Program-made: the position numbers and the translations under genes
In this document: positions 1-64,000 of the stretch, piece after piece
How positions within the stretch are numbered: position 1 is the first letter of the stretch
Layout of the letters: each line of letters begins with the position of its first letter
The notes under the pieces: model-generated
Told to the model about the DNA's origin: nothing
The model's database searches: none
What the model saw: the letters and a program-made list of their open reading frames with translations, nothing else
Assembly (NCBI GenBank): GCA_947426525.1
Contig: CANEEJ010000004.1
Span: forward strand, 2,225 to 66,224
Reading direction: 5' to 3'
Length of the DNA stretch: 64,000 bases
From: an uncultured Clostridium sp.
GTDB lineage: Bacteria; Bacillota; Clostridia; TANB77; CAG-508

Positions 1-676
1 AATATTGCGTAATCGTTACACCATATTTTTTACTTTCTTTTTTTAAATCTTCCAGATCAATTATTTCATGTATGGCACTAACTGCTCCTAATGGTATTTT
101 TGCTCCTTTCAAAGCATAAGCTTTTTTTCCAGAAGCATTTGATTTTGCCTTTTTATCATAGTTTTTCATATAGCTATCTTCTGCATTGTAATCATTTTCA
201 ATTTTTCGAACTCTTCGTTCTTCTTCATCCAAATCCTCTGGATACATTAACTCTAAATACGTATAAATAATTTCTTTAAAAAAAGTTGCCCCACTATTGC
301 CATCTGTCAAAGAATGAAAAATCTCTATATTAACTTTGTTTTCAAAATATGTTACTTTAAATAAATAATTATTATTTCGTCTACTATCAATATACTGACA
401 AGGATAATCTTGTTCTTCCTCTATTTTAGGCATTTTCTGATTTTCCTCTAAATAATACCAAAAAAATCCTGGCTTCATCCTAACTTTAAAAAATGGATAT
501 TTCTCTAATGCCTGTTTTACTGCTTCCTCCAACACATTTGGTTCTATCTTCTCTTTTAGAACCGCCGATAAACGAAACACTGTACTATACTTCTTTCCCG
601 TAGAAATCGGAAAAATCTTAGCAGAATTATCTAACTTCCTCCAGTGTAGTCTGGTATTTTCTTTTTTCTTCTTCAT
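1..676 (-). CDS. condensation-domain-like acyltransferase (alcohol acetyltransferase family), 3' end outside window
   Basis: Absent from the ORF track because it runs off the window. ATG at 676 follows AAGGAGAG. Own translation MKKKKENTRLHWRKLDNSAKIFPISTGKK... stays open to nt 1 and contains HSLTDGNSG (HxxxDG motif). Confidence 0.6.
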   Translation of the reverse strand, partial: MKKKKENTRLHWRKLDNSAKIFPISTGKKYSTVFRLSAVLKEKIEPNVLEEAVKQALEKYPFFKVRMKPGFFWYYLEENQKMPKIEEEQDYPCQYIDSRRNNNYLFKVTYFENKVNIEIFHSLTDGNSGATFFKEIIYTYLELMYPEDLDEEERRVRKIENDYNAEDSYMKNYDKKAKSNASGKKAYALKGAKIPLGAVSAIHEIIDLEDLKKESKKYGVTITQY

Positions 677-690
677 TCTTTTCTCTCCTT

Positions 691-782
691 TGTCGTAATT
701 TGGGACAGGCACCTAATGCGACATTCTGTCGTGTTTTGGGACAGGCACCTAATGCGACACTTTGTCGTGTTTTGGGACAGGT
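691..782. repeat. tandem ~36-bp repeat (2.5 copies), unit TGTCGTGTTTTGGGACAGGCACCTAATGCGACAC
   Basis: Direct reading gives copies at 691-726, 727-762 and a partial copy at 763-782. Unit junctions form GCGACA/TGTCGT hairpins. Confidence 0.9.
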
Positions 783-788
783 ATCGAG

Positions 789-1619
789 CTAGACATTTTG
801 TCCCATTAGTTTGACCATAGCAATAATCTCTTGGTAGCCTTGTTCTTGCAATTTCTGTGTGCTATTTTTCTCAATAAACCAAATGTGACCTGCTTGTTCG
901 TATTCTTTTATTTCGATTGATGCACCTACTTTTTCTGCTCTTTGCTTTAATTCGTGCACATCTGGATTTAGTATATCATTTGTGCCTGTTAAAATCGTTA
1001 TGTTTTTTAATTTTGATAAGTCCCCATCAATTGGATTTACCTGATAACTATTTATGCCATCTTCTCCAGCATAGGCTAAACCAGCTAGTTTTAAAGTTTC
1101 TTTATTTAGTTGCTTATCTCTTTTTTGTACTTCTTCTATCTTAGGATTAGTTAGTCTTACATCTAACCATGGTGATATTAAGATGGTTTTGGCTGGCATA
1201 GGCAGATTTTCTTCTCCTATTTTTTCCTCTAAAGCTAATCCTAGACCTCCTCCTGCTGAATCCCCCATTAAAATCAGCTGGTTAACATCTACTTTGTTTA
1301 TGATTTCTTTGTATAATGGTTCTACCATTTGAAATACGTCTTTATAGTTGTATTTTGGTGCTAGTGGATAGTCTGGCAAGATGACAGTTGCCCCTGTATC
1401 ATTGACTATTTTTTCGATAAAGTCCCAATGCTGCTTGGTGGCTTCTGCTACATAAGAACCACCATGAAAATATAGTATTTTTAAATCTGTTTTTTTCTCA
1501 TTTTTTGGCGTTATAATAAAGACATTTCGTCCCTTATATTGTTTCGTTTCTAATTCACAGACTTGATTTATTTCTTCTGGCACTTGCGTTTGTATGTCTA
1601 CTATCCAATAGTATGTCAA
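789..1619 (-). CDS. alpha/beta hydrolase, esterase/lipase (HSL-like)
   Basis: HGGSY oxyanion motif and GDSAGG nucleophile elbow. The N-terminal membrane anchor is encoded in frame upstream but lacks a start codon (see findings). Confidence 0.8.
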   Translation of the reverse strand: MTYYWIVDIQTQVPEEINQVCELETKQYKGRNVFIITPKNEKKTDLKILYFHGGSYVAEATKQHWDFIEKIVNDTGATVILPDYPLAPKYNYKDVFQMVEPLYKEIINKVDVNQLILMGDSAGGGLGLALEEKIGEENLPMPAKTILISPWLDVRLTNPKIEEVQKRDKQLNKETLKLAGLAYAGEDGINSYQVNPIDGDLSKLKNITILTGTNDILNPDVHELKQRAEKVGASIEIKEYEQAGHIWFIEKNSTQKLQEQGYQEIIAMVKLMGQNV

Positions 1620-1836
1620 AATGGATAAAGCTATTATTAAGATTCCACATAAGATACCGTAATATTATTTTTGCTGTTTTCATTTTCCTTAACCTCTTAA
1701 TTTTTTTTGTTATTTTATCATAGTTAAATAAAAAAATCTATATAAATTCTTCAAGAGTTTCTTAAGAATTTATATAGATTGAGGCAGGAAACATAGAAAA
1801 GTTTCCCACCTCATTTTAGTTCCTTGTTTTTTTAAC

Positions 1837-2346
1837 TTATAAAGTTTGTGTTTTCGCTAAAGAATGATTTTTATATCCCTTATCATAAGTAACTTCTTTT
1901 ATAACACTTATGAATTCCGGCAAGTCTACCTGCTTTTCTTCATTTGGTAATTCAATTTCAAGAATTGCCTTATCAGAAGAATACTCATAAATATCAATTT
2001 CTATTACCTGCCCTTTATATCCAAATACATATCGTATCTTTTGAATTGGGCTAAGTGCTACATCTGCCTCTTTTTTATAGTCTTCGTACTCGTTCTTTGT
2101 TAGTTTCCTTTCTTTTTCACGACGTTTTAATTCTGTTATTGTTATTTTTTCTGTATAATAATAACAACTCATTCCATCAACAGTCTGTTTTCTAATCCGA
2201 CGTTCCCCTTCTTTTGCTACCAGGTATATCTGCTCAATTTGAATTTCTTTTAAAATCCCTTGCGCATACTTCCGAATTACTTCTGGTTTAACCATGTTAA
2301 TCAGAAACTTTCTTTCAATTTCTAAGTTACTTTTTGCATTTTTCAT
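1837..2346 (-). CDS. CYTH-domain protein (triphosphatase/class IV cyclase-like)
   Basis: EIERKFL (ExExK) motif near the N-terminus. ATG at 2346 follows AGGATGAG; the track start 2376 is probably an over-extension. Confidence 0.7.
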   Translation of the reverse strand: MKNAKSNLEIERKFLINMVKPEVIRKYAQGILKEIQIEQIYLVAKEGERRIRKQTVDGMSCYYYTEKITITELKRREKERKLTKNEYEDYKKEADVALSPIQKIRYVFGYKGQVIEIDIYEYSSDKAILEIELPNEEKQVDLPEFISVIKEVTYDKGYKNHSLAKTQTL

Positions 2347-2482
2347 AGTTTTCTCATCCTTTCCTTTGCAGTGCAAATTACGAAATTTCTTTACTAATAG
2401 CTTTTGCTATTTATGTTACATAGCTATTATAGCACTTTCTACCTAATTTTGTAAAGGATTGCCAAAACTATATTAACAATTT

Positions 2483-3640
2483 TTATCCAAATAACCCACG
2501 TTTTTTAATTGGTGGTTGTTCATTCATCGTCCTAGCCAATTGCGCTAATAAATCTCTTTGCTCTTTGGTTAATTTTTTTGGAGTTTGAACGATTACTGTA
2601 AAAACAAAATCTCCTACGCTACTTGAGTTAACTGATTTAAATCCCTTATTACGAAGCGTAAATTTGGTTCCTGTTTGTGTCCCTTCTGGAATTTTATAAG
2701 TTTCTTTTGAACCATCAACCATTGGTATTTCTAAGTCTGCTCCTAACGTTGCTTGGGTAATAGTAATTGGAACTTCACACAACACATTATTTCCTTTTCT
2801 TGTATAAATACTATGTCTTTTAATTCTAACTGTTATATATAAATCTCCTTTTGGTCCACCTTTTTCTCCTGGTTCACCTTCGCCACGTAGCACTACTGTT
2901 TGATTATCATCAATTCCAGCAGGAATTTTTACTTTTATTTTTGGTTGTTTTCTAATCGTTCCTTTTCCATGGCAATGTTCACATGGTTCTTTGATAATTT
3001 CTCCTGTTCCATGACATGTACCACAAGTTCTTCTTGTTTGCATTTGTCCTAAAATAGTATTTTGCACTTGTGTAACTTGACCTGTTCCATTACATGTTGT
3101 ACATTTCATTTTGGAAGTACCAGGTTTTGCACCTGTTCCATGACAATTATCACAAGTATCGTTTCTGGTAATAATTACTTCTTTTTCAACTCCTAAAAAA
3201 GCTTGCTCAAAAGTAATATCCATATTCAAATTCAAATCTGCACCTTTTTTAGGTCCTGATTGTCTTCTAGATGAATTTCTTCCTCCAAATCCACCACCAA
3301 AGAAAGAGGAGAAAATATCTCCTAAATCTCCAAAGTCGCCAAAGTCTGATGTACTATAAGAATAATATCCTCCTTGTCCTCCAAAAGGTCCTCCTGCTCC
3401 ACCGAATCCTTGTGGTCCATCATGTCCAAATTGGTCATACATTCTTCTTTTTTGTGGGTCCGATAAATTCTCATATGCTTCATTTACTTCTTTAAATTTT
3501 GCTTCGGCTTCCGCTTTATTATCTGGATTTGCATCTGGATGGTATTTTTTTGCTAATTTTCGATAAGCTTTTTTTAACTCATCATCAGTTGCACTTTTAT
3601 TTACTCCTAATACTTCGTAATAGTCTCTTTTGCTTGCCAT
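2483..3640 (-). CDS. dnaJ: chaperone DnaJ
   Basis: J-domain with HPD, a G/F region, four CxxCxGxG repeats, and operon context. Confidence 0.97.
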
Positions 3641-3660
3641 TTTTTCTTTCCTCCTAAATC

Positions 3661-3704
3661 GGGATTTGAGGGACGCCCCTTAAAATCCCTCTTTTAAGGA
3701 TTTT
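3661..3704 (-). promoter_or_regulatory. mutually exclusive hairpins in the dnaJ leader
   Basis: GGGATTT (3661-67) and GGATTTT (3698-3704) can each pair with AAAATCCC (3682-89). The element ends a few nt from the dnaJ RBS, and the loop contains GAGGGACG. Confidence 0.45.
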
Positions 3705-3730
3705 AGGTACATTCCTTCTTTTTACTGAAT

Positions 3731-4087
3731 TTATTTTTCTTTATTTTCTCTTTCATAGTCTCTATTCATATTCGTATTATGTTTTTGAATATAGGCATTT
3801 GAAAACTCTTCTGACGATATATTCAATCGATTTAAAACCTCCATGTAATACATTTGTACATCTGTCATTTCCTCTACAAATCGATTTCTAACGTCCTGAT
3901 TTTCCATAATCTCATTAATTCCTTTTTTCTTGATGATAGAAATGCATTCTCCAATTTCTTCAATCATATATAATATATGATTTTTAGCATATTGCGGTTC
4001 TCTGTCGCCCCATTTATCTTTGTTTCTTTCATACAATTCTAATTGCATTTTCTGCATTTCAGATATGGTTAAATTTTTTTCTGACAT
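3731..4087 (-). CDS. MazG-like nucleotide pyrophosphohydrolase (small all-alpha NTP-PPase)
   Basis: 118 aa with an EEIGE..(x)..E..D pattern (MIEEIGECISII, VEEMTDVQMY) typical of MazG/dUTPase-like dimeric PPases. Confidence 0.55.
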   Translation of the reverse strand: MSEKNLTISEMQKMQLELYERNKDKWGDREPQYAKNHILYMIEEIGECISIIKKKGINEIMENQDVRNRFVEEMTDVQMYYMEVLNRLNISSEEFSNAYIQKHNTNMNRDYERENKEK

Positions 4088-4168
4088 AAATAGCTTCTCC
4101 TTAACTTTAAAAAATTGCCAATGGTTCCGAAGTTGCCATTTAACTCCGGAACCGTTGGCAACATTTAC

Positions 4169-6013
<1,845 letters not shown>

Positions 6014-6038
6014 TTAAAAAATCCTCCCTTTTGCTTTT

Positions 6039-6146
6039 TGATGATTTTGGGGACGGAGGAAAAAATCATCATTATATTATTTTATCCTAATATAAATATA
6101 TATTTTTTCTTCATGATGATTTTTTCCTCCGTCCCCAAAATCATCA
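6039..6146. repeat. 33-bp perfect inverted repeat with a 42-nt AT-rich spacer in the grpE-dnaK intergenic region
   Basis: Arm 6039-6071 (TGATGATTTTGGGGACGGAGGAAAAAATCATCA) is the exact reverse complement of 6114-6146. Each arm is also an internal hairpin. Confidence 0.9.
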
Positions 6147-6167
6147 TGTTTAAATTTAATAACTTAT

Positions 6168-6665
6168 TTAGTTGGCTACTACTACCATTGAGTGTCGAAT
6201 TACTCTACTTCCAATCTTGTAGCCTTTTCTATATTCCCCAGCAATTTCTTTTTCTCCTAAGTTTTCATCTTGAATGCTACTTACTGCTTCATGAAGTTCT
6301 GGATCAAAAGTTTCTCCTACTGTTTTTATTTCTTCTACTCCTTTTGCTGCTAATACATCTTTAAATTGTTTTAGTACAAGTTCTACTCCTTTTTTGTATT
6401 CTTCATCTGCTGTTTCTACTTTTGCCGCATTTTCTAAATTGTCTACTACTGGAAGAATGACTTCTACTACATCTGATAGAATAGAGTTATACATACTTTC
6501 TCTTTCTTTGCTGCTTCTTTTTTTGAAGTTTTCAAATTCTGCTAATATTCTTTTATATCTATCATCTAATTCTTCATAGTCTTGTTTTGGCACCATTTCT
6601 TTGGTATTTTCCATTTCTTGTTTTTCTTCTAAATTTTCTTTGTTTTCTTTTTCCTTTTCTGCCAT
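6168..6665 (-). CDS. grpE: nucleotide exchange factor GrpE
   Basis: GrpE-like C-terminus (FDPELHEAV...) and operon context. ATG at 6665 follows GGAAAGAGAG; the track start 6701 overlaps hrcA. Confidence 0.93.
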   Translation of the reverse strand: MAEKEKENKENLEEKQEMENTKEMVPKQDYEELDDRYKRILAEFENFKKRSSKERESMYNSILSDVVEVILPVVDNLENAAKVETADEEYKKGVELVLKQFKDVLAAKGVEEIKTVGETFDPELHEAVSSIQDENLGEKEIAGEYRKGYKIGSRVIRHSMVVVAN

Positions 6666-6693
6666 TTTTTCACACTCTCTTTCCTTTTTTATA

Positions 6694-7722
6694 TTAGTCA
6701 AATTCTTTTAGTTTCTTATTAATATATTTCATAACAGAAATAACTTTTGAATAATCCATTCTTTTCGGTCCAATAATCCCAATTGTTCCTAAATCTCTAC
6801 CATTTACTTTATGTTTAAAGGTAACTACACTAAAATCTTTTAATTCTTGCTTTTCGTTTTCTTCTCCTATATACACATTGATATCTTCCGCAAAACCTGA
6901 GTTTAACATGTCTGCTACTAATTCTTTTGTGTCTAATATGTTGATAAAATTTTTGGCAACTTCTAGGCTATTGAATTCTGGCAAGTCAAATGATTTGTTA
7001 GTTCCCTCTAAATAAATTTTATTTTCTTCTTCTAAGACTTTTTTTATTTGTTCTATGATTGGCTTGATAACATTTACACTATATGTCATTTCATCATACA
7101 AGTATTCTTCCAATGGTCTATCTATGGTTTCGATTGGCTGATTTTTTAATTTGTTATTAAACATATAGTTCATAGTTTCTACTTGCTTTTCGTTGATATC
7201 TTCGTCAAATTTGATAATTGTTTCTTTGACTAACCCAGTATCTGTTAAAATAACTGCCATCATCATTCTTGTTCCTAATAAGACAAATTTGATTTCTTCG
7301 ATTAGTTGTGTGGTTGTTTTAGGTCCTATGGAAACTGCCGTATAATGTGTAACTTCTGATATAGTATTAGCTGTTATTTGGGTTAAGTCTTCAATTTCAT
7401 TTACTTTGGTTTCTAATTTTGAACTGATGTATTTTATTTCTTCTCTGCTAATGTCATTATCATTTAAAAGTTCATCTACATAGTATCGATATCCTTTAGC
7501 TGATGGTATTCTTCCACTTGATGTATGCGTTTTATCTAAGAAACCACCTTTTTCTAGCTCTGACATTTCGTTTCTAATAGTTGCACTACTACATTCTAGT
7601 CCATGATTTTGTGTTAGGGCATTTGAGCTTACTGGCTCTGCTGTGTTGATATATTCTTCTACAATGGCTTGTAGAACTTTCTTTTTTCTTTCATCTAACA
7701 ACTTTTTCACCTCTTTTAGCAC
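6694..7722 (-). CDS. hrcA: heat-inducible transcription repressor HrcA
   Basis: N-terminal wHTH (ERKKKVLQAIVEEY...) and operon position. The true start is probably TTG at 7701 (GAGGTG RBS), since the track GTG at 7722 lies inside CIRCE. Confidence 0.93.
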   Translation of the reverse strand: MLKEVKKLLDERKKKVLQAIVEEYINTAEPVSSNALTQNHGLECSSATIRNEMSELEKGGFLDKTHTSSGRIPSAKGYRYYVDELLNDNDISREEIKYISSKLETKVNEIEDLTQITANTISEVTHYTAVSIGPKTTTQLIEEIKFVLLGTRMMMAVILTDTGLVKETIIKFDEDINEKQVETMNYMFNNKLKNQPIETIDRPLEEYLYDEMTYSVNVIKPIIEQIKKVLEEENKIYLEGTNKSFDLPEFNSLEVAKNFINILDTKELVADMLNSGFAEDINVYIGEENEKQELKDFSVVTFKHKVNGRDLGTIGIIGPKRMDYSKVISVMKYINKKLKEFD

Positions 7723-7742
7723 TCTTTTGTTTTGATTGCTAA
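7716..7742 (-). promoter_or_regulatory. CIRCE operator 1 (TTAGCACTC-N9-GATTGCTAA)
   Basis: Matches the consensus TTAGCACTC-N9-GAGTGCTAA with 2 mismatches and overlaps the hrcA RBS/start region. Confidence 0.85.
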
Positions 7743-7743
7743 C

Positions 7744-7792
7744 TTTCTATATATTATACCCATTTTTAGCACTTGTCAATACTCTCTGCTAA
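7744..7792 (-). promoter_or_regulatory. hrcA operon promoter with CIRCE operator 2 (7766-7792)
   Basis: The minus strand reads TTGACA-15 nt-TATAAT. TTAGCACTT-N9-CTCTGCTAA overlaps the -35 and spacer. Confidence 0.7.
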
Positions 7793-7881
7793 TTTTTTTG
7801 TGAATTTTTTGTGAACTTTTATCATTAGAATATTTTTCTTATATCTTGGTTATATTAAAAAAAACAAAAGGAGGAATTATA

Positions 7882-8310
7882 ATGGACAGTCCTGGTTATA
7901 TTTTAAACGAAATCAATAAAGGTATCAAAATGGGAATGGACTCTATTTCTAATGTTGCCGAAAAAGTGCAAGACGATAACTTCAAAAAAGATTTAAAATT
8001 TCAATATGACAAATATAATGATATTTTAAACAAGGTAAATACCCAATTAACAAACTATGATGATTTTCCTAAAGAATTAAATCCTATGCAAAAAGCGATG
8101 GGATGGATGAGTGTAGAATTTAATACCATGGAAGACAAAAGCACTTCTAAAATTGCAGAAATGATGCTTCAAGGTACCAACATGGGAATTATTAAAGGTG
8201 TTAAACTTTTAAACCATAACCCAACAGCTGATGAACCAGTTAAAAACATTTTAACAGAATTCGTTCAATTTCAAGAAGACACAGTAGAACAATTAAAAAA
8301 ATATCTATAA
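7882..8310 (+). CDS. hypothetical helical protein
   Basis: AGGAGG RBS precedes ATG at 7882. No motif recognised. Confidence 0.6.
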   Translation: MDSPGYILNEINKGIKMGMDSISNVAEKVQDDNFKKDLKFQYDKYNDILNKVNTQLTNYDDFPKELNPMQKAMGWMSVEFNTMEDKSTSKIAEMMLQGTNMGIIKGVKLLNHNPTADEPVKNILTEFVQFQEDTVEQLKKYL

Positions 8311-8357
8311 GTTTATAGAAGGATTTAGGCTTATTACCTAAATTCTTCTACTATTAT

Positions 8358-8900
8358 TTATATTTCTTCTTCTACGTCTAATAAAGAAAATACATCTTTA
8401 TCTTGGTTTAAGGCTACAATATTCATAACTACACCTTTTCCTACTACGTTCCCGCCTAATTTCTTAATTGCACTTTCAATGGCAGTTATTGTATTTCCAG
8501 TCGCATAAATATCATCTATAATATAAAAATTTTTATTCTCATAGACTTCATTTACTAACTTTGGCAGCTCCAATTGATCTTTTCCATATTCTTTTTCATA
8601 ATTAAATGTACATGCTACTGTTGTTGGTGGCAATTTTCCCTTTTTTCGAACTGGTAAACAGCCTATTTTCAACTGATTTGCAACAGCTGTTCCAAATAAA
8701 AATCCTCTTGCTTCTGGTGCTACAATGTAATTAATTTCTTTATTTTTCACTTCTTTTGTTAGTTTTTCTATAATCTCATTTAGTGTTTCTTTTTGCATAA
8801 TTAATGGTGTAATATCAATAAACTCAATTCCTTCAATTGGATAATTTTTTTGGGTTCTTATATTTAATTCACTTTCTAAATTATTTTTTAATAGTTTCAT
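8358..8900 (-). CDS. apt: adenine phosphoribosyltransferase
   Basis: APEARGF...PVRKKGKLP and the PRPP-binding motif IIDDIYATGNT. Confidence 0.85.
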   Translation of the reverse strand: MKLLKNNLESELNIRTQKNYPIEGIEFIDITPLIMQKETLNEIIEKLTKEVKNKEINYIVAPEARGFLFGTAVANQLKIGCLPVRKKGKLPPTTVACTFNYEKEYGKDQLELPKLVNEVYENKNFYIIDDIYATGNTITAIESAIKKLGGNVVGKGVVMNIVALNQDKDVFSLLDVEEEI

Positions 8901-9663
8901 TTTTACTCTCCTTCAAAATTTCAAAAAATCTTTTTTCCTTTTCTTCTAACTCTTGTGAATCTCTAAATTCTATCTTTCCTTCTCCATCATATAACAAATT
9001 ATTTTCTTCTAATATACTTTTCAGGTGCATAGCTAAACTGGGAGCTCCATTAAAAAATCGAACTTGTCCTAATATTTCTTCAATCTCTTTTTGAATTAAT
9101 GGATAATGCGTACAGCCTAACACTACATTTTTTACTTTCTCCCTATATGTACCAAGATTTTCCTCTAAATATCTCTTAATTTCCGCTTTATTACCACTCT
9201 CGATTCTATCTGCTAGTCCTACACAAGGTAAAAGCATCGTTTTTTGATTATTATATCTTTTTAATAATAAATTAAATTTTTCACTTTGAATCGTTCCTTT
9301 TGTTGCCATAACCAAAGTAGGTTTGTCATAAGCATAATCATAAACCATTTTATAAGCTGGCTCTATTGCTACAAATAATATTTGCGGATATTTTTTTCTT
9401 AAATATTTCACAGCTTTAGCACTTGCTGTGTTGCAAGCTATTACAATTGCTTTACATCCTTCTTCTATTAATTGTTGTGTAATTTTATCACATAATTGTT
9501 TTATCTCTTTATCTGTTTTATCGCCATAGGGATTGTTTTTAGAATCACTATAATAAATATAATTCTCTTCTGGTAATACTTTAATAATTTCTCGTAAGAC
9601 CGTTACACCACCTATTCCCGAGTCAAAAACCCCTATTTTTCCATTTTGTTTCATTTGTTTCAC
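8881..9663 (-). CDS. murI: glutamate racemase
   Basis: FDSGIGG, ACNTASA and GCTHYP motifs. Confidence 0.92.
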   Translation of the reverse strand: MKQMKQNGKIGVFDSGIGGVTVLREIIKVLPEENYIYYSDSKNNPYGDKTDKEIKQLCDKITQQLIEEGCKAIVIACNTASAKAVKYLRKKYPQILFVAIEPAYKMVYDYAYDKPTLVMATKGTIQSEKFNLLLKRYNNQKTMLLPCVGLADRIESGNKAEIKRYLEENLGTYREKVKNVVLGCTHYPLIQKEIEEILGQVRFFNGAPSLAMHLKSILEENNLLYDGEGKIEFRDSQELEEKEKRFFEILKESKNETIKK

Positions 9664-9672
9664 CTTTCTTTT

Positions 9673-9754
9673 GAGACACTGGGGACAGTCCTTTAGTGTC
9701 TCATTTTTGGGATAGCATTATGCCCTTTTTGTGAGACACTAAGGGACTGTCCCT
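9673..9754. repeat. GAGACACT/GGGAC hairpin elements (2 copies)
   Basis: GAGACACT-GGGGACAGTCCTTT-AGTGTCTC at 9673-9702, and GAGACACT-AAGGGACTGTCCCT at 9733-9754. Confidence 0.85.
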
Positions 9755-9765
9755 CAATCCCTGTT

Positions 9766-10386
9766 TTATCTTATAAAATTTGTTGTTGCGATTGGCTCAT
9801 TTTTTGGTAATTCTATTCCTGCTTTTTTTCCAGCTTCAATTGATTTTAATAACCATGCCATATTATTTCCTAGTGTCCTCATCGTTTGCATTCCTTCTTC
9901 ATCTTTTAGAACATCTTCTGGCTTGCTTCCATGCACCATATTCCAATATTGAGAAGATACAATTGGCATATTGCTAATTCCAAAATATTTATTGATTTCA
10001 TCTAAAGTTGCTGTTGCTCCACCTCTTCTACAACTTGCTACTGCTGATGCTGGCTTATTGCTAAATAAATTTCTTCTTCCATAAAATACACGATCCATAA
10101 AAGAAGATAACATACCTGAACTTGCTGCAAAGTGCACAGGGGTTCCAAATATAAATCCATCTGTTTGAGGTACTTTTTCTAAAAATTCATTGACTTTATC
10201 TTGGACAAAACATTCTCCTGTTTTTAAACAATTTCCACATCCTATACATCCTGCTACTGGCTTATTTCCTAACCAAAAGATTTCTGTTTGAATCCCATTT
10301 TTGTTTAACGTAGCTTCCACTTCTTTTAGTGCAGTATAAGTACATCCTTTTTCATGTGGACTTCCATTTACTAATATTACTTTCAT
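9766..10386 (-). CDS. flavodoxin-like FMN reductase / iron-sulfur flavoprotein
   Basis: MKVILVNGSPH...GCT N-terminus and a CIGCGNCLKTGEC cysteine cluster. Confidence 0.7.
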   Translation of the reverse strand: MKVILVNGSPHEKGCTYTALKEVEATLNKNGIQTEIFWLGNKPVAGCIGCGNCLKTGECFVQDKVNEFLEKVPQTDGFIFGTPVHFAASSGMLSSFMDRVFYGRRNLFSNKPASAVASCRRGGATATLDEINKYFGISNMPIVSSQYWNMVHGSKPEDVLKDEEGMQTMRTLGNNMAWLLKSIEAGKKAGIELPKNEPIATTNFIR

Positions 10387-10541
10387 CTTTTCTCCTTCCC
10401 AATGTTTTTTATATTCTAATTATATTACTTTTTGCTTCAATTGTATACCCATAATTTGATTTAAGTCTCGACTTTTTTGAAAGCGAAGGTTGAAATAATC
10501 GGAAAAGAACACTTTTGTTTTCACAAAAGTGCTCTTTTTCC

Positions 10542-10727
10542 CTATTTATCTTCTAACCGGAATATTTTATATGTCTTTTTTCCAGTTTCTTTTTCTTCTG
10601 TTTCTTCCACTTTGTACTCTAACCGCCATGGAACAAGTGCTTTTATTGCTAAAGCTAATACCAATATAGCAATCCAAAGTGGTTCTATGTCTAGTAAGTA
10701 ACAAAATTCTTTGATACTTTCTAACAT
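10542..10727 (-). CDS. small membrane protein
   Basis: GGAGGA RBS precedes ATG at 10727. One hydrophobic helix (LWIAILVLALAIKALV). Confidence 0.5.
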   Translation of the reverse strand: MLESIKEFCYLLDIEPLWIAILVLALAIKALVPWRLEYKVEETEEKETGKKTYKIFRLEDK

Positions 10728-10807
10728 ATTTTTCCTCCTTTTACAAGGTTTGATTTTATTATATCGCATTTTTAGTTTTATGTCAATTAGCCTTTCTTAA
10801 TCTCAAT

Positions 10808-20036: not shown

Positions 20037-20366
20037 CTAAATTAATGGACAAGTTTTGGACAAGTTGTCTTGTTTTAAAAAATCAATTATTATTTTTTTA
20101 CTTTCTTCAGTACTATAACCTTCTTCTTTGCATTTTTCAAAAAAAATCTCAACAACCTTTTCTTTTACTTTATATTTATTGCCAATATCCATCTTAAGCT
20201 TATTTAGTTCTTCATTTTTCATACTATACAATCCATCCCTTCTTTTACGATTTTTACTCGTCTTTAAAGGGTTGTGCTTTTTCTTTATTGTACTATTACT
20301 TCTCTTCTTTGTAAATACTTTTTTTCTTTGTTTTTTAATTTCTTTTACTATTACATCTTTTGTCAT
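20037..20366 (-). CDS. highly basic hypothetical protein
   Basis: GAGGGAG RBS precedes ATG at 20366. K/R-rich N-terminal half. Confidence 0.5.
   Translation of the reverse strand: MTKDVIVKEIKKQRKKVFTKKRSNSTIKKKHNPLKTSKNRKRRDGLYSMKNEELNKLKMDIGNKYKVKEKVVEIFFEKCKEEGYSTEESKKIIIDFLKQDNLSKTCPLI
20046..20061. repeat. GGACAAGTTTTGGACA, putative integrase arm-type site (copy 1)
   Basis: Identical 16-mer at 57094-57109. Both copies lie ~70-115 bp inside the att cores. Confidence 0.6.
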
Positions 20367-20633
20367 GTATAAACTCCCTCTTTCTAAAAATTTGACTTTT
20401 TTACTCAAAGAGGCTATACTAAGTTTATACACCTCTTTTGAGTGTGTTTCTGTAAGAGATAGTAAAGTTTGCCGACGGAACTATCTCTTTTTTTCATACT
20501 AATAGTATCACTAGTAATACTATTAGTCAATATTTTTATTATTTTTTCTAATTAATAGTGTTATTTTACAACATATTTTTAGTATAACCTCTTTTTCTTT
20601 TTTTGAAGCTTCTACTAATAAATAAATCCATTC

Positions 20634-20652
20634 TTGTCCACTATGGTGGAAA
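20634..20652. promoter_or_regulatory. 19-bp site TTGTCCACTATGGTGGAAA (copy 1)
   Basis: Identical to 20961-20979. Core is TCCAC-N4-GTGGA. Confidence 0.6.
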
Positions 20653-20706
20653 TTTTATAAAACGACATTTTTCTTCTATAAAATATAAAAATAGCACTTT
20701 TTAGTG

Positions 20707-20907
20707 CTATGGTATAACTTTGTATAATTCTTTAATATCTACATTCAAAGCTGCTGAAATCCTTACAAGAACTGAAATTGATGGTTCTTTTTCGTTCTTC
20801 TCGATATAATTTAAGTGTGATGTTGAAATCCCTGTTATTTTTGCAAGTTGTTGCAAACTTACTCCTTTTTCTTTTCTAATCTTTTTTAATAAAATCTCTA
20901 CTCTCAT
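20707..20907 (-). CDS. XRE-family HTH regulator
   Basis: SLQQLAKITGISTSHLNYIE helix-turn-helix. GGTGGAAAG RBS precedes ATG at 20907. Confidence 0.8.
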   Translation of the reverse strand: MRVEILLKKIRKEKGVSLQQLAKITGISTSHLNYIEKNEKEPSISVLVRISAALNVDIKELYKVIP

Positions 20908-20960
20908 GCACTTTCCACCTTTTTTCTTTAGTATGTTCAATTTTTCTTATAACATACATT

Positions 20961-20979
20961 TTGTCCACTATGGTGGAAA
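20961..20979. promoter_or_regulatory. 19-bp site TTGTCCACTATGGTGGAAA (copy 2, in the XRE promoter)
   Basis: Lies between a TATAAT-like box and the XRE RBS on the minus strand. Confidence 0.6.
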
Positions 20980-21008
20980 AACACTATTTTATTATACAAA
21001 AAGAAAGT

Positions 21009-21209
21009 CTATTCGACTTCCTCATCTACTTCTTCTACTAATGCTACTATATCTTGAAATTTCATATTTGACATGTATTTTAAAGTTTCTAGACTTAATA
21101 TCAAGTTGCTACACATTAGTTTCTTATATTCTGCTTCTGTTTTTATGTTATTTTCTTTAATTAGTTTTAAAGATTTTATATACATTAGTTGCATGTCTAC
21201 CATGTGCAT
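21009..21209 (-). CDS. hypothetical protein
   Basis: AAGGAGAG RBS; acidic C-terminus. Confidence 0.45.
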   Translation of the reverse strand: MHMVDMQLMYIKSLKLIKENNIKTEAEYKKLMCSNLILSLETLKYMSNMKFQDIVALVEEVDEEVE

Positions 21210-21287
21210 CACTCTCCTTTTTATTATTATAGCATAATTCTTGTGCTTTGTTTGTTGTAATTTGTCGAAAAGAAAAAAGAACTATTT

Positions 21288-21632
21288 CTAGTTCTCTTTC
21301 ATATAATTTGCATATGTATCAACAAATCTATTTAATTCGTCTTGTGTTACTGAACCAATTTTAAATTGTATTTCGTCTTCTGAAATTTCAATTAAGTCAT
21401 CGCATTTTACAATACTATCTTTTAATAAATTGTTTGTATTGTTTTTATTTAATCTTTCGTTGTATGGATATCCTTCTTTATTTAACTTTGAAGATAATAA
21501 AAATCCAAAATAATCAATATCTACTGCTTGTCCATCATCTATAATTACAAAGCTATGTCTTCTTCCTTTTTCTTCTGTTTTGTACATATAATTTGATACA
21601 AATACTATATCTCCAACACCAAACTTTTTCAT
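21288..21632 (-). CDS. PemK/MazF-like toxin
   Basis: GDIVFV...RRHSFVII...IVKCDDLIEIS pattern of the MazF SH3-like barrel. ATG at 21632 follows a GAAGGAG RBS. Confidence 0.55.
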   Translation of the reverse strand: MKKFGVGDIVFVSNYMYKTEEKGRRHSFVIIDDGQAVDIDYFGFLLSSKLNKEGYPYNERLNKNNTNNLLKDSIVKCDDLIEISEDEIQFKIGSVTQDELNRFVDTYANYMKEN

Positions 21633-21633
21633 T

Positions 21634-21807
21634 TTATCTTGTCGCTCCTTCGTTTCTAGAAGTATAATATATGATTTCATCTTCTGTTAAAGCTGTTTCT
21701 TTTCCTTCGTTTGTTTCAGAGAAATCTGAATATTTTTTTACTAATCCCTTCTTTTTAGCTTTTGCAATTAAATCTGTTACTTTAGATTTATAAAGATTAT
21801 TAACCAT
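21634..21807 (-). CDS. putative cognate antitoxin (57 aa)
   Basis: Small ORF immediately upstream, adjacent to the toxin start. GGGAGG RBS. Confidence 0.45.
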   Translation of the reverse strand: MVNNLYKSKVTDLIAKAKKKGLVKKYSDFSETNEGKETALTEDEIIYYTSRNEGATR

Positions 21808-22182
21808 GTTTATACCTCCCTTCAATATTATTTCAAATTATATATATTTAATACTATATTATTTCAAAAAACTGAATTTTGATAATATTATTATATCATA
21901 AATTTAACATAATATCAAATATATGCTTATCTTTTGTATATTCTTTATATCATTAAATATTTAAAATTGCAATATATTTTTTTGTATTTTATTATATTTT
22001 ATTATTTTTTCCTTTATTTTTCTGTTTTATTCATTATTATTTTTTCTTGATATTTAGCCAAAAAATCGACTTACGAGAATCGATTTCAAGCCGTTTTTAT
22101 TTTGTGTTAGACATGTTGTATTGCCTGATTTTAGCTGTTTTCAAGGTTTTTGAAAAATTTTAAAATTTTTTTGAAAAAGTAC

Positions 22183-22211
22183 TTGACATTGACGTACCGT
22201 TGTTATATAAT
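22183..22211 (+). promoter_or_regulatory. consensus sigma-A promoter P1 (TTGACA-17-TATAAT)
   Basis: -35 at 22183-88 and -10 at 22206-11. The spacer shares TTGACGTACCGTT with P2. Confidence 0.8.
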
Positions 22212-22244
22212 ACATTTAGTCTAGAAGAAAGGAGGAAAAATATT

Positions 22245-22355
22245 ATGAAGAAAATAATAAAAGCGTTGCTAAACACTAAGATAGCCGACAAACTAATCGA
22301 TAAGTGCTTAAGCAAACGCTCAGTAATCGAAATAGCTAATACTATTTCAAAATAG
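22245..22355 (+). CDS. 36-aa peptide MKKIIKALLNTKIADKLIDKCLSKRSVIEIANTISK
   Basis: GGAGGA RBS 7 nt upstream. Followed by the GAGAGGG-tctt-CCCTCTC hairpin. Below the track length cutoff. Confidence 0.45.
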   Translation: MKKIIKALLNTKIADKLIDKCLSKRSVIEIANTISK

Positions 22356-22430
22356 CACTCGAGAGGGTCTTCCCTCTCTTGTAATATTATTATATACAAT
22401 AATATATAAAAAATCAAGGGAGGATTAAAA

Positions 22431-22604
22431 ATGGACAAAAGAATTTTAAACATAAACTTTTACAAAAGTGGCAGTGGTAGCATTTCCTCAAAGGTTACTT
22501 TGCCAATTACAATACTTAGAAAAATGGGATTTACAGAAGATGACAGAACAGCTGAAATGACATACGATGAAGAAAAAAATCAAATAATTTTAAAAAAATT
22601 ATAA
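22431..22604 (+). CDS. AbrB/MazE/SpoVT-like small DNA-binding protein (57 aa)
   Basis: GGGAGGA RBS. SSKVTLPITILRKMGF..DD resembles the swapped-hairpin AbrB fold signature. Confidence 0.55.
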   Translation: MDKRILNINFYKSGSGSISSKVTLPITILRKMGFTEDDRTAEMTYDEEKNQIILKKL

Positions 22605-22611
22605 AAAAGTA

Positions 22612-22640
22612 TTGACATTGACGTACCGTTATGTTATAAT
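22612..22640 (+). promoter_or_regulatory. consensus sigma-A promoter P2 (TTGACA-17-TATAAT)
   Basis: The 19-nt block TTGACATTGACGTACCGTT is identical to P1. Confidence 0.8.
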
Positions 22641-22791
22641 TAATTTAACAAAAGCAAAGAGACTAGAAAATCAGTCGTCAAACAAGAATTTTCTAATCTC
22701 TGCAACATCTTGAAAGATGTATGGGAAAAGTATACCATAAATTTATCCATCTTTCAAGAGTTTTAAGAAAATTTGAAAGGTGGTTTTTATT
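22641..22791 (+). ncRNA. structured ~150-nt leader with alternative helices
   Basis: 13-bp stem 22658-70/22689-701 with 1 mismatch. TCTTGAAAGA (22708-17) can pair locally or with TCTTTCAAGA (22751-60). Confidence 0.4.
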
Positions 22792-23034
22792 ATGAAAAAA
22801 TTATTAATCGATGGAAGAGATATTGAAAATTGGAACTGGGATTTAGAAACAGATAGTTATGGGACAATTAAATGCATAGGAGAAGGAATTGTATTACATA
22901 GAGGAAGAGAAAAAAGCAAGCATATATACAAATATGAAGGAAGAAAATATATAGTAGACGAAACAAACAGTTTTAATACAGAAATATTAGACGTTACATT
23001 AATAGAGATAAGCGAAAAACAAATAATAGAATAA
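22792..23034 (+). CDS. hypothetical protein (80 aa)
   Basis: GAAAGGTGG RBS; no motif recognised. Confidence 0.55.
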   Translation: MKKLLIDGRDIENWNWDLETDSYGTIKCIGEGIVLHRGREKSKHIYKYEGRKYIVDETNSFNTEILDVTLIEISEKQIIE

Positions 23035-23055
23035 GAAAGGTAAAGGGTGATTAAT

Positions 23056-23388
23056 ATGAAAACTAATAAAATTTATGAAGTATGCAAAAAATTAAAGGAA
23101 GAAGAAAGAATTAAGACTTGGTATTGGGCTAATTGGAGATATTGGAACAACGTTCCGCAAATTAAACTAAATAACGGTGCTTTAGTAACTTTAGCTGAAG
23201 AATATTGCTATATGGGAAGTAAATCTATAAGAACTTTAGAAAGTAAATCTAAAAAAGAAATTAATAATATAATTAACAAAATTCTAGAAAACGAAAAATA
23301 TCTTTGTTGTGATAATTGTTACGATTATGAACATGCTATAGATGCTAAAAAAATGATAGAAATACAAAAAATCTGTGCAGAAGACTAA
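23056..23388 (+). CDS. hypothetical Trp/Cys-rich protein (110 aa)
   Basis: AAAGGGTGA RBS. Contains WYWANWRYW and CCDNC. Confidence 0.55.
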   Translation: MKTNKIYEVCKKLKEEERIKTWYWANWRYWNNVPQIKLNNGALVTLAEEYCYMGSKSIRTLESKSKKEINNIINKILENEKYLCCDNCYDYEHAIDAKKMIEIQKICAED

Positions 23389-23406
23389 TACTGGAGGGAT
23401 GTTAAA

Positions 23407-24278
23407 ATGAAATTATATGATTTATTTGAAGCATATTTAGAAAATAAGGTGTTAGCAGAAAGCACTAAAAGAAGCTTGGAAGGAGATATAAAAAATGTGT
23501 ACAAACCATTTTTTAGGAACATTGAAATAGAACAAATAACGATGGATGACATTTGTAAATTTATAAATTTTAAAAAGGCTACTTGTGTGAAAAATGTTAC
23601 AATTTATGGATATTATAGACGTTTAAGTGCTTTCTTTAATTACGCAATAGAGAGAAATTTGCTTGTAAAAAATCCATGTAAAAATGTAAACATAGAACAT
23701 ACTTCTAATGTAAAAAAAGATTTGGATTATTCTAAACACTACATTAAAGAACTACTAAAATTATTTAAAAATACAAAATTTTATTATATGGTGCTATTTG
23801 ACTTACACACACGGATTACGAAAATGTGAATTACTTATATTAAAAAAAGAAGATTTTATTTTTAAAAGATTATTTGGCTTTTATTTTCCAACAAAACTAG
23901 TCGTAAAATCTCCGAAAACACACAGAATTAGAAGTATAAATCTAGATTTTAAAATTTCTTTCTTATTTATGCTTTATCTTAAAAATTTAGAAAAGGATGA
24001 ACTTTTATTTAAATTTAATGATTTTTATATAAGTAACAATTTTGGAAAAATCTTTAAATCTAGTAAGAATAAAAGAAAGATTAAACAAATACGATTTGCA
24101 GACATTAGACATATACACGCTTCTTACTTATTATCGAACTGTAAAAACAAAGCAAATTGCATAAAAATGGTGCAAGAAAGACTACGGACATTCTAACATA
24201 AGACAAACTTTTAATACTTATACGCATGTTCTAAAAGAAGACCAAAAACATGGTATTAGATGTCTAAATAAAATATAA
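23407..24278 (+). pseudogene. degenerate tyrosine recombinase (second integrase, at least 2 frame breaks)
   Basis: SAM-like N-domain in 23407-23829, core in 23798-24196 (RHIHASYLL). The C-terminal GHSNIRQTFNTYTHV is in a third frame, ending at 24278. Confidence 0.75.
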
Positions 24279-24284
24279 ATATAA

Positions 24285-24316
24285 AAAGCTAGACTAGAAT
24301 AATCTAATCTAGCTTT
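24285..24316. terminator. bidirectional terminator hairpin
   Basis: AAAGCTAGA-N14-TCTAGCTTT flanked by A- and T-runs, between convergent genes. Confidence 0.7.
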
Positions 24317-24322
24317 ATTTTT

Positions 24323-25054
24323 TTATCTAACTCCACCTAGCCATTTACAAAATCCAATTTTGTAATTATTGCTTCTATCTACTTTATATCTTACCATTGC
24401 TCTATTATTAAATATTCCAAAGCAATCACAACTTTCTCGTGGATTTAGACTTCCAATTCTAACGGTACAATTTGTATCTCCATATACAGTTTCACTTGTA
24501 CTTCCATTTTGATATGTCTTCATTTCTATATCCCTCCCATCATTTTTTACATTGTTATATATTACTGTTTGTCCGTTTAAATATGTATTTACCATATTTA
24601 GAAATCTTTGCCATCCCATATCTAAAGTCCTATGTGGGCAATACTTTCCAGACCAATCTTGATGTTTTTTTACTCTATCGATTCCCCATCCATATTGCTT
24701 CAAAAGATGTGCTACATATTCAGCTGTCAGTCTTTCAGCTTGTTCAAATTTTTCTCCTCCAGATTTGCTGTAACAGATTTCTATTCCTATGCTTTTCATA
24801 TTTCCATTACCTCTTCCGTCTCCAGCATGCCAAGCATTTCGATTAAACGGTATAGCAGTTACTACTCTTTCGTTATCTACAGCAACGTGGAAAGATGTCT
24901 TATTGTTATTTCCAATCATATAGCTTATTTCTGCCATAGCACTAGCATCATTAGCTGTATTATGTATTGTTATGTATTCTGCTTGCATTTCAAATGGACA
25001 TTTTATACTATACTTATTTCCTGGCATTACTACATTAGTTATTTGCATTTTCAT
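24323..25054 (-). CDS. endolysin: N-acetylmuramoyl-L-alanine amidase (Amidase_2/PGRP) with SH3b-like C-terminus
   Basis: ITIHNTAN...NAWHAGDG...HQDWSGKYCPHR, with position next to the holin. Confidence 0.88.
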   Translation of the reverse strand: MKMQITNVVMPGNKYSIKCPFEMQAEYITIHNTANDASAMAEISYMIGNNNKTSFHVAVDNERVVTAIPFNRNAWHAGDGRGNGNMKSIGIEICYSKSGGEKFEQAERLTAEYVAHLLKQYGWGIDRVKKHQDWSGKYCPHRTLDMGWQRFLNMVNTYLNGQTVIYNNVKNDGRDIEMKTYQNGSTSETVYGDTNCTVRIGSLNPRESCDCFGIFNNRAMVRYKVDRSNNYKIGFCKWLGGVR

Positions 25055-25157
25055 CACCCGCCTCATATTCAATTTCCAAAGTATTTTCTGCAATATTTTT
25101 TTGATACAATTCTTCTGTAAATTCTACATTTTCAATCATGATATTATCTTCTTCCAT
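25035..25157 (-). CDS. 40-aa acidic peptide between holin and endolysin
   Basis: GGAGGAG RBS; overlaps the endolysin start. Confidence 0.4.
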   Translation of the reverse strand: MEEDNIMIENVEFTEELYQKNIAENTLEIEYEAGDENANN

Positions 25158-25159
25158 AC

Positions 25160-25507
25160 TTACTCCTCCTTGTTGTTTAGCTTTTCCTTCAATTTCTGTG
25201 GCATTTTAACGCCTAATTTATCGCAATTTTCTGCTAGACTAGATATTTCCATTAAACATATATAACCTACTGCAAAATATAAAATTAGTTCAGTTCCAAG
25301 TGCAAATTTTGTTAAAATTCCAACTAGAACATAAACTAATTCTCCAAATTTTTTAGATAATCCTGCTCTCATAACAGAGCTTTTGAAATCTCCATTCCTC
25401 CAAGCAATTACTAATCCTGTTAAAACATCTACTATAATTAACAACATTGGTGCTAGTATAGCCCACCAAATACTTGTAAAATGTATATTTTGTATTAATT
25501 CTTCCAT
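25160..25507 (-). CDS. holin (phage_holin_4 / TcdE-like)
   Basis: Three TM segments, with position upstream of the endolysin. Confidence 0.8.
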   Translation of the reverse strand: MEELIQNIHFTSIWWAILAPMLLIIVDVLTGLVIAWRNGDFKSSVMRAGLSKKFGELVYVLVGILTKFALGTELILYFAVGYICLMEISSLAENCDKLGVKMPQKLKEKLNNKEE

Positions 25508-25508
25508 T

Positions 25509-26888
25509 TTATTCCTCCGTTTCTGCTACTGCTGCAGCATTTAATTTACTATTTATAAATAATTCTAAATCTTTGCAATACTCTACATCGAAAACTGGGC
25601 TTATTGGGTCTATACTGTATATATGTGTTTTTTCTTTGTAGCTTCTTGCTTGCATTAGTTTGTTGTAAGCTTCTTTTTGTTCTGTACTATATTCTTCTAG
25701 CTCCTCTACTGCTAATAAATAATTAACCGTAACTGGTGTTCCATTTGCTTTTTGTTGTGCTAGCCAGTTATTTGCTTGGCTTGCAGTCGTAATTGTTTGG
25801 TCTTCTAAAACTAAAACTAATACACCACCACCGCCAGTTATGTAACAATTTCCTGTTTCAACTCCCACTTTGTTACTGTTTTTGAAATGGCTACAATAAG
25901 CTTTTGATGCATTTATAGCTGTTTTAGAAAAAACTACTGTGCAATAATATATATCATTTGTATGCTTTACTACGGTATTAATTTTTAGTCCATTTGTTAC
26001 TCCATCTAGCTCTATTTCTTTTCGCACGTGATGTATTTCATCTTCTGCCAAATAGTCTCCTGTATGCAATCTTTGCTTAAGTGGAAATGTAATGTTTTGT
26101 TCTTTGTGTTCTTCGTAGTTTGTTGCTATATTATTTTCCTCTACTTTGATTTTAGCAGATAGCATATCTATATTTTCGTTTGAATTGCTTCTAAAACCTA
26201 ATCTTACATAATATATAGAAGAATTATCTGGAATTTTATATTTGTCTGTAACACCTCCAACCAGTACACTGCCTATATTTTCCATTTCTCCGTTTGTTTT
26301 TAAGAAACCTAGACATGTTTTATTTTTATCATAAAAGAAAATTTGTGATTTGTAATTTTGTACAATTTTTTGATTAGCATGTACTCTTATATAGTCTGTT
26401 GTTATACTTTTTTCTTCGTTTATTAGAAGTCCTGTTTTCCAAGTAATTGCTTTGTTTTCTGTACATGTTTCTCTATTGTATAGATTTTTATTACAAATAG
26501 TAAAATCAATGCTATCCTTGCAACTTTTTATTGTGCTTATAAATTCTGCGCTAGGCATGTCATCGCTCGTCTCCTGCCATGTATTCCCCGAAATTTGCAG
26601 CTTCTTAAACGTCATATCTGCGCTATCCTCTAGCGTTACACTTTCTCCATTCTCTACTCCACTCGGCAATGTATTTTTAAAATCTAAGTTCTCTTGCTGT
26701 AGTCTTTTATTTTCTGCTTTTAGAGTTTCTATTTCTGTACTATTTGTTTCTATTTTTGTGTTTTGTTCTCCATGTGCTTCATCAACCTTATCCCAGTTTC
26801 CATTCAAGTACTCTTCTACATCAAATTCATTTGTATTTGTTTCTACATTGTCATGTTTTTTTAGTTTAAGATTTGTTGTTTCACTCAT
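25509..26888 (-). CDS. tail fiber / receptor-binding protein
   Basis: N-terminal coiled coil and position after the collar-domain fiber. Confidence 0.6.
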   Translation of the reverse strand: MSETTNLKLKKHDNVETNTNEFDVEEYLNGNWDKVDEAHGEQNTKIETNSTEIETLKAENKRLQQENLDFKNTLPSGVENGESVTLEDSADMTFKKLQISGNTWQETSDDMPSAEFISTIKSCKDSIDFTICNKNLYNRETCTENKAITWKTGLLINEEKSITTDYIRVHANQKIVQNYKSQIFFYDKNKTCLGFLKTNGEMENIGSVLVGGVTDKYKIPDNSSIYYVRLGFRSNSNENIDMLSAKIKVEENNIATNYEEHKEQNITFPLKQRLHTGDYLAEDEIHHVRKEIELDGVTNGLKINTVVKHTNDIYYCTVVFSKTAINASKAYCSHFKNSNKVGVETGNCYITGGGGVLVLVLEDQTITTASQANNWLAQQKANGTPVTVNYLLAVEELEEYSTEQKEAYNKLMQARSYKEKTHIYSIDPISPVFDVEYCKDLELFINSKLNAAAVAETEE

Positions 26889-26899
26889 TTTATCACCTC

Positions 26900-27907
26900 C
26901 TAGCTAATTTTGTATCCTACTACTCGTGTTATGAAATTGCTGTCATCTGTAGTAAATGCGCTTGATGAACTATCAAAATATCCTAAATTTGCACGTATAA
27001 CATTTATTCTTTTTTCACTTATTGTTACTGTTTTTGCGTAAGTATATATAGCTATATTTGTTGTATATGTTGCACTTAAAGAAACTGTTTTTCCGTTTAC
27101 ATTGTATAGTCTACCACTGCTATAAACAAAATCTGGTCTTCTGCTTTGTATTTCTATATAATCGTAGTTTGCCACACTGTCAGTTAATTCAATGTTTCCT
27201 GTTGTTCCTGTTTCATTTTCATACAGCACAGTTCCTACAATTTTTTCTTTTAATTCTTTTCCTTTTTTTGCTGAAAGCGCATCGACTTCACTAACACTTT
27301 CTAAGCTGTCTACAACAGTTGCTACTAATCCAGAACTTTGTTTTGCTTTTATTATAAAGTTGCAAACTGTGTATGGCTGTAAGTTGTTATGTGCTTGTCC
27401 CCCACCTGTATTTTTGCATTCTATTGTACTGCCAGCAACTGTATTGTTTCCTTGTGCACCTCCGCTTCCAGCCATATTTCTATTTACTAGTGTGTTATTG
27501 GTCAATGTGTGGTTGTGAGCTGGCATCTCTTCTACAATTAACTTGTGTGTCTTTTCGCCTCCTGTTTTTCCTAATGTATCAAAATCTGTATCAGTAGTTT
27601 CTTTTCCTGTTACTACTTTCCCTCTTAAATCTGGAATATTAAATGTAGTAAACCCATCTCCATCTCCATATCGAGTTCCTAGTGTATTAAATAAATATGC
27701 ATATGTTTCTCTGCTGATTTCTGCGCCATTGCACAATAGCCAATTTTCTGGAATTGCATCACTTCCGAAAGGAATAATACTTCCAATCGGTAAAGTATCT
27801 CCAGAAACAGCTCCGTCAATATCTTGCTTTATCATATCTTGCATATTATTTAAGTTGGTATCGTTTATAGCTGGCTTGTTTGTATTGTTAAATTTGATAT
27901 ATGGCAT
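26900..27907 (-). CDS. tail fiber protein with phage tail-collar domain
   Basis: PIGSIIPFGS...PENWLLCNGAEISRETYAYLF..LG..YG.GDG.TTFNIPDLRGK. Confidence 0.8.
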   Translation of the reverse strand: MPYIKFNNTNKPAINDTNLNNMQDMIKQDIDGAVSGDTLPIGSIIPFGSDAIPENWLLCNGAEISRETYAYLFNTLGTRYGDGDGFTTFNIPDLRGKVVTGKETTDTDFDTLGKTGGEKTHKLIVEEMPAHNHTLTNNTLVNRNMAGSGGAQGNNTVAGSTIECKNTGGGQAHNNLQPYTVCNFIIKAKQSSGLVATVVDSLESVSEVDALSAKKGKELKEKIVGTVLYENETGTTGNIELTDSVANYDYIEIQSRRPDFVYSSGRLYNVNGKTVSLSATYTTNIAIYTYAKTVTISEKRINVIRANLGYFDSSSSAFTTDDSNFITRVVGYKIS

Positions 27908-27918
27908 TTTACTTTCTC

Positions 27919-28119
27919 CTATCCTTTATATATTTTTTCTAATTCTTCAACTTCAATCTCCTTTTTTCTTCTTGTCTCCTCGTAAATATCTTTCAGAATT
28001 ATTTCAAGCAAGAAAAAAGACAAGTGATATTGATTGCACAATTTATTTATAAAATCTATCAATTCTTTTTTTGATTTTTCTACTACTATCGCTAAAGGTA
28101 TTTTTTCTTCCTTTTCCAT
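27919..28119 (-). CDS. hypothetical tail-module protein
   Basis: Tightly packed ORF. Confidence 0.5.
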   Translation of the reverse strand: MEKEEKIPLAIVVEKSKKELIDFINKLCNQYHLSFFLLEIILKDIYEETRRKKEIEVEELEKIYKG

Positions 28120-28123
28120 GTTG

Positions 28124-28228
28124 TTACTCTCCCACTATTTTTTCTTTATTTATTAAATCTGGTCTACAAGTTTCATAACTTATATTAGTTTTATTACCTA
28201 TCTCCTCTTTTTTCTCTTTATCTTCCAT
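28124..28228 (-). CDS. 34-aa hypothetical peptide
   Basis: GGAGGA RBS; tightly packed. Confidence 0.3.
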   Translation of the reverse strand: MEDKEKKEEIGNKTNISYETCRPDLINKEKIVGE

Positions 28229-28242
28229 CCTCTATCCTCCTA

Positions 28243-30027
28243 TTACAAAACTTCCCATCCCACTATTAATCCGCTTTTTACATGAACAACTACAGCATCA
28301 ATACCATTCGAGTCTTTTACATACAAATCTCCATTTATACCTGGCAAATTCCACGTTTTAATGAAACCATTTTCAACCGTTATTCCTTCGCCTGCGTTTG
28401 GAAATAATTTTCCACTTGCCGTATTCTTTACCCACGGTGTGTTTTCCATGTTGTTAGTATCTATCTGAAAAACAGTGTTTATTTTTCGTTTTCCATCTTG
28501 TCTGTATTCCTCACCTAATGTTATAAACTTCCCACTACAGGCTGTCATTGCTATTCCACCTTGATCAATTGCAGTTTTTGCAACAGAGTATACATTCCCA
28601 ACAAGTTCACCATTTCCTCTCCAATCAAAAAAATGAATTTCTTGTTCTTGTATTTCTAACCCTAATATTTCCTTGTTTCTGTCATATTGTCTGTAAACGC
28701 CTGTTAATTCTGCATTTCTACAAGTTAAAGTTCCGTCCTTTTTCATTTTAAAATTGTCACTATCTACAATAAATCTATTTCCTTTGATAAGTATCTCTTC
28801 TGCTGATTGACTGATTACAGAACACACTTCATTTTCGTTTACTTTTTTTCTTACTTCTAAATTTATTTCTTCTGCTGTTTGAGTTATGGATGAGTTCATT
28901 TCTACTTTAGTCGCAAATATATCTGTAAAATTGCTTTTTATTGCATATTTAATAGATATTTCTGCATTATAATTTAAAATCTCAAACTCATTTCTTTCTT
29001 CTGATAACATAAAGTCTAAAGTTCCCAAGAAACTTATTTCTTCTTGTATTTTTGTTTCTCCATTTTCATCAACTCTTCTTATTAGATTTACTCTTCCATT
29101 AATTATGCTTACTTCATCTTTTACTTCTTTGTTTGCTCTTAATACGTCTTCAATTCCCAAATCTACAACTTTTTCTTCTAAATCATTCTTGAATTTTATT
29201 CTGCTATCTCCATACGGATATAAATTTTCAGAAGGATATAAATTTTCTGCTGGATACAAATAACTAAATACATCATTATTTCCATAAATATGAATTTCTA
29301 ATATTTGACTATTAGGATATGCATCTTCTATTACAATTTTCTTTATTCCTGTTTTTGTTCTTGTTAAATCTTGTATACTCGATACTTGCTGAGTTATTCC
29401 ATTTAAATCTTGCTCTACTTTACTTATTTTTTCATCGTATTCTCCTGTTTGTTCAACTAGTTGTGTTATTTTTCCATCAATTTGGTTAATTTCTGATTGC
29501 ACTCTTCTATTTACTAACTTTTGACTTTCTTTTTTTACTGTGGTTTCTTCTTTTTGTTTTATTTGAATTTTGCTAGAAATCTCTGCTATAAATCTTCCTT
29601 CTAAAGTCATCTCTCCTTGATAGATTACTGTTTTTCCATCAATAACAATTTTATCTCCAATGTCTATGGATGGATCTATAATAGTTCTTCCTTCAAAGCT
29701 GTTTGCTACCAAGCCATTTATGTTGTTATAGATATTTTGTACTTGTTCTTCATCTACAATATACATATTATCCTGGTTTATCCAAAGATTGTTTCTTGTT
29801 TCATCTCCAAATTTAAAACTTCTTATTCCATCTTCATAAGATACTTTTGTTATTTTAAATTCTTCTCCCCACTTGTAATCTGCAAATAGTTCTAATGTTA
29901 TTTCGGTCTCATCCTGATAGATTTCTCTAAAATATAATTTTCCATCTCTACCAATACACGCAAAACATCCTGCACTTTCTGCAATATAGCTTATATATTC
30001 TCTTGCTGTTACCATATTGTCATACAC
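28243..30027 (-). CDS. tail-associated (Tal-like) protein, C-terminal 594-aa part
   Basis: Position after the tape measure. Its frame continues upstream (GSTSFLNSDKQVAVYDN...) into 30047-30604 after a shift. Confidence 0.65.
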   Translation of the reverse strand: MYDNMVTAREYISYIAESAGCFACIGRDGKLYFREIYQDETEITLELFADYKWGEEFKITKVSYEDGIRSFKFGDETRNNLWINQDNMYIVDEEQVQNIYNNINGLVANSFEGRTIIDPSIDIGDKIVIDGKTVIYQGEMTLEGRFIAEISSKIQIKQKEETTVKKESQKLVNRRVQSEINQIDGKITQLVEQTGEYDEKISKVEQDLNGITQQVSSIQDLTRTKTGIKKIVIEDAYPNSQILEIHIYGNNDVFSYLYPAENLYPSENLYPYGDSRIKFKNDLEEKVVDLGIEDVLRANKEVKDEVSIINGRVNLIRRVDENGETKIQEEISFLGTLDFMLSEERNEFEILNYNAEISIKYAIKSNFTDIFATKVEMNSSITQTAEEINLEVRKKVNENEVCSVISQSAEEILIKGNRFIVDSDNFKMKKDGTLTCRNAELTGVYRQYDRNKEILGLEIQEQEIHFFDWRGNGELVGNVYSVAKTAIDQGGIAMTACSGKFITLGEEYRQDGKRKINTVFQIDTNNMENTPWVKNTASGKLFPNAGEGITVENGFIKTWNLPGINGDLYVKDSNGIDAVVVHVKSGLIVGWEVL

Positions 30028-30046
30028 GGCGACTTGTTTATCCGAA

Positions 30047-30604
30047 TTAAGAAAAGAGGTAGAACCGTAATTCTACTTCTGCTTTATTACATATATCTTG
30101 CGCTACCTCTGCTAGTGTTGCATAGCCATTTTGAGCTATCAGTTCACTACCATCATAATTAAATTCAAATTTAATCATATTGTCTAGTGCTTTTATAGTT
30201 ATTGTATTGTCATCATTGTCAGTGTAGTCATCTACATTGTATATTCCAATTGGTATCATTTCAAAACTACTGTCATTAGCTGATAAACTTTTTACCTGTA
30301 TTCCATTCAACGTTCCTACTAGCATCTTATTTACTTCTGCAACAGTTAAGGCATTGTTTATTAATATTCCATATTCTACTCTAACTATCTTTGGATTACT
30401 CGGAATTTTGTCTTTATATAACTGCATTTCTATATATTGTGATGGCGTACTTCCCAAAGCAAATTCTTCATCAAATACATTTCCACCTTTTTTGAAATCA
30501 AAGATATAGTCTGGATTTACTAAAACATCGTCGATATATATATTCATTACACATTGCACATTTTTATAAATATTATCTTTCCACTTTTGACTTGTTGGAT
30601 ACAT
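30047..30604 (-). CDS. tail-associated protein, N-terminal part
   Basis: Contiguous with 28243-30027 except for a 1-nt frame break near 30040. Confidence 0.6.
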   Translation of the reverse strand: MYPTSQKWKDNIYKNVQCVMNIYIDDVLVNPDYIFDFKKGGNVFDEEFALGSTPSQYIEMQLYKDKIPSNPKIVRVEYGILINNALTVAEVNKMLVGTLNGIQVKSLSANDSSFEMIPIGIYNVDDYTDNDDNTITIKALDNMIKFEFNYDGSELIAQNGYATLAEVAQDICNKAEVELRFYLFS

Positions 30605-30606
30605 TG

Positions 30607-31002
30607 TTATCCTCCTTTTTGGATTTCTACTAAAGATTTTTGCATTAAACTAAAAGACACTTTCCATTTTGATTTGGAAGTGTCTTCATCATTGCCTGTT
30701 AAATGCATTTCACAACTTCTCTTAGAACAACGAAAAGGAGCAGTAATCATACCGCCCCTTACGCTTGGACATTTTATAGTTACTGTCATAGGATTTTCAT
30801 ATGTTGCTTGCAACAATTCTTCTGCTTCTTCTTCTGTACAATAATCCCAACTCATTTCGAGTTTTAACATCCCTTGTGCTACTACATTATCTATCAATGC
30901 TCCTGTTACTTTAGAAGTATAGCTATTATTATCTAAGTCTTCTATATTATCCTTATATGTAGATGGTGTTTTCATTAATTTACCATTTAATTTCCACAAC
31001 AT
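30607..31002 (-). CDS. small distal-tail/baseplate protein (call is position-based)
   Basis: Lies immediately downstream of the tape measure. Confidence 0.45.
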   Translation of the reverse strand: MLWKLNGKLMKTPSTYKDNIEDLDNNSYTSKVTGALIDNVVAQGMLKLEMSWDYCTEEEAEELLQATYENPMTVTIKCPSVRGGMITAPFRCSKRSCEMHLTGNDEDTSKSKWKVSFSLMQKSLVEIQKGG

Positions 31003-31006
31003 AATT

Positions 31007-33679
31007 TTATCCTCCTACCAATGCTTCTAATCCATTTCCACTTCTTCTTTTCATATCTCGTAAATCCTCTAGTAGTATTTGTCCTAACTTCTTATTACTT
31101 ACATTTACAGTCAAATAAATTGGTTTATTATTTCCATCTCCTAATTCACTATCAGTTAACGCTTTTTTCATAGTGTCATACATAATGCTTTGAGGTGCTA
31201 CAATCTCTGGGTTTGAATTTGCTCCTGAATATTCTCCTGCCATTACAAGTGTTTCATCATACAAAACCCCACCTTTAGCTAATCGTGGGATTTGTGGGAC
31301 ACTAACTGTACTTATCCAACTAAATGGTCTTAATCCCATAATATCTACGCTCTTGATAGCTCTTAAAGCTGAATTTAATCCGTTAAATGGTACTGATATC
31401 ACTTTGTTAATTCCACTTATAATTGCATTTACAATTGCTTTTAATCCACTTAAAATTCCTTCTTTGATACCATCAAATATCCTTCCACCTGTACTGAATA
31501 CATTCTTAACAGCTTGCCATGCTTGACTAAATTTATCATGAAACCAACCTGATATATTCCCAAAAATAGAAGTAATTCCATTCCAAGCTCCTTGTGCACC
31601 TTCTTTAACTTTACTCTTTATCGTATTCCATACATTTTGTGTAGTGCTTACTACTTTATTCCATATATTAACCACAGTGTCTTTTATGGAATTAAACACT
31701 GTACTCGCTGTTTGTTTTATATTCTCCCAAATTCCAAATATTGTACTTACTAGACTTTGTATTCCGTTAAATAGCCCTTGAATTATGTTTTGACCAAATT
31801 CTGCAAATACTGTTGATGGAGAATGTATTCCTAGCGCATTGCAAAATGCCTCTATAATTGGATAAACCATATTGTTGTATATCCACTCGCCTATTCCTAT
31901 TAATCCATCTACTATTCCTTTTAGTATTCCTAATACAACATTACCACCACATTCTTCTGTTTTTTCTAAAAAAAAGTCTGCTAAAGGATATACAATTCCT
32001 TCTAACAAAATGGATGCTATTAATGTTGATGCTCCACCTATGGATGCTCCTAATGCTGAGCATAACCCAGAAATTACTCCGCTCCAATCTATATTAGTTA
32101 AGAATGTTACAATATCTTGTCCTATTCCTGCCCAATCAATTGTTGTCAATGTTGTTGTTATAGTATCTAGCACGCCTTTTATTCCATCACCTAATATTTT
32201 TCCTGCTGTTACCCAGTCCACATTCTTAAAGAATCCATTTATACTGTTCCCTATTGCTCTTCCAAACTGTTTCCAATCAAATGTAGTTACAAAACTATAC
32301 CCAAAATAAATAATTGTATTTAATCCTTGTGCAAATGTATTTCCGACTTGGATCCAATTAGTTGTTGCTATAAATCCATTTAAAAACAAAGCTATATTAG
32401 TTCCTATTTTTCTTGCACTTTCTTGAATTTTATCCCAAGGAATGCTATCCATAGCTTCATTCAGTTTTTGCCCAATTGCACTTCCGACTTCATACCAATT
32501 TCCATTTTTTATAGCATCTATAATGCTGTTAGGTGTATTATCTATACCAGACAAGTCAAAGTTAGGAGATGCTCCTCCTCCGCTTCCACCTCCACCTTCA
32601 GAATTATTATCTTGTATGTTGTTAATTTCGTCATGAACTCCTGCTAATTGTTTTGTTTCTTCTTTTGCTTTTTTGGCACTTCCTGCCATAGCACCATAAG
32701 ATTTCGCACTAGCGTTAGCAAATATATTTACTTTAAATAAAGCATATACTACGCTTTGAATAGCTTTCATTAATTGATATACTAAATTAGTAACCCACTG
32801 TATTACTGGTGCTAACGCTGACCCCATAGCATATTTCATATAGTCTATATTTGCACTTAATTGTTGTGCTCCAGCATTCTGGCTTGATAACCATGATTGT
32901 GCAGAATTGCTTAAAACAGAATAAATTCCTCTTAATGAAAACAAAGCTCCTGCATATCTTAAAACATGTCTTAATCCTTGCTTAACTCCACTTCCCATAT
33001 TCTTTATGTTATTTGTAATATTTTGTGTTAAACTTGGCATTTGTTTAAAAGTATTTTTAAAGTTACTTACACTTCCTTTTGCCTGTTCTAATTTTCCTTT
33101 AAAAGAACTAAAAAAACTACTCAATTTACTTTGAGTAGTTGCTGTTTGATTTGTTTCTTGTTTTAATTGTGCCATTTTATTTTTTGCTTCATTTAACTGG
33201 TTGTTATACAGGCTAATTTCTTGTGTCATTTTTTGTTCTTGTGCTAATAATGAATTATATTCTTTGTTTTTTGCTAAACTATTGTCTATTGTTTGTTGGA
33301 TTGCTGGATTATCTGAATTTACACCTTCTGGTGTAACAGCTTTTGTTGTTTTTGATGTAATTTCATCTAGTCTTGGCGTTATAACATTCAATTTCATTTG
33401 TCTGGCATTTATTTTTTCTTGCAAACTATCTATTTGCTTTTGAATTTGACTTATTTGTTTTTCTGCATCTTTGTTAGTAACTTTTATCGCAATTTCATTG
33501 TTTTGTGTACTTTTCTTTAAATCTTCCATTTTCTTTTTTACAAACTGTGATGCACTTTGAAACTTATTCTTTATAGTGTCTGTATCCAGTTTTTGAAAGC
33601 TATCTTGTGCTTGCTGAACCGCTTTTCTTATTGTTGGTACTATCTTCATAGTTTCTCTTAGTACACTTTCTATTCTCAT
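31007..33679 (-). CDS. tail tape measure protein
   Basis: 890 aa with an N-terminal coiled coil, a glycine-rich hydrophobic centre, and the expected position. The start is uncertain: the GGAGG at ~33715 is not matched by an in-frame ATG. Confidence 0.85.
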   Translation of the reverse strand: MRIESVLRETMKIVPTIRKAVQQAQDSFQKLDTDTIKNKFQSASQFVKKKMEDLKKSTQNNEIAIKVTNKDAEKQISQIQKQIDSLQEKINARQMKLNVITPRLDEITSKTTKAVTPEGVNSDNPAIQQTIDNSLAKNKEYNSLLAQEQKMTQEISLYNNQLNEAKNKMAQLKQETNQTATTQSKLSSFFSSFKGKLEQAKGSVSNFKNTFKQMPSLTQNITNNIKNMGSGVKQGLRHVLRYAGALFSLRGIYSVLSNSAQSWLSSQNAGAQQLSANIDYMKYAMGSALAPVIQWVTNLVYQLMKAIQSVVYALFKVNIFANASAKSYGAMAGSAKKAKEETKQLAGVHDEINNIQDNNSEGGGGSGGGASPNFDLSGIDNTPNSIIDAIKNGNWYEVGSAIGQKLNEAMDSIPWDKIQESARKIGTNIALFLNGFIATTNWIQVGNTFAQGLNTIIYFGYSFVTTFDWKQFGRAIGNSINGFFKNVDWVTAGKILGDGIKGVLDTITTTLTTIDWAGIGQDIVTFLTNIDWSGVISGLCSALGASIGGASTLIASILLEGIVYPLADFFLEKTEECGGNVVLGILKGIVDGLIGIGEWIYNNMVYPIIEAFCNALGIHSPSTVFAEFGQNIIQGLFNGIQSLVSTIFGIWENIKQTASTVFNSIKDTVVNIWNKVVSTTQNVWNTIKSKVKEGAQGAWNGITSIFGNISGWFHDKFSQAWQAVKNVFSTGGRIFDGIKEGILSGLKAIVNAIISGINKVISVPFNGLNSALRAIKSVDIMGLRPFSWISTVSVPQIPRLAKGGVLYDETLVMAGEYSGANSNPEIVAPQSIMYDTMKKALTDSELGDGNNKPIYLTVNVSNKKLGQILLEDLRDMKRRSGNGLEALVGG

Positions 33680-33778
33680 TGTTACAATTATTTCTAATTC
33701 TTCAATAGTAATAAGCCATTCCTCCTTTCTTGCAAAATAAAAACACCTACATTTCTGTAAGTGTCTCTTTATTTTATA

Positions 33779-34387
33779 TTAATACATTGAAGCTTCAACG
33801 ATTTTAAAAGTAGCATTTTGCATTTCTTCTAATTTGTCTGAGCTTATGTAAGTAAATGTTTCAAAATCTTGTTCTTGTCCAGCTCCTAAATTGTTAGCAT
33901 ACACATAATCTTGATTAATTCTTGCCCCTGTTGAATCAACTGCTTCAATTTGAATACTAAAAGATTTTGTTTCTGTAGTTTTGTTTTTTACATGTACTAA
34001 TAATTTTGTGTCTGTCATTCCATATTGCCCTTTTTTCGCTTCTAAGCTTCCTAGTGAAACTTCGACATCATTTGCTAATACTTCTTCTGTATTGCTTCCA
34101 GTAGCCTTATCTAATTCTTTGCTTACAGCATTTAATGAATCAGATAGTGCTTTTTGAGAATTAATTGTTATTATCATTGCTAAAACACAAATAATAATCC
34201 CTGCGATTGCTTGTCCTTTGCTTGCCTTTTTAACTAATGCTACTACTCCAAGAACAATTCCTATCAATCCTAGTACAAAAGATAAGTTATTTATTATAGG
34301 AATGAACGATGTACAAACTCCTATAATCCCTAATACTAATCCCGCAGTAGCAAATCCGCTCTTTTTTGTTTCTTCATAATTCGCCAT
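33779..34387 (-). CDS. moron membrane protein (2-3 TM N-terminus plus beta-rich extracytoplasmic domain)
   Basis: Has its own TATAAT promoter, AGGAGGA RBS and terminator, inserted between the tail chaperone and tape measure genes. Confidence 0.7.
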   Translation of the reverse strand: MANYEETKKSGFATAGLVLGIIGVCTSFIPIINNLSFVLGLIGIVLGVVALVKKASKGQAIAGIIICVLAMIITINSQKALSDSLNAVSKELDKATGSNTEEVLANDVEVSLGSLEAKKGQYGMTDTKLLVHVKNKTTETKSFSIQIEAVDSTGARINQDYVYANNLGAGQEQDFETFTYISSDKLEEMQNATFKIVEASMY

Positions 34388-34470
34388 AATATTCCTCCTT
34401 TTATTTATATGAAATATTATATCACCTATTTTTGATATTTTATGTCGAAATTTGTCGAAAACAAAAATGT

Positions 34471-34821
34471 TTATTTACTAATTTTCATAATTTCTCTCAT
34501 TTTTCTTGTTATTTCTTCTGGGGATATTATTTTTTGTCCTTCTTCCTTAAATAAATCCTTATAGCTATCACGTATTGGTATTATTTTTGGTTTTTTGCTC
34601 ATACTATCAGCCATAATTATTTTATTAGTCATCGCTTCTTGTAAATTTATTTCACGTTTTAAATCGTCTACTATTTTAACCAAATGCGTTTGAATATAAA
34701 TGTTTATTTCTCTGTATGTACTATTCCAAAATTCTCTTGGTTTCATATCAAAATAATAGCAAAGAGGCTCTGTTGCATATAACAACTCAATTAAATTGTT
34801 AGCCTCTTTTATTCTTTGCAC
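34471..34821 (-). CDS. tail-module protein (chaperone T-like position)
   Basis: Position only. Confidence 0.45.
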   Translation of the reverse strand: MQRIKEANNLIELLYATEPLCYYFDMKPREFWNSTYREINIYIQTHLVKIVDDLKREINLQEAMTNKIIMADSMSKKPKIIPIRDSYKDLFKEEGQKIISPEEITRKMREIMKISK

Positions 34822-34829
34822 AATATCAT

Positions 34830-35279
34830 CTATGCCTTGTATCCTTGAAATTGTTCCTCTGCAATCTTGCTTATTGCTTTCTCTGTTGATTTCTGCATTA
34901 ATTCGTTCATATTGATTGTTGATAAAGGATTTGATGTCATTTCTTCCAATTCCTTTTTGGTTTTCTTGGTTTTGAAAAAACCCTCATTATTTAATTCCTC
35001 AGCAATCTTCTTATATAAATCTATAAGAGTTCCTTTGTTCTCTTTTCTATAATCATCTAAAAAATCATATACTTCTTCTGAACTTGTAAATACATTCTTT
35101 CCATCTTCATTTTCTGCTAATATATATAACATTTTTGTTAAAGCATCTAAATCACAAATAGCATATGCTTTTGTAAATACTTCTTCAAAATTTTTGCTTT
35201 TTAAAACATTGGAAATGTCGACTATTTTCCTTGTTTTAAATACTAACTTAATTGTTTTGTTTTTTGTTTCTAAAATCAT
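34830..35279 (-). CDS. tail assembly chaperone (G-like position)
   Basis: AAGGAGAG RBS precedes ATG at 35279. Position is between the major tail and tape measure genes. Confidence 0.55.
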   Translation of the reverse strand: MILETKNKTIKLVFKTRKIVDISNVLKSKNFEEVFTKAYAICDLDALTKMLYILAENEDGKNVFTSSEEVYDFLDDYRKENKGTLIDLYKKIAEELNNEGFFKTKKTKKELEEMTSNPLSTINMNELMQKSTEKAISKIAEEQFQGYKA

Positions 35280-35295
35280 TTTATTTTCTCTCCTT

Positions 35296-35325
35296 TGCAA
35301 AAGAGAGAAGGCTCTATGCCTTCTC
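35296..35325 (-). terminator. intra-operon terminator after the major tail gene
   Basis: GAGAAGGC-ataga-GCCTTCTC followed by TCTTTT on the minus strand. Confidence 0.6.
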
Positions 35326-35404
35326 TGTGTTTTCTGGTTCTTCACCAGTTTCTTCTGTGCTAGTTACTTCCTTCGCCCTACTCCTAGCACTCATTCTAGC
35401 AGGA

Positions 35405-35848
35405 CTAGGCTGTGGGAAACCCCTTGCTTTCTTCAATAGATGTGTTTCTATATAGTGTTATTTTTGCTTTTATCATATCATCCAAAGCTAATTCAGATAA
35501 TCCAACATGAACAGTAGCTTGGAAATTCCATGTTAGTGGCTTCCCTGCTTGCTCTGCTGTTTCTTCTGGTAATTGAATAAACCAATATTCATTTGCATTA
35601 GCGCTTTCTAATGCTTTTAATTCATCATATTGTGCCTCTGTAAATATTAATTCTATTTCTAGATTTTCTGCTTTCTTTCTTCCTACTGCTTGTCTTTCAT
35701 CGTCAATGTCTAAAGCACTCCACGTAATTGGTTCTGGAGCTGTTAAAAACTTTGGTATGCTTTGTACAAAAGCAATTTGTTTACGTTCTCCTGCTTTTTC
35801 ACTTGCGTGAAATAATTTTGTCATCATTGTTGTTCTTGGTTCTGACAT
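35405..35848 (-). CDS. major tail protein
   Basis: Size and position, plus family resemblance to phi13/TP901-type major tail proteins. Confidence 0.7.
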   Translation of the reverse strand: MSEPRTTMMTKLFHASEKAGERKQIAFVQSIPKFLTAPEPITWSALDIDDERQAVGRKKAENLEIELIFTEAQYDELKALESANANEYWFIQLPEETAEQAGKPLTWNFQATVHVGLSELALDDMIKAKITLYRNTSIEESKGFPTA

Positions 35849-35864
35849 CCTAAATTCCTCCTTT

Positions 35865-36275
35865 TTATCGTATAAAATTAAAAGAGTTCGTTAACGCATT
35901 GTAACGAACTTCATATGTGGTTATTAACCTATATTTTTTTGTTATTTCATCAAATAAAATAGGACTAGTATTAGTCCTAATAAAATTTTTCTTTCTTAAT
36001 TCTAAGTCTGTTTTATTTGCCATTTCCATACAGTCTCTTTGTTTAAATGACCAGTGTTCTATTTGAATTTGAAAAGTCTTTTGAAGTGGAATTGCATTTT
36101 CTGTTTTATTTACACTTTCAAGTGGTGTGTTTATAACTCTACATGGAAATTTACTTTGCGTTGTTGGAGTTTGTAATACCGCTTCTGTCTTCTTCTTTTC
36201 AATGTCTTCTATTTGTGATAATATGTCATACGCTAAATCAGACATATCTTTGGTAGTAAAATCGTTCATTTGCAT
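35865..36275 (-). CDS. tail completion/terminator protein (call is position-based)
   Basis: Gene order. Confidence 0.45.
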   Translation of the reverse strand: MQMNDFTTKDMSDLAYDILSQIEDIEKKKTEAVLQTPTTQSKFPCRVINTPLESVNKTENAIPLQKTFQIQIEHWSFKQRDCMEMANKTDLELRKKNFIRTNTSPILFDEITKKYRLITTYEVRYNALTNSFNFIR

Positions 36276-36796
36276 ACCTCCTTCAACATTTGATATATAC
36301 GTTTTTTAACTATATCTGCATTATCATTTCTTGTTTGAAATTCTGCATCCGTCATAAAGTGATTAGCTTTAGCTCCATGTGCTATATAAAATTGTTGGTC
36401 ATTTATTATTTTTATTGGATAATTTAATGCTCTTTCTACTTTACTCACTGGTATATACCATTCTGTGTATCCAGTTTCTAAAAAGTGTTTTGTGGTACCT
36501 ATGTGTTCCATTTCAGCAAATTGTCCTGTTCCCCAATGTTCAAACATTGCATGCGGCATAGCCTCTTTACTTGTATATACTCTGCCTTTTACTTTCATAG
36601 TAGAAGCTTCGATCATTTCAATTAATATCCCATCTTGATTGTGTCCATACTCCAATCTGATAGCATATCCTTGTATGTTTCTTAATACATCTTCTATGCC
36701 TTCTTCTACTTTTTCTGGCAATTCTTTAACTATCTTACTTAGTTTCTTTTCAAGATTGTTTAGTCCTTTTATTTCGCATTTAAAACTAATCCCCAT
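36266..36796 (-). CDS. HK97 gp10-like head-tail joining protein
   Basis: N-terminus FKCEIKGLNNLEKKL... is typical of the gp10 family. ATG at 36796 overlaps the upstream stop. Confidence 0.6.
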   Translation of the reverse strand: MGISFKCEIKGLNNLEKKLSKIVKELPEKVEEGIEDVLRNIQGYAIRLEYGHNQDGILIEMIEASTMKVKGRVYTSKEAMPHAMFEHWGTGQFAEMEHIGTTKHFLETGYTEWYIPVSKVERALNYPIKIINDQQFYIAHGAKANHFMTDAEFQTRNDNADIVKKRIYQMLKEVCK

Positions 36797-37118
36797 TATA
36801 CTGCTCCAATCTATATACATACGTACTTCCAATTTGATTAATATCAATAACTCGATATTCTGGAACAAATTCTTCCATTTCAGATATATCTGTTAATGAT
36901 ATTCCATCTCCTTTTTGTATATCGTATATTTGTTGTGTTCTAGCTTTATAAATGCTGTAATCTACTTCTCCTGAACTCTTCCTATCTAATTCATTTACAT
37001 CTTGTTGCAAATTAAAATGAGCAGTTGAGATAAACTTCCATGTTTTTTCTGGTTCTCCATGATTGTTTATCTCTTCTGCTCTACTTATATATACCTTTGT
37101 TAAATCTCGTAATAACAT
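36786..37118 (-). CDS. head closure / head-tail adaptor protein
   Basis: Size and order. Confidence 0.55.
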   Translation of the reverse strand: MLLRDLTKVYISRAEEINNHGEPEKTWKFISTAHFNLQQDVNELDRKSSGEVDYSIYKARTQQIYDIQKGDGISLTDISEMEEFVPEYRVIDINQIGSTYVYRLEQYNGD

Positions 37119-37411
37119 TATTTAATCCTCCTTAGTCCAGACTTAATAATGTCATTTCTTAATTTATCTATGATATCCTCATATGAACTTGATATGCTTC
37201 CTTCTCCACGACTTTGTAGTCCTTCTGCTCCTCTAGTTAAATAAATAGCTTTTACAGTTTTTTTTACATATGGAAATAACTTTTTTTCATTCTTATTGTT
37301 AGAAATATCAAAGGCAATAGAACTTACTTCCTCTAATATTTCTTTTAGAACTTTTTCATCATTTTGATAATTAGCTCCTAAATCCGCTATTATTTTCTCT
37401 ATATTTTCCAT
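37118..37411 (-). CDS. gp6-like head-tail connector protein
   Basis: Size and order directly after the capsid gene. Confidence 0.55.
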   Translation of the reverse strand: MENIEKIIADLGANYQNDEKVLKEILEEVSSIAFDISNNKNEKKLFPYVKKTVKAIYLTRGAEGLQSRGEGSISSSYEDIIDKLRNDIIKSGLRRIK

Positions 37412-37427
37412 TCTATTGCCTCCTTAA

Positions 37428-38546
37428 TTATTCTTTAACAACTACTGTTGCTTGTCCTGCTTTTTTAGCTTTATTATCTGCATCTACTTCAACTACGACT
37501 ATTTTTTGTCCTGCTGTTGCTGATATTTCATCTGTTCCATTCCATGCTATATACCCTGTTGTGCATACCGCACCAAATTCAGGAATTGTTGGGTTGGCTG
37601 CTACTTTGTATTTATAGCTATTTCCGCTTGTTACAGTTGGAGCAACTGTTATTTTAGTTTTACCTGTTGTAGTTCCTGCTACTGATGTTACTGTTAAATC
37701 TTCTAAGCCTTCTTCTTCAACATAGAAAATAGTATCCTCCATTAACGCTTGTGTACCTTTGTATAAGTAATCTTCTAATGCTACCGCATCATCAAATGGC
37801 ACTTTTTCTGCACTATATTCTGAAACATAATAAGGTTGTGCAATAGCTCCATCAATCATAACAGCACAATGTACACGACCTGGCATTCTTATTGACTCAT
37901 ATACTCTTACAGAATCATACATACCAATTGCTTGTTCTTTTGGGTCAGTTCCATTTGGTAATTCGTCAAGTATTTTCTTCATTCCTTTTCTGTATGTACT
38001 ATCTACTACAATTACAAGCATATCTGATTCTATACCATCTATAAAATCATTCTTTAATGTTCTTGCCCTTTGTAATAAATCGTCTATTGTATCTTGTATT
38101 GTTGCTTTAGCTTCAACTTTTGTTCCTTTTAATATTTCTTTGAAGAACTCTCTGTCTAAGTATCTAATTATAGCTGATTGATGATTTACTTTTCTTCTTT
38201 CAGCCATTCCATCAATACCATATAATTTAACATCTTTTCCCTGTAATTCTTCTACTATTTCCTTGTCATCATTGATATATACTTTAACTGGTTTTGCTTT
38301 TAATTTGTTTCCCTCTCCAGCTCTTCTTGCAGTACCTTTATCTTGTAACTCTGCATTTACAAACCTTTTGTATTCAATTACTCCACCTTCTGGATTTCCT
38401 GAACCATTTTTAGCTTTGATTTGCTCTGATACTGCTTTTGCAGATACATTTTCTAAAACTCCATTTAATACTTCTTTTAGGTTTTCTTTGGTTGTACCAT
38501 CTTGCATCATAATATTTAATGCTTCTTGTGTTATTTTTTCTTCCAT
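37428..38546 (-). CDS. major capsid protein with C-terminal Ig-like extension
   Basis: Position after the scaffold gene. The C-terminal ~90 aa is beta-rich (TVTSVAGTTTGKTKITVAP...). Confidence 0.8.
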   Translation of the reverse strand: MEEKITQEALNIMMQDGTTKENLKEVLNGVLENVSAKAVSEQIKAKNGSGNPEGGVIEYKRFVNAELQDKGTARRAGEGNKLKAKPVKVYINDDKEIVEELQGKDVKLYGIDGMAERRKVNHQSAIIRYLDREFFKEILKGTKVEAKATIQDTIDDLLQRARTLKNDFIDGIESDMLVIVVDSTYRKGMKKILDELPNGTDPKEQAIGMYDSVRVYESIRMPGRVHCAVMIDGAIAQPYYVSEYSAEKVPFDDAVALEDYLYKGTQALMEDTIFYVEEEGLEDLTVTSVAGTTTGKTKITVAPTVTSGNSYKYKVAANPTIPEFGAVCTTGYIAWNGTDEISATAGQKIVVVEVDADNKAKKAGQATVVVKE

Positions 38547-38563
38547 TTAAAATTCCTCCCTTT

Positions 38564-39109
38564 TTAATAGCTAGCTCTAGATATTGTTTTTTTATCTATT
38601 GTGCTAGTTGTTTTTGTTATAGGTGTATCTTCTTTTAATCTTTCATTAACTGCTTTTTCTACCGCTTTATTAAATACAGATGTCATATTGTCTATGTTTG
38701 CATTTAATTCTTCTGCTGTAGTAGCTTTAAAATTAATTAAATTAAGCAAAGATACATCTAATCCTTTATCACTTGCTATCTTAATTGCCTCTTCTTTTAA
38801 TTTATAGGCATTTAATTCAGCAAGTGCATTGTCTTTCTCAGTCTTTTCTTTGTCTAACTGATATTGAAGCTTCTCGTCGCTTTTCATTTTTGCGAGCTTC
38901 TCAGCTTCTGTCTTTTCTGCTTCTAAGTCGTCTTTCCATTTTGTTTTAGCTGTCTTTAATGCTTCCGATACTTTTCTATCTACATAGCTTTGTAGTTCCT
39001 TATCAGTTTTTGACAACTCTTCATAACTGTTTTTATTTTCTGTTGCTTCTGTAGCCCCAGTGTTATCTGTTGTTGCTTCTGCCCCAACTTCTTTCTTTTC
39101 CTCTTCCAT
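38564..39109 (-). CDS. capsid scaffolding protein
   Basis: Acidic, coiled-coil, 181 aa, located upstream of the capsid gene. Confidence 0.7.
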   Translation of the reverse strand: MEEEKKEVGAEATTDNTGATEATENKNSYEELSKTDKELQSYVDRKVSEALKTAKTKWKDDLEAEKTEAEKLAKMKSDEKLQYQLDKEKTEKDNALAELNAYKLKEEAIKIASDKGLDVSLLNLINFKATTAEELNANIDNMTSVFNKAVEKAVNERLKEDTPITKTTSTIDKKTISRASY

Positions 39110-39255
39110 TTTGTACTCCTTGTCCCAATTTGTTCAATTAAGCCCAAATTGTTACTTAATATTCTGTTGTTCTTTATAGCCTACAATCAGTAAAAAGGCA
39201 TAAAAATAAGACATACGTCTATGTCTTTGATTTATAACTATAAAATTTTAATGAC

Positions 39256-39414
39256 TTATTTATCTTTATTTCCTATTTTGTATAATTCTACAAGTACACA
39301 ATGTTTTATAAAAGCTAATAATGGCATAATTAAAACTGTATAAGCTGTAAATATAACCCAATACCAAGTTGGCATTTGTAACTTAATGCTTAATATCAAT
39401 ACTAATAACCACAT
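39256..39414 (-). CDS. 52-aa two-TM peptide
   Basis: GGGAGGAAGGTG RBS and hydrophobic sequence. Below the track cutoff. Confidence 0.4.
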   Translation of the reverse strand: MWLLVLILSIKLQMPTWYWVIFTAYTVLIMPLLAFIKHCVLVELYKIGNKDK

Positions 39415-39557
39415 TTTTTTCACCTTCCTCCCATAATAAAAGCACCTACTTTAGTAAGTGCTAATCTTCAAACAATTCTGTATCATCAAACATCTTTGAA
39501 AAATCGAAATCAATAAATCTTAAATTCTTGTACTTTGTTTTATTTTTGTAATATCCT

Positions 39558-41138
39558 TTAATTTTTCTCTTTTTCATAAAACCAACCTACTTTCTTAAAG
39601 AATTTTTGATTTGTCAAGTCTCTTTTCTCTACACCATTTAAGTTATTATATTTCTTTTTAATTTCTTTTTCAATAGTTTTATATGATTGTATTATTTCCT
39701 CTTGTCTATATTTCTTTATTGTGTTTTTTCTTAGATAATATTTATAATTGTCTGTTAGCAGTATCATTGTATCAAATTGTTTTATTTTATTATAAGACAA
39801 TATGTCTGTTAATGAAAAAGAATAGTTTTCAGGATGATTGTGTATTGCTATTACTGATTCTTTCTTTCTTGTTAATAATTTCATTGTAGTTATTCTGTCT
39901 GGTCCAACTGTTGTTCTTTTTTGTCCTTCTGTAATATTTCCTACTAATTCTCCTGTATTAGCATCTAACAAGCACATGTTTTCATTTCCATTGCTTTGAT
40001 ATAGCTCCATAATCTTGCTTTGATATTTGTTTATTCTATAACTTCTTAATTTGTCTTTGTGTAATGCAGGTTTTATTTTTTTACATTCGAACGTTTCATT
40101 TCTTTCTTGCCAATTCATTTTTTCTTTTTTATCTACATATTTTTCTTGCTCAAATTCTACTTTATCAATGTATTGAGGATTATAAGTTATTGTACTTCTA
40201 CACCAATGAAAATGATGTGAAATTGGTGGTAAATTTAATCCTTGTACCAATCCTTCGCACTTTATTCTTTCTATTCTTAAATCTTTTTGAGTTTCTCCAT
40301 AGTATCTATCAAATTCATTTTCTTCGTCTATATAGAATATTTGTCCGTCTAAACTATGGCACATGTCTGTTTCTTTGCCATCAGTTATTGCTATGAATCT
40401 TATTTTAGCATTGTTATCTATTTCTTTTATTCCTTCCACTTTCGCCATATTGTTCAATCCAATTAATTGCGAATCTATTAATCCCGATATTTTGTCTCCG
40501 TTGATGTATAATTTTGAATTTTGCTGTTGATTTATTATTCTTTGAAACTCGTTATTTTCAATTTCTAGCTCTTTTTGTTGTTGAATATTGATAAGTATTT
40601 GTTTATATAATTGTTGTGCATTATATTGGATTGTCGCTTGAATGTTTTGATTAAAATTAAAACCATTTGAAGATTGCATATCTAATAAAGCAAGAAAAAT
40701 AGCATCTGTAATAATTGACGCTTTCTTCTTGCTATTTTTTTCTTTAATAACTTCATTTTGTCCGTCTTGATAATAATAATCCATATCATCTCTTATTATT
40801 CGTTGTTCATATTGGTCCAATTTGCTTTGTTCTTCTATATAACTTCCATATATAAACAGTTCTAATATTTCACTATTCTTAATTCTAGTTCTTTTGTATA
40901 CATTATTAGCTAATATTCCAAAATGACCTGTTAAGAGTCCTTTTTCTTTTAATTCTTCAATATATGTATTAGCCATTCTTTTTGTTTTCAAATCTGCTAT
41001 TTGATATAGATTGTTGCTGTTTAGATTTAATGTTTTTAGAATCATTTGCAAATTGTTTTGTGTTTGCTTGTTTATTCTTTGATATATCCTTTTTAGCTTC
41101 ATCATCTTTTGATTGTGAAACTCCCATATCTTGTCCAT
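39558..41138 (-). CDS. SPP1 gp7/MuF-like head morphogenesis protein fused to a C-terminal JAB/RadC-like domain
   Basis: MuF core (DMCHSLDGQIF). C-terminal VIAIHNHPENYSFSLTDI resembles the JAB HxH..S..D motif. The start is either 41138 (AGGAAGTG RBS, 170-nt overlap with portal) or 40976. Confidence 0.7.
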   Translation of the reverse strand: MDKIWEFHNQKMMKLKRIYQRINKQTQNNLQMILKTLNLNSNNLYQIADLKTKRMANTYIEELKEKGLLTGHFGILANNVYKRTRIKNSEILELFIYGSYIEEQSKLDQYEQRIIRDDMDYYYQDGQNEVIKEKNSKKKASIITDAIFLALLDMQSSNGFNFNQNIQATIQYNAQQLYKQILINIQQQKELEIENNEFQRIINQQQNSKLYINGDKISGLIDSQLIGLNNMAKVEGIKEIDNNAKIRFIAITDGKETDMCHSLDGQIFYIDEENEFDRYYGETQKDLRIERIKCEGLVQGLNLPPISHHFHWCRSTITYNPQYIDKVEFEQEKYVDKKEKMNWQERNETFECKKIKPALHKDKLRSYRINKYQSKIMELYQSNGNENMCLLDANTGELVGNITEGQKRTTVGPDRITTMKLLTRKKESVIAIHNHPENYSFSLTDILSYNKIKQFDTMILLTDNYKYYLRKNTIKKYRQEEIIQSYKTIEKEIKKKYNNLNGVEKRDLTNQKFFKKVGWFYEKEKN

Positions 41139-42633
41139 TTTGTTCACTTCCTAACATTTGCATATTCTCCATATTTTTTTGCATATTAGCTTCATTTTGC
41201 ACGTCCATCTCTGCCAATTCACTTTCACTATCTAGATCGTAAGGCAAATGGTCTATCACTGTTTTATCACTTAGCAATCCTCTTAATTTTAACCAGTTGT
41301 CTGTTATTTCTTGGTTGTTGGTTGGTAAGTTTCTAGTTAGAATTACTTCTATATCTCTAAAGTCATATTCTGTATTCTTTTTTAGATTGATTCTATCTGT
41401 TATAATTTCCCACATTCTTAGCAGCTCTTTTTCAAACAATTTGTCTGCTTGTTGCAATACTTGGTCTAATGGAAAGAATTTCTTTTCCAATGCACTTGAA
41501 TTGTCTGCATTTGTGAAACCTTGGTCTGTCACATTGGGTACTCCACTTATCATTAATGCTAAATCTAAACAAGTTTTTTTATGGTTTTCTGAAGCTGTAT
41601 CGTTTATATTTTTAATTACCCAATCAATATCTCCGCTATTATCTGGTGTATAGAACACTTTTGCATTTAATATCGCCTCATCTTCTTTGGTTCTTGCTGG
41701 ATTTTTTATCATTATTGGATTTCCATTGTCATCTAATTTTGGAACACCATCTTTATCTGTCAACTGTATTATTGGGTCATTGTCTGGTGTGAAACCTGTT
41801 ATTTTTAATTTAGCTTCGTCGTTATACTGAAAAATATTTGCATTGTTTTTTATTACTTGCTCATGTTTTTTTATAAGCGTTATAACATTTTCAAATAACG
41901 CTAATCCATCTGGATTTTCTACTGCAAATACTGGCAAATCATTCCATAATACTTCTTTGCTGTCCTTTTCAACTTCTTTAAAGTCTGTTTTATTGTTCTC
42001 GCTTATGCTTTTTTGCTCTATTCCATCTATATAATGCTTTTTATAATCTTTTGTTATTAATTCTAAATGTACAGTTAATCCTCCATTGTTTGAATTTTCT
42101 GTCCAATACCTAAGTAATCCTATTTTTTGACTTGGGGTTTCATAGTTCCATATTGCTACACTTGTCAAGCTAGATGTATGGGCGTACACAATCTCATTTT
42201 CTTTATTTTCATACAGTAATCCATAACAAGCTCCTGTGTTTATATAATCTTTTACACAATCATAGAAAAAACTACCATTGTCATTATATTTTGTAATATA
42301 ATCAATGATAGCTTGAAATTCATCTGGATTGTTTTTGTCTCCAAATACTTTTTCGAACACTTTTTGTACAATTCCTTTTTGCGTTTCGTTTATCTTTTTT
42401 ACTTTGTATTGTGGTTCTTTTCCTCCAAAATATCCACTTGCAATAGTAGAAATATAAAATTCTAGTGCTACTATTACATCACTTACATCATTTTTTCTTG
42501 TATATCTATCGTATAACTGTTTTCTATGTTGAAATATTGGAATTGCTTTTCCCCATAATACATTTATATTGCCCGATATATTTTCTTCTTTTAAAAACTC
42601 GTCTGGATATTGTATTTTCTCTACTACTGACAT
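40969..42633 (-). CDS. portal protein (SPP1 gp6-like)
   Basis: Size, position after terL, and family resemblance. Confidence 0.85.
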   Translation of the reverse strand: MSVVEKIQYPDEFLKEENISGNINVLWGKAIPIFQHRKQLYDRYTRKNDVSDVIVALEFYISTIASGYFGGKEPQYKVKKINETQKGIVQKVFEKVFGDKNNPDEFQAIIDYITKYNDNGSFFYDCVKDYINTGACYGLLYENKENEIVYAHTSSLTSVAIWNYETPSQKIGLLRYWTENSNNGGLTVHLELITKDYKKHYIDGIEQKSISENNKTDFKEVEKDSKEVLWNDLPVFAVENPDGLALFENVITLIKKHEQVIKNNANIFQYNDEAKLKITGFTPDNDPIIQLTDKDGVPKLDDNGNPIMIKNPARTKEDEAILNAKVFYTPDNSGDIDWVIKNINDTASENHKKTCLDLALMISGVPNVTDQGFTNADNSSALEKKFFPLDQVLQQADKLFEKELLRMWEIITDRINLKKNTEYDFRDIEVILTRNLPTNNQEITDNWLKLRGLLSDKTVIDHLPYDLDSESELAEMDVQNEANMQKNMENMQMLGSEQNGQDMGVSQSKDDEAKKDISKNKQANTKQFANDSKNIKSKQQQSISNSRFENKKNG

Positions 42634-42645
42634 CTTGTCCTCCTA

Positions 42646-44031
42646 CTAAATTATTTTATTATAACCAAAGCTTATCGTGTTTGGCTTTGGATTTTCATAC
42701 ACACCTGTTAAGCAATCTTCTGCGTCGTCATGTTCATTTTTCCCATCTCTTATATAATGCTTAATGTGTCTTGCAAACTCTGGAAATCTGTCTTCCCAAT
42801 TAACTGGAAAATAGATATTGTTCATCACTGCTGTTGAGTTACTTAATATTCTTGCTTGCTTATTTTCGCTTTGATGGAACCAATGTATTTTTGCATGTGT
42901 ATTATTTAGTTCTTTTAGTTCTCTTTGTACGTTTCTTGCAAATCCTCTACCACCATTGTTGCTTTCTATATTTGCATATCCCACATGGTCTTTTGTTAGC
43001 ATTTTTGCAACTGCTGGTTCTGTTATTTCCATTGCTTCTTGTGTATAAATAATATCTAATATGTAATATTCTTTGTTATACATTAGATAGTCTATCGAAC
43101 ATAAGTAATCACTACCTTCGTCTGCTGTATCAGTATAATTCATAATGTAGTGTGCAGGTGGTAATTTTTCATACGTTTTAAATTTGCTATATAATCTATT
43201 TTTTATGTCAATTGGCTCTTGCTGATAGTTGGCATAGATAATGTCTTTGTTCATGTTTTTAGTTTTTAATGCATAATCTTCTTTGCTTAATACTTCTTTA
43301 CATAGCATTGAACCATCTTCTTGTACTGCTTTATAGTTAATATGTCTTACATTATCATAGTTTTCTAATATGTATCCTGCCAAATCCATGCTTGCCCATC
43401 TAGTCATAATTATAATTAGTTTAAATCCATTTTCTGTTCTGGATAGCATTGTGTTGTTAAACCAATCGATTTGCTTTTGTAATACATTTTCATTGTAAGC
43501 TTCTTGAACATTTTTAATTAAGTCATCTATTATCATTAAAGTACAACCAAATCCTGTTGCTGTTCCTGTTGGAGATGTTGCTAAATAATTTGCTTGTCCA
43601 CTTCCTTCTAATGCCCATTTACTACTACTTGCTTCTCCATATTTTATTTTTGTTTTTGGAAATATATCATTGTATACAATTACACCTTCTGTCTTTTCAG
43701 AAGCTATTGTATCTCTTACAGATTTAGCAAATGTACCAGATAAAGTTTCATTATAAGAACCTGTCATTATCTTTTCGTTTGGATTTGTTCCTAATATCCA
43801 TTCTACTAATTTTCCAGCTGTTCTTGATTTCCCATGTCGTGGTGGCATATTTATAACACATATTTTTTCATTGCTTTTGTAGAAGTTTTGTAATTGATTA
43901 CACACATCTTTTAAAAACTTCCTATCTTCCTTGTAAAAATCTGGTGCCATCAATTTGCAATAATCAAAAAAATCACGTCTAGCTAATTCTAAACGTGCTT
44001 GCTTTTTAAATTCTTCTTTTAAGTTATTCAT
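42646..44031 (-). CDS. terL: terminase large subunit
   Basis: Walker A-like PPRHGKS, IIDD Walker B, and a C-terminal nuclease half. Confidence 0.9.
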   Translation of the reverse strand: MNNLKEEFKKQARLELARRDFFDYCKLMAPDFYKEDRKFLKDVCNQLQNFYKSNEKICVINMPPRHGKSRTAGKLVEWILGTNPNEKIMTGSYNETLSGTFAKSVRDTIASEKTEGVIVYNDIFPKTKIKYGEASSSKWALEGSGQANYLATSPTGTATGFGCTLMIIDDLIKNVQEAYNENVLQKQIDWFNNTMLSRTENGFKLIIIMTRWASMDLAGYILENYDNVRHINYKAVQEDGSMLCKEVLSKEDYALKTKNMNKDIIYANYQQEPIDIKNRLYSKFKTYEKLPPAHYIMNYTDTADEGSDYLCSIDYLMYNKEYYILDIIYTQEAMEITEPAVAKMLTKDHVGYANIESNNGGRGFARNVQRELKELNNTHAKIHWFHQSENKQARILSNSTAVMNNIYFPVNWEDRFPEFARHIKHYIRDGKNEHDDAEDCLTGVYENPKPNTISFGYNKII

Positions 44032-44365
44032 TTAGTATTTTCCTTAATTCCTCTGTTGATAAACCTTCGAATGGATTATTAACACTTCCACTATGTTCTA
44101 TTTGTTCTTTCGGTCTTTCTCCTATTGTATCTCTTATTGTTTCAAATGCTTTAACATTTCCTTTTAATGCTTCTTGTATTAACGAAAGACTAATCTTTTC
44201 TTTCATTGTTTTATTTTCTGTTTTGGTTTCTAACAATAATATTAGCTCCTCTTTTAATGTCTTCTTTTTCGCTCTTACTTCACCTGATTTAATTCCGCCT
44301 TTTTTTCCTCTTTCTCTTGCTTCATTCTTGCTTCGAACTGGTTTTAAATTATTCTCGTTTGCCAT
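44024..44365 (-). CDS. putative terminase small subunit
   Basis: Basic 113-aa protein whose stop overlaps the terL start (ATGAATAA). Confidence 0.5.
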   Translation of the reverse strand: MANENNLKPVRSKNEARERGKKGGIKSGEVRAKKKTLKEELILLLETKTENKTMKEKISLSLIQEALKGNVKAFETIRDTIGERPKEQIEHSGSVNNPFEGLSTEELRKILNE

Positions 44366-44389
44366 TTGTTCACCTTCTTTTTTGTTTTG

Positions 44390-44815
44390 CTATCTCAAAA
44401 AACGCTTTAAAGCTTCATTTGTATCGGCTATATATTTATTCATTTCTTTTGTATTTTTATTTTTTATCCATTTATTTATTCGGTCTTTAGTATATTTTAC
44501 ATTGCTCTCGTTTACCCCTCTTAAGCCTTGAATCCATTTGTTACTATTACTTTCGCTTAAAACTTTTTTCACGTTTTTACTATATTCTTTTTTAGCTTCT
44601 CTGACCTGTTCTTGACTTATATAATAATCAGAAATACTTACCTCGTCATTATTTTTTAAATGCTTTAACATATTCTCTTCTGCTTTTTGTAGTTCAATGT
44701 AGTTGTTTCTTATGTCTGTTGCCCACTTAATTTGCTTTTCACTTCCTGTTAATTCTGGTAATTTACTTTTTAAATTATTTCCTCCTGCTCCTGCAATAGC
44801 TCCTCTTCCTCCCAT
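44390..44815 (-). CDS. hypothetical protein (Gly-rich N-terminus MGGRGAIAGAGG)
   Basis: ORF with tight packing. Confidence 0.5.
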   Translation of the reverse strand: MGGRGAIAGAGGNNLKSKLPELTGSEKQIKWATDIRNNYIELQKAEENMLKHLKNNDEVSISDYYISQEQVREAKKEYSKNVKKVLSESNSNKWIQGLRGVNESNVKYTKDRINKWIKNKNTKEMNKYIADTNEALKRFLR

Positions 44816-44816
44816 A

Positions 44817-45431
44817 TTAAGACCTCCATCTCCTTTCTCCGTATGTTTTTATTCTTAAACATTCGCTTGGTACTTCACTTTCTCCGTAGCATAAAATCAG
44901 AGAAGGATTTAACCTTCTCTTCATTTCTTGATACCCTTCATAAAATAATTTTTTTGCTTTTTCATCCTTTGCAATACCATATGTAGCTATCGCCACTATT
45001 CCATTTTCTTCTATTCCTTCAAAGCAAAAATCATAACTTTCTTTTGTACTCCAGCTTATTGTTGGAATAACTTTTATGCCCTCTCCTTGTAAGTATGCTC
45101 CTACCCATCTATTTTTATATGTATTATATAATTGTATAGCCATGTCCATATCTCTATATAGGCTAAAATCTGGTGTTAATACATATTTAGCCTTTTTTAG
45201 CATATTGATATATTTATCTGGATTGTTCCATAATCTTTCAAATTGATAATCATCTATAAAAAAATGCACTAATTTATTACTTAAGTCTTTAGCTGTCTTT
45301 ACATAGTTAAAAGATATTGGTTCTACATCATTTAAATCTATTTCATTTATTTTGTCTAATGTAGCTATTCCCCATTTGTTGTCAGAATAAAATTTTGCTT
45401 TAAAATAATTCTCGCAACCTGTTTTATACAT
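44817..45431 (-). CDS. DUF4417-family protein
   Basis: HFFIDDYQFERLWNNP and PDFSLY motifs, as recalled for DUF4417. Confidence 0.6.
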   Translation of the reverse strand: MYKTGCENYFKAKFYSDNKWGIATLDKINEIDLNDVEPISFNYVKTAKDLSNKLVHFFIDDYQFERLWNNPDKYINMLKKAKYVLTPDFSLYRDMDMAIQLYNTYKNRWVGAYLQGEGIKVIPTISWSTKESYDFCFEGIEENGIVAIATYGIAKDEKAKKLFYEGYQEMKRRLNPSLILCYGESEVPSECLRIKTYGERRWRS

Positions 45432-45647
45432 TCACTTTAATATTCCTTTCATTATCGGCTTATGCTGTTTTGCTGTTATTGTTAATTGTCTCTTATATCC
45501 TGTTGTCTTTTTGTCTTTAATATAATAAGAACAGTTTAATGTTCCGTCGATTCGTCTTCTTATTTCGCATAAATCTAGATTTCTATTCTTACAATTACTA
45601 CATAATGTTCTTATGTATGTTTCGTATATTGTTTCTTTTGTTTTCAT
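45432..45647 (-). CDS. small Cys-rich protein (CxxC...C)
   Basis: AAGAGGTG RBS precedes ATG at 45647. Confidence 0.5.
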   Translation of the reverse strand: MKTKETIYETYIRTLCSNCKNRNLDLCEIRRRIDGTLNCSYYIKDKKTTGYKRQLTITAKQHKPIMKGILK

Positions 45648-45684
45648 ATTGGCACCTCTTTTGCTAAATATTTTTATAAACACT

Positions 45685-45765
45685 ATGCAAAGCATTTTAG
45701 AGGATAGTTAGTCCTGCCTCTTACAGTGGATATATTCTCCCGAAACTAACTATAATGCTCTGCAT
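45685..45765 (-). ncRNA. candidate structured RNA / leader (12-bp plus 8-bp nested stems)
   Basis: On the minus strand, AUGCAGAGCAUU pairs with AAUGCUUUGCAU (one G.U) and AUAGUUAG pairs with CUAACUAU. Lies between a terminator and the next RBS. Confidence 0.35.
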
Positions 45766-45894
45766 ACTATTTAAAAAAAAGAACCTGCTAGGAAGGTTCA
45801 TGTTTGTCCATTTTTTCCTCTATTCTGAAAAGGAGGTGATTGATAAACTGGTTCGGCATATTTATATTAGCACTACCTAGCATTGTGTTAATAA

Positions 45895-46191
45895 CTAATT
45901 ATTAGCATAAAATGCTTGTTTTCCATACTCTACTGCTACTTCATGTTCTATTTTGCAACCTCTTGCTTTTTCCCAGCCTCTCATGAAATATAAGGCATCT
46001 ACTTTGCCAATATATCTTATCGATTGAGATAAGCAATAAATTGCAACCTCCTCATCGGCTGGTGCATTTTCGAATACTGTATCTACTACTTCGTGTCCTT
46101 CTTCTTGTAGTCTTTTTACTAATTCTGCTCTTTCTTCTCGTATTTGTTCGTTTGTTTTTCCTCGCATTGGTTGACTTATCATTATTTTCAT
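45895..46191 (-). CDS. DUF4406 / nucleoside 2-deoxyribosyltransferase-like protein
   Basis: N-terminus MKIMISQPMRGKT and general family resemblance. GAGGAAAAG RBS. Confidence 0.5.
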   Translation of the reverse strand: MKIMISQPMRGKTNEQIREERAELVKRLQEEGHEVVDTVFENAPADEEVAIYCLSQSIRYIGKVDALYFMRGWEKARGCKIEHEVAVEYGKQAFYANN

Positions 46192-46398
46192 TTTCTTTTC
46201 CTCTTTTCTAATTTTATAAATTTGAAAACTAGCTATAAAATACATTATAACTAGTTTGTGGATTGTATATTTTAAATAAAGAGAGTTGCCTCTTGTCGCT
46301 TGGACTTGTGAGGTGTTTCCACCTGCGACTTTTATACTTTATCTATTATAATTAAAACATACTTTTATGGTGCTATAAAAGACCAAAAAGGTGCTTTT

Positions 46399-46683
46399 TT
46401 ATAATTTTGCATATTCTTTTATTGCATTTTTTATTAAAGTTTTTGTATATCTATATGTTTTATCTATTTCGACAGATACTTCTTCTATCTTCATTCCCTC
46501 TACAAATCTTAATTCTAATATATTTCTAAATGGTTGCTCTACTTTTTTTATTTTTCTAGTAATTCTTATTAAATTTTCTTCTTCCTCTTGCATTATATTA
46601 ATATGTTCAGAAACTAGTGTTATTAATCTTGCTATATTTTTTCCCATTTTATCGTTGTCAGGGCTTCCGCTTCGGTAATCCAT
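46399..46683 (-). CDS. DUF1492 / sigma-70 region-4-like late-gene activator, C-terminal part
   Basis: ILELRFVEGMKIEEVSVEI...YRY resembles a region-4 HTH. The N-terminal 49 aa lies in another frame (46658-46807, strong GGAGG RBS). Confidence 0.6.
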   Translation of the reverse strand: MDYRSGSPDNDKMGKNIARLITLVSEHINIMQEEEENLIRITRKIKKVEQPFRNILELRFVEGMKIEEVSVEIDKTYRYTKTLIKNAIKEYAKL

Positions 46684-46816
46684 CTAATATTGTTGTTATC
46701 TTTTCTAGTTTTGTTTTTGCTTCTTCTATTTGTTCTAATTTTCTTTCTTCTAACTTTTTACTATGTAAATATGAATACAGTTCTTTTTTTGCTTCTTTTT
46801 CTGTCATTTGTACCTC

Positions 46817-47143
46817 CTAACATCTAGCATATCTTTCTATGCTCTTTTCTATTTCTGCTATTGTTGTATCTGTTCTATAGAACTTACATTTTTTGTTTTT
46901 ACATTCTAGATTTTTTAAACTATAACAGCTTTTATGTCCGTTTCTGTTTATGTAAGCAAAGCAGTCTGTATTAGTTAAATCTCCTAGCTTGTCTACTATT
47001 ATTAGCTTTACTCCGTCTATTGCAGTTCTATCTCCCAACTGCTCTGCTTCTTGCTTTGTTATTTGTATCTCTTTTATTGTCTCTGCTTTTACTGTTTCTA
47101 ATGTTCTTATTCTTTTTCTTATTTTGTCAACTATAGTTGTCAT
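46817..47143 (-). CDS. hypothetical protein
   Basis: ORF with tight packing. Confidence 0.5.
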   Translation of the reverse strand: MTTIVDKIRKRIRTLETVKAETIKEIQITKQEAEQLGDRTAIDGVKLIIVDKLGDLTNTDCFAYINRNGHKSCYSLKNLECKNKKCKFYRTDTTIAEIEKSIERYARC

Positions 47144-47147
47144 TTTA

Positions 47148-47249
47148 TCACTCGCTTTCTTTATCTTTTTTATGCTTTAGATATTCGCATATTTCTTCTA
47201 CGATTGCATAAATTGTAAAACATATAATTCCTAATCCAACTATATACAT
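47148..47249 (-). CDS. 33-aa TM peptide
   Basis: Short hydrophobic ORF filling a gap. Confidence 0.3.
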   Translation of the reverse strand: MYIVGLGIICFTIYAIVEEICEYLKHKKDKESE

Positions 47250-47250
47250 T

Positions 47251-47421
47251 CTACTTTTCCTCGCTTTCTAATTTTCGTTCTTTTATATCATCAGTACTAT
47301 ATGTATGCGTATTCATCATTAATTCACCTCTAACTTCCGCTATTGTTACTGCTGATACTGCTCTTATATTTTTTGGTATATCTATTATCATTTTTTCGTA
47401 CTCAATTTTTTCATCTTCCAT
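47251..47421 (-). CDS. 56-aa hypothetical protein
   Basis: GAGGAAAA RBS; fills a gap. Confidence 0.35.
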   Translation of the reverse strand: MEDEKIEYEKMIIDIPKNIRAVSAVTIAEVRGELMMNTHTYSTDDIKERKLESEEK

Positions 47422-47441
47422 TTTATTTTTCCTCGCTTTCT

Positions 47442-47807
47442 TTAAGATAAAACTTCTATTTGTTCATCAATTTTTAATCCTAGTTTTGTAATGTTATTTA
47501 ATCTTTTAAAATTCATCTGGATATCTTGTCTAATTAATGCTTTTAAACTATCTTGTAATATTTCTAGTTCTTTTAAATCCAAATTGTCTATATCAATATT
47601 TTCTTCGTAATCCTTCCAACCATCATCTAACCACCTTTTATCTAGTGTACTTTTCCAATGTGGATTTGCATATCTTATATGATTATCATCAATACTTAAT
47701 ATTTTTATCTTATCCCCTATGTAACTATAATCTTTATTTCCATTTCCTAAATCGCAAGGTTTTACTCTTGTTACATATTTTCCTATCATCTGTTTATTTA
47801 ATTTCAT
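47442..47807 (-). CDS. hypothetical protein
   Basis: ORF track. Confidence 0.5.
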   Translation of the reverse strand: MKLNKQMIGKYVTRVKPCDLGNGNKDYSYIGDKIKILSIDDNHIRYANPHWKSTLDKRWLDDGWKDYEENIDIDNLDLKELEILQDSLKALIRQDIQMNFKRLNNITKLGLKIDEQIEVLS

Positions 47808-47833
47808 CTTTCTACCTCTTTTCTTTTAAATAT

Positions 47834-48064
47834 TTATACTTTTTCTACTAAGCCTGCTTGGATTAAATCGTATAAAAGTCCGTCTGTTTTAATTTCTAAT
47901 TCCCAATATGGATTATAATTAGGGTCATTGTCTATATATCTAATAACATTTCTATTAACACCTTTTACATACCTAATAATCTTACCAGTTGTTTCACTGT
48001 ATCTTGCTTCAAAACCAAATTTTTCTAATCCTTTTAAATCCACATTATCCTTTATTTTTAACAT
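47834..48064 (-). CDS. hypothetical protein
   Basis: ORF track. Confidence 0.5.
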   Translation of the reverse strand: MLKIKDNVDLKGLEKFGFEARYSETTGKIIRYVKGVNRNVIRYIDNDPNYNPYWELEIKTDGLLYDLIQAGLVEKV

Positions 48065-48108
48065 CTTCTCACTTCCTCTTTAAATATTTATATATTACTT
48101 GCTCTACT

Positions 48109-48348
48109 TTACTTTTCTTGAATTTTATACCTTGGAAAACTGTTTATTATTTCTTTTACCTCTTGCATTTCTTTGAAATTTAACCATTCTCTAAATTTTC
48201 TTTCACAATTTTCGCACAGGTCGAAATCTTTTTTATAAGTGCTATCTTTATACCTTTTTTTGCAATACTGATTTATTTCTTTGTATAAAACTTTTTTGCA
48301 TTTATCACAAACGTATTTAGCATGTCTTTTATCTTTTCCTATATTCAT
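48109..48348 (-). CDS. zinc-ribbon protein (CDKC...CENC)
   Basis: Two CxxC pairs. Confidence 0.5.
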   Translation of the reverse strand: MNIGKDKRHAKYVCDKCKKVLYKEINQYCKKRYKDSTYKKDFDLCENCERKFREWLNFKEMQEVKEIINSFPRYKIQEK

Positions 48349-48601
48349 TTTCTCGTTCCTTTTTTAAATATTTGTTTTTTTCTTGTAGTCTTTCCAGTTC
48401 TTCTTCTGCTGTATTAAGTTCTATTGTTGTTATTGCTAGCAATCTATCTTTACTTTCTATTGTTTCTTGTAATGCTTCTAGTTCTTTTAAGACTGTTTCT
48501 GCAAATCTAAAAAAGAAATCTTTTTCTATATTTTGTATTATTTTCTCTCTTCTTTTAAGCGTATTATAAATATATATAACTTTTTCTAATTCTTTATCCA
48601 T
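48329..48601 (-). CDS. coiled-coil hypothetical protein
   Basis: ORF track. Confidence 0.45.
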   Translation of the reverse strand: MDKELEKVIYIYNTLKRREKIIQNIEKDFFFRFAETVLKELEALQETIESKDRLLAITTIELNTAEEELERLQEKNKYLKKERENEYRKR

Positions 48602-48989
48602 CTACTTTTTCTCCTTTTAATATTTTTAAAATTTCTTGTGCATGATAGTATCTGCCTTTGTCTTCTAAACATTCTGTTTCTTTAAAATTATTTTCTTTTA
48701 TATCTTCTTCTAACTTCTTTATTAGCTTTTGCTCTCTTGATTTTAATTTATTTATTTGTTTTTCTAACTTTACGATTTTTTCTATTAAATCCACATAAGA
48801 AAGATATTTTCCGTGATTATTTTGTGGTATCTCTGGTGTACATAGATATAATTTTGCTTCTAGTTCATCTATATATTCTTTTGCTATTTTTATAAAATTA
48901 AGTGTAAAATCTTCTTCAAATATTCCGTCTCTTGTTATACATTCGTTAAAGTATTTTTTCATTTCTTTTACATCTTCTTTATTTAACAT
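48594..48989 (-). CDS. hypothetical protein
   Basis: GGAGGAG RBS precedes ATG at 48989. Confidence 0.5.
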   Translation of the reverse strand: MLNKEDVKEMKKYFNECITRDGIFEEDFTLNFIKIAKEYIDELEAKLYLCTPEIPQNNHGKYLSYVDLIEKIVKLEKQINKLKSREQKLIKKLEEDIKENNFKETECLEDKGRYYHAQEILKILKGEKVDG

Positions 48990-48993
48990 TGCT

Positions 48994-49164
48994 TTACTCC
49001 TCCAATCTAATTGCAATTTTAGCATTCTTCTTATTCCTTTTTCGATGCGATGGCATAGACCAAAAATAAACTGTTCTTTCTTTTACTTTTAGTTGCTTAG
49101 CTATCTCTCTTACTGTTCCAATAGCTAATATTTTTTCTCCTTTATATACTGCATATTCCTTCAT
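48994..49164 (-). CDS. 56-aa HTH protein
   Basis: TVREIAKQLKVKERTVYFW helix-turn-helix. ATGA coupling with the upstream ORF. Confidence 0.45.
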   Translation of the reverse strand: MKEYAVYKGEKILAIGTVREIAKQLKVKERTVYFWSMPSHRKRNKKNAKIAIRLEE

Positions 49165-49330
49165 ATTTTTATCTCTTCCTGTATTCCTAATATTTTCTTT
49201 ATTTCTGCAATCGAATCGTCTGCATAGTCACATTTGTTTGTTCCTAACCAGTTAGGATTTTCAAGTAAGCTACATCCGACCACAACTTTTACATTTTCCG
49301 TGTTAATTCTTTGTAGTTGTATTTCATAAG

Positions 49331-49561
49331 TTACTCCTTTGGCATTTCGTATACTGCTGTTGGTATTGCTACTCTATGAATTTCTATTATTTCTTGTAAT
49401 ACTTCTTTTGTTCTTTCTTTAGTTTCATAATATCCTAGTTCTTCAGGGAGTCCATTCATTTTTCCATAACTTATCGTTGTTTTACTCCCGTTGTTTATAA
49501 ATATATGTGCTATGTTATCAAAATTAATTATTGCATCTTTATTTTGACTTACTATTATCAT
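49331..49561 (-). CDS. hypothetical protein
   Basis: ORF track. Confidence 0.5.
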   Translation of the reverse strand: MIIVSQNKDAIINFDNIAHIFINNGSKTTISYGKMNGLPEELGYYETKERTKEVLQEIIEIHRVAIPTAVYEMPKE

Positions 49562-49570
49562 AATTTCCTC

Positions 49571-49876
49571 CTAATCTATCGTATAACGATTTAAATACTC
49601 TAAAAAATATTCTTCTTCTTTTTTTCGCCTTGCTTCTTCTGCCTTTTTTACTCTTAAATGCGGATTTTCTTCAAAAAATTTTCTTCTTGATCTCGTTATC
49701 CCCTCAAAACTAATTCCTCTAAATTGCAAATTCTGCATAACTTCTTCGAAATCGTTTTTAAACATATCTGGCTCTAGCTCTTGTACTACTCGCATTATTA
49801 AGTATCCGTCATTTTCTCTCGAATATGGTTCGTCTTGTAGTATTTTATATGCTGTCTTTTTGATTTCTCTTTTCAT
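49571..49876 (-). CDS. hypothetical protein
   Basis: ORF track. Confidence 0.5.
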   Translation of the reverse strand: MKREIKKTAYKILQDEPYSRENDGYLIMRVVQELEPDMFKNDFEEVMQNLQFRGISFEGITRSRRKFFEENPHLRVKKAEEARRKKEEEYFLEYLNRYTID

Positions 49877-49891
49877 TTGTTTTCACTCTCC

Positions 49892-50170
49892 TTATTTGAA
49901 TTTTTTATCTATACTCATCAATTCGTAGAATAATCTATCTTGTTCTTCTTGCGTTAAATTAGAATATTCTTCACTATTTTGGCATTCTGTAATAATCATT
50001 ATTTTTCGATTTGTATTTTCTTTTTCGATTTGCTCTTTATATTTATTAAATAAAAATAAATAAATAATATTATTATCATTATTGTTTGTGTCCCTTACCT
50101 GTCCTTGACCGTACCTTTTGCATGTCCACGGACATGTCCAAAACTTTTTCCTTAACCTGATATTTGTCAT
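49892..50170 (-). CDS. possible C-terminal part of the replication protein
   Basis: Overlaps 50079-50486 out of frame; no RBS of its own. Confidence 0.35.
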   Translation of the reverse strand: MTNIRLRKKFWTCPWTCKRYGQGQVRDTNNNDNNIIYLFLFNKYKEQIEKENTNRKIMIITECQNSEEYSNLTQEEQDRLFYELMSIDKKFK

Positions 50171-50486
50171 AATTTACAATACTTACAAGCGTTTTTTTGT
50201 TGTCCCTAATCTGTACCAGCATCCCGTCCTGTTCCAATTGGTTTAAATAATCACTTACTTTATGCCTTGACCACTTCCATCGCTTTGCTAATTTTTCTAA
50301 AGATGTTATTCTTTGTCCTCTTTCTACTTCTATAAACTCTTTGTCAAATTCTATTTTTTCTGTTTGATGATTTGCTAACATTAGCAAGTCTATCCATGCA
50401 CTTCTTTTGTCGAAAGGCTCTTTGCTTTTCCAAATCCAATGCTCTTGTAATTGTCTATGTATACTTATCCAGCCTTCCATATTCAT
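50079..50486 (-). CDS. phage replication initiator-like winged-helix protein
   Basis: N-terminus WISIHRQLQEHWIWKSKEPFDKRSAWIDLLMLAN... is typical of phage replisome-organiser/Rep N-domains. Confidence 0.6.
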   Translation of the reverse strand: MNMEGWISIHRQLQEHWIWKSKEPFDKRSAWIDLLMLANHQTEKIEFDKEFIEVERGQRITSLEKLAKRWKWSRHKVSDYLNQLEQDGMLVQIRDNKKTLVSIVNYDKYQVKEKVLDMSVDMQKVRSRTGKGHKQ

Positions 50487-50539
50487 TTCTCCTTTCGTAA
50501 AAATTAGGGTAAGATGTTTGTCTTACCCTAGTTGCTTGC

Positions 50540-51349
50540 TTATTTCCCTATGTTTAACATTGGTATATTATCTCCTAACGATGTTGTTGGAAGTTGTCCA
50601 TTCCATTTTTCAATCAATTTTTGTTGTACTTCTAGTCTCTTCAATTCAAGTGTCTTTTCTGTTATTTCTTGGTTTTGTTGTTTCATTACTTCTGCTTCCG
50701 CTTTAGCATTTTCAACTTTCTTTTCATTTTCTACTTTTGCTTTTTCTAATTCGTATTTTGCTTGTTGTGTTTGCTGTTCTACTACTTGTTTTTTCTCTAT
50801 TGCTTGGTCAAATTCTTCTGAGAACGATAAGTCTACCATGCTTAAGGATGTTATATTAATACCTTTTTCTTGTAATTTATTTGTTAATGTTTCTTGTGCT
50901 AAATTAGATACTTCTTGTCTTTTAGTAACCAACTCTTCTGCTGTATAATTTGCAATTGCTGATTTCATTGTTTCGTATATTGCTGGTTCTACTATTATTG
51001 TATTAAAATCTTTTCCAATTTCTCTATATAAAACATTTGCTTTTTGTTTATCTACTCCATAATTCACTGCTATCTTTATAGCATTTATTTTTTGTAAATC
51101 TTTCGAACTTGCTTCCATTTGATATTCTATTTTCTGCGTTCTGCAATCAATCTTTACTATACTTTCTATAAACGGTGCTTTAAAATTTAATCCTTCTTGA
51201 ATAGTATCGTTTTGAACTTGTCCAAATCTTGTTTTTACACCTACATATCCCGTAGGTACTGTCGTTATACTTGCAAATAATAATATTATTATAAAAACAA
51301 CTACTCCTATAATAATTCCTAATATTACATTTCCTTTTTGATTTTTCAT
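50540..51349 (-). CDS. SPFH/band-7 (prohibitin-like) membrane protein
   Basis: N-terminal TM, then VPTGYVGVKTRFGQV...GLNFKAPFIE, followed by a C-terminal coiled coil. Confidence 0.8.
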   Translation of the reverse strand: MKNQKGNVILGIIIGVVVFIIILLFASITTVPTGYVGVKTRFGQVQNDTIQEGLNFKAPFIESIVKIDCRTQKIEYQMEASSKDLQKINAIKIAVNYGVDKQKANVLYREIGKDFNTIIVEPAIYETMKSAIANYTAEELVTKRQEVSNLAQETLTNKLQEKGINITSLSMVDLSFSEEFDQAIEKKQVVEQQTQQAKYELEKAKVENEKKVENAKAEAEVMKQQNQEITEKTLELKRLEVQQKLIEKWNGQLPTTSLGDNIPMLNIGK

Positions 51350-51368
51350 TTTTATTTCCTCCTATTTT

Positions 51369-51758
51369 TTATAAATAATTTTTTCCAAACTCTTTTAAGA
51401 ATTTTTCTTTATCGTGTTTTTTTATAAATCTTTGTCTTGCATAATCGTGCAAATATTTTCTTGTTATTTCGTCTAAATCTGCATTTTGATGGCATTTTCT
51501 GCATAAGTAATATACTAATCCATGTTGCATACTTTTTTGTCTATTTGCCCCACCAAATGCTTCGTGCTTGTCTAATTTTTTTAGTTGTCTTCCACATACA
51601 AAGCACTTTGTATTATCTTCTTGTAAAATGCTAAATCTATTTCTTTCTTTTTTAGCTAATTTATTACTTTTTTGTTTTATTTTTTGTTTATTTTCTTTCT
51701 TTTTCTTCTCAGTTTTTGGATATGGATTAAAAGAATTGCTTAAATCTGTTACTATCAT
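51369..51758 (-). CDS. HNH/NinG-like zinc-binding protein
   Basis: CFVCG...HEAFGGANRQKS...LCRKCH pattern. ATGA coupling. Confidence 0.5.
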   Translation of the reverse strand: MIVTDLSNSFNPYPKTEKKKKENKQKIKQKSNKLAKKERNRFSILQEDNTKCFVCGRQLKKLDKHEAFGGANRQKSMQHGLVYYLCRKCHQNADLDEITRKYLHDYARQRFIKKHDKEKFLKEFGKNYL

Positions 51759-52135
51759 TTCAATCCTCCCATTTTTAATATTTGCAGTGCTTTTTCTAAT
51801 TCTTCTGTATCGAAATGTCCAAAATGGCAATGCCTTCTATCTATATTCATTAGTTTAGACAATTTATAATAAAGTTCATTTCTTTCTTTTCTGTTATGCC
51901 ACAAATTATCAAAAATGCCGTGACATTGTTTCTTCAATTCTCTCATTTCTTTGTTTGCTATTATCCCTAATGCTATATTTGTATCATTGTGTGTTCCTGT
52001 GTATGCGTCACATTTTTTACATAAATAACATTTACCATTTCCATACTCTTTTCCATATATTTCTGCATTGCTTACATATCTAATATCGCCTCCACAAAAT
52101 GGGCATTTTAGTGGTCTTTTTTCATATTTAATCAT
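51755..52135 (-). CDS. zinc-ribbon protein (DUF3268-like)
   Basis: CPFCGG...CYLCKKCDAY. ATGA coupling. Confidence 0.5.
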   Translation of the reverse strand: MIKYEKRPLKCPFCGGDIRYVSNAEIYGKEYGNGKCYLCKKCDAYTGTHNDTNIALGIIANKEMRELKKQCHGIFDNLWHNRKERNELYYKLSKLMNIDRRHCHFGHFDTEELEKALQILKMGGLK

Positions 52136-52578
52136 TTTCTCCACTCCTTCAGTAAGCTTTCTATTTCTGCTTTTGGTTTTGTTTCTATTCCTTCTTCCTG
52201 ACATTCGCTAACTAGTCCGTATATAAGTATCGACATTTCTTTTTTATTCATTTCTGAACTGCCCTTATACACTTTATAGTGTTTAAATGTCTTTCCGTTT
52301 AAAATTGATTCTCCTGCTTCTGCATAATATTTAAAATACGGTTTTACATCTATATTTTCTAAAACGCTTACTATTTCACTTTGTCCGTATCTTTGTAATA
52401 ATAAAAAATGTAATTCTTCTTTACTAATTCTTAATACATTTGCTAATTTATTTACTAATTCCCAATAGTATGCATTAGCCTTTAATCCTCTTTTTTCTTT
52501 GTATTCTTTTACTTCATACCTCTTGTCTTTCTCTTGTTCTAGTAAAAATGTTATACATTTATTTGTTGTTCCTACCAT
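52132..52578 (-). CDS. early recombination-module protein (NinB / HNHc_6 N-domain-like)
   Basis: KRGLKANAYYWELVNKLA motif resemblance only. Confidence 0.35.
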   Translation of the reverse strand: MVGTTNKCITFLLEQEKDKRYEVKEYKEKRGLKANAYYWELVNKLANVLRISKEELHFLLLQRYGQSEIVSVLENIDVKPYFKYYAEAGESILNGKTFKHYKVYKGSSEMNKKEMSILIYGLVSECQEEGIETKPKAEIESLLKEWRK

Positions 52579-52587
52579 ACCAAACAC

Positions 52588-53301
52588 CTACTTACTAGTT
52601 CTAAAATCATTTACTATGTTCATATAATTTTTAATTTCTATGTCTTCTATTTCTGCATAGTCATAATTTGCTAAAATCAATTTAACTACTGAATTTGATA
52701 TCTTGTTATTTTTTATTGCTTGTTTCAATGCGTTTACTTTCTTTTCGCTAATTTTCTCTTCTGCAATTGTTTCTTCTGCTTTTTCTTTCGTTATATCTGC
52801 TCCTTCGCTATCACTATAAATACTTTCATAAGCAAGTCTTGAATTTTTTAATACTACTCTATCAAAGCATCTTTTCAATGCCATTGCGTTTGGATAAGCA
52901 TTTTTACAATTCGCCTTACTTACTTCTCCAAGCTCGTAAAGTCCTTGGTCTTTGTTTATATATGTATAGACTAATGTGTTTTCGTACCCTTCTTTATCTA
53001 CGATTACACTGCTTGGGTCAAACTTCTTCTTGTCGTCTAATTTGTCATTTATTTTCAAACATCCATTATGGCTTATTATTAATCCTGTGTATTGCATTTT
53101 CCCTGTTTTTGTTTCATTCATTAGTATCCAAAAATCTGCTTCTGTTAATCCATATTCTTTTCTATCTATTAGTTCAATAGCTTTTTTCTTCGCTTGAATG
53201 TATTTTTGACTTTGCCAAACTGGCATTTTTTTTTGTTGTTTTGCTGAATATTCTTCTGTCTGTTCGTTAAACATTATTGTATCTTTCCAATCTTCTCTCA
53301 T
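52588..53301 (-). CDS. putative single-strand annealing protein (Rad52/Sak-like)
   Basis: Position in the early operon and YPNAMALKRCFDRVVLK resemblance. Low certainty. Confidence 0.4.
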   Translation of the reverse strand: MREDWKDTIMFNEQTEEYSAKQQKKMPVWQSQKYIQAKKKAIELIDRKEYGLTEADFWILMNETKTGKMQYTGLIISHNGCLKINDKLDDKKKFDPSSVIVDKEGYENTLVYTYINKDQGLYELGEVSKANCKNAYPNAMALKRCFDRVVLKNSRLAYESIYSDSEGADITKEKAEETIAEEKISEKKVNALKQAIKNNKISNSVVKLILANYDYAEIEDIEIKNYMNIVNDFRTSK

Positions 53302-53396
53302 GTCAAACCTCCTTTACTTCCTCTTTTATCCAATTTCCACTAAAAAACCATTCTACTGTACTATTTATAAAATCTATTTGTTCTAATGTTAACGTT

Positions 53397-53516
53397 TCAT
53401 TTTTTCCGTTTTGGCATTATTATTAATCCTAGTTTGTCTATTACATAGTCTTCTGTCATAAAATCTTCTATAGTTTCGTCTGTTGTTATTTCTCTGTACT
53501 GATATTTCTTTTCCAT
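53397..53516 (-). CDS. 39-aa hypothetical peptide
   Basis: GAGGAGG RBS. Confidence 0.3.
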   Translation of the reverse strand: MEKKYQYREITTDETIEDFMTEDYVIDKLGLIIMPKRKK

Positions 53517-53595
53517 TTTTCCTCCTCTTGCATATCTGCTCTTTTTATGCTAAAATAGAAGCAGATATGAATTTATATATTCTTATTTTTGTGAA

Positions 53596-53862
53596 CTAGT
53601 TTATTGATTGGTAGTCTCGAACTAGTTCTTTTATTGTGTTTAGTATTGCTTTTTCGTTGTTGTATTTGTTTGAATTTACTAGTTTGTCGATTCTTTTTAT
53701 AAAGTCTTTTTGTTCTTCATTTTCAAATCTTAAATCTTTGTTTTCTTCATATACTTCTAAATTTTCTTTTGTTAATTCTTCTATTTTTCTTTCTGCTCTT
53801 TTTAATGCTTTTCTACTAGAATTTACTAGTCTTTGTAATTCTTTGTTTTTTCTGTTAAACAT
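53596..53862 (-). CDS. coiled-coil hypothetical protein
   Basis: ORF track. Confidence 0.45.
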   Translation of the reverse strand: MFNRKNKELQRLVNSSRKALKRAERKIEELTKENLEVYEENKDLRFENEEQKDFIKRIDKLVNSNKYNNEKAILNTIKELVRDYQSIN

Positions 53863-54032
53863 CTCTCTTTTACCTCCTCTTTGTCTAAATAAATACTTAT
53901 ATGACCTTGTTTGTATGGGTCATTATTTCCCTGTATGTAACCGTCTATGTAAGCAATTGTTATATAGTCAGTTTTATACTTCTTAGCTAATTTTGCTAAC
54001 TCAATTCCTAATTCTTCTAGTTCTTGTTTCAT
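53826..54032 (-). CDS. hypothetical protein
   Basis: ORF track. Confidence 0.45.
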   Translation of the reverse strand: MKQELEELGIELAKLAKKYKTDYITIAYIDGYIQGNNDPYKQGHISIYLDKEEVKERCLTEKTKNYKD

Positions 54033-54038
54033 TCTTTC

Positions 54039-54242
54039 TTATCTCCTTTCTTGCAAAATAAATTTTAATAATGTATTTTCCACTATTTTTCTAGCTTCTT
54101 TATCACTTAAACTATTATCTTTCTTGTATTTCTTTACTATATTTTCTTTTGAGAAGCCGAAATTAAACAATTGCAAAATATCTTGCTCTGTTAAACATTT
54201 TCCTGCAATAATTGCTCTAAAATTTTCTTTAATTATTTTCAT
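54039..54242 (-). CDS. hypothetical protein
   Basis: GGAGGAG RBS. Confidence 0.5.
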   Translation of the reverse strand: MKIIKENFRAIIAGKCLTEQDILQLFNFGFSKENIVKKYKKDNSLSDKEARKIVENTLLKFILQERR

Positions 54243-54251
54243 CTTCTCCTC

Positions 54252-54374
54252 CTAATTCAATGTAGTTACTGTCATAACCCCATAAATTAGCATACTTGTC
54301 CACATTCCCCACACAACTGTGTATAACAGCGTATTTGCTAATATTGTTTTTAGTTTCTTTTTAGTTTTTTTCAT
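54252..54374 (-). CDS. 40-aa TM peptide
   Basis: AGAGGTG RBS; hydrophobic core. Confidence 0.35.
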   Translation of the reverse strand: MKKTKKKLKTILANTLLYTVVWGMWTSMLIYGVMTVTTLN

Positions 54375-54389
54375 TTGTTTCACCTCTTT

Positions 54390-54633
54390 CTAACTAAATT
54401 TTCTAATTTGATATATATTAGTTTTTACTTTTTCATCTGCTTGCATTTTAGCTTTTTCTCTTTTTTGCTGAAAATATTCTTCATAGGCATCTGCAAAAAC
54501 AAATATATCTCTTCCTCGTTTTTCATGTTCTAATTGCTTTGCTATTTCATAAGCTTTATCTCTTCCGACAGTGTTCTAGTTGTTTAATTTCAGCTACCGT
54601 GTAATAGCGTGGTTTTAATTGTGTGTTTTGCAT
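54390..54633 (-). pseudogene. frame-broken HTH (excisionase/MerR-like) gene
   Basis: A GAGGAGG RBS and ATG at 54633 give MQNTQLKPRYYTVAEIKQLE, then a stop. The +1 frame continues VGRDKAYEIAKQLEHEKRGRDIFVF... to 54390. Confidence 0.5.
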
Positions 54634-54666
54634 ATTGTTCCTCCTCTCTTTTTTGTCAGGTCGTGG

Positions 54667-54909
54667 TTAGTTTTGTTCGTTTTCTCGAACTTTCTTTCTA
54701 AAAAAATATTCTGGAATATCACTATGTCTAATATTTAATATCGTACATATTTTTAATATTTCTTTTTGTGTAAAATAAGTATTACTATTTATTTTGTTGC
54801 TAATAGTTGTTTCGTCTAAATCAATCTTTTCTGCAAGTTTTCCTTGCGTTCCTAATATTTCTTTTATTCTGCCTTTTAATTTATCGTGGTTTATTTCTAC
54901 GTTTTCCAT
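54667..54909 (-). CDS. Cro-like XRE HTH regulator
   Basis: GTQGKLAEKIDLDETTISNKIN HTH, divergent from the cI-like gene. GGAAGGAGGAG RBS. Confidence 0.75.
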   Translation of the reverse strand: MENVEINHDKLKGRIKEILGTQGKLAEKIDLDETTISNKINSNTYFTQKEILKICTILNIRHSDIPEYFFRKKVRENEQN

Positions 54910-54926
54910 TTTTCTCCTCCTTCCTT

Positions 54927-54978
54927 GTTCGTGTTCTCGAACTATTGTTATATTATCATTATGTTTTTTTAATGTCAA
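54927..54978 (-). promoter_or_regulatory. early (cro-side) promoter TTGACA-17-TAATAT with operator GTTCGAGAACACGAAC
   Basis: -35 at 54973-78, -10 at 54950-55, and a palindromic 16-mer at 54927-42. A near-identical 16-mer lies at 54675-90. Confidence 0.65.
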
Positions 54979-55028
54979 TACTTTTTATGAAAAAAATTCG
55001 ATTTTCTTAATTTTTTTCCATAAAAATA

Positions 55029-55057
55029 TTGATTTTTTTCGGTAAATTGTTTATAAT
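55029..55057 (+). promoter_or_regulatory. repressor-side promoter TTGATT-17-TATAAT
   Basis: Direct reading. Confidence 0.6.
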
Positions 55058-55076
55058 AGGCTTATGGAGGTACCTT

Positions 55077-55427
55077 ATGAGCGAATTAGTAGATACATTT
55101 TCTAACAGATTAAAAACTGCTATGAGAATTAGAAATATTAAAGCAACAGAACTTTCTTTAAAAACAGGCATAGCCAAATCTTCCTTAAGTGAATACATAA
55201 ATGGAAAATATGAAGCAAAACAAGATGGAGTATATCAGCTAGCAAAAGCATTAGATGTTAATGAAGCTTGGCTTATGGGATGCGATGTTCCTATGGAAAG
55301 AAATACTAACTATTTTAGATACGCTTCTTATGATGGATTTGATACTGAAGGATTAGATGAAAATGATATTGAAGAAATAAACAGATTTGTTGAATTTTTA
55401 AAAAACAAAAAGAAAAACAATAGCTAA
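55077..55427 (+). CDS. cI-like repressor (XRE HTH)
   Basis: IKATELSLKTGIAKSSLSEYINGK HTH. GGAGG RBS. Adjacent to the integrase. Confidence 0.8.
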   Translation: MSELVDTFSNRLKTAMRIRNIKATELSLKTGIAKSSLSEYINGKYEAKQDGVYQLAKALDVNEAWLMGCDVPMERNTNYFRYASYDGFDTEGLDENDIEEINRFVEFLKNKKKNNS

Positions 55428-55466
55428 AGATGATTTTGATTTTTTCATATGAAAGGAGTAAAAACA

Positions 55467-55616
55467 ATGAATAACAAGGATTTTTGCAAATGTAATTCTT
55501 CTTCAGGAGTTCACACAGACATTGATACTTGGTATCAATATGATATATGCAACGATTGTAGGAAAATATTAGAAGATGGTATACGACCAATCGAAGATAA
55601 TGGAGATATATATTAA
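55467..55616 (+). CDS. 49-aa Cys-containing peptide
   Basis: AAAGGAG RBS. CKC...CNDC. Below the track cutoff. Confidence 0.4.
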   Translation: MNNKDFCKCNSSSGVHTDIDTWYQYDICNDCRKILEDGIRPIEDNGDIY

Positions 55617-55773
55617 AAAAATAAGGAAATAGATGTTCAAACCAACCACGACCTGACATTTATTTCCTCGCATAAGCACTTCGAAAAGTGATTATATTTG
55701 TATTATATATAAATATCCCTCATTTTTCAAGTGTTTGATAAAAAATATTTAGAAAAAAATGGAGGTTTTTTAT

Positions 55774-57051
55774 ATGAAAGCAGGAATTAGAAAAAACAAA
55801 TTAAAGAAAGGATTTAGTTATACGGTCTTTATTGATTATGGAATTGTAAATGGACACAGAAAAAGAGAACCTTTGGAAACCTTTTCAAGTAAAGGAATTG
55901 CTGAAAAATACCAAGCAAAAACACAAACTGAAATTGATAACAATAATTTTATTCATGTAACTGATATGAATTTTGGAGAACTTATTGATAAATGGATGGA
56001 AAATCATGTCTCAATAAATTGCGAACCCAATACTTACGAAGCATATAAAACAGTCAACGAAACTTATTTGAAGCCATGTCTTGGTCATATTCCATGTAGA
56101 ATATTATCAAGCCCAAAAGGAACCGATATAATTAATGATTACTATAAATATTTAAGATTTGGCTTACAAAAAGAAGGAAGGAAAAATCTTTCCTTTTCTA
56201 CTGTTGAACATCATAAAGCACAAATTTCTGGTGCTTTAGCATATGGTGTACATTCTAAAAAAATAACAAATAATTCATGTACGCAAAGTAAAATTCCTAA
56301 GACTGAAAATGAAAAAACAAACGACATCATAATCGACGATGTTGAAAATTTTCAAGATACTGAATTATATGAAGACGAAGAATTTATAACCCCCGAACAA
56401 GCAGTTCAAGTGTTAAATTTATTTATGAACACACCAATGATGGTTCCTGTATTTTTGGCAGCACTTGTTGGATTAAGAAGAAGCGAAATTGCTGGTATTT
56501 TAAAAAATGCAATTAACAAAGAACAACAAACATTACAAATTAGAACAGTTCGAGTAAAATGTGGCAAAAAAACAGTATTTAAGAAAAAGACTAAAAATAA
56601 AACTTCTTCCAGGCTTCTATATTTACCCAATATTGTATTAAAAATATTGGAATTAGACGAGAAAAGACAACAAGAAAATAAGCAACTATATCAAGAAAAA
56701 TATATGGAAACAAATTTTTTGTGTGTTATGGATAATGGGCAACCTATAAGAGTAAATTATATGAGTGAAAAATTTAAGAAAGTATTTGATAAATTTATAA
56801 AAGAAGAAACCGAAAAAGCAAAAAAAGATGGAAAAGATTTTAAATTCCCATATATTACACTACATAAGTTAAGACATTTAAACATAAGTGCTTTGCTTGC
56901 AAATGGAGCATATCTAACAGATGTGCAAGATAACGTTGGTCATTCTACTATAAAAACTACTATGGGATATACACATCACTACACAAAAGGAAAAAAAGAA
57001 ATTGCAAACATAACTGATAAAATATATGAACATCTAATTAAGACAAGTTAA
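55774..57051 (+). CDS. int: tyrosine integrase
   Basis: C-terminal HKLRH...GHSTIKTTMGYTH catalytic signature. Next to attachment site and tRNA. Confidence 0.92.
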   Translation: MKAGIRKNKLKKGFSYTVFIDYGIVNGHRKREPLETFSSKGIAEKYQAKTQTEIDNNNFIHVTDMNFGELIDKWMENHVSINCEPNTYEAYKTVNETYLKPCLGHIPCRILSSPKGTDIINDYYKYLRFGLQKEGRKNLSFSTVEHHKAQISGALAYGVHSKKITNNSCTQSKIPKTENEKTNDIIIDDVENFQDTELYEDEEFITPEQAVQVLNLFMNTPMMVPVFLAALVGLRRSEIAGILKNAINKEQQTLQIRTVRVKCGKKTVFKKKTKNKTSSRLLYLPNIVLKILELDEKRQQENKQLYQEKYMETNFLCVMDNGQPIRVNYMSEKFKKVFDKFIKEETEKAKKDGKDFKFPYITLHKLRHLNISALLANGAYLTDVQDNVGHSTIKTTMGYTHHYTKGKKEIANITDKIYEHLIKTS

Positions 57052-57093
57052 ATCTTGTCTTTTACTTATTTGTTCTGTATTCTACTTACTGTT

Positions 57094-57109
57094 TGGACAA
57101 GTTTTGGAC
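57094..57109. repeat. GGACAAGTTTTGGACA, putative integrase arm-type site (copy 2)
   Basis: Identical to 20046-20061. Confidence 0.6.
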
Positions 57110-57178
57110 AGATAAAACATTTTTTTAGTTATTTAAAATATGAATAAAAAGCTCAACCCTTCTAAAATCAAGTTATAT

Positions 57179-57269
57179 GGCGGAGTGAGTGGGATTCGAA
57201 CCCACGGGCCGATTTCTCGACTACTACAGTTCCAGTGTAGCTCGTTATGACCACTTCGATACCACTCCA
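57179..57269 (-). tRNA. tRNA-Ser (anticodon GGA), 91 nt, CCA encoded
   Basis: Manual fold gives acceptor GGAGTGG/TCACTCC, anticodon loop CUGGAAC, a long variable arm GTCGA-GAAA-TCGGC, and T-loop TTCGAAT. Confidence 0.9.
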
Positions 57270-57328
57270 TTACCATAGCTTATTATACACTATTTTTCTT
57301 AAAAATACAACCACTAATAAAGCACTCT

Positions 57329-64000: not shown

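Follow-up and report, generated by a model that had tools for sequence, protein, structure and literature searches.

We analysed a stretch of 64,000 nucleotides of DNA from an uncultured Clostridium sp. (hereafter, the window). The region under study carried the following features, where P1 and P2 denote promoters:

19865..19930, no strand: left end of the prophage, marked by a direct repeat (66 nt) that copies the 3′ part of tRNA-Ser and has its partner at 57174-57239
22046..22182, plus strand: conserved platform of A/T tracts, alignable across cassettes whatever regulator type comes next
22183..22211, plus strand: P1, TTGACA-17-TATAAT, hexamers 12/12 to the sigma-70-type consensus
22245..22355, plus strand: gene for a 36-aa amphipathic basic peptide (allele A), with a strong SD upstream
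22360..22381, plus strand: GC-rich hairpin beginning 5 nt past the peptide stop codon, lacking a proper U-tract, on the terminator-scan list
22389..22417, minus strand: antisense promoter-like site TTGATT-17-TATAAT, aimed at the hairpin and the 3′ end of the peptide ORF
22431..22604, plus strand: gene for a 57-aa SpoVT/AbrB-like protein, putative repressor (phrog_2329, AbrB N-domain, Foldseek, dN/dS)
22612..22640, plus strand: P2, TTGACA-17-TATAAT, 12/12, beginning 8 nt past the stop codon of the 57-aa gene
22658..22701, plus strand: 5′ leader stem-loop of the P2 transcript (RNAfold, 12 pairs)
22704..22783, plus strand: cargo-linked leader element (seg1, seg2 and RBS)
22792..23034, plus strand: gene for an 80-aa protein, optional cargo, one homologue cluster in 5.8 billion proteins
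23056..23388, plus strand: gene for a 110-aa Trp-rich protein (dN/dS 0.17; AF2 pLDDT 93)
23407..24278, plus strand: Xer-like tyrosine recombinase in three frames, with +1 shifts at CGG codons 23812-23814 and 24185-24187
24285..24316, no strand: hairpin common to the cassette end and the converging lysin gene, T-runs following on both strands (inverted repeat I14)

P1, P2 (12/12 each), the 36-aa ORF, the GC hairpin and the 57-aa ORF were all present where the preliminary description of this DNA had placed them, and the AT-rich gap that it had noted before P1 measured 357 nt at 17% GC (21826-22182). The partner of the left repeat lay inside a tRNA-Ser gene (57178-57268; ARAGORN), and the two repeats were 97% identical over 66 nt (BLAST). 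Because these tRNA-Ser repeats flank it, the island lies inside a prophage. A canonical int-cI-cro module was found at 55-57 kb, and a genuine MazF/PemK-like pair adjoined the island on the minus strand (21288-21825). DNA comparison gave one irrelevant AT-rich match to sequenced phages and none to plasmids.

Ten related cassettes were found in other assemblies. They share a common order of parts: A/T platform, P1, a gene for a peptide of 36-40 aa, GC hairpin, antisense promoter, DNA-binding protein, P2, leader hairpin and variable cargo. In every locus with sufficient contig (L001, L010, L011, L014 and L022), lysin and holin genes adjoined the cassette on the opposite strand, which places it directly beyond the lysin gene of prophages of Clostridia type. 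The cassettes are kin by descent, so part of their conservation is inherited rather than selected.

The perfect promoter TTGACA-N17-TATAAT occurred at three sites on both strands of the window versus 0.03 expected, and P1 and P2 were two of these. The 19-mer that they had been reported to share, TTGACATTGACGTACCGTT, was found at 22183-22201 and 22612-22630 only, even with three mismatches tolerated, and shuffled sequences gave none. A putative operator core, GACGTACCGTT, lay within the spacer (P1, 22191-22201; P2, 22620-22630) and had these two occurrences in the window. The core ACGTACCGTT was identical in 14/14 promoters of seven distinct AbrB type 1 cassettes; it stayed constant while adjacent spacer positions varied, and synonymous sites of the adjoining gene differed by 33-61%. 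In L019 the core was displaced 1 nt relative to the -35 hexamer and was still kept in both promoters. A divergent AbrB-like protein in L023 was paired with GACGTTACGTCGT, present in P1 and P2. In L001 and L022 a 50-aa regulator was paired with the palindrome AGTGTGTACACACT, in P1 only. At the sequence level, regulator type and promoter-embedded motif co-vary in three matched pairs, as would be expected if the shared block acts like an operator, the role suggested in the preliminary description. The 50-aa regulator is RHH-like by a guess from its residue pattern; database searches gave no support for this assignment. RHH-type cassettes had no recognisable P2, so that twin promoters are not universal. 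A search of the window for inverted repeats by which the recombinase could flip P1 or P2 as a switch found none. The 19-mer had no match in an IMG/VR scan, and the operator pattern gave at least 120 single chance matches in JGI metagenomes, none of them in promoter context.

Sub-threshold sequence and structure scores lent weak support to the AbrB-like character claimed for the 57-aa protein. Against Pfam MazE_antitoxin it scored E=0.1 and 13 bits, below the curated cut-off of 24.7, and against phrog_2329, a family with no assigned function, it scored E=2.9e-18. Its top PDB sequence match was the AbrB N-domain, with the motif aligned (residues 21-56, E=0.39), and a phage homologue carries the annotation AbrB/MazE/SpoVT-family. 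The AF2 monomer was a single small domain with pLDDT 79; the AbrB fold exists only as an intertwined dimer. When this monomer was searched with Foldseek, six of the seven best matches were AbrB(-N), Sso7c4 or the histone-like proteins 5itj/5itm (probability 0.54-0.87, TM ~0.5, E 0.2-0.7). Sso7c4 is described as a SpoVT-AbrB member, and the histone-like proteins presumably belong to the same superfamily. The regulator gene is under purifying selection (dN/dS 0.05-0.29, pS 0.33-0.61) and lies between two promoters with an identical motif wherever the contig covers the upstream region. Searches with the AbrB alignment returned one distant relative in IMG/VR and a single Clostridiaceae MAG among species-representative genomes. 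The 57-aa protein comprises a predicted DNA-binding domain and nothing more, with no space for a toxin-binding tail. It could act on host targets instead, because the neighbouring accessory genes of sister prophages include Spo0E-like proteins.

The A/T platform contains TTAGCCAAAAAATCGACTTACGAGAATCGATTT, AAGCCGTTTTTATTTT and, directly against the -35 hexamer of P1, TTTTTTTGAAAAAGTA; it may be an UP element or a site for another factor. A conserved upstream 23-mer was not found in JGI metagenomes. The peptide gene occurred as three alleles, which combine freely with the regulator types. Alleles A and B are under purifying selection (pN/pS 0.13-0.51), and allele C, a single sequence, was outside this comparison. 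The peptide had no family match in PADLOC, Pfam, NCBIfam or PHROGs. The hairpin structure behind the peptide gene was retained in 10/10 cassettes with four compensatory stem sequences (GAGAGGG/CCCTCTC, GAGAGGA/TCCTCTC, GGGGG/CCCCC and GGGGAGA/TCTCCCC). A plus-strand promoter for the regulator gene, built from a TTG in the hairpin arm and a -10 hexamer after 17 nt, was seen in 8/10 cassettes, was absent from the window and was excluded from the model.

On the minus strand, TTGNNN-17-TATAAT with a perfect -10 hexamer stood at the same position in all ten cassettes. One reading of this part, unlikely in our estimate and compatible with the regulated cassette proposed below, is a type I TA-like sub-module: the 36-aa peptide would be a toxin or growth modulator, restrained by an antisense RNA transcribed from 22417-22389 (minus strand), which would overlie the hairpin and the 3′ portion of the peptide mRNA, and the AbrB-like protein and cargo would be add-ons. 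The constant position of the antisense site argues for it, as do the convergent layout with a structured element between two promoters and a peptide that is under purifying selection and stands behind a consensus promoter. In C. difficile phage phiCD24-1, the corresponding genome position is occupied by a small peptide, a hairpin, a membrane protein and an AbrB-like protein in a tandem series. Firmicutes prophages are a typical home of type I TA loci such as txpA/ratA and bsrG/SR4, which likewise combine, in a prophage, a small peptide gene with a convergent antisense promoter directed toward its 3′ end. However, alleles A and B encode charged, amphipathic peptides, whereas most type I toxins are hydrophobic; no RNA family in Rfam was matched, and the peptide gene sits within a larger regulated operon. 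No minus-strand terminator that would mark the 3′ end of the antisense RNA was found between 22380 and 21830, and promoter-like hexamers arise easily in A/T-only spacers.

Between P2 and the ATG at 22792 lies a leader of ~145 nt. The 13-position stem described earlier (22658-70/22689-701) was present; however, it consists of 12 pairs and one C-A mismatch. Short-leader cassettes have an equivalent hairpin in two alleles, which are four double compensatory changes apart. In the cargo-linked element, seg1 is UCUUGAAAGA (TCTTGAAAGA) at 22708-17 and the RBS is UUGAAAGGUGG at 22773-83. The second segment, seg2, was found as UCUUUCAAGA (TCTTTCAAGA), but at 22750-59, one base from the 22751-60 first given. 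Folding predicts two states for seg2: paired with seg1, so that the RBS stays accessible, or paired with the RBS, which is then sequestered. The mutually exclusive helices proposed earlier thus recur in the predictions, where the MFE fold shows one of them and the centroid fold the alternative, and the helices of the leader are conserved. The L001 leader had an identical architecture of alternative pairings, and the seg helix was retained in 4/4 cassettes with window-type cargo, with the inner hairpin replaced. No Rfam family was matched at gathering or relaxed thresholds.

The proteins behind the leader had been described as lacking recognisable motifs, and neither gave a match to a known family. 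For the 80-aa protein there was no family or PDB match (Pfam, NCBIfam, PHROGs, PADLOC, PDB), and its gene is missing from L001, with a junction at the repeated GAAAGGT. The 110-aa protein had no match above noise in Pfam, NCBIfam, PHROGs or PADLOC, and its confident model matched no PDB or BFVD fold with TM >0.45. It has 11 distant relatives, one of which is cargo of another AbrB-type cassette. It had been described as Trp- and Cys-rich; Trp is conserved in the homologues, but Cys is not, which rules out Cys richness as a functional feature. Across the window proteins, PADLOC and Pfam searches gave only noise below cut-off (Cmr5, E=0.0046; DUF6165, E=0.001). In the sister cassettes L017 and L020 the cargo includes a Cas5b homologue.

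The preliminary description had seen in the island the layout to be expected of a TA, abortive-infection or exclusion system and, for its four ORFs, had suggested a survey of co-occurrence. No fixed set was found: regulator, peptide alleles and cargo recombine, the parts assort independently across the ten cassettes, and the 80-aa gene is absent from one lineage, findings that speak against such a system. The AbrB type 1 regulator and its operator precede at least six unrelated cargo sets, and window-type cargo (leader, 80-aa gene, 110-aa gene and recombinase) was found behind three different regulators. A defence, exclusion or type II TA locus, with an AbrB/MazE-like antitoxin or regulator and the 80-aa and 110-aa proteins as lysogen-expressed effectors, is quite improbable on this evidence. 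The adjoining MazF/PemK-like pair and the conservation of the effectors under purifying selection favour it, and in Gram-positive prophages the stretch from lysin gene to attachment site is the usual place of lysogen-expressed genes with their own promoters. However, the type II TA reading fails because the 57-aa protein has no space for a toxin-binding tail and because a promoter and a 145-nt leader stand between the regulator and the supposed effectors. The independent assortment of cargo and regulator also counts against it, as do the dispensability of the 80-aa gene, the lack of a toxin or defence family match in Pfam, NCBIfam, PHROGs or PADLOC, and the recombinase as final gene of the operon, an arrangement unlike that of defence loci.

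No continuous single reading frame was found for this recombinase; three frames are needed. Omitting the C of each CGG restores TGLRKCEL and RLGHS...NTYTHV, and after the two +1 shifts the catalytic motif set is present (GLRKCEL, IRHIHAS and NTYTHV, carrying R, H-x-x-R and Y). The 289-aa shifted product aligned end to end with intact phage recombinases (coverage 93-97%) and matched XerA and XerD models over residues 7-280. CGG was invariant at both shift sites in five lineages, while flanking codons varied synonymously (Leu as CTA, TTG or TTA; His as CAC or CAT). CGG occurs five times in 13,778 codons (0.36 per 1000), and the +1 codon GGA occurs 40 times per 1000. Between the window and L001, dN/dS was 0.31 in the first segment and 0.19 in the second (dS 1.1-1.2), and there were no in-frame stops over ~290 recombinase codons in DNA of ~25% GC. 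The gene had been taken for a dead integrase marking the boundary of the island; given its two conserved CGG shifts and purifying selection, it is probably a recoded gene under selection that closes the P2 operon. The hairpin at 24285..24316 probably ends this operon, because T-runs follow on both strands; the terminator scan listed its minus strand, and the plus-strand reading, AAAGCTAGACTAGA...TCTAATCTAGCTTTATTTTTTT, is evident in the sequence.

With the recombinase, a bacterial virus offers a candidate for double +1 frameshifting at a rare codon. P-site re-pairing is not possible at the shift sites, where ACA or CTA precedes CGG. No stimulatory signal was found, nor a conserved SD-like element upstream of the shift sites. 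In the terminase of Streptomyces phage Hau3, UUA-dependent bypassing at a rare codon has been proposed (PMC10732093). There, too, the gene of an essential phage enzyme is interrupted and its product needs nonstandard decoding at a very rare codon, here CGG. The present case differs in having two single-base +1 shifts instead of 10-nt bypasses, in concerning a recombinase of a low-GC host, and in the stimulatory signal that was sought without success. The recombinase N-domain had no match in the IMG/VR scan, and the recombinase had none in species-representative genomes.

A second recombinase gene 32 kb from the int-cI-cro module raises the question of a second small integrative (satellite-like) element, of which the cassette, recombinase, XRE gene and TA pair would be a relic within the prophage and the cassette its lysogeny-side operon. 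The 4.4-kb segment between the left repeat and the lysin gene also points this way, with its own XRE regulator and twin operators and the TA pair. However, the window has only the two att repeats, with no third repeat to mark a separate element and none near 24.2-24.3 kb. The cassette adjoins the lysin gene in several phage backbones, most of them without a recombinase, and the recombinase accompanies the 110-aa cargo and not the control unit. We consider such a relic very unlikely.

The anatomy, its conservation, the co-variation of regulator and motif and the exchange of modules make it likely that the region is a modular accessory-gene cassette, which would regulate itself through the putative repressor. 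Copies of this cassette, which may be described as a regulated 'moron' platform, occur in a family of temperate phages from low-GC anaerobes and occupy the lysin-proximal end wherever the contig reaches it. From sequence we infer how the protein would bind DNA and repress, when the genes would be expressed and what the cargo would do, and we propose the following mechanism. The 57-aa protein would bind the motif of 10-13 nt that lies in the 17-nt spacer of each promoter; it would block RNA polymerase and so limit the cargo operon as well as its own. After entering a cell without the protein, P1 and P2 would fire at full strength until repressor accumulates; in a lysogen they would idle at a low, self-limited level. 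The cargo behind P2 is exchangeable, here consisting of the leader with its predicted RBS-sequestering fold, the 80-aa and 110-aa proteins and the two-shift recombinase. As the role of the cargo we favour establishment or anti-defence delivered as an entry pulse, at a probability no better than even, and the data would fit entry pulse and lysogen expression alike. The fullest version of this proposal, a portable entry-pulse unit built on AbrB/RHH repressors with matched operators that delivers a recombinase through two programmed +1 shifts at CGG, is tentative, and we consider it less likely than not. In that version, output of the recombinase would be gated twice, by the repressor and by translational state or the supply of tRNA-Arg(CCG).

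The proposed cassette resembles several known systems. Morons, or lysogenic-conversion cassettes, lie between the lysin gene and the attachment site of Gram-positive prophages. The present cassettes share with them the position, their own promoters and terminator, the orientation opposite to the late genes, and content that differs between related phages. However, a classical moron consists of one gene with a simple promoter and terminator, whereas the present cassettes put different cargo behind one conserved regulatory unit, in which repressor and operators are matched. In acr-aca operons, a small repressor encoded in the locus has its site overlapping a very strong promoter, which gives an entry burst followed by shut-down (PMC8708921). 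The likeness lies in a small DNA-binding protein conserved beside variable small cargo genes, in a motif that co-varies with the regulator within the spacers of strong promoters, where binding is predicted, and in the burst and shut-down that we would expect here; the Cas5b homologue carried by sister cassettes is suggestive only. The differences are a regulator that is AbrB-like or RHH-like instead of HTH and stands upstream, not downstream, of the cargo; two promoters with the same site, together with a peptide gene, a hairpin and an antisense promoter; and cargo proteins that match no known anti-defence family or inhibitor. In plasmid p576 (pLS20 family, clade II), the RHH repressor Reg576 controls its own promoter and other strong promoters of small entry genes (PMC8708921). 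One small repressor would serve its own and other strong promoters here as well, if it represses as we infer. However, p576 is a conjugative plasmid, not a phage, and the cargo families are unrelated. The operators of Reg576 also differ: they consist of dual heptamers that precede or follow the promoter, in contrast to the single motif within the promoter spacer here.

If the 57-aa protein represses both promoters, the cassette would be a compact regulatory unit that is undescribed as far as we searched, and one that phages of strictly anaerobic Firmicutes would reuse to express acquired accessory genes. The three matched regulator-motif pairs would then offer a natural specificity series for AbrB-type DNA reading, and the recombinase at the operon end is a possible new case of recoding. 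Regulator and motif together would provide a search handle for small proteins beyond the reach of homology classification, such as the 110-aa family. Aca genes have served as a similar handle for finding anti-CRISPRs. By guilt by association, the unit described here would, if the proposal is true, point to genes for anti-defence or establishment that phages of Clostridia carry, stand-alone Cas5b among them.

The prophage occupies about 37 kb of the window, whose GC content is about 30%. Its ends are marked by a 66-nt tRNA-Ser repeat, so that it contains two recombinase genes, separated by 32 kb. The canonical integrase at the right end is accompanied by a CI-like repressor and a Cro-like protein. 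The island is located in the 4.4 kb from the left repeat to the amidase gene, on the strand opposite to the late genes. The terminase shares about 60% identity with the terminases of Clostridioides, Clostridium and Fusobacterium phages.

Features of the prophage and the island (window positions)
19865-19930 and 57174-57239: prophage ends, 66-nt direct repeat, 3′ part of tRNA-Ser
22183-22211: promoter P1
22417-22389, minus strand: antisense promoter-like site
22431-22604: putative 57-aa regulator
22612-22640: promoter P2
22704-22783: leader element
22792-23034: 80-aa gene
23056-23388: 110-aa gene
23407-24278: Xer-like recombinase in three frames, shift sites at 23812-23814 and 24185-24187
24323-25093, minus strand: amidase, with holin the last of the late genes
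55759-57051: canonical integrase at the right prophage end

A promoter scan confirmed P1 and P2 as perfect TTGACA-17-TATAAT promoters; the 64 kb contain three such sites, these two included, against 0.03 expected. The 19-mer shared by P1 and P2 has no further copy in the window, even at three mismatches, and a 357-nt gap of 17% GC lies 5′ of P1. The peptide ORF, the GC hairpin, the 57-aa ORF and the two ORFs without a family are all as first described. These findings indicate that the feature is real and non-random.

Among 5.8 billion proteins, the 57-aa, 80-aa and 110-aa proteins have six homologue clusters, one homologue cluster and two close homologue clusters, respectively. The preliminary description proposed surveying the co-occurrence of its four ORFs. 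The same part order was found in ten distinct cassettes (the window and loci L001, L010, L014, L017, L019, L020, L021, L022 and L023 of other assemblies); however, the cargo behind P2 is exchanged and the 80-aa gene is optional. The constant order is an A/T-tract platform, P1, an ORF of 36-40 aa, a GC hairpin, a 40-nt A/T spacer, a small DNA-binding protein, P2 (in AbrB-type cassettes, 6-12 nt past the regulator stop codon), a leader hairpin and the cargo. Locus L011 shares the control unit of L010 but not its cargo. In every contig reaching that far, the cassette lies just past the prophage lysin and holin genes and converges on them. The adjoining lysins vary (Amidase_2, CHAP, GH25, C39 peptidase), indicating that the cassettes sit in different phage backbones. 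The hosts are probably Clostridia, because the sister loci contain agr, mraZ/rsmH or Spo0E-like genes and one of them belongs to a Clostridiaceae MAG. The best interpretation of the island is a modular expression unit that represses itself and serves exchangeable accessory genes of phages.

About 130 nt 5′ of P1 (window 22046-22182) are conserved in all cassettes, whatever the regulator type. This platform includes AAATCGA...TCGATTT; in L001 both arms carry a C to T change that keeps G-U pairing on the plus strand only. An extra small membrane-protein gene, absent from the window, is present 5′ of the cassette in L010 (1108-1269) and L023 (5367-5537). This gene, with a separate promoter and a long leader that is GC-rich and structured, is possibly a moron of its own, resembling type I toxins.

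The identification of the 57-aa protein as AbrB-like, proposed at the outset, rests on weak but consistent evidence; the protein is under strong purifying selection (dN/dS 0.05-0.29). Seven distinct cassettes have the window-type regulator. All 14 of their promoters contain ACGTACCGTT unchanged, flanking spacer positions vary, and synonymous sites of the regulator gene next to the motif differ by 33-61% between cassettes. L019 retains the core intact in both promoters, though its distance from the -35 hexamer has changed by one base. In L023, where a divergent 60-aa AbrB-like protein has a changed putative recognition segment, GACGTTACGTCGT replaces the core in both promoters. L001 and L022 have an unrelated 50-aa protein in place of the regulator, for which RHH-like is a candidate label suggested by pattern, and a palindrome, AGTGTGTACACACT, in the P1 spacer. 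No clear P2 was found in these two loci; a long hairpin takes its place, whose arms repeat the outer half-sites and which shows one compensatory change between the loci. The shared promoter block thus behaves as a predicted regulator-matched operator. A window-wide search revealed no other occurrence of the core, indicating that the regulon is local. Through the spacer motif of P1 and P2, the regulator would repress both its own operon and the cargo operon, because at a promoter that is already optimal, binding in the spacer could only hinder RNA polymerase.

Elsewhere in the window, a perfect 19-nt direct repeat, TTGTCCACTATGGTGGAAA (20634-20652 and 20961-20979), contains the palindrome TCCACTATGGTGGA and flanks an XRE-family gene (20707-20940, minus strand). 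This looks like a second layout of one regulator with two identical operators. On the upstream side, which was the side inspected, the repeat copy is also found beside the XRE gene of L023.

The peptide ORF is a real gene. It has three alleles; the selection test covered A and B, with pN/pS of 0.13-0.51, and C is represented by one sequence. The alleles occur in free combination with the regulator types, which argues against a specific protein-protein partnership of peptide and regulator. The GC hairpin begins a few bases 3′ of the peptide stop, and its structure is kept with four different stem sequences; because no U-tract follows it, a classical terminator was rejected. In the spacer 3′ of the hairpin, all ten cassettes have a TTGNNN-17-TATAAT site on the minus strand, whose RNA, convergent with P1, would be complementary to the hairpin and to the last part of the peptide ORF. 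This part resembles a type I toxin-antitoxin locus or an antisense attenuator, although the peptide is not hydrophobic; as a rival reading, either arrangement could coexist with the self-repressed expression unit.

Toxin-antitoxin, abortive infection or exclusion, the functions first suggested for the island, proved too narrow a label. The island failed the tests for a type II toxin-antitoxin system, which was rejected, PADLOC gave no defence-model match for any window protein, and cargo is swapped wholesale between cassettes.

Cargo found behind the control unit
Several acidic proteins of 71-188 aa
Zinc-ribbon proteins matching PHROGs annotated as HNH endonucleases; we read their C-terminal domain as AP2-like
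A double zinc-ribbon protein
A Cas5b homologue: L017 3365-4075 (intact) and L020 1322-2039 (split into two ORFs)
The set of the window, L023, L022 and L001: leader element, 80-aa gene (optional), 110-aa gene and recombinase

The Cas5b homologue (48 bits on Pfam Cas_Cas5d; E=2e-32 on PADLOC Cas5b) stands alone behind the same P2, predicted to be AbrB-controlled, and may act as a decoy subunit that counters type I-B CRISPR-Cas. The family of the 110-aa protein comprises 11 remote members, and the third cargo gene of L021 encodes a distant homologue. Trp residues are conserved in this family and Cys residues are not, so that the Cys-rich character first ascribed to the protein is not a family feature. 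The fold check suggested for the 110-aa protein gave a confident model (pLDDT 93), and searches of PDB and BFVD found no structural match to it.

The helices described for the P2 leader are present, with the second decamer displaced by one base. The leader hairpin has two alleles that are four double compensatory changes apart, indicating selection on the structure, which perhaps stabilises the mRNA at its 5′ end; the window version is longer, with a 13-position stem. In all four cassettes with the window cargo, UCUUUCAAGA has two alternative predicted pairing partners, a segment resembling UCUUGAAAGA further upstream and the RBS UUGAAAGG, and among these cassettes the hairpin that the two leader segments enclose has been exchanged for an unrelated one. 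These alternative pairings fit the switch proposed earlier; however, the supporting changes are one-sided (wobble) only.

The integrase previously called dead is probably not dead. Both frame changes are +1 shifts at a CGG codon (ACA-CGG-A and CTA-CGG-A), and when the C is skipped, the canonical TGLRxxEL and LGHS motifs reappear and the reading continues to the catalytic Tyr of NTYTHV. Over its whole length, the recoded product of 289 aa can be aligned with intact phage recombinases and Xer models. Both shift sites are kept in five lineages while flanking codons vary synonymously, dN/dS between the window and L001 is 0.31 and 0.19 with dS above 1, and about 290 codons are stop-free despite DNA of roughly 25% GC. 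The gene starts 18 nt after the 110-aa gene and is followed by a hairpin that it shares with the lysin gene, with T-runs on both strands. Few codons are as rare here as CGG (0.36 per 1000), and GGA, the codon read after the +1 shift, is used for Gly more often than any other (40 per 1000). The mechanism inferred is programmed +1 frameshifting at a hungry codon, which would keep recombinase production very low. A stimulatory signal was not found at the two CGG sites. The operon holds an unexpected candidate for double +1 recoding, for which the nearest precedent found is the proposed rare-codon recoding of a Streptomyces phage terminase (PMC10732093). The heptanucleotide of the first site, ACA-CGG-A, also occurs in a host ORF (13595-14110, minus strand) at codon 169/171, two codons before the stop.

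Distant regulator homologues are present at the same genome position in C. difficile phage phiCD24-1. Between the integrase and amidase genes of this phage (locus L024, 3040-4420), a module is present as a tandem duplicate: the gene of a 42-aa peptide, a hairpin, and the genes of a 55-aa protein with two TM segments and of a 58-aa AbrB-like protein. The annotation of these genes goes no further than conserved proteins of unknown function. The module is a distant cousin of the window control unit. In position and autonomy the island is like a moron or lysogenic-conversion cassette. In acr-aca operons and the Reg576 establishment regulon of plasmid p576, a small repressor encoded by the locus has its site in strong promoters, and the cargo is needed briefly on entry into a new cell (PMC8708921). 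The predicted control logic of the cassette is like theirs; however, the cassette differs in regulator fold, gene order and its two promoters, and unlike them it has a sub-module of peptide, hairpin and antisense promoter. The expression unit is a known regulatory theme in a new form.
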